Origin: a virus
Strand: one strand, 5' to 3'
Virus genome (UHGV): UHGV-1434900
Length of the DNA stretch: 8,535 nt
Shown here: piece by piece, positions 1-8,535 of the stretch
Position numbering within the stretch: position 1 is the stretch's first letter
Layout of the letters: the number at the start of each line of letters is the position of its first letter
The notes under the pieces: model-generated
Seen by the model: only the letters and a program-made list of their open reading frames with translations
Told to the model about the DNA's origin: nothing
Databases searched by the model: none
Position numbers and translations under genes: made by a program

Positions 1-513
1 AAATATTGCGATTATTATAAAAAGAATAACAAGTAAAATGCCAAAGCTAAATGCCGCTATTCTCTCGTGTGCTTTTGTCAATTTTTCTTTTCCTTTATTG
101 TCAAATCCATATACTGGCATATCTTCATTAACGAAAAGATTCCTTATTTCTTTTGCAGAACGTTTGTCATGGGCTTTTACTATCCTTTGCATTGAAGCAA
201 AAGCAGTGGAGCTTGGTTTAATACTATTATCATTCATTACCTCTCTATATTTTTTGTAATGAGCTAAGATAAGGTGAAGAACATCAATGCATGTTTCTGC
301 AAGCCATTGATTCCATTGAGTATTATTTAATTCATCTACTGTTCTGTTATGTGCAGCGCAGTGTTCTAAATAGCCGAAAAAACTGTCTCCACATGAATTC
401 ACGGTATCAAAATCACATTTACCAGATAGGTAACACTCTAATGACTCAGTATATTTTTCATATAAACGCTCAATTTCTTTTTTTTGATTATCAATGATAC
501 CGTGAACATCCAT
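1..513 (-). CDS. Hypothetical protein, partial (open through window start); at least 171 aa, hydrophobic segment AFSFGILLVILFIIIAIF at the window edge
   Basis: Hand translation of the - strand from ATG at 513-511 gives 171 codons with no stop down to position 1 (MDVHGIIDNQKKEIERLYEKY...). Absent from the ORF track, probably because no stop lies in the window. No strong SD. The + strand ORFs 38-259 and 291-497 are its antisense shadows. Confidence 0.45.
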   Translation of the reverse strand, partial: MDVHGIIDNQKKEIERLYEKYTESLECYLSGKCDFDTVNSCGDSFFGYLEHCAAHNRTVDELNNTQWNQWLAETCIDVLHLILAHYKKYREVMNDNSIKPSSTAFASMQRIVKAHDKRSAKEIRNLFVNEDMPVYGFDNKGKEKLTKAHERIAAFSFGILLVILFIIIAIF

Positions 514-524
514 ATCTGATTTCA

Positions 525-800
525 CTATCTTTTTTGTTGAGTGTTATTTGACTGGGATTGAATTTTTGCCAATAGCGAACTTGCTTTCGATGTATTCAAT
601 CCATTACAAATCATTCTTGTAATCGGTTTTTTGTAAATTCGATGAACGATATTTTCAACTTCAGTGATGCTTTCATTGCCACTGAGTTTTTTTATCTCAT
701 TGAACATCTCCTCCAATTGTTCATTTGTTGGATGCCATTTGATTATATCTAATTCTTCCTCTAATGCTTTTTTAAAAAGGAAAACCTGAAAAGATAACAT
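525..800 (-). CDS. Hypothetical protein, 91 aa
   Basis: ORF with ATG at 800-798 preceded by AGGAAAG-type SD that lies in the last codons of the upstream ORF (coupling); AT-rich codon usage consistent with neighbours; no recognisable family. Confidence 0.5.
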   Translation of the reverse strand: MLSFQVFLFKKALEEELDIIKWHPTNEQLEEMFNEIKKLSGNESITEVENIVHRIYKKPITRMICNGLNTSKASSLLAKIQSQSNNTQQKR

Positions 801-801
801 A

Positions 802-1116
802 TTACTTTCCTTGTGTTGGTTTAGTAGTGGATTGTTGAGCTTTTTCTAAAAGCCTTTTTGCTTTAGATGTGTCCAAACCATCTTGGGCAAAGCCTTGTTG
901 CTTATCATTCTGTTTTTGTTCACTTTTTTTTGGCGTATTCATCAGTATATACTTTGACTCGTTTTGTTTATCTCGATGACTTACTTTTTGTTTAAGTTTT
1001 GCACAAACTAGAACGTGCAGTGTTGGTAATACTGCACGTTTGTACCATTCGTGGTACTTAATCCTTTTGTTTGGCAGACATGAGATCTTCTGCTGCATCT
1101 TTAGAGTAGTTATCAA
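802..1116 (-). CDS. Small lysine/glutamine-rich hypothetical protein; start uncertain (full ORF 104 aa; internal ATG at 942-940 would give 46 aa)
   Basis: ORF ends 1 nt before the next ORF start; its C-terminal tail (GLDTSKAKRLLEKAQQ) resembles the tail of the 525-800 product (GLNTSKASSLLAKIQ), with matching DNA similarity. The 5' part overlaps the 1058-1240 gene and a palindrome, so the long form is doubtful. Confidence 0.3.
   Translation of the reverse strand: MITTLKMQQKISCLPNKRIKYHEWYKRAVLPTLHVLVCAKLKQKVSHRDKQNESKYILMNTPKKSEQKQNDKQQGFAQDGLDTSKAKRLLEKAQQSTTKPTQGK
1012..1040. promoter_or_regulatory. Perfect 10-bp inverted repeat (AACGTGCAGT / ACTGCACGTT) with 9-nt spacer; operator or attenuator/terminator hairpin
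   Basis: Read directly from sequence; lies just downstream of the RHH-like gene on the - strand; no adjacent U-run, so not a classical intrinsic terminator. Confidence 0.35.
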
Positions 1117-1240
1117 TCAGATAACCTAAAATCTCTGTCCATGTAATTGTTTTTCCTAGTTTTACACTGGCATTTATAGCCAGTCGTTCTAGTTTCATTT
1201 TTCTTTCTTCCGTCACGTTATAAGTCGTGCGCTTTGCCAT
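1058..1240 (-). CDS. Small ribbon-helix-helix-like DNA-binding protein (CopG/ParD/Arc-type), 60 aa; candidate regulator or antitoxin
   Basis: MAKRTTYNVTEERKMKLERLAINASVKLGKTITWTEILGYLIDNY fits the beta-strand / helix / G-x-T turn / helix pattern of RHH proteins; divergently oriented to gII. Confidence 0.5.
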   Translation of the reverse strand: MAKRTTYNVTEERKMKLERLAINASVKLGKTITWTEILGYLIDNYSKDAAEDLMSAKQKD

Positions 1241-1367
1241 TTTTTACGCTCGTTCAATGCAATATTTGAAGTGAGTATACATGCTCATGAACTCATATCA
1301 TCCAAGCCTCTTGAACTCACTAGCTCACTGATGTAATGTTAAAACACTAATGAACTACTGAACTCAT
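1241..1367. promoter_or_regulatory. Divergent control region between the RHH gene and gII, with four direct TGAACT(C/A)(A/C)(T/C) repeats (1288-1296, 1312-1320, 1351-1359, 1359-1367) and a candidate sigma70 promoter toward gII (TTGAAC 1311-1316, 17-nt spacer, TAATGT 1334-1339)
   Basis: Repeats and promoter-like hexamers read from sequence; function is inferred (operator/iteron set and gII promoter). Confidence 0.4.
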
Positions 1368-2462
1368 GTGTTAGTAAGTCGTCATTTTTGCAATTTTGAG
1401 GATTTATTCGTGATCGATTGGCTTACCGGGATTTTCCCTTGCACACACAAACCGCTTCCGGCGGGGAGTGTTGTCAGCGTTGATGCTGACGGTGCAATTG
1501 AGTGGGAAACCGTTAAGCGACTGACTGTTCGCGGCTCGCATGAAGCAACGATGAAAGTACGATCGATAGGATCTAATGGCGAAGGTAAAGCGACACATTT
1601 GTACATTGATGGTAATCCGTCCAAGTTTTTGCAGGGGCATTCTGTTGTTGGGTCGGATGATATACAAGGGCTCATGTTGACGGTCTATGCCAGGATTTTA
1701 TCCTTATTGAATATTCCTCATGATTTAGCGTCTTATAAAGCTGTTATAGCAGGTCAGTATAAAATTTCACGTGTTGACATTAATTACATGTATTCATTAT
1801 CTACGCTAGAAAATGTCAGATCATGGCTTTATGCCGCCGAATTTAAAGCTAAAACACGCCATGGTCGCGCATGTGGGAAAGGCGGTACAGTTTATTTAGG
1901 TAAAAACTCCCGTCGATGGAGTCTGAAATTTTATTCAAAATATGATGAACACGTTTCGGGTAAAAAAGGGCACCAGATAGCCGAAGATTTTGTACGAGCC
2001 GGGTTACTGGACTGGACGAAAGATAAATTACGTATTGAATTAACATTAAGAACAACTGAGCTTATTGATTTAAATTTAACGCTTGGCGCTAACTGGAATA
2101 TGAAAACACCACGTCAATTATTCTCTGAATATGTAGGGAGAATAGAAATGAATCAGAATGCTATTTTAAGTGATGAAAAAATAACGAAACTGCCAAGAAA
2201 AATACAGTCAACTTATTTACTTTGGAAACAAGGGGCTAACATGAAAGAAATGTTACCTCATAACACTTTTTATCGCCATAGAAGAGAATTGCTTTCGTTC
2301 GGTATCGATATTAATTTCTATTGTGATTCACCAGACTCTAATAACGTTGTTCCGCTAATAAGAACGCTGGAAGCCAAGCCAGTGGAAATCCCCTTATGGA
2401 TTTATGAGAAAGGTTTTATTTTCGATTACAACCGTATTTCGCACGCCAGTAGCTGGCATTAA
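1368..2462 (+). CDS. gII: Gene II protein: rolling-circle replication initiator (nickase)
   Basis: Translation resembles Ff pII along its length (e.g. PSKFLQGHSVVG vs PAKVLQGHNVFG; C-terminal NNVVPLIR vs NNVVPLVR). No in-frame ATG until codon 62; the ORF opens with GTG at 1368 (no SD), and an in-frame GTG at 1410 has a good SD (GAGGA 1398-1402), so the true start may be 1410. Confidence 0.85.
   Translation: MLVSRHFCNFEDLFVIDWLTGIFPCTHKPLPAGSVVSVDADGAIEWETVKRLTVRGSHEATMKVRSIGSNGEGKATHLYIDGNPSKFLQGHSVVGSDDIQGLMLTVYARILSLLNIPHDLASYKAVIAGQYKISRVDINYMYSLSTLENVRSWLYAAEFKAKTRHGRACGKGGTVYLGKNSRRWSLKFYSKYDEHVSGKKGHQIAEDFVRAGLLDWTKDKLRIELTLRTTELIDLNLTLGANWNMKTPRQLFSEYVGRIEMNQNAILSDEKITKLPRKIQSTYLLWKQGANMKEMLPHNTFYRHRRELLSFGIDINFYCDSPDSNNVVPLIRTLEAKPVEIPLWIYEKGFIFDYNRISHASSWH
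2148..2462 (+). CDS. gX: Gene X protein: in-frame internal restart within gII, C-terminal 104 aa
   Basis: Internal ATG at 2148 preceded by GGGAGA (2134-2139); aligns with the Ff gX start (EMNQNAILSD vs SMNIYDDSAVLD). By analogy to Ff. Confidence 0.55.
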   Translation: MNQNAILSDEKITKLPRKIQSTYLLWKQGANMKEMLPHNTFYRHRRELLSFGIDINFYCDSPDSNNVVPLIRTLEAKPVEIPLWIYEKGFIFDYNRISHASSWH

Positions 2463-2473
2463 AGGAAAGTAAT

Positions 2474-2791
2474 ATGTCTAATTATGGTCTTTTCGTTAAG
2501 GGTAAAATGTTGGGAGCCCGCCAACGTAATAAAGTTAATGGTCAGGGCTATTATAATGAAATTGGTATTGGCCTTGAAATACCTGATGGTTTTGGTGGTA
2601 CAAAGCAGGATCAAATTATTATTCGAGTTTCTCAGACTCTCGTTAACGCAGGTCTAATGAACCAGGCGAATGCTTTCATTGGGAAATTAGTTCAAATTCC
2701 TGTCTATGTCCGTGCGTGGTCAATGGAGGGTAGGGAAGGTGTAACTTATAATGTTTCTTCCGATGGTGGCATCGCAGAGATCAAAGGTTAA
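2474..2791 (+). CDS. gV: Gene V-position protein, putative ssDNA-binding protein (105 aa; divergent from the 87-aa Ff pV)
   Basis: Sits immediately after gII with SD AGGAAAG; size and position fit pV; sequence similarity to Ff pV is weak, so the assignment is mainly positional. Confidence 0.6.
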   Translation: MSNYGLFVKGKMLGARQRNKVNGQGYYNEIGIGLEIPDGFGGTKQDQIIIRVSQTLVNAGLMNQANAFIGKLVQIPVYVRAWSMEGREGVTYNVSSDGGIAEIKG

Positions 2792-2793
2792 AT

Positions 2794-2880
2794 ATGGACG
2801 ATGTTATTCAAATTTTGATAGCGTCTGGCATCGTTATTTCTTTTGGCCTCGGCGCGATTACTGCGGGGGTCTTTCGTTAA
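2794..2880 (+). CDS. gVII: Gene VII minor coat protein (28 aa, hydrophobic)
   Basis: ATG 2794 right after the gV stop; MDDVIQILIASGIVISFGLGAITAGVFR; its stop overlaps the gIX start (TAATG) as in Ff. Confidence 0.6.
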   Translation: MDDVIQILIASGIVISFGLGAITAGVFR

Positions 2881-2975
2881 TGTATATCGTTTATTTCTTC
2901 GGGGCTTATACCTTTGGTTTTGCCCTTTTCTATGCGGTCGGTTCATTTAAATCATTTTCTGACCGATTAATGTAA
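2880..2975 (+). CDS. gIX: Gene IX minor coat protein (31 aa, hydrophobic)
   Basis: ATG 2880 overlapping the gVII stop; MYIVYFFGAYTFGFALFYAVGSFKSFSDRLM; ends in RLM like Ff pIX. Confidence 0.6.
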   Translation: MYIVYFFGAYTFGFALFYAVGSFKSFSDRLM

Positions 2976-2994
2976 CCTTAATGGAGTTATTCCT

Positions 2995-3237
2995 ATGAAA
3001 ATTCTGTCTACTGTTAAATATAAAGTTGCTCTGGCTTCAACTGCGCTTTTTGTTTCTGCAAGTTCTTTTGCGGCTGAAGGCGCTACAGGTGGTACTGATT
3101 ATGCAGGTCAGGCAATGGATGCTTTGTTGACTCAGGCAAATGATCTCATTGGTAAAGTATGGCCTGTTGTTGTGGCTGTGGTTGGCGCTGGGCTTGCCAT
3201 TCGTATTTTCAAAAAATTCTCTTCAAAAGCGGTTTGA
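2995..3237 (+). CDS. gVIII: Gene VIII major coat protein precursor (signal peptide + about 54-aa mature coat)
   Basis: GGAG SD; [26 protein letters not shown] / AEGATGG...[25 protein letters not shown] closely resembles Ff/IKe coat (acidic N-terminus, hydrophobic core, basic KKF(S/T)SKA C-terminus). Confidence 0.92.
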
Positions 3238-3246
3238 ATTTCACTC

Positions 3247-3270
3247 AGGGGCACTCGTTGCCCCTTTATT
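3247..3270 (+). terminator. Rho-independent terminator after gVIII (AGGGGC-loop-GCCCCT followed by TTTATT)
   Basis: GC stem plus T-rich tail read from sequence; same position as the central terminator of Ff phage. Confidence 0.7.
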
Positions 3271-3283
3271 AAAGCGGGTTACT

Positions 3284-4534
3284 ATGAAAAGGAAAATATT
3301 AATTCTTTCCGCTGTCCTCATTTCTCCTTTTTCACATGCTGAGTCATGGGAAAGCATTACTAAATCCACTTATCAAAGCTCTGCCTACGCTGAAAGTAAG
3401 CAAATAACCAATCAGGATGGCTCTAAGTCAACGGTTTACTATATTGATGCTGCTATGCAGGCCTCCGCTTGTCAGGGTGCTAAATCCAGTGCTCAGAGTG
3501 TATTTACTCAGGTTAAACCAACTTATGAGGGTATCTGGCCTGATTCTGAATTCCGTCTTGTTTTTACTGGTGATTGTACTTACAGCGATTCACCAGGGCA
3601 GAAGGATAAATATTGGTCTTTAACGGCTTATATTGTTGGTGATATTCAGCGTTCTGTTCCTGATGAAAAACCTACTGACCCGACACCAGAAGAAATTTGT
3701 GAAGCGAAGCCGCCAGAAGAAGGTGTATTTAATAATGTTGATTCATATGATGGTGGTCGTTATATCTACTATAACGGCTGTGAATATGAGGCTACTGGTG
3801 TCATTGTTTGTCAGGGTGATGGTACTGTTTGCGCTGCAACATGGAAGCCTACAGGTACTGTAGCTGACCCCTCTGATAAACCCTCAACCCCCCAAAATGG
3901 TGGTGGTGAGTCTGGCGGTGGTGAGTCTGGCGGTGGTGAGTCCGGTGGCGGTAGTTCTGGCGGTGGTGAGTCCGGTGGCGGTAGTTCTGGCGGTGGCTTT
4001 AGTGGTTCCAGTCTTTCTAAAGGTGATATTCAGTCTGCTATCGAAGGTGCTTCACCCAAAATAGCCAGCGATATTCATGATAAATTAACGGAGAAAGACA
4101 CTTCATCAGATGATAAAAAAAATGCCGATGAACAAACTAGGAATAATATAAATCGTCTTGACGATTCCATTAACAATCTTACGCGGGGGGCTGGCCGTTT
4201 TGCTGACCCTTCAGGTGGTGATTCTCGTTATGGAAAGGGCGACTCTGAATTAGATGGCGCTTCTACTTTGGCTGATTCTGAATTGGGAATTGAAAAGGAT
4301 TCTCACGGTGCTTTATGGGAAGCATTTTTAAATAAAGGTGCTATGCTGCCTAATTTACCCAATGGTAACGGCTGCTCTGATTTTATTATTTTTCCCGGAG
4401 AGGTTTATCAGATTGATATTGGTTGCGATAAATTACTGACTATTAAAGATGTTCTTTCATGGGTTTTTTATTGCCTTACGTTCTGGTATGTCTTTACTTC
4501 TTTAACTTCATTGCTTCGCAAAGGGGGTGAGTGA
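3284..4534 (+). CDS. gIII: Gene III adsorption/minor coat protein (416 aa incl. signal peptide)
   Basis: Signal peptide [19 protein letters not shown]; internal Ff N1-like TolA-binding motif [33 protein letters not shown] (vs Ff RYANYEGCLWNATGVVVCTGDETQCYGTWVPIG); Gly/Ser/Glu linker; C-terminal anchor [17 protein letters not shown]. The ORF-track start at 3140 overlaps gVIII and the terminator and is rejected. Confidence 0.9.
3898..3993 (+). repeat. Coding tandem repeat for the gIII glycine-rich linker (15-bp unit x2 at 3901-3930; perfect 30-bp unit x2 at 3931-3990)
   Basis: Directly visible: ggtggtgagtctggc x2, then ggtggtgagtccggtggcggtagttctggc x2, giving [10 protein letters not shown]...GGGSS. 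Confidence 0.85.
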
Positions 4535-4875
4535 TGCCTTTATTATTAGGTATTCCTGCATTGTTGCGTTTTCTTATTGGTCTTGTTCCTTTGTTTATTG
4601 GCTATGTGGCGAGTTTTTTAGCTCGACTTGCTACCAGAACAGGATTAATCGCCTTTGCATTGGTCGCATTAATTACAACAACTGTTACGCTTTTAATGCA
4701 GTACCTTGCTGAGGTCATGTATAACGGTTTACCTGCTGATTTCTCCCATTTAATGGCGTCTGTATTGCCTGACCATTTTCAGGCGTGTGTTAACGTTATT
4801 ATGGTTACTCGTATCAGTGTTTTTGTTTTCGATTTAAAACAAAAATTTCTTGATTATGCAAACAGGGTGATTTAA
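4534..4875 (+). CDS. gVI: Gene VI minor coat protein (113 aa, membrane)
   Basis: ATG 4534 overlaps the gIII stop (TGATG); [16 protein letters not shown]... resembles Ff pVI (MPVLLGIPLLLRFLGF...). Confidence 0.85.
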   Translation: MPLLLGIPALLRFLIGLVPLFIGYVASFLARLATRTGLIAFALVALITTTVTLLMQYLAEVMYNGLPADFSHLMASVLPDHFQACVNVIMVTRISVFVFDLKQKFLDYANRVI

Positions 4876-5970
4876 ATGGCGGTTCATGTAGTAACAGGCA
4901 AATTAGGCTCAGGCAAGACACTTGTTAGTGTTTCCAGAATACAGGAAAGACTTGCTAAGGGTTGTCCTGTTGCCACTAATCTTGATCTTAAATTGCATAA
5001 TATGCCTATGGTTGGGCGTTATGCGAAAAAAACGCGCGTTATTCGCATTCCTGACAAGCCTTCATTAAATGATTTACTTGCTATTGGTATTGGGAATACA
5101 TCTTACGATGAATCCCGTAATGGCCTCCTTGTACTTGATGAATGTGGTACTTGGTTTAATTCCCGCTCATGGGGTGATAAAGACAGACAACCTGTTATTG
5201 ACTGGTTTTTACATGCCAGAAAATTAGGCTGGGATATTATATTTTTGATTCAGGATATTTCGATAATGGATAAGCAAGCTCGTCTGGCGCTTGCTGAGCA
5301 TGTTGTTTATTGTCGCCGTTCAGATAAATTAAACATTCCTTTTGTTGGCTCCATTATGAATTTGGTTTCAGGGGCGCGATTTTCTTTACCAAAGGTACAC
5401 TTTGGCATTGTCAAATATGGTGATAACGTTAATTCAATTACTGTTGATAAATGGATATACACCGGAAAATCATTATATTCCGCCTACAATACAAAACAGG
5501 TTTTTACTGATAACTATCCGCATGGTGCTTATTCGCTTTTGCCACCATTTATCACGCACGGTCAATTTTCTGTTCACAGAGGATTTAATTATTATATGCG
5601 CCTCACGAAAATTTATTTTCGCAAATCGAACCGTCTTATATTAATGCTTTCTTTTTTGGCGCTGGGGCTTGCGCTTGGTTTCTGGCTCCAGTCTGGAAAG
5701 AATGTTGATGAAATCTCCGCTATTAAATCTGCTTATGCTGAACAGGCGAGGGCGGTAACGCCTGATTCGTCCAGTGACTTACCCCGACTTTCTATTAATT
5801 CTTTTTCACAACTTGGCTTTGACGTTTCCGTTACGTTTGTTGATGCAAAAGGTACGAAATATCAGTATTTTGATTTGATTAAAGATGGTTATTCCGTTGA
5901 TATTAAAGATGCCTGTCGTGTTGTTATTAGAAAAGGCCGTTATTTACAGACTGTTATCTGTCAGGAGTAA
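4876..5970 (+). CDS. gI: Gene I assembly ATPase (Zot-like, Walker A GKLGSGKT)
   Basis: Strong similarity to Ff pI along the whole length (MAVHVVTGKLGSGKTLVSV..., LLVLDECGTWFNSRSW, DWFLHARKLGWDIIFL); starts right after the gVI stop. Confidence 0.93.
   Translation: MAVHVVTGKLGSGKTLVSVSRIQERLAKGCPVATNLDLKLHNMPMVGRYAKKTRVIRIPDKPSLNDLLAIGIGNTSYDESRNGLLVLDECGTWFNSRSWGDKDRQPVIDWFLHARKLGWDIIFLIQDISIMDKQARLALAEHVVYCRRSDKLNIPFVGSIMNLVSGARFSLPKVHFGIVKYGDNVNSITVDKWIYTGKSLYSAYNTKQVFTDNYPHGAYSLLPPFITHGQFSVHRGFNYYMRLTKIYFRKSNRLILMLSFLALGLALGFWLQSGKNVDEISAIKSAYAEQARAVTPDSSSDLPRLSINSFSQLGFDVSVTFVDAKGTKYQYFDLIKDGYSVDIKDACRVVIRKGRYLQTVICQE
5596..5970 (+). CDS. gXI: Gene XI protein: in-frame internal restart within gI (C-terminal 124 aa with TM segment)
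   Basis: Internal ATG at codon 241 of gI (MRLTKIYFRK...) corresponds to the Ff pXI start (MKLTKIYLKK); by analogy only. Confidence 0.5.
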   Translation: MRLTKIYFRKSNRLILMLSFLALGLALGFWLQSGKNVDEISAIKSAYAEQARAVTPDSSSDLPRLSINSFSQLGFDVSVTFVDAKGTKYQYFDLIKDGYSVDIKDACRVVIRKGRYLQTVICQE

Positions 5971-5977
5971 TATTATT

Positions 5978-8535: not shown

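Follow-up and report, generated by a model that had tools for sequence, protein, structure and literature searches.

The window, by which we mean the whole analysed stretch of 8,535 nucleotides, is 100% identical to the chromosome of E. coli F11 beside hipA and represents an inovirus prophage of the CUS-1/YpfPhi type that is integrated at dif in extraintestinal E. coli. Both pathogenic E. coli and Yersinia pestis harbour filamentous prophages at dif. This prophage family and its variable attL-side ORFs have been treated previously (PMC4266046). The following features are present in the window:

1..513, minus strand: first 171 codons of the gene for a 230-aa protein (translation; full gene in F11)
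525..800, minus strand: putative 91-aa cytoplasmic "adaptor" protein (phrog_6502; AF2 model)
802..942, minus strand: basic Lys/Gln-rich protein of 46 aa, pI 9.9 (PGAP call of 46 aa)
1012..1040, no strand: palindrome AACGTGCAGT (1012-1021) / ACTGCACGTT (1031-1040), 10 perfect bp, 9-nt loop
1041..1056, no strand: second short hairpin GTACCA-CGAA-TGGTAC (6 bp), directly after the stop codon of the RHH gene (RNA fold)
1058..1240, minus strand: RHH protein of 60 aa, putative core phage regulator in the place that RstR has in CTXphi (hhalign to ParG, conservation)
1284..1366, no strand: repeats TGAACTCA (TGAGTTCA on the minus strand), 3-4 copies (repeat family D2)
1368..2462, plus strand: rolling-circle replication protein, gII/X family (Pfam Phage_CRI 6e-69, G2P_X_C 5e-29; F11 annotation)
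8011..8038, plus strand: perfect 28-bp dif, i.e. attR and the right prophage border (0 mismatches; none in 200 shuffles)

The Ff-like core extends from the replication gene (1368) as far as the secretin gene at 7243. To its left lies an AT-rich block composed of one phage-core regulator gene and a three-gene cargo cassette (46, 91 and 230 aa). This block is the exchangeable cargo slot of the prophage, which here holds an uncharacterised mobile cassette. The four minus-strand ORFs, the 10-bp palindrome, the low GC content and the hydrophobic segment at the edge that the initial annotation had described are all present. The GC content amounts to 0.32 in the cargo, 0.41 in the phage core and 0.47-0.49 in the host flanks. 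A blastn search of phage records with positions 1-1400 returned no match, and megablast with the full window matched only short stretches of pIV in IKe and PEar phages. Moreover, we found no paper naming the four RefSeq protein accessions.

The small Lys/Gln-rich ORF exists, and its gene model had to be corrected to 802-942. The reading of 98/104 aa (to 1116) is an artefact of a frame that stays open across the conserved junction. The first 30 residues of this longer reading are fused to an unrelated protein at another locus (L004). The proposed stop-start coupling with the 91-aa ORF was found as TAA-T-ATG, in which the ATG of the 91-aa gene lies one base past the TAA of the 46-aa gene, and the two genes are accordingly predicted to be translationally coupled. 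The edge ORF of at least 171 aa could be completed by leftward extension, for which E. coli F11 provided the sequence: the gene runs 180 nt beyond the left window edge and encodes 230 aa. In F11 (NZ_CP076123.1), the cassette with its flanks, from the terminator on the attL side to the junction hairpin, spans about 1646650-1647930. The hydrophobic segment noticed at the edge is the first of three membrane helices and the only one inside the window. All three cargo genes are under purifying selection, with dN/dS values of 0.07-0.33 in unsaturated comparisons (46-aa gene, 0.08-0.10 versus Dickeya and Pectobacterium; 91-aa gene, 0.17-0.27). Judged by these values, the three ORFs are real genes.

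The assignment of the 60-aa protein to the RHH proteins was borne out by profile comparison. An hhalign run of a 32-sequence family profile against ParG gave a probability of 81.7% (E = 1.1e-5, residues 31-74), and the alignment spans the strand, helix A and helix B. The ParG sequence in this comparison, which we take to be that of 1p94, agrees with the PDB match. Indeed, ParG was the sole match when the PDB was searched by hmmsearch with the same profile (E = 0.56), and the Pfam ParG family produced weak matches in 9 of the 32 family members. Searching the PDB with a single sequence or with a 6-sequence profile gave no match, and the protein stays under the threshold of every Pfam family. Two loci from the RHH search (L008, L009) were discarded as spurious matches inside a metabolic gene.

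The RHH gene (minus strand) is divergent from the Rep gene (plus strand) and lies next to the intergenic control region, which is the arrangement known for RstR. An Xre-type HTH fold as in RstR was not detected, since the 60-aa protein matched no HTH family and has its closest relation among the RHH proteins. In a related inovirus (L021), the regulator position is occupied by a 163-aa HTH protein. The TGAGTTCA repeats are candidate operators for the RHH protein. The TGAACTCA motif accompanies the RHH gene also in L007, which has a different Rep gene, and a promoter scan located a promoter-like element with the -10 sequence TATACT (1274-1301, minus strand) adjoining the repeats. Probably, the RHH protein represses the divergent replication promoter via the TGAGTTCA repeats. 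It resembles ParG and other RHH repressors in its small size and in the short repeated DNA motifs of the adjoining promoter region. In contrast to ParG, it has neither the flexible N-terminal tail nor a partition partner, and it occupies a phage regulatory position.

The RHH protein is 88-100% conserved in related prophages whose downstream genes are unrelated, and the identical protein occurs in >1000 contigs. In sister prophages, five different cargos were found behind the same RHH gene and hairpin. Because the gene is conserved with unrelated downstream cargos, it belongs to the phage core and lies outside the cassette, and it appears to be the phage's own regulator. The view that it leads a four-gene operon had to be abandoned: it is a core gene combined with unrelated cargos, and the cassette also occurs without it. 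The junction itself is structured. As minus-strand RNA, both hairpins together fold with -22.6 kcal/mol (z = -4.3), which none of 200 shuffled sequences achieved. The hairpin at 1041-1056 is conserved in the alignment of loci with different cargos, and the homology among five such loci ends right after the palindrome, at about position 1010. In Dickeya and Pectobacterium, a different hairpin is located in the same place. The palindrome marks the boundary at which the conserved core gives way to variable cargo. Following the regulator gene, it probably acts as a leaky terminator, as an attenuator or as an RNA 3' hairpin. If it were a terminator, the cargo could need its own promoter; the promoter scan found no cargo-specific promoter above chance.

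On the far side, the slot is bounded by about 100 bp at the left prophage end that contain an attP remnant and a terminator. These roughly 100 bp are common to both prophage copies of F11 despite their different cargos. The site at 8011-8038 is the only dif-like site in the window, and attL was located beyond the 230-aa gene on the left, about 100 bp away from where the cargo ends. In the initial annotation, it was considered that the block could be a second element integrated in tandem at dif, i.e. a separate Xer-dependent element (IMEX or satellite) next to the prophage. In this family, prophages do form tandem arrays at dif, and in F11 the second prophage copy directly follows the first (PMC4266046 for the family). 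However, no dif-like site with up to 3 mismatches exists between the cargo and the phage core, attL is outside the cargo, prophage copies with different cargos have the left end in common, and neither a replication nor a recombination gene is present in the cargo. As the block is not bracketed by a pair of dif-like sites of its own, we reject a tandem element, to which we assign a negligible probability.

By comparing the GC content and the synteny with related prophages, as had been suggested, it became evident that low-GC cargo is swapped between conserved flanks. The block shows the accessory nature initially proposed for it, being located in a hypervariable prophage slot, and it displays the properties of a hotspot: variable genes between conserved flanks in near-identical prophages, with the regulator adjacent and the prophage border nearby. 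As a published precedent, an accessory hotspot by the regulator near the border has been described for filamentous prophages, which often carries defence or TA genes (PMC11630473). The hotspot of the Vibrionaceae is likewise a single variable locus whose conserved flanks permit exchange and whose content is often unannotated and sometimes consists of defence or TA genes; it differs in host family and phage lineage, and the cassette is not among its annotated systems (PMC11630473). A closer relation exists to CUS-1 and YpfPhi. Both belong to the same phage family and integrate at dif, YPO2273 is the regulator in the RstR position, and the variable attL-adjacent ORFs by the divergent regulator (orf1/orf1a in CUS-1, YPO2271/YPO2272 in YpfPhi) are, like the cargo described here, listed without homologues or assigned function (PMC4266046). 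The present cargo is probably a third alternative to these end ORFs. Classic O18:K1:H7 strains are absent by name from the strains listed with the cassette, which likely differs from CUS-1 orf1/orf1a.

Cassette copies with 28-85% identity are known from at least five inovirus backbones, in which they directly follow the regulator gene. These include inoviruses of Dickeya and Pectobacterium, and in one inovirus (L021) the cassette is located behind the different, HTH-type regulator. It was also detected in a metagenomic inovirus, and copies without any regulator nearby exist as well. Outside the inoviruses, the P2-like phage OU784750 carries a two-gene version with 27-28% identity between G and FI, where it replaces Fun(Z) in the same orientation; here, just one small gene accompanies the membrane-protein gene. 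A tblastn search of phage records with the 230-aa protein only identified OU784750 and NC_070905, and canonical P2 (AF063097) was unmatched. Furthermore, a copy in Proteus adjoins an nSTAND3 gene, one copy is situated in an island that also contains AbiJ/Abi_C and a toxin deaminase, one on a plasmid-like contig with Abi_2, ParA and a resolvase, and one beside a HEPN and HTH pair. This association with defence genes is drawn from about 12 contexts and not from a statistical survey. The GC content of the cassette is 4-17 points under that of the flanks in low-GC, mainly enterobacterial loci (L002, L010-L012, L016-L018, L021, L023), and the gap is smaller (1-6 points) in two high-GC loci. Judged by these contexts, the cassette is self-contained and mobile across inoviruses, P2-like phages, plasmids and defence-type islands.

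This distribution bears on the idea that the module serves the inovirus itself, for example in virion production, in superinfection immunity against related filamentous phages at the Tol or inner-membrane step or in replication control, and that the RHH protein is devoted to its regulation. Such a role would be in line with the position right after the regulator gene in five inovirus backbones and with the partial protection against superinfection that a resident YpfPhi is reported to give (PMC4266046). However, sister prophages, including the second copy in the same F11 chromosome, have the same RHH protein and unrelated cargos, and the cassette also follows a non-RHH regulator and is found outside inoviruses. 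We therefore consider a role in the life of the inovirus unlikely.

In the 230-aa protein, residues about 3-129 form a cytoplasmic bundle of five helices. Behind it come three membrane helices, which the AF2 model (pLDDT 81) places at 147-171, 177-197 and 208-229. The protein belongs to the function-unassigned PHROGs family phrog_5814 (E = 6e-104). The three-helix (3TM) module is rich in Gly, Ala and Pro, contains the conserved sequence IPNPT ... RAGGALAVF and probably oligomerises. Although present in 2,979 protein clusters, where it is fused at the N-terminus, in the middle or at the C-terminus, the module is in no curated library (absent from Pfam and PADLOC). Fusions with TIR were observed in 2 of 90 cases, and PADLOC matches of the 3TM relatives arise solely via the fused TIR domains. 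Many fusion partners are extracytoplasmic-type domains such as CarboxypepD_reg, SPOR, PEGA and Ig-like domains. The module could also be a plain membrane anchor because two additional contexts of the 3TM module alone are not defence-like.

The 91-aa protein, whose orthologues adjoin the 230-aa gene in every case, is modelled (AF2, pLDDT 71) with a small N-domain of three helices, which includes a W-x-PT motif; a linker connects this domain to the C-terminal helix, on which GLNTSKASSLLAK is located. The mostly disordered 46-aa protein comprises little beyond the same tail motif (FAQDGLDTSKAKRLLEK) and is a truncated paralogue of the 91-aa protein. The likeness of the tails is evident from the DNA repeat D1 and from BLASTP of the tails. 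The 46-aa protein is conserved with 42-55 aa in 7 loci, and L022 contains a full-length paralogue. The tail motif GLDTSKAxxLL, which is common to both small proteins, changes in step across lineages, and position 6 of the motif co-varies between the 46-aa and the 91-aa proteins (K/K, T/T, D/D), with D in the L013/L022 lineage. The motif resembles the turn and recognition helix of some HTH proteins; this assignment was not adopted, as the 46-aa protein has no preceding helices and no HTH model matched.

According to the initial annotation, the proteins have no Ff counterpart and belong to no recognised family, and searches of Pfam, NCBIfam, PADLOC and the PDB agree with this statement. The cargo proteins yielded nothing above noise in Pfam, NCBIfam and PADLOC (P2 response-regulator domain, thermolysin, RecX, EscR, Csx27) and no recognised family in the PDB. 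The Csx27 match in PADLOC-DB 2.0 (E = 0.0056) covers the membrane helices of the 230-aa protein and was judged compositional. Likewise, no cassette protein matches a known toxin, antitoxin, defence or structural family in Pfam, NCBIfam or PADLOC. Fold searches with the models of the cassette proteins returned generic helical bundles only, or nothing; with Foldseek, a cassette-protein model had no match below E = 0.8 among viral structures, and the 91-aa model had none below E = 1.5 in the PDB.

Two known exclusion systems are instructive for the interpretation of the cassette. In the lambda cI-rexA-rexB operon, the exclusion genes are located directly downstream of the repressor gene, they encode a cytoplasmic partner and a polytopic inner-membrane protein, and they form an AT-rich moron. 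The cassette resembles rexA-rexB in its placement after a regulator gene, in its cytoplasmic and membrane partners and in its AT-richness. In contrast to RexAB, it has three membrane helices rather than four, the paired small proteins with a shared tail have no Rex equivalent, and sequence or profile similarity does not exist; PHROGs and Pfam gave function-unassigned families only. The second system is Fun(Z), the lysogenic-conversion and exclusion gene in the Z region of P2. Fun/Z confers exclusion of T5 and of many further phages (PMC8594841). Fun(Z) is a single 528-aa protein that is unrelated to the cassette, and the slot between G and FI is the shared feature. The gene pair of OU784750 cannot be Fun(Z) itself, as canonical P2 has the unrelated 528-aa protein and OU784750 lacks the sequence of one of the two primers published for cloning Fun/Z.

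The mobility of the cassette, the related pair in the Z/fun slot of P2 and the AbiJ/Abi_C, Abi_2, nSTAND3 and HEPN neighbours make the cassette a candidate for an exclusion, abortive-infection or TA-like module. The initial classification as a defence, exclusion or toxin-antitoxin type of module is reasonable in so far as it names a candidate, and the anti-phage role is a part that we infer. A rival explanation is a pure addiction or stabilisation module, in which a membrane toxin and two small labile antitoxins would retain an unstable inovirus, plasmid or island rather than defend against other phages. The small genes come first, their translation is coupled and the larger membrane protein comes last, which fits the order of type II toxin-antitoxin systems, an arrangement that is not specific for TA. 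Moreover, the 46-aa protein has a basic pI and is disordered for the most part, and one copy of the cassette accompanies ParA and a resolvase on the plasmid-like contig. YpfPhi-type inoviruses have been described as unstable episomes (PMC4266046), and among the annotated cargos of Vibrio filamentous prophages, TA genes are the most frequent (PMC11630473). By contrast, the cassette proteins have no likeness to a known toxin or antitoxin family, the P2-like phage has a single small gene, and the Z/fun slot is known for an exclusion gene and not for stability. Pure addiction is in our opinion unlikely; TA and abortive infection are not mutually exclusive, and this explanation overlaps with the preferred one of a membrane module acting against phages.

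It is also conceivable that the cassette is a lysogenic-conversion or host-fitness factor outside phage conflict, for instance an envelope-modifying or signalling membrane protein in extraintestinal E. coli. A contribution of CUS-1/YpfPhi prophages to fitness with modest effects on virulence has been reported, and the end ORFs are without assigned function (PMC4266046). Among 5,426 complete E. coli genomes, 22 contain the cassette, and 19 of these 22 records give human host or human urine as the source. The fusions of the 3TM module with extracytoplasmic-type domains are also compatible with such a factor. However, the presence of the cassette in the plant pathogens Dickeya and Pectobacterium as well as in Proteus, environmental metagenomes and a P2-like phage argues for a host-independent role, and a function limited to host fitness seems rather improbable to us.

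Our best guess, for which the evidence is circumstantial, is that the cassette is a regulated membrane effector in exclusion or abortive infection. In this scenario, the cassette would be co-transcribed in the lysogen, with transcripts that start at the regulator promoter reading through into it. The 230-aa protein would be held in the inner membrane by the three-helix module, likely as an oligomer, and its cytoplasmic bundle would physically dock the C-terminal helix that both small proteins (91 and 46 aa) have in common. The two small proteins would either restrain the membrane protein or compete for it. An infecting phage might then upset the supply or the binding of the small proteins, whereupon the membrane module would disturb the envelope or the membrane potential. 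This damage to the membrane would finally block the entry of the phage or abort the infection. Taken as a whole, the explanation that the cassette is a RexAB-like or toxin-antitoxin-like membrane module acting in exclusion or abortive infection has in our estimate a probability of about 40%. A bolder version, which we put forward as possible and yet doubtful, holds that the cassette represents a new type of anti-phage or abortive-infection system in which two paralogous adaptors offer the same docking helix to the cytoplasmic domain of a pore-forming 3TM effector. Competition between the adaptors or a decoy would provide the trigger, and the 3TM module (IPNPT...RAGGALAVFVIVYF) would be a widespread, unrecognised conflict effector.

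To our knowledge, the end genes of filamentous prophages at dif have been listed under "unknown function" for twenty years. The left prophage end can now be described as a defined exchange slot, and the cassette is a 1.2-kb candidate for what such prophages give to their hosts. Even if the cassette turns out not to be anti-phage, the gene models and the operon picture of the prophage family are corrected. If the cassette blocks other phages, it would add a new system to the defence catalogue and provide a function for a large orphan family of membrane modules. Moreover, the rule that prophage hotspots carry defence, which applies to tailed phages and to inoviruses of Vibrio, would then also cover enterobacterial inoviruses.

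The plus-strand genes follow an Ff/IKe-like order (replication protein, ssDNA-binding protein, major coat, pIII-like, pVI-like, Zot/pI-like and secretin in the ORF map), and the replication protein (Rep) matches the Pfam families Phage_CRI and G2P_X_C. In 22 complete E. coli genomes, the chromosome contains a sequence with 100% identity to positions 1-1400; one of these genomes is that of the uropathogenic strain F11 (NZ_CP076123.1), in which the prophage is located directly after hipA. The organisation matches the CUS-1/YpfPhi family as reviewed by Derbise and Carniel (PMC4266046). According to this review, the attL-adjacent ORFs of YpfPhi and CUS-1 differ, lack homologues and are of unknown function, and the gene in the RstR position is a putative, untested repressor. 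The perfect dif site followed by a host gene fragment indicates that the prophage in the window is a single one or else the last of an array.

Features of the window and of the F11 locus (L001)
525-800, minus strand: 91-aa ORF of the cassette
802-942, minus strand: 46-aa small gene of the cassette (PGAP call)
1012-1040: palindrome AACGTGCAGT/ACTGCACGTT
1058-1240, minus strand: 60-aa ribbon-helix-helix (RHH) gene
1284-1366: divergent promoter region between the RHH and Rep genes, with 3-4 copies of TGAGTTCA
8011-8038: perfect 28-bp dif site, right prophage border
8226-8516, minus strand: fragment of a host LysR-type regulator gene, beyond dif
L001 11724-11812: hybrid attL and terminator, about 190-280 nt beyond the left edge of the window
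L001 20136-21554: three-gene cargo (123, 155 and 140 aa) of the second tandem prophage copy, whose RHH protein is identical

Two small ORFs (7313-7621 and 7739-7972, both plus strand) are located 3' of the secretin gene, in the position of YPO2280a/YPO2281, for which the literature gives no function either; the 77-aa product of one of them contains two CxxC pairs in a zinc-ribbon-like pattern. The pIII-like gene encodes a glycine-rich GGGESGGGS repeat linker (around 3890-4010, plus strand), where the local GC content rises to 0.53. This gene is intact in the window, and the F11 copy is annotated as frameshifted.

The initial annotation described an AT-rich minus-strand module of four genes led by the RHH gene at 1-1240, and all of the elements that it named were found there. 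The GC content of the cargo is 0.32, that of the phage core 0.41 and that of the host flanks 0.47-0.49. The ATG of the 91-aa ORF lies one base past the preceding TAA, and the ORF cut by the left edge, whose end there is hydrophobic, could be completed from F11 to a protein of 230 aa. The Lys/Gln-rich small ORF corresponds to a real gene model of 46 aa. A longer reading of 98 or 104 aa (802-1116, minus strand), which overlaps the end of the RHH gene and the palindrome and whose length is modelled by PHROG 6875, was rejected as a gene-calling artefact because the frame just stays open across a conserved junction and, in another locus, leads into an unrelated protein.

The RHH assignment is supported by a family profile (32 members) that aligns with ParG (hhalign probability 82%, E = 1e-5) along the strand and both helices, A and B; ParG is the sole PDB match of this profile and also the commonest weak Pfam match among the members. 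The identical RHH protein is encoded on more than 1000 contigs, and proteins with 88-100% identity occur in Brenneria, Phytobacter, Scandinavium and one further contig, each time with different genes downstream. Moreover, the second tandem prophage of F11 encodes this same RHH protein and has three other genes downstream of it. The RHH gene is therefore phage core and lies outside the cassette. The proposed module stands as accessory DNA and as a fair candidate for an exclusion or toxin-antitoxin-like system, and its supposed lead gene is a phage regulator. The TGAACTCA repeats at 1284-1366 accompany the RHH gene even where the Rep of the prophage is unrelated (L007). We infer that these repeats are candidate operators; they may serve as operators or form part of the plus-strand origin. 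This enterobacterial inovirus, identical in its RHH protein, is also present on a contig labelled as a Candidatus Nanosynbacter (Saccharibacteria) MAG; the contig is almost certainly a binning contaminant.

The DNA alignment revealed that the core homology passes through the RHH stop codon and the palindrome and stops immediately beyond the latter; the 67-aa RHH homologues of Dickeya and Pectobacterium have a different hairpin in the same place. At the other end, just past the stop codon of the 230-aa gene and outside the window, there is a hybrid attL (GGTGCGCATAA-TGTACG...), which retains the XerC arm of dif and has an altered centre followed by a displaced XerD-like arm, TTATGTTGAAA. A strong intrinsic terminator (17-bp stem, -35 kcal/mol, z = -9.1) then ends the cargo operon. 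The roughly 100 bp with attL and terminator are common to both F11 prophage copies despite their different cargos, and the slot thus has conserved sequence on both sides. Together with the lack of any dif-like site inside the slot, this rules out the alternative that the cargo is a separate element integrated in tandem at dif. Filamentous prophages of the Vibrionaceae have the same layout, with a variable locus near the border beside a regulator gene; 8.5% of these loci carry known defence systems in complete form, and the majority of the loci lack annotation (PMC11630473).

Complete copies of the second F11 cargo occur in 15 E. coli genomes, and a part of it (about 81% identity) is present on large APEC/ColV-type plasmids beside an 'ECs_2282 family zinc-binding protein'. 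At L001 20100-20145, a terminator-like hairpin, the first 35-45 nt match about 800 E. coli genomes, including sites just 3' of SIR2-family genes and on many plasmids, and the hairpin hence represents a widely dispersed short sequence.

The cargo of the window is a mobile three-gene cassette, as the trio of 42-55-aa, about 90-aa and about 230-aa proteins recurs in many settings.

Contexts of the cassette
Dickeya zeae and Pectobacterium versatile inoviruses: behind a 67-aa RHH homologue
Metagenomic inovirus: behind a 76-aa RHH homologue
IMG/VR inovirus: behind a 163-aa HTH repressor, small and mid pair duplicated
Proteus mirabilis: beside an nSTAND3 gene, small ORF present though uncalled
Island: with AbiJ/Abi_C, a toxin deaminase and a transposase
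Chromosome: lone insert
Plasmid-like contig: with resolvase, ParA and Abi_2
Diverged cassette (about 35% identity): beside peptidases
Diverged cassette: beside a HEPN plus HTH pair

Defence-family neighbours occur in four of about 12 contexts, which is a small sample. Among 5,426 complete E. coli genomes, 22 carry the cassette, always with at least 99% identity. Purifying selection acts on all three genes (dN/dS 0.07-0.33 in unsaturated comparisons), and in every locus the cassette is AT-richer than its surroundings (the difference is 4-17 GC points in low-GC loci and 1-6 points in the two high-GC loci, L013 and L022). The P2-like phage OU784750 carries a two-gene version, encoding proteins of 85 aa (27% identity) and 233 aa (28% identity, E = 6e-34), with gene G (tail-fibre assembly) on one side and gene FI (sheath) on the other. 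In canonical P2, this slot is instead occupied by the unrelated exclusion gene fun(Z), whose product blocks many phages, T5 among them (PMC8594841).

Duplicated small and mid pairs, or an extra 112-aa mid paralogue, precede the membrane gene in three loci (L016 7111-8687; L021 5111-6687; L018 6230-7703), so that the number of tail-bearing proteins varies from 1 to 4. The small and mid proteins of the Pectobacterium and Dickeya cassettes are 98% and 90% identical, and their membrane proteins just 39%, which indicates recombination within the cassette; the Pectobacterium membrane protein has an N-domain nearer to that of E. coli and divergent membrane helices.

An AF2 model of the 230-aa protein (pLDDT 81) contains five helices (3-129), which are cytoplasmic as judged from the basic residues before the first membrane helix, and membrane helices at 147-171, 177-197 and 208-229. 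The signature of this three-helix module (FxFGVxFV...IPNPT...F(R/K)IxLxLAAAGVAAxIPGF...RAGGALAVFVIVYF) is absent from Pfam and PADLOC. A profile search yielded 2,979 clusters at 50% identity, and the module is 50-60% identical in proteins of unrelated bacteria, where it occupies an N-terminal, central or C-terminal position. The fused domains are mostly unknown; TIR was found in 2 of 90, and TPR, ankyrin, FGE-sulfatase and carboxypeptidase-regulatory domains once or twice each. The 91-aa protein consists of a small three-helix domain and a C-terminal helix, and the basic 46-aa protein (pI 9.9) is almost nothing but this helix. The two tails are homologous in protein and in DNA, and in the diverged L022 lineage the small and mid genes are full-length paralogues. 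The tails also co-vary by lineage (SKA/SKA in six cassettes, STA/STA in L018, SD(L/I or L/V) in L013 and L022). The joint changes point to one common binding partner that co-evolves with the cassette, for which the cytoplasmic bundle of the membrane protein is the most economical candidate.

The explanation ranked first, on circumstantial evidence, is that the cassette encodes a regulated membrane effector expressed by the prophage. In the lysogen, transcription from the regulator promoter would reach the cassette by passing through the junction hairpin or around it, and the shared helix of the small proteins would dock on the cytoplasmic domain of the effector and control it. Phage infection would disturb this control, the three-helix module would then perturb the inner membrane, and the infection would be excluded or aborted. 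The analogue would be the lambda cI-rexA-rexB system or a toxin-antitoxin-type abortive-infection system. This mechanism is favoured by the movement of the cassette between accessory slots in phages of two unrelated types, the defence-family neighbours, the operon layout and the conserved Gly/Ala/Pro-rich membrane module. It is weakened by the lack of homology between the cassette and known systems, by the small number of contexts sampled, and by two contexts of the membrane module alone that are not defence-like. Ranked behind it are the explanations that the cassette is a pure addiction module, that it increases host fitness or that it serves the inovirus itself. Filamentous-prophage accessory hotspots with a conflict-type cassette are already known as a kind. 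The cassette itself, the paired-tail architecture and the membrane module are all undescribed. The cassette is no surprise in principle and is a good, cheap candidate for experiments.

Follow-up and report, generated by a model that had tools for sequence, protein, structure and literature searches.

A predicted ribbon-helix-helix regulator and its repeat-bearing control region as a putative exchangeable immunity cassette upstream of gII in a dif-integrating inovirus

The regulator-gII locus and its prophage

We analysed a stretch of phage DNA of 8535 nt, which we refer to as the window. A chromosomal segment 100% identical to it is present in several human E. coli isolates. The window contains a complete inovirus gene set, including gII, gV, G7P-2, the major coat protein and the attachment protein, as well as a gVI-like gene, a Zot-like gI and a secretin gene. 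A dif site with the exact E. coli sequence is located at 8011-8038 and is followed by a truncated LysR gene. Copies of the prophage are arranged in tandem every 8287 bp: in strain MS 200-1, the segment carrying the regulator and gII is found again 8287 bp upstream, and the boundary between the tandem copies is an imperfect dif. Such a dif-integrated, tandem lifestyle has been described for CUS-1 and YpfPhi (PMC4266046). The phage, termed Ff-like in a preliminary description, is rather a dif-integrating temperate inovirus related to CUS-1/YpfPhi and not a classical Ff phage. An Rfam search of the window returned zero matches.

Two divergent genes define the locus. The minus-strand gene at 1058-1240, annotated in RefSeq (WP_001335098.1), encodes the 60-aa protein MAKRTTYNVTEERKMKLERLAINASVKLGKTITWTEILGYLIDNYSKDAAEDLMSAKQKD, a putative immunity repressor; a divergent ORF of this length had been noted before and is indeed present. 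Since the gene lies within the 8287-bp tandemly repeated unit, it belongs to the phage, and the possibility that it sits on a separate neighbouring element is ruled out. On the plus strand, gII (1410-2462, RefSeq CDS) encodes a rolling-circle replication initiator of 350 aa with the Pfam domains Phage_CRI (6e-69) and G2P_X_C (5e-29). We place the start of gII at GTG 1410, with a Shine-Dalgarno sequence GAGG at 1398-1401, because RefSeq annotates it there, the Pfam G2P domain starts at residue 16 of the long ORF, and the nucleotide similarity of related prophages to the window starts exactly at 1411. An upstream start at 1368 was rejected, as it is simply the earliest possible start codon of the open frame that follows a stop codon. 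Given the start at 1410, the spacer between the two genes measures 169 bp (1241-1409) and not 127 bp as originally given.

Next to the regulator gene, at 1012-1057 on the plus strand, lies a candidate f1-like (+)-strand origin composed of a hairpin and a palindrome, which marks the left border of the cassette described below. Hairpin 1 (1012-1040) has the loop GTTGGTAAT, with the predicted nick between T1027 and A1028. The palindrome GTACCA-TTCG-TGGTAC (1042-1057) is found 14 nt past the predicted nick, as in f1. In f1, the loop is GTTCTTTAATA, gpII nicks before AATA, and the palindrome reads GTTCCA-AAC-TGGAAC; the 1012-1057 segment aligns with the f1 origin core. Folded as DNA, the candidate origin forms two hairpins (-16.3 kcal/mol, z -4.57). 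No match to the f1 nick-site sequence was found in the window when up to 3 mismatches were allowed, and the origin was recognised from its hairpin/palindrome architecture and its conservation. The region 989-1068 is conserved with prophages of the same gII lineage that carry a helix-turn-helix (HTH) repressor; in these, hairpin 1 is unchanged and the arms of palindrome 2 have changed compensatorily (GTCTCA...TGAGAC). A phage with a different Rep, P0059, has another double hairpin in the equivalent place.

The 60-aa protein matched no family in a Pfam search and falls into phrog_2503, a PHROG family without assigned function. Entries for the exact protein are found in about 16,000 index blocks of an assembly collection, with neither a family name nor a function. 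An AlphaFold2 monomer prediction fed with an alignment of 33 homologues gave a confident model (pLDDT 94), in which the first nine residues are extended and are followed by helix A (10-27), a G-K-T turn (28-32) and helix B (33-58). The predicted topology, an N-terminal beta-strand (residues ~4-9, RTTYNV) and then two helices joined via a short G-x-(S/T/N) turn, is that of ribbon-helix-helix (RHH) proteins. DSSP assigned the N-terminus of the monomer model as coil; an extended N-terminus is consistent with the RHH fold, since strand pairing requires the dimer. A Foldseek search with the model returned nothing significant. In an hhalign comparison of the family profile with CopG, the strand, helix A and helix B were in register (E 0.002, probability 14%). 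Omega is structurally similar to the 60-aa protein; hhalign against omega gave no significant match, the alignment being limited to the strand. ParG was matched by 7 of the 33 homologues (best E 0.0041, with no curated cutoff reported), and a profile search of the PDB found it at E 0.028 through helix B alone. Overall, the RHH fold suggested in the preliminary description is well supported as a prediction, with the AlphaFold2 model, the structural similarity to omega and the CopG alignment in agreement. The similarity to omega and ParG is too weak for a claim of family membership, and no named RHH family is established for the protein.

Repeats and predicted promoters of the control region

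The divergent control region (1241-1409) contains four TGAACT(C/A)(A/C) repeats, at 1288, 1312, 1351 and 1359, as previously described. These are the only copies of TGAACT on the plus strand of the whole 8535-nt window, and the exact 8-mer TGAACTCA has three copies in the window, all of them within the control region. A four-fold 6-mer in a 169-nt spacer was reached in 7 of 5000 dinucleotide-preserving shuffles. A longer repeat unit of 12 nt, CT(C/A)NTGAACT(C/A)N, can be recognised at 1284, 1308, 1347 and 1355; its last two copies overlap, with starts 8 bp apart. The last repeat, initially thought to abut gII, ends 43 bp upstream of it.

We predict two promoters in this region. The gII promoter (1311-1339, plus strand), read from the sequence, would consist of a -35 element TTGAAC at 1311-1316, a 17-bp spacer and a -10 element TAATGT at 1334-1339. 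The overlap of the second repeat with this -35-like hexamer, reported earlier, is borne out. All seven relatives compared have the same -35, and 5-6 of them retain a -10 of the form TAnnnT. The predicted gII promoter is a weak match, with 7 of 12 consensus positions, and for this reason the promoter scan made no call there. The predicted leftward promoter of the regulator (1274-1301, minus strand) has a -35 element ATGATA at 1301-1296, a 16-bp spacer and a -10 element TATACT at 1279-1274. It is the sole promoter-like site from a scan of 1000-1500; the scan by itself is weak evidence, because shuffled sequences also yield about one site (mean 0.9). The sequence GAGTATAC from the leftward -10 region is common to the window, Brenneria, Phytobacter and the P0059 locus.

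The repeats fall into three putative operators, given here in plus-strand orientation. O1 (CATGCTCA + TGAACTCA, 1280-1295, with the full repeat at 1288-1295) is placed between the -10 and -35 of the predicted regulator promoter, and CATGAACTCA from the O1 region is kept in six of seven diverged spacers. O2 (TGAACTCA + CTAGCTCA, 1312-1327) is an imperfect inverted pair that overlaps the -35 of the predicted gII promoter. An alignment of seven spacers, taken from loci with regulators of 57-98% identity to that of the window, has a single long block without variation, TCTTGAACTCA (1309-1319). The second half of O2 reads AGTTCA/GTTCA in Phytobacter and Scandinavium, giving a palindrome. O3 (TGAACTAC + TGAACTCA, 1351-1366) consists of two abutting 8-bp units at about +5 to +20 from the predicted gII transcription start. 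At the O3 position relatives have 2-3 abutting 8-bp units, direct or inverted (TGAGTTCA three times, TGAGTTAC three times, TGAATTCA twice).

We also observed a 23-nt direct repeat (1221-1243 and 1375-1397), which is not conserved in Phytobacter.

The regulator family and its association with repeats

At least 15 inovirus lineages encode a homologue of the regulator in divergent orientation to the replication gene. A tblastn search against phage genomes returned homologues deposited as 'RstR' or 'RstR-like' in environmental CTXphi, pre-CTXphi and Vibrio phage VAI1, along with others in several saliva inoviruses and one Aeromonas phage. In every locus that we read, about 100-170 bp of spacer separate the regulator from a divergently oriented replication gene; the loci are those of VAI1, pre-CTXphi, Dulem virus 53, D_HF5_61, Dickeya and Actinobacillus, together with five metagenomic or enterobacterial ones. 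We found the identical 60-aa protein in 10 different chromosomal settings; the distance to a 350-aa gII is exactly 169 bp in each, and the genes on the other side of the regulator vary. The arrangement of regulator and replication gene is kept in many inoviruses. The regulator family is large, unnamed and uncharacterised, and it includes proteins already called RstR.

The order of origin, leftward repressor gene, control region (roughly 130-170 bp) and rightward rep gene matches the ig-1/rstR/ig-2/rstA order of CTXphi. Every comparative test that we ran supports an RHH regulator with spacer repeats in such a layout. The proposed likeness to rstR/rstA therefore stands, but the view of an RHH instead of an HTH repressor as a novelty does not, since the environmental RstR of CTXphi/pre-CTXphi, ~41% identical over 95% of the 60-aa protein (tblastn E 4e-6 to 6e-6), are already deposited under that name. 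The two systems are further alike in having an allele-specific exchangeable repressor and control region ahead of a conserved rep gene, and in tandem integration at dif. They differ in the replication protein, which is an Ff-type G2P (Phage_CRI) in the window, whereas RstA is of the Rep_trans type. They also differ in the LexA box, which is absent from the window (CTG-N10-CAG was sought in the spacer and CTGT-N8-ACAG in the whole window). The canonical RstR of the El Tor and classical types are HTH proteins; this description and their 336-339-bp genes set them apart from the 60-aa RHH protein.

Short rstR alleles are also present among the eleven alleles listed in a 2024 study, eight of which were tested there (PMC11509585): the calc allele has 180 bp, rstR5 204 bp and rstR6 192 bp. 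In the lux reporter assays of that study, every allele tested reduced the activity of its cognate ig-2 promoter in comparison with heterologous ones (PMC11509585). We found that the rstR6 primers encode MKKKYTSLRV... and ...TDLKR, and that these termini match a V. cyclitrophicus inovirus regulator (MTQKYTSLRV...) and an environmental RstR ending in ...TGLKR. Judged by its termini only, rstR6 probably belongs to the family of the window regulator, and at least one member would hence have been shown to repress. Our literature search found no paper connecting rstR with 'ribbon-helix-helix'; for one Pseudomonas filamentous phage, an omega-like RHH has been noted (PMC10534721).

Since the f1 origin contains repeats that gpII binds (TGGAC/TGGAAC), one could ask whether the repeats of the window go with the replication protein or with the regulator. 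The dif prophages of E. coli M19, NU14 and APEC E19057 encode a gII protein 85% identical to that of the window, and in them a 148-150-aa repressor of the HTH_3/CI type replaces the RHH gene. We found that TGAACTCA is absent from the spacers of these HTH-type prophages. Their blastn similarity to the window is confined to 989-1068 and to the part from 1411 onward. By these alignments, the RHH gene plus the spacer (about 1069-1410) is an exchangeable cassette, which is replaced exactly in the HTH-type prophages. In contrast, TGAACTCA is retained beside the regulator homologues of P0059 (86% identical), P0063 (78%) and a Scandinavium prophage (88%), whose predicted strands are TTYNVT in P0059 and P0063 and MTYNVT in Scandinavium. 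The Rep of P0059 matches the window gII only at BLASTP E 0.004, that of P0063 by local alignment only, and the Scandinavium locus has an unrelated gene downstream. Because the repeats are missing beside an 85%-identical gII and kept beside an unrelated or distant Rep, they go with the regulator and not with Rep.

The repeat sequence differs between regulator subfamilies and changes with six residues of the predicted strand. Regulators with the strand TTYNVT have TGAACTCA in their spacers, those with KTYNIT have both TGAACTCA and three tandem TGAGTTCA, and those with TTYNLR have three tandem TGAGTTAC. The strand TTYTLA is associated with the repeat TGAATTCA, TTVSIT with TGAGTAAC, and YVYNVR with TTCATT. 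A TTATGC-type repeat accompanies TTMAIV (If1, Dickeya), and (T/C)ATG(C/T)(G/A) accompanies T(S/T)VR(I/V)N (Vibrio, Pasteurellaceae). Most subfamily spacers contain 2-3 abutting units at 8-bp spacing, in either orientation and just upstream of the rep gene. The unit TGA(A/G)(C/T)TCA is nearly palindromic. Nearly palindromic, abutting units of 8 bp would fit one RHH dimer per unit, for which the met-boxes of MetJ and the heptads of omega are precedents.

Proposed silencing of gII and alternative readings

We consider it likely that the 60-aa RHH protein and the TGAACTCA sites form an exchangeable immunity (repressor-operator) cassette that silences gII in the prophage. The N-terminal beta-ribbon (TTYNVT) of a dimer would reach into the major groove of TGA(A/G)(C/T)TCA-like 8-bp units, which stand singly or as abutting pairs at the three sites O1-O3 of the 169-bp control region. 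As O2 covers the predicted gII -35 and O3 the first bases expected to be transcribed, occupancy would block gII transcription and, because all rightward genes follow gII, it would also stop replication and virion production. The prophage and any same-type phage that enters the cell would both be subject to this block. O1 falls within the predicted leftward promoter of the regulator and would allow autoregulation. The cassette (~1069-1410), self-contained between the (+) origin and the gII start codon, would be free to recombine between phages. The regulator is without a cleavable or extra domain, and host factors may have the role of lifting repression; control by RovA has been reported for the YpfPhi rep promoter (PMC4266046).

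In terms of fold class and expected beta-ribbon recognition the regulator resembles MetJ, Arc, Mnt and CopG; its abutting 8-bp units recall the met-boxes, and Arc and Mnt, regulators of phage P22, likewise act at divergent promoters. However, no close sequence relationship to these proteins is detectable, MetJ requires a corepressor, and the target of Arc and Mnt is the antirepressor of the tailed-phage immI region and not an inovirus replication gene. The mechanism adds nothing conceptually: RHH repressors on repeat arrays and exchangeable immunity cassettes are well known.

One could also expect the protein to bind the repeats mainly as an activator or as a Cro-like switch that tunes gII in productive infection instead of maintaining lysogeny. 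The location of O1 within the regulator promoter fits activation or repression, the lack of a LexA box leaves no obvious induction mechanism, and YpfPhi-type phages are produced constitutively at a low level (PMC4266046). We nevertheless regard this as improbable, since O2 and O3, on the -35 and just past the predicted start, occupy typical repressing positions, sister prophages hold CI-type HTH repressors in the equivalent slot, and related rstR alleles repress.

Omega (pSM19035) and ParG (TP228) are RHH proteins on short-repeat arrays with a different unit sequence. The structural similarity to omega and the weak sequence similarity to ParG raise the idea of a centromere binder of this type, for which the repeats would be a partition site of the replicative form and repression a side effect; short unspaced arrays in either orientation are indeed typical of omega and ParG sites. 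Omega and ParG also partner a ParA ATPase, however, and neither the ORFs nor the RefSeq annotations of the 8.3-kb prophage unit include a ParA-type partner gene, the sole P-loop ATPase of the unit being the assembly protein gI/Zot. The units number just 4-6 and are positioned exactly on two promoters, and in those CTXphi variants where the protein takes the place of rstR, the alleles act as repressors. Partitioning thus seems very unlikely to us as the main function.

We assign a slightly smaller chance still to the repeats being iterons of the gII protein at the (+) origin, with the small protein incidental. Such a role is suggested by the resemblance of TGAACT to the f1 gpII-binding repeats TGGAC/TGGAAC and by the location of the Ff origin upstream of gII. 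It is at odds with the loss of the repeats beside the 85%-identical gII, with their retention, together with the regulator, in phages that have an unrelated or very distant Rep, and with the much better f1-like origin at 1012-1057 (TAATA-loop hairpin, 14 nt, palindrome), which is conserved with the gII lineage. The CTXphi replication origin, moreover, is located in ig-1 and not in the rstR-rstA spacer. A type II antitoxin, with its toxin encoded by the next minus-strand gene and the repeats as the toxin-antitoxin operator, is just as implausible, since the identical protein is followed by at least 4 unrelated gene sets (46+91+230 aa; a 140-aa gene plus various others; Fic; further combinations), the candidate origin and about 100-150 bp intervene before the next gene, and across the family it is the divergent rep gene, and no downstream toxin, that is kept as partner.

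An immunity cassette that can be exchanged bears on the relation of the window phage to CUS-1 (E. coli O18:K1:H7) and YpfPhi (Yersinia pestis), with which it shares the dif site, tandem copies and overall gene order, as well as gII and gV of the same lineage (85% identity). The NU14 prophage (O18:K1:H7) differs in its 148-aa HTH repressor in the regulator slot and in partly different morphogenesis genes. A UTI89 protein falls in the NU14-type HTH cluster, and the HTH-type gII cluster includes members from Y. enterocolitica, in which a prophage highly homologous to CUS-1/Ypf has been described (PMC3161016). Because of the NU14, UTI89 and Y. enterocolitica evidence, CUS-1 and YpfPhi probably carry the HTH cassette, and the window phage would then be a heteroimmune relative, an assignment that is uncertain. 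Resident YpfPhi confers partial protection against superinfection (PMC4266046).

Joined into one reading, these observations would describe a widespread family of inovirus RHH immunity repressors that includes the short CTXphi rstR alleles, follows a code between strand and 8-bp unit, is swapped with HTH cassettes and is mutated in If1. We give this joint reading about an even chance. If it is true, the family spans Enterobacterales, Vibrio, Pasteurellaceae and metagenomes, with the window protein as its type example, and a specificity code can be read between six beta-strand residues and the 8-bp operator unit. Swaps with HTH cassettes would then create heteroimmune lineages of dif-integrating prophages in pathogens, and a structural class would be provided for the short CTXphi rstR alleles. 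Filamentous dif prophages affect virulence and fitness in E. coli, Yersinia, Salmonella and Vibrio, and their silencing is poorly defined outside CTXphi and Pf. An RHH repressor with 8-bp operators could help in typing immunity groups and in predicting superinfection of given lysogens by given phages; pairs of such repressors and operators (60 aa, 8-bp units) would be compact, orthogonal and engineerable.

The points most worth following up are the strand-to-operator code, the precise cassette borders and the observation on If1. We found that the 'major intergenic region' of If1, a classical laboratory phage, contains an unannotated gene for a homologue 58% identical to the window regulator. 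Under the joint reading, If1 would be a natural mutant in which an IS200/IS605 element severs the repressor gene from its promoter.

Candidate origin and cargo genes downstream of the regulator

We found a candidate f1-like (+)-strand origin (1012-1057) directly 3' of the regulator gene, inside a conserved block (989-1068). The loop of its hairpin is GTTGGTAAT, with a nick predicted between T1027 and A1028, and the palindrome of this candidate origin (GTACCA-TTCG-TGGTAC) lies 14 nt beyond the predicted nick. In the HTH-repressor prophages, which carry the same gII lineage, the candidate-origin hairpin is identical, and both arms of the palindrome differ by compensatory changes.

On its attL side (window 1-1000), the regulator is followed by genes that are variable cargo among prophages with an identical regulator (comparison with loci L030-L039 and L026). 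The cargo of the window encodes products of 46, 91 and 230 aa; other identical-regulator loci carry a 140-aa gene along with others, or a gene of the Fic/Doc family ('death-on-curing'), and a Mob_CxxC_CxxC protein is among the cargo of one such prophage. Mechanical ORF calling extends the first of the window's cargo genes to 104 aa (802-1116, minus strand), and this longer ORF overlaps the candidate origin as well as the 3' end of the regulator gene. The product annotated in RefSeq has just 46 aa (802-942), whereas the phrog_6875 match spans residues 7-104. The 104-aa ORF and its neighbour, which encodes the 91-aa product (525-800, minus strand), have similar C-termini (GLDTSKAKRLLEKAQQSTTKPTQGK and GLNTSKASSLLAKIQSQSNNTQQKR, respectively), and this likeness suggests an internal duplication.

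Repeats within and outside the control region

The TGAACT-type 8-mer of the control region, the inferred operator unit of the regulator, has a single inverted copy in the window, at 7831-7846, where TGAGTTCA is followed by TGAGTTTC 9 bp on (start to start). The site falls inside a 77-aa ORF (7739-7972), and about 0.13 exact copies of the 8-mer are expected per strand. The inverted copy could be a distal operator or a chance occurrence. Besides the control region, two regions of the window contain a 6-mer at least four times within 169 nt, namely 3800-3950 and about 5831-5951. The attachment-protein gene carries a run of GGGESGGGS-type repeats at 3800-3950.

A 23-nt direct repeat (78% identity between copies) stands on either side of the control region. 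Its first copy (1221-1243) falls within the opening codons of the regulator gene, and the second (1375-1397) immediately precedes the ribosome-binding site of gII; common to both are TAAGTCGT and a TTTTTGC-like run. This repeat is not conserved in Phytobacter.

Rightward hairpins and prophage ends

Long perfect hairpins occupy two rightward noncoding stretches (7240-7286 and 7623-7667), one directly past the secretin stop codon and the other past a 102-aa ORF. Candidate roles for the two are terminator, packaging signal or (-)-strand origin. The right end of the prophage carries a perfect match to E. coli dif (GGTGCGCATAATGTATATTATGTTAAAT, 8011-8038), and the host flank past it contains a truncated LysR gene (8226-8516). 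The junction between tandem prophage copies in locus L001 carries an imperfect dif (GGTGCGCATAATGTACGACTCGTTATGTTGAAAA, 3724-3760).

Regulator cassettes in If1 and in an apparently decayed prophage

Phage If1 (L028, NC_001954.1, 5100-7470; also L002) encodes an unannotated, 58% identical homologue of the regulator within its 'major intergenic region'. Between this homologue and its operator region plus gII lies ~1.9 kb of inserted DNA, which starts no more than ~25 bp into the regulator-gII spacer, adjoining the regulator start codon, and carries an IS200/IS605-type element. This DNA encodes a Y1 TnpA that lacks annotation and a TnpB that is labelled 'ORF348, eryA-like'. By similarity to a Dickeya prophage, the apparent start of If1 gII is near 7317 (MFFDWLT...), whereas the record gives 'ORF320' from 7464. 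If1 may be a naturally arisen mutant with a disconnected repressor.

Loci L015 and L016 (Salmonella serovar Telelkebir; Logan contig) have a TTYTLA-type regulator with TGAATTCA repeats. In place of a rep gene, an ORF of 60 aa and, behind it, a secretin fragment stand divergent to the regulator there; apparently, this is a decayed prophage that has kept the regulator cassette.

Follow-up and report, generated by a model that had tools for sequence, protein, structure and literature searches.

Genomic context of the gene III locus

The 8535-bp stretch of DNA analyzed here (hereafter the window) carries the genes of a filamentous phage in the order gII, gV, gVII, gVIII, gIII, gVI, gI (Zot-like) and gIV (secretin), which the map of open reading frames and the RefSeq annotation together identify as the order of the Ff phages and IKe. 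Gene III lies between gVIII and gVI, the three products being annotated in RefSeq as the major coat protein, the attachment protein and a DUF5455 protein (gVI), and its stop codon overlaps the start of gVI (ATGA). Two small ORFs are found 3' of gIV and several reverse-strand ORFs upstream of gII. A scan for promoters and terminators around gIII recovered nothing relevant; a GC-rich hairpin between gVIII and gIII has a folding energy of -12.5 kcal/mol, with a z-score of only -1.6.

Escherichia coli 85.0412, isolated from human urine, has a chromosomal stretch 100% identical to the window, as do three further complete genomes; in one 100%-identical genome, CP122448, the gene III product is the RefSeq protein WP_033548378.1, with the same coordinates. 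In the source genome the prophage is present as two head-to-tail copies with a period of 8287 bp, directly after hipBA, and the window contains a perfect 28-bp E. coli dif site at positions 8011-8038, followed by a truncated LysR gene. Thus, the window comprises the second copy of a tandem prophage integrated at dif, plus its right junction.

This arrangement fits the UPΦ phages (Shapiro & Putonti 2020, Virus Evol 6:veaa030; PMC7307601), which have been described as prophages occupying dif in tandem in urinary E. coli, Salmonella, Citrobacter, Klebsiella and Y. enterocolitica. Their structural genes are closest to those of IKe and I2-2, their gII and gV are more than 85% identical to those of YpfΦ with the other genes being dissimilar, and they carry two extra ORFs (h1 and h2) between gIV and dif as well as reverse ORFs after dif (PMC7307601). 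In the window, the ORFs at 7313-7621 and 7739-7972 after gIV and the reverse ORFs at 525-1240 match h1, h2 and the reverse ORFs in position, the comparison being one of placement only. When set against the YpfΦ locus of Y. pestis, the window products pII and pV are 85% and 93% identical, respectively, and pIV only 27%, while pIII, pVIII, pVI and pI have no detectable similarity in that locus; this likeness limited to pII and pV is the mosaic described for UPΦ901 (PMC7307601). Identity with CUS-1/YpfΦ, which the dif site and the neighboring hipBA had suggested, is ruled out, as the resemblance is confined to pII and pV and the Y. pestis locus holds nothing resembling this gIII. A megablast search with the whole window against the phage collection, in which UPΦ has no phage record, recovered only short gIV matches to IKe and PEar.

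Domain architecture of the attachment protein

Gene III encodes a g3p of 416 residues, the parts of which are collected in Table 1. Over its length it is 53-55% identical to the g3p of IKe, I2-2 and PEar in tblastn searches, the best match among characterized phages being I2-2 (55%), followed by IKe (53%), and it shares an MKRKI... leader with the IKe precursor.

Table 1. Gene III of the window, the predicted parts of its product and the repeat array encoding the linker, with window coordinates
Feature	Position	Strand	Basis
Gene III, g3p attachment protein, 416 aa + stop	3284-4534	+	ORF, translation, RefSeq
Signal peptide (putative cleavage site), residues 1-19	3284-3340	+	Alignment to 4EO0 pairs residue 20 with residue 2 of the chain
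N-terminal receptor-binding domain (by homology), residues 20-128, 109 aa	3341-3667	+	4EO0, PF21443, AF2 model, Foldseek
Pro/Glu-rich hinge KPTDPTPE, residues 129-136	3668-3691	+	Between the 4EO0 and M13-N1 matches; pLDDT dips to 82-84
TolA-binding domain (by homology), Ff-N1-like, residues 137-195	3692-3868	+	4EO1, M13/fd N1, PF05357, Foldseek
Flexible linker, residues 196-243: Pro/Ser stretch, Gly/Ser/Glu part from (GGGES)3 on, then FSGSS	3869-4012	+	Codon translation; alignment
Tandem-repeat array encoding the linker, 99 bp	3899-3997	+	Tandem Repeats Finder and sequence
C-terminal domain, residues 244-416	4013-4531	+	Alignment with M13 g3p in the virion structure 8b3o
Hydrophobic anchor, residues 390-411	4451-4516	+	Within the C-terminal domain

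The two domains that follow the leader were recovered both by sequence searches and by structure prediction. In a phmmer search against solved structures, the first matches 4EO0, the pilus-binding domain of IKe g3p (E=1.3e-26), and its residues 22-125 match PF21443, the G3P pilus-binding domain family (E=5.6e-26; 91 bits against a cut-off of 27). Residues 130-195 match the IKe TolA-binding domain, 4EO1 (E=4e-25); the N1 domains of M13 and fd are matched as well, starting at residue 137 (8b3o, 2g3p, 1g3p and 1tol; E=1e-11 to 1e-24), and PF05357 is found at 135-176 (26 bits against a cut-off of 20.8). A model of residues 20-199, built with AF2 on an alignment with 39 homologs, displays two separate domains with a mean pLDDT of 93; its pTM of 0.58 fits two well-folded domains that lack a fixed mutual orientation. 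The first domain is predicted to consist of beta-strands packed on a 29-residue helix, and Foldseek searches against the PDB align it with 4EO0 over 106 columns (target-normalized TM 0.95, rmsd 1.2 Å, 47% identity). The second aligns with 4EO1 (TM 0.90, 71% identity), its next matches being the N1 structures of M13/fd and If1. Cys63 and Cys98 of the first domain are conserved in the alignment with IKe, and the four cysteines of the N1-like domain (139, 166, 176 and 183) are invariant or nearly so across 40 homologs.

These results bear on the possibility that the N-terminal 120 residues are merely a diverged or duplicated N1, in which case there would be no separate receptor-binding domain. 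The region matches 4EO0 and PF21443 only, and not PF05357; its predicted fold is that of 4EO0, Foldseek against the PDB aligned no N1 structure with residues 20-128, and a match of the window g3p to the N2 domain of fd (9g8e) was not significant (E=0.7). With the structure, Pfam and Foldseek searches all speaking against it, we consider a divergent N1 at this position to be ruled out for practical purposes. The same data dispose of an Ff-type protein with the order N1-G1-N2-G2-CT, as N1 homology begins only at residue 137, the N2 match is not significant and there is a single Gly-rich stretch, at residues 206-238.

A first-pass annotation of this DNA, prepared from the sequence alone, had proposed a distinct domain ahead of the N1 motif, an order that departs from the N1-first arrangement of M13 and resembles the swapped arrangement of IKe, and a single Gly/Ser/Glu linker before the C-terminal anchor. 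Both the alignment and the structure prediction that it had called for bear this out, with a 4EO0-like domain of the IKe pilus-binding fold preceding a 4EO1-like, Ff-N1-like domain. Its boundaries require revision: the N1-like domain does follow the N-terminal region, but starts at about residue 137 instead of 150 (the motif having been placed at about 150-185), and the Pro/Glu-rich linker in front of it exists only as a hinge of about eight residues. The stretch that had been counted as linker belongs to the N1-like domain, where it aligns with 'SCLAKPHTEN' of M13.

Past the N1-like domain, M13 g3p (8b3o) can be aligned over its linker and C-terminal domain with residues 196-413, and the linker of the window protein also aligns with the Gly-rich regions of both IKe and M13. 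The C-terminal domain is the best-conserved part of the protein among relatives, residues 331-416 being 61-63% identical to IKe and I2-2. Taken together, we are confident that this is a filamentous prophage of the UPΦ type, inserted in tandem at dif of E. coli, whose gene III specifies an attachment protein of the IKe type. Neither half of this description is new in itself: the IKe-type architecture is available as solved structures and its N-terminal domain is represented by a family in Pfam, and the repeat polymorphism considered below has been published for this phage group (PMC7307601).

The repeat array and its variation among relatives

The Gly-rich part of the linker is encoded by an array that reads GGT, two perfect copies of the 15-bp unit GGTGGTGAGTCTGGC (3902-3931), two perfect copies of the 30-bp unit GGTGGTGAGTCCGGTGGCGGTAGTTCTGGC (3932-3991) and GGTGGC. 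Tandem Repeats Finder scores it at 154 with period 30 and at 117 with period 15, and a perfect 30-bp tandem duplication in 8.5 kb is far beyond chance. The same allele is present in four independent complete genomes and the array is thus not a sequencing artifact.

For a 1561-bp query around gIII, 52 complete E. coli genomes gave matches covering at least 80% of the query. Approximately 47 records reach 96.6% identity or more, and in these the matched span takes 21 different lengths, from 1528 to 1696 bp. Arrays extracted between conserved anchors from eight related loci range from 69 to 234 bp and differ by whole units, and at every clean locus inspected the change in array length equals the change in overall length exactly and is in frame. 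The 30-bp unit, present twice in the window (85.0412), occurs three times in BH100 substr. MG2014, four times in both BH100N substr. MG2017 and FDAARGOS_1257, and six times in HB37; the 15-bp unit is found two or three times in near-identical E. coli prophages, and those changes that were traced to single units measured 15 or 30 bp. Arrays in the more distant lineages span 69-192 bp and have GGSS among their units. Certain alleles recur in unrelated strains, the window allele in four genomes and a span longer by 30 bp in 12. Tandem prophage copies inside one genome have identical arrays. At the protein level, the exact window sequence is recorded from 309 contigs, and its 90%-identity cluster holds 682 member sequences of 401-426 residues, with a neighboring cluster reaching 488; at least 15 linker alleles were counted among the 80 cluster members that were read.

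The published record is of the same kind: UPΦ isolates differ by one 'GGGES' repeat in g3p, and 95 protein variants of gene III, distinguished mostly by repeat number, were found in 229 genomes (PMC7307601). The expectation in the first-pass annotation that the repeats could vary linker length is borne out by its own proposed comparison of related prophages, where whole units are gained or lost in frame. Its array of perfect 15-bp and 30-bp repeats was correctly recognized as such, with the limits shifting from 3898-3993 to those in Table 1.

The units are perfectly identical to each other in the window lineage, as against the synonymous differences that separate units in the short-array lineages, a distinction suggesting that slippage or unequal recombination has expanded the array recently. 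The array lengths are multiples of 3 bp and the frame is intact in every clean assembly, the sole out-of-frame copy being in the error-rich assembly of EC5502; this is accordingly a length polymorphism and not an on/off switch, and a phase-variable contingency locus was rejected on these grounds. EC5502, a long-read genome in which the gIII query finds 15 places in one chromosome, many of them frameshifted copies, was also set aside as evidence on repeat number between tandem copies.

Two other accounts of the variation have to be weighed against the view that the array simply expands and contracts with little consequence. One is that the differences are produced by the assembly of a repeat lying inside a tandemly duplicated prophage. 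There is some reason for concern, since database proteins are often broken inside the array, where draft contigs end, the EC5502 assembly contains many frameshifted copies, and the difference between the BH100 substrains could be one of assembly; individual counts from draft assemblies hence need care and some of the differences could be errors. As an explanation of the variation at large it is nevertheless very improbable: lengths differ by exact whole units across many independent complete genomes, identical alleles turn up in strains that are not related, the array accounts exactly for the change in length at each locus inspected, and the polymorphism has been independently reported for laboratory isolates (PMC7307601). 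The other account makes repeat number a hypermutable tuning knob, selected through infectivity, host range or immune recognition. It could draw on gene III being the most variable UPΦ gene, mostly in repeat number (PMC7307601), on the very recent expansion implied by the identical units of the window lineage, and on the two substrains of one isolate (BH100 MG2014 and BH100N MG2017), which differ by one 30-bp unit. We nonetheless regard such adaptive tuning as unlikely. High variability is the expected neutral outcome for a slippage-prone array, units that are all multiples of 3 bp permit no on/off switching, the copies within a genome are identical, and a naturally longer Gly-rich region in IKe is summarized as being without selective advantage (Bruno & Bradbury 1997, as cited in PMC7307601). 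Thus, with the linker of IKe as a guide, the length polymorphism among near-identical phages is most likely neutral or nearly so.

A predicted infection route

The architecture and its counterparts in IKe lead to the proposal of the following route. Five copies of g3p would sit at the virion tip, held there by the C-terminal domain, which is predicted both to cap the virion and to insert into the inner membrane. The N-terminal domain would capture the primary receptor, by homology to IKe most likely the tip of a retractile conjugative pilus, and the independently folded N1-like second domain would then bind the C-terminal domain of TolA in the periplasm, again as suggested by IKe. The single Gly/Ser/Glu linker may tether both N-terminal domains to the C-terminal domain, giving them reach and flexibility, with its 15-bp and 30-bp units probably being gained and lost whole and in frame by replication slippage or unequal recombination. 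We infer the pilus and TolA binding of the window g3p from its relatives; likewise, we infer the slippage mechanism from the identity of the repeat units, and the neutrality of linker length by way of IKe.

Receptor specificity

The two N-terminal domains evolve very differently. The first domain of the window g3p has only about 50% identity to its IKe and I2-2 counterparts (47-51%), which are 91% identical to each other, and its receptor may accordingly differ from theirs. Across the wider family at least 13 types of it can be told apart, which are 10-50% identical to one another, as against 45-83% for the TolA-binding domain; in one example, the IKe type versus cluster 3, identity is 27% in the first domain and 83% in the second. 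To judge from sequence, a diverged N-terminal domain next to a conserved TolA-binding domain is the probable signature of a host-range module that is either fast-evolving or exchanged.

Whether the UPΦ version has acquired a new specificity, recognizing with the same fold something other than N or I2 pili, is a refinement of the preferred reading of the locus and not a departure from it; the candidates would be another type of conjugative pilus or a chromosomally encoded structure. The divergence from IKe and I2-2, which contrasts with the closeness of those two, and the multiplicity of types beside a conserved TolA-binding domain are what is expected of a specificity module. In addition, UPΦ901 gave neither plaques nor integration on the IncI host JE-1, the standard host of I2-2, or on three IncI-bearing urinary strains (PMC7307601). 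The plasmids p1 and p2 of the source strain carry IncFII-type replicons, and no IncN or IncI2 plasmid was seen in the first 50 kb of each; these are in line with a different receptor, but we draw no conclusion from them, as a single strain was involved and a plasmid that made infection possible may since have been lost from the lysogen. On the other side, the failed infections may reflect low titer or superinfection immunity, every laboratory isolate carrying UPΦ901 had an IncI plasmid (PMC7307601), and 50% identity with a fold matching at TM 0.95 does not alone imply a changed ligand. On this evidence, the new specificity that the first-pass annotation had raised as a possibility is one that we put somewhat below even odds. 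A bolder version, in which the UPΦ domain, as one among 13 or more strongly diverged forms of the IKe fold, each joined to a conserved TolA-binding module, binds a non-N/I2 receptor and linker length in addition modulates the efficiency of infection, appears rather doubtful as a whole; if true, a receptor of this kind would explain both the wide spread of these phages (ExPEC, Salmonella, Citrobacter and Yersinia) and their failure on IncI hosts.

Significance

As an ordinary member of a described prophage group, the window prophage matters little beyond the correct annotation of its gene III. The UPΦ phages are, all the same, common in uropathogenic E. coli and Salmonella, and the contrast between a fast-evolving N-terminal domain and a conserved TolA-binding domain marks the former as the likely determinant of their host range. 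Residues 20-128 form a well-defined and confidently modeled module that could be expressed to seek the UPΦ receptor. There is also a practical consequence for databases: many g3p entries are partial sequences whose first or last residue falls within the array, as this is where draft contigs break, and the array both disrupts short-read assemblies and inflates the count of g3p 'variants' and partial proteins.

Comparison with known filamentous phages

The closest published counterpart is UPΦ901 and the UPΦ group as a whole. The window prophage is likewise arranged in tandem at dif, with IKe/I2-2-like structural genes, YpfΦ-like gII and gV and a GGGES-polymorphic g3p; we found no difference between it and UPΦ901, the likeness being drawn from the published description of the latter. 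The two-domain IKe-type architecture of g3p is not spelled out in that description (PMC7307601). With YpfΦ and CUS-1, of Y. pestis and E. coli K1, the window prophage has tandem integration at dif in common, and for them, too, the receptor is described as unknown (PMC4266046).

The window g3p shares with that of the Lineavirus IKe the complete order of parts, namely a signal peptide, a pilus-binding domain, a short hinge, a TolA-binding domain, one Gly-rich linker and the C-terminal anchor, as well as both folds, the conserved cysteines and the position of the gene. The N-terminal domains are about 50% identical, the TolA-binding domains 74% and the C-terminal parts 42-61%. The IKe domain structures 4EO0 and 4EO1 were released in the PDB in 2012; they are reportedly the work of Jakob et al. 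of that year, and the domain order of IKe has been known since then. The differences are that the window linker is shorter and built of units other than the GGDT/GGGST of IKe, and that the window phage is temperate, with integration at dif, IKe being a non-integrating phage. The g3p of the IncI2-specific Lineavirus I2-2 has the same architecture; its N-terminal domain is the one that stands at 51% identity to the window and 91% to IKe, and it too is from a non-integrating phage.

In the Ff phages (M13, fd and f1), g3p begins with N1, followed by the linker G1, the F-pilus-binding N2 and the linker G2. Between these proteins and the window g3p there is a homologous N1 (45-48% identity in structural alignment), a homologous C-terminal domain and the use of Gly/Ser/Glu linkers encoded by repeats. 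In contrast to the Ff order, the window g3p places an unrelated receptor-binding domain ahead of N1, dispenses with N2 and has one Gly-rich linker.

Integration site and the variable accessory module

In the source genome, E. coli 85.0412, the prophage is present as a tandem dimer with a period of 8287 bp, which adjoins hipBA; its right end is marked by a perfect dif site, beyond which lies a truncated LysR gene (see table). The gIII query matched 15 places in the chromosome of E. coli EC5502 (L002, NZ_CP092647.1). The 41.6-kb stretch fetched from this chromosome contains four copies of the prophage, in which many genes are frameshifted; the stretch is either a tandem array of very large size or the product of assembling noisy long reads.

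The region between dif and gII is occupied by a reverse-strand accessory module that varies among otherwise similar prophages. In those other than the window, it contains either different hypothetical ORFs, whose frameshifted homologues in EC5502 are annotated as an ECs_2282-family zinc-binding protein, or a toxin of the death-on-curing (Doc) family.

Coordinates of the prophage end, the accessory modules and the gVIII-gIII hairpin
Feature	Location	Strand	Description
Accessory module	window 525-1240	-	small hypothetical ORFs
Accessory module, related locus	L007 6625-8101		
Accessory module, related locus	L008 7032-8101		
Accessory module, Salmonella record	L009 2138-3207		
Hairpin between gVIII and gIII	window 3247-3268		GC-rich; AGGGGCA-CUCGU-UGCCCCU, then UUAUU
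E. coli dif site	window 8011-8038		perfect, 28 bp; GGTGCGCATAATGTATATTATGTTAAAT; right end of prophage
LysR gene	window 8226-8516	-	truncated; beyond dif

Occurrence in other records

UPΦ-type elements, i.e. filamentous prophages of the dif-associated E. coli group, were also encountered in other records. A contig assigned to a Saccharibacteria MAG labelled 'Candidatus Nanosynbacter sp.' (L012, JARKOR010000214.1) carries a UPΦ prophage at 7001-13527, each protein of which is 95-100% identical to that of the window; the contig is almost certainly a binning contaminant of enterobacterial origin. A circular Salmonella enterica 'plasmid' record of 7938 bp (L009, NZ_CP140410.1) comprises a UPΦ-type phage gene set, in which gIX is left without annotation and the gIII region shares 98.5% identity with the window; it is most likely the phage in its replicative or episomal state.

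As for the plasmids of the source strain, the first 50 kb of p1 and of p2 (L010, L011) each encode an IncFII RepA, and neither an IncN nor an IncI2 plasmid was detected in these stretches; thus, the lysogen is without obvious carriage of the pilus type used by IKe or I2-2.

Variant and partial forms of g3p

The linker arrays of two substrains of the E. coli isolate BH100 are separated by exactly one 30-bp unit, with four copies in BH100N substr. MG2017 (L005, array 960-1133) and three in BH100 substr. MG2014 (L006, array 960-1103), a difference reflecting either change during laboratory passage or assembly. Many g3p entries in databases, such as the cluster members P0078, P0080, P0082-P0086, P0088 and P0095, are fragments that start or end within the GGGES array. 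This repeat is a breakpoint of short-read contigs, and the count of partial 'attachment proteins' in databases is consequently inflated.

A 508-aa protein from an E. coli TPA assembly (P0063) opens with the signal peptide and N-domain of a g3p, at 100% identity to those of the window, and runs on as a secretin (PF03958/PF00263). It is either a gIII-gIV fusion generated by deletion or a misassembly. An odd similarity between pIV and pIII is mentioned in the paper on phage PEar.

The gVIII-gIII intergenic hairpin

The terminator scan did not flag the hairpin preceding gIII, which has a folding energy of -12.5 kcal/mol and a z-score of only -1.6. In the Ff phages, a terminator is located between gVIII and gIII.
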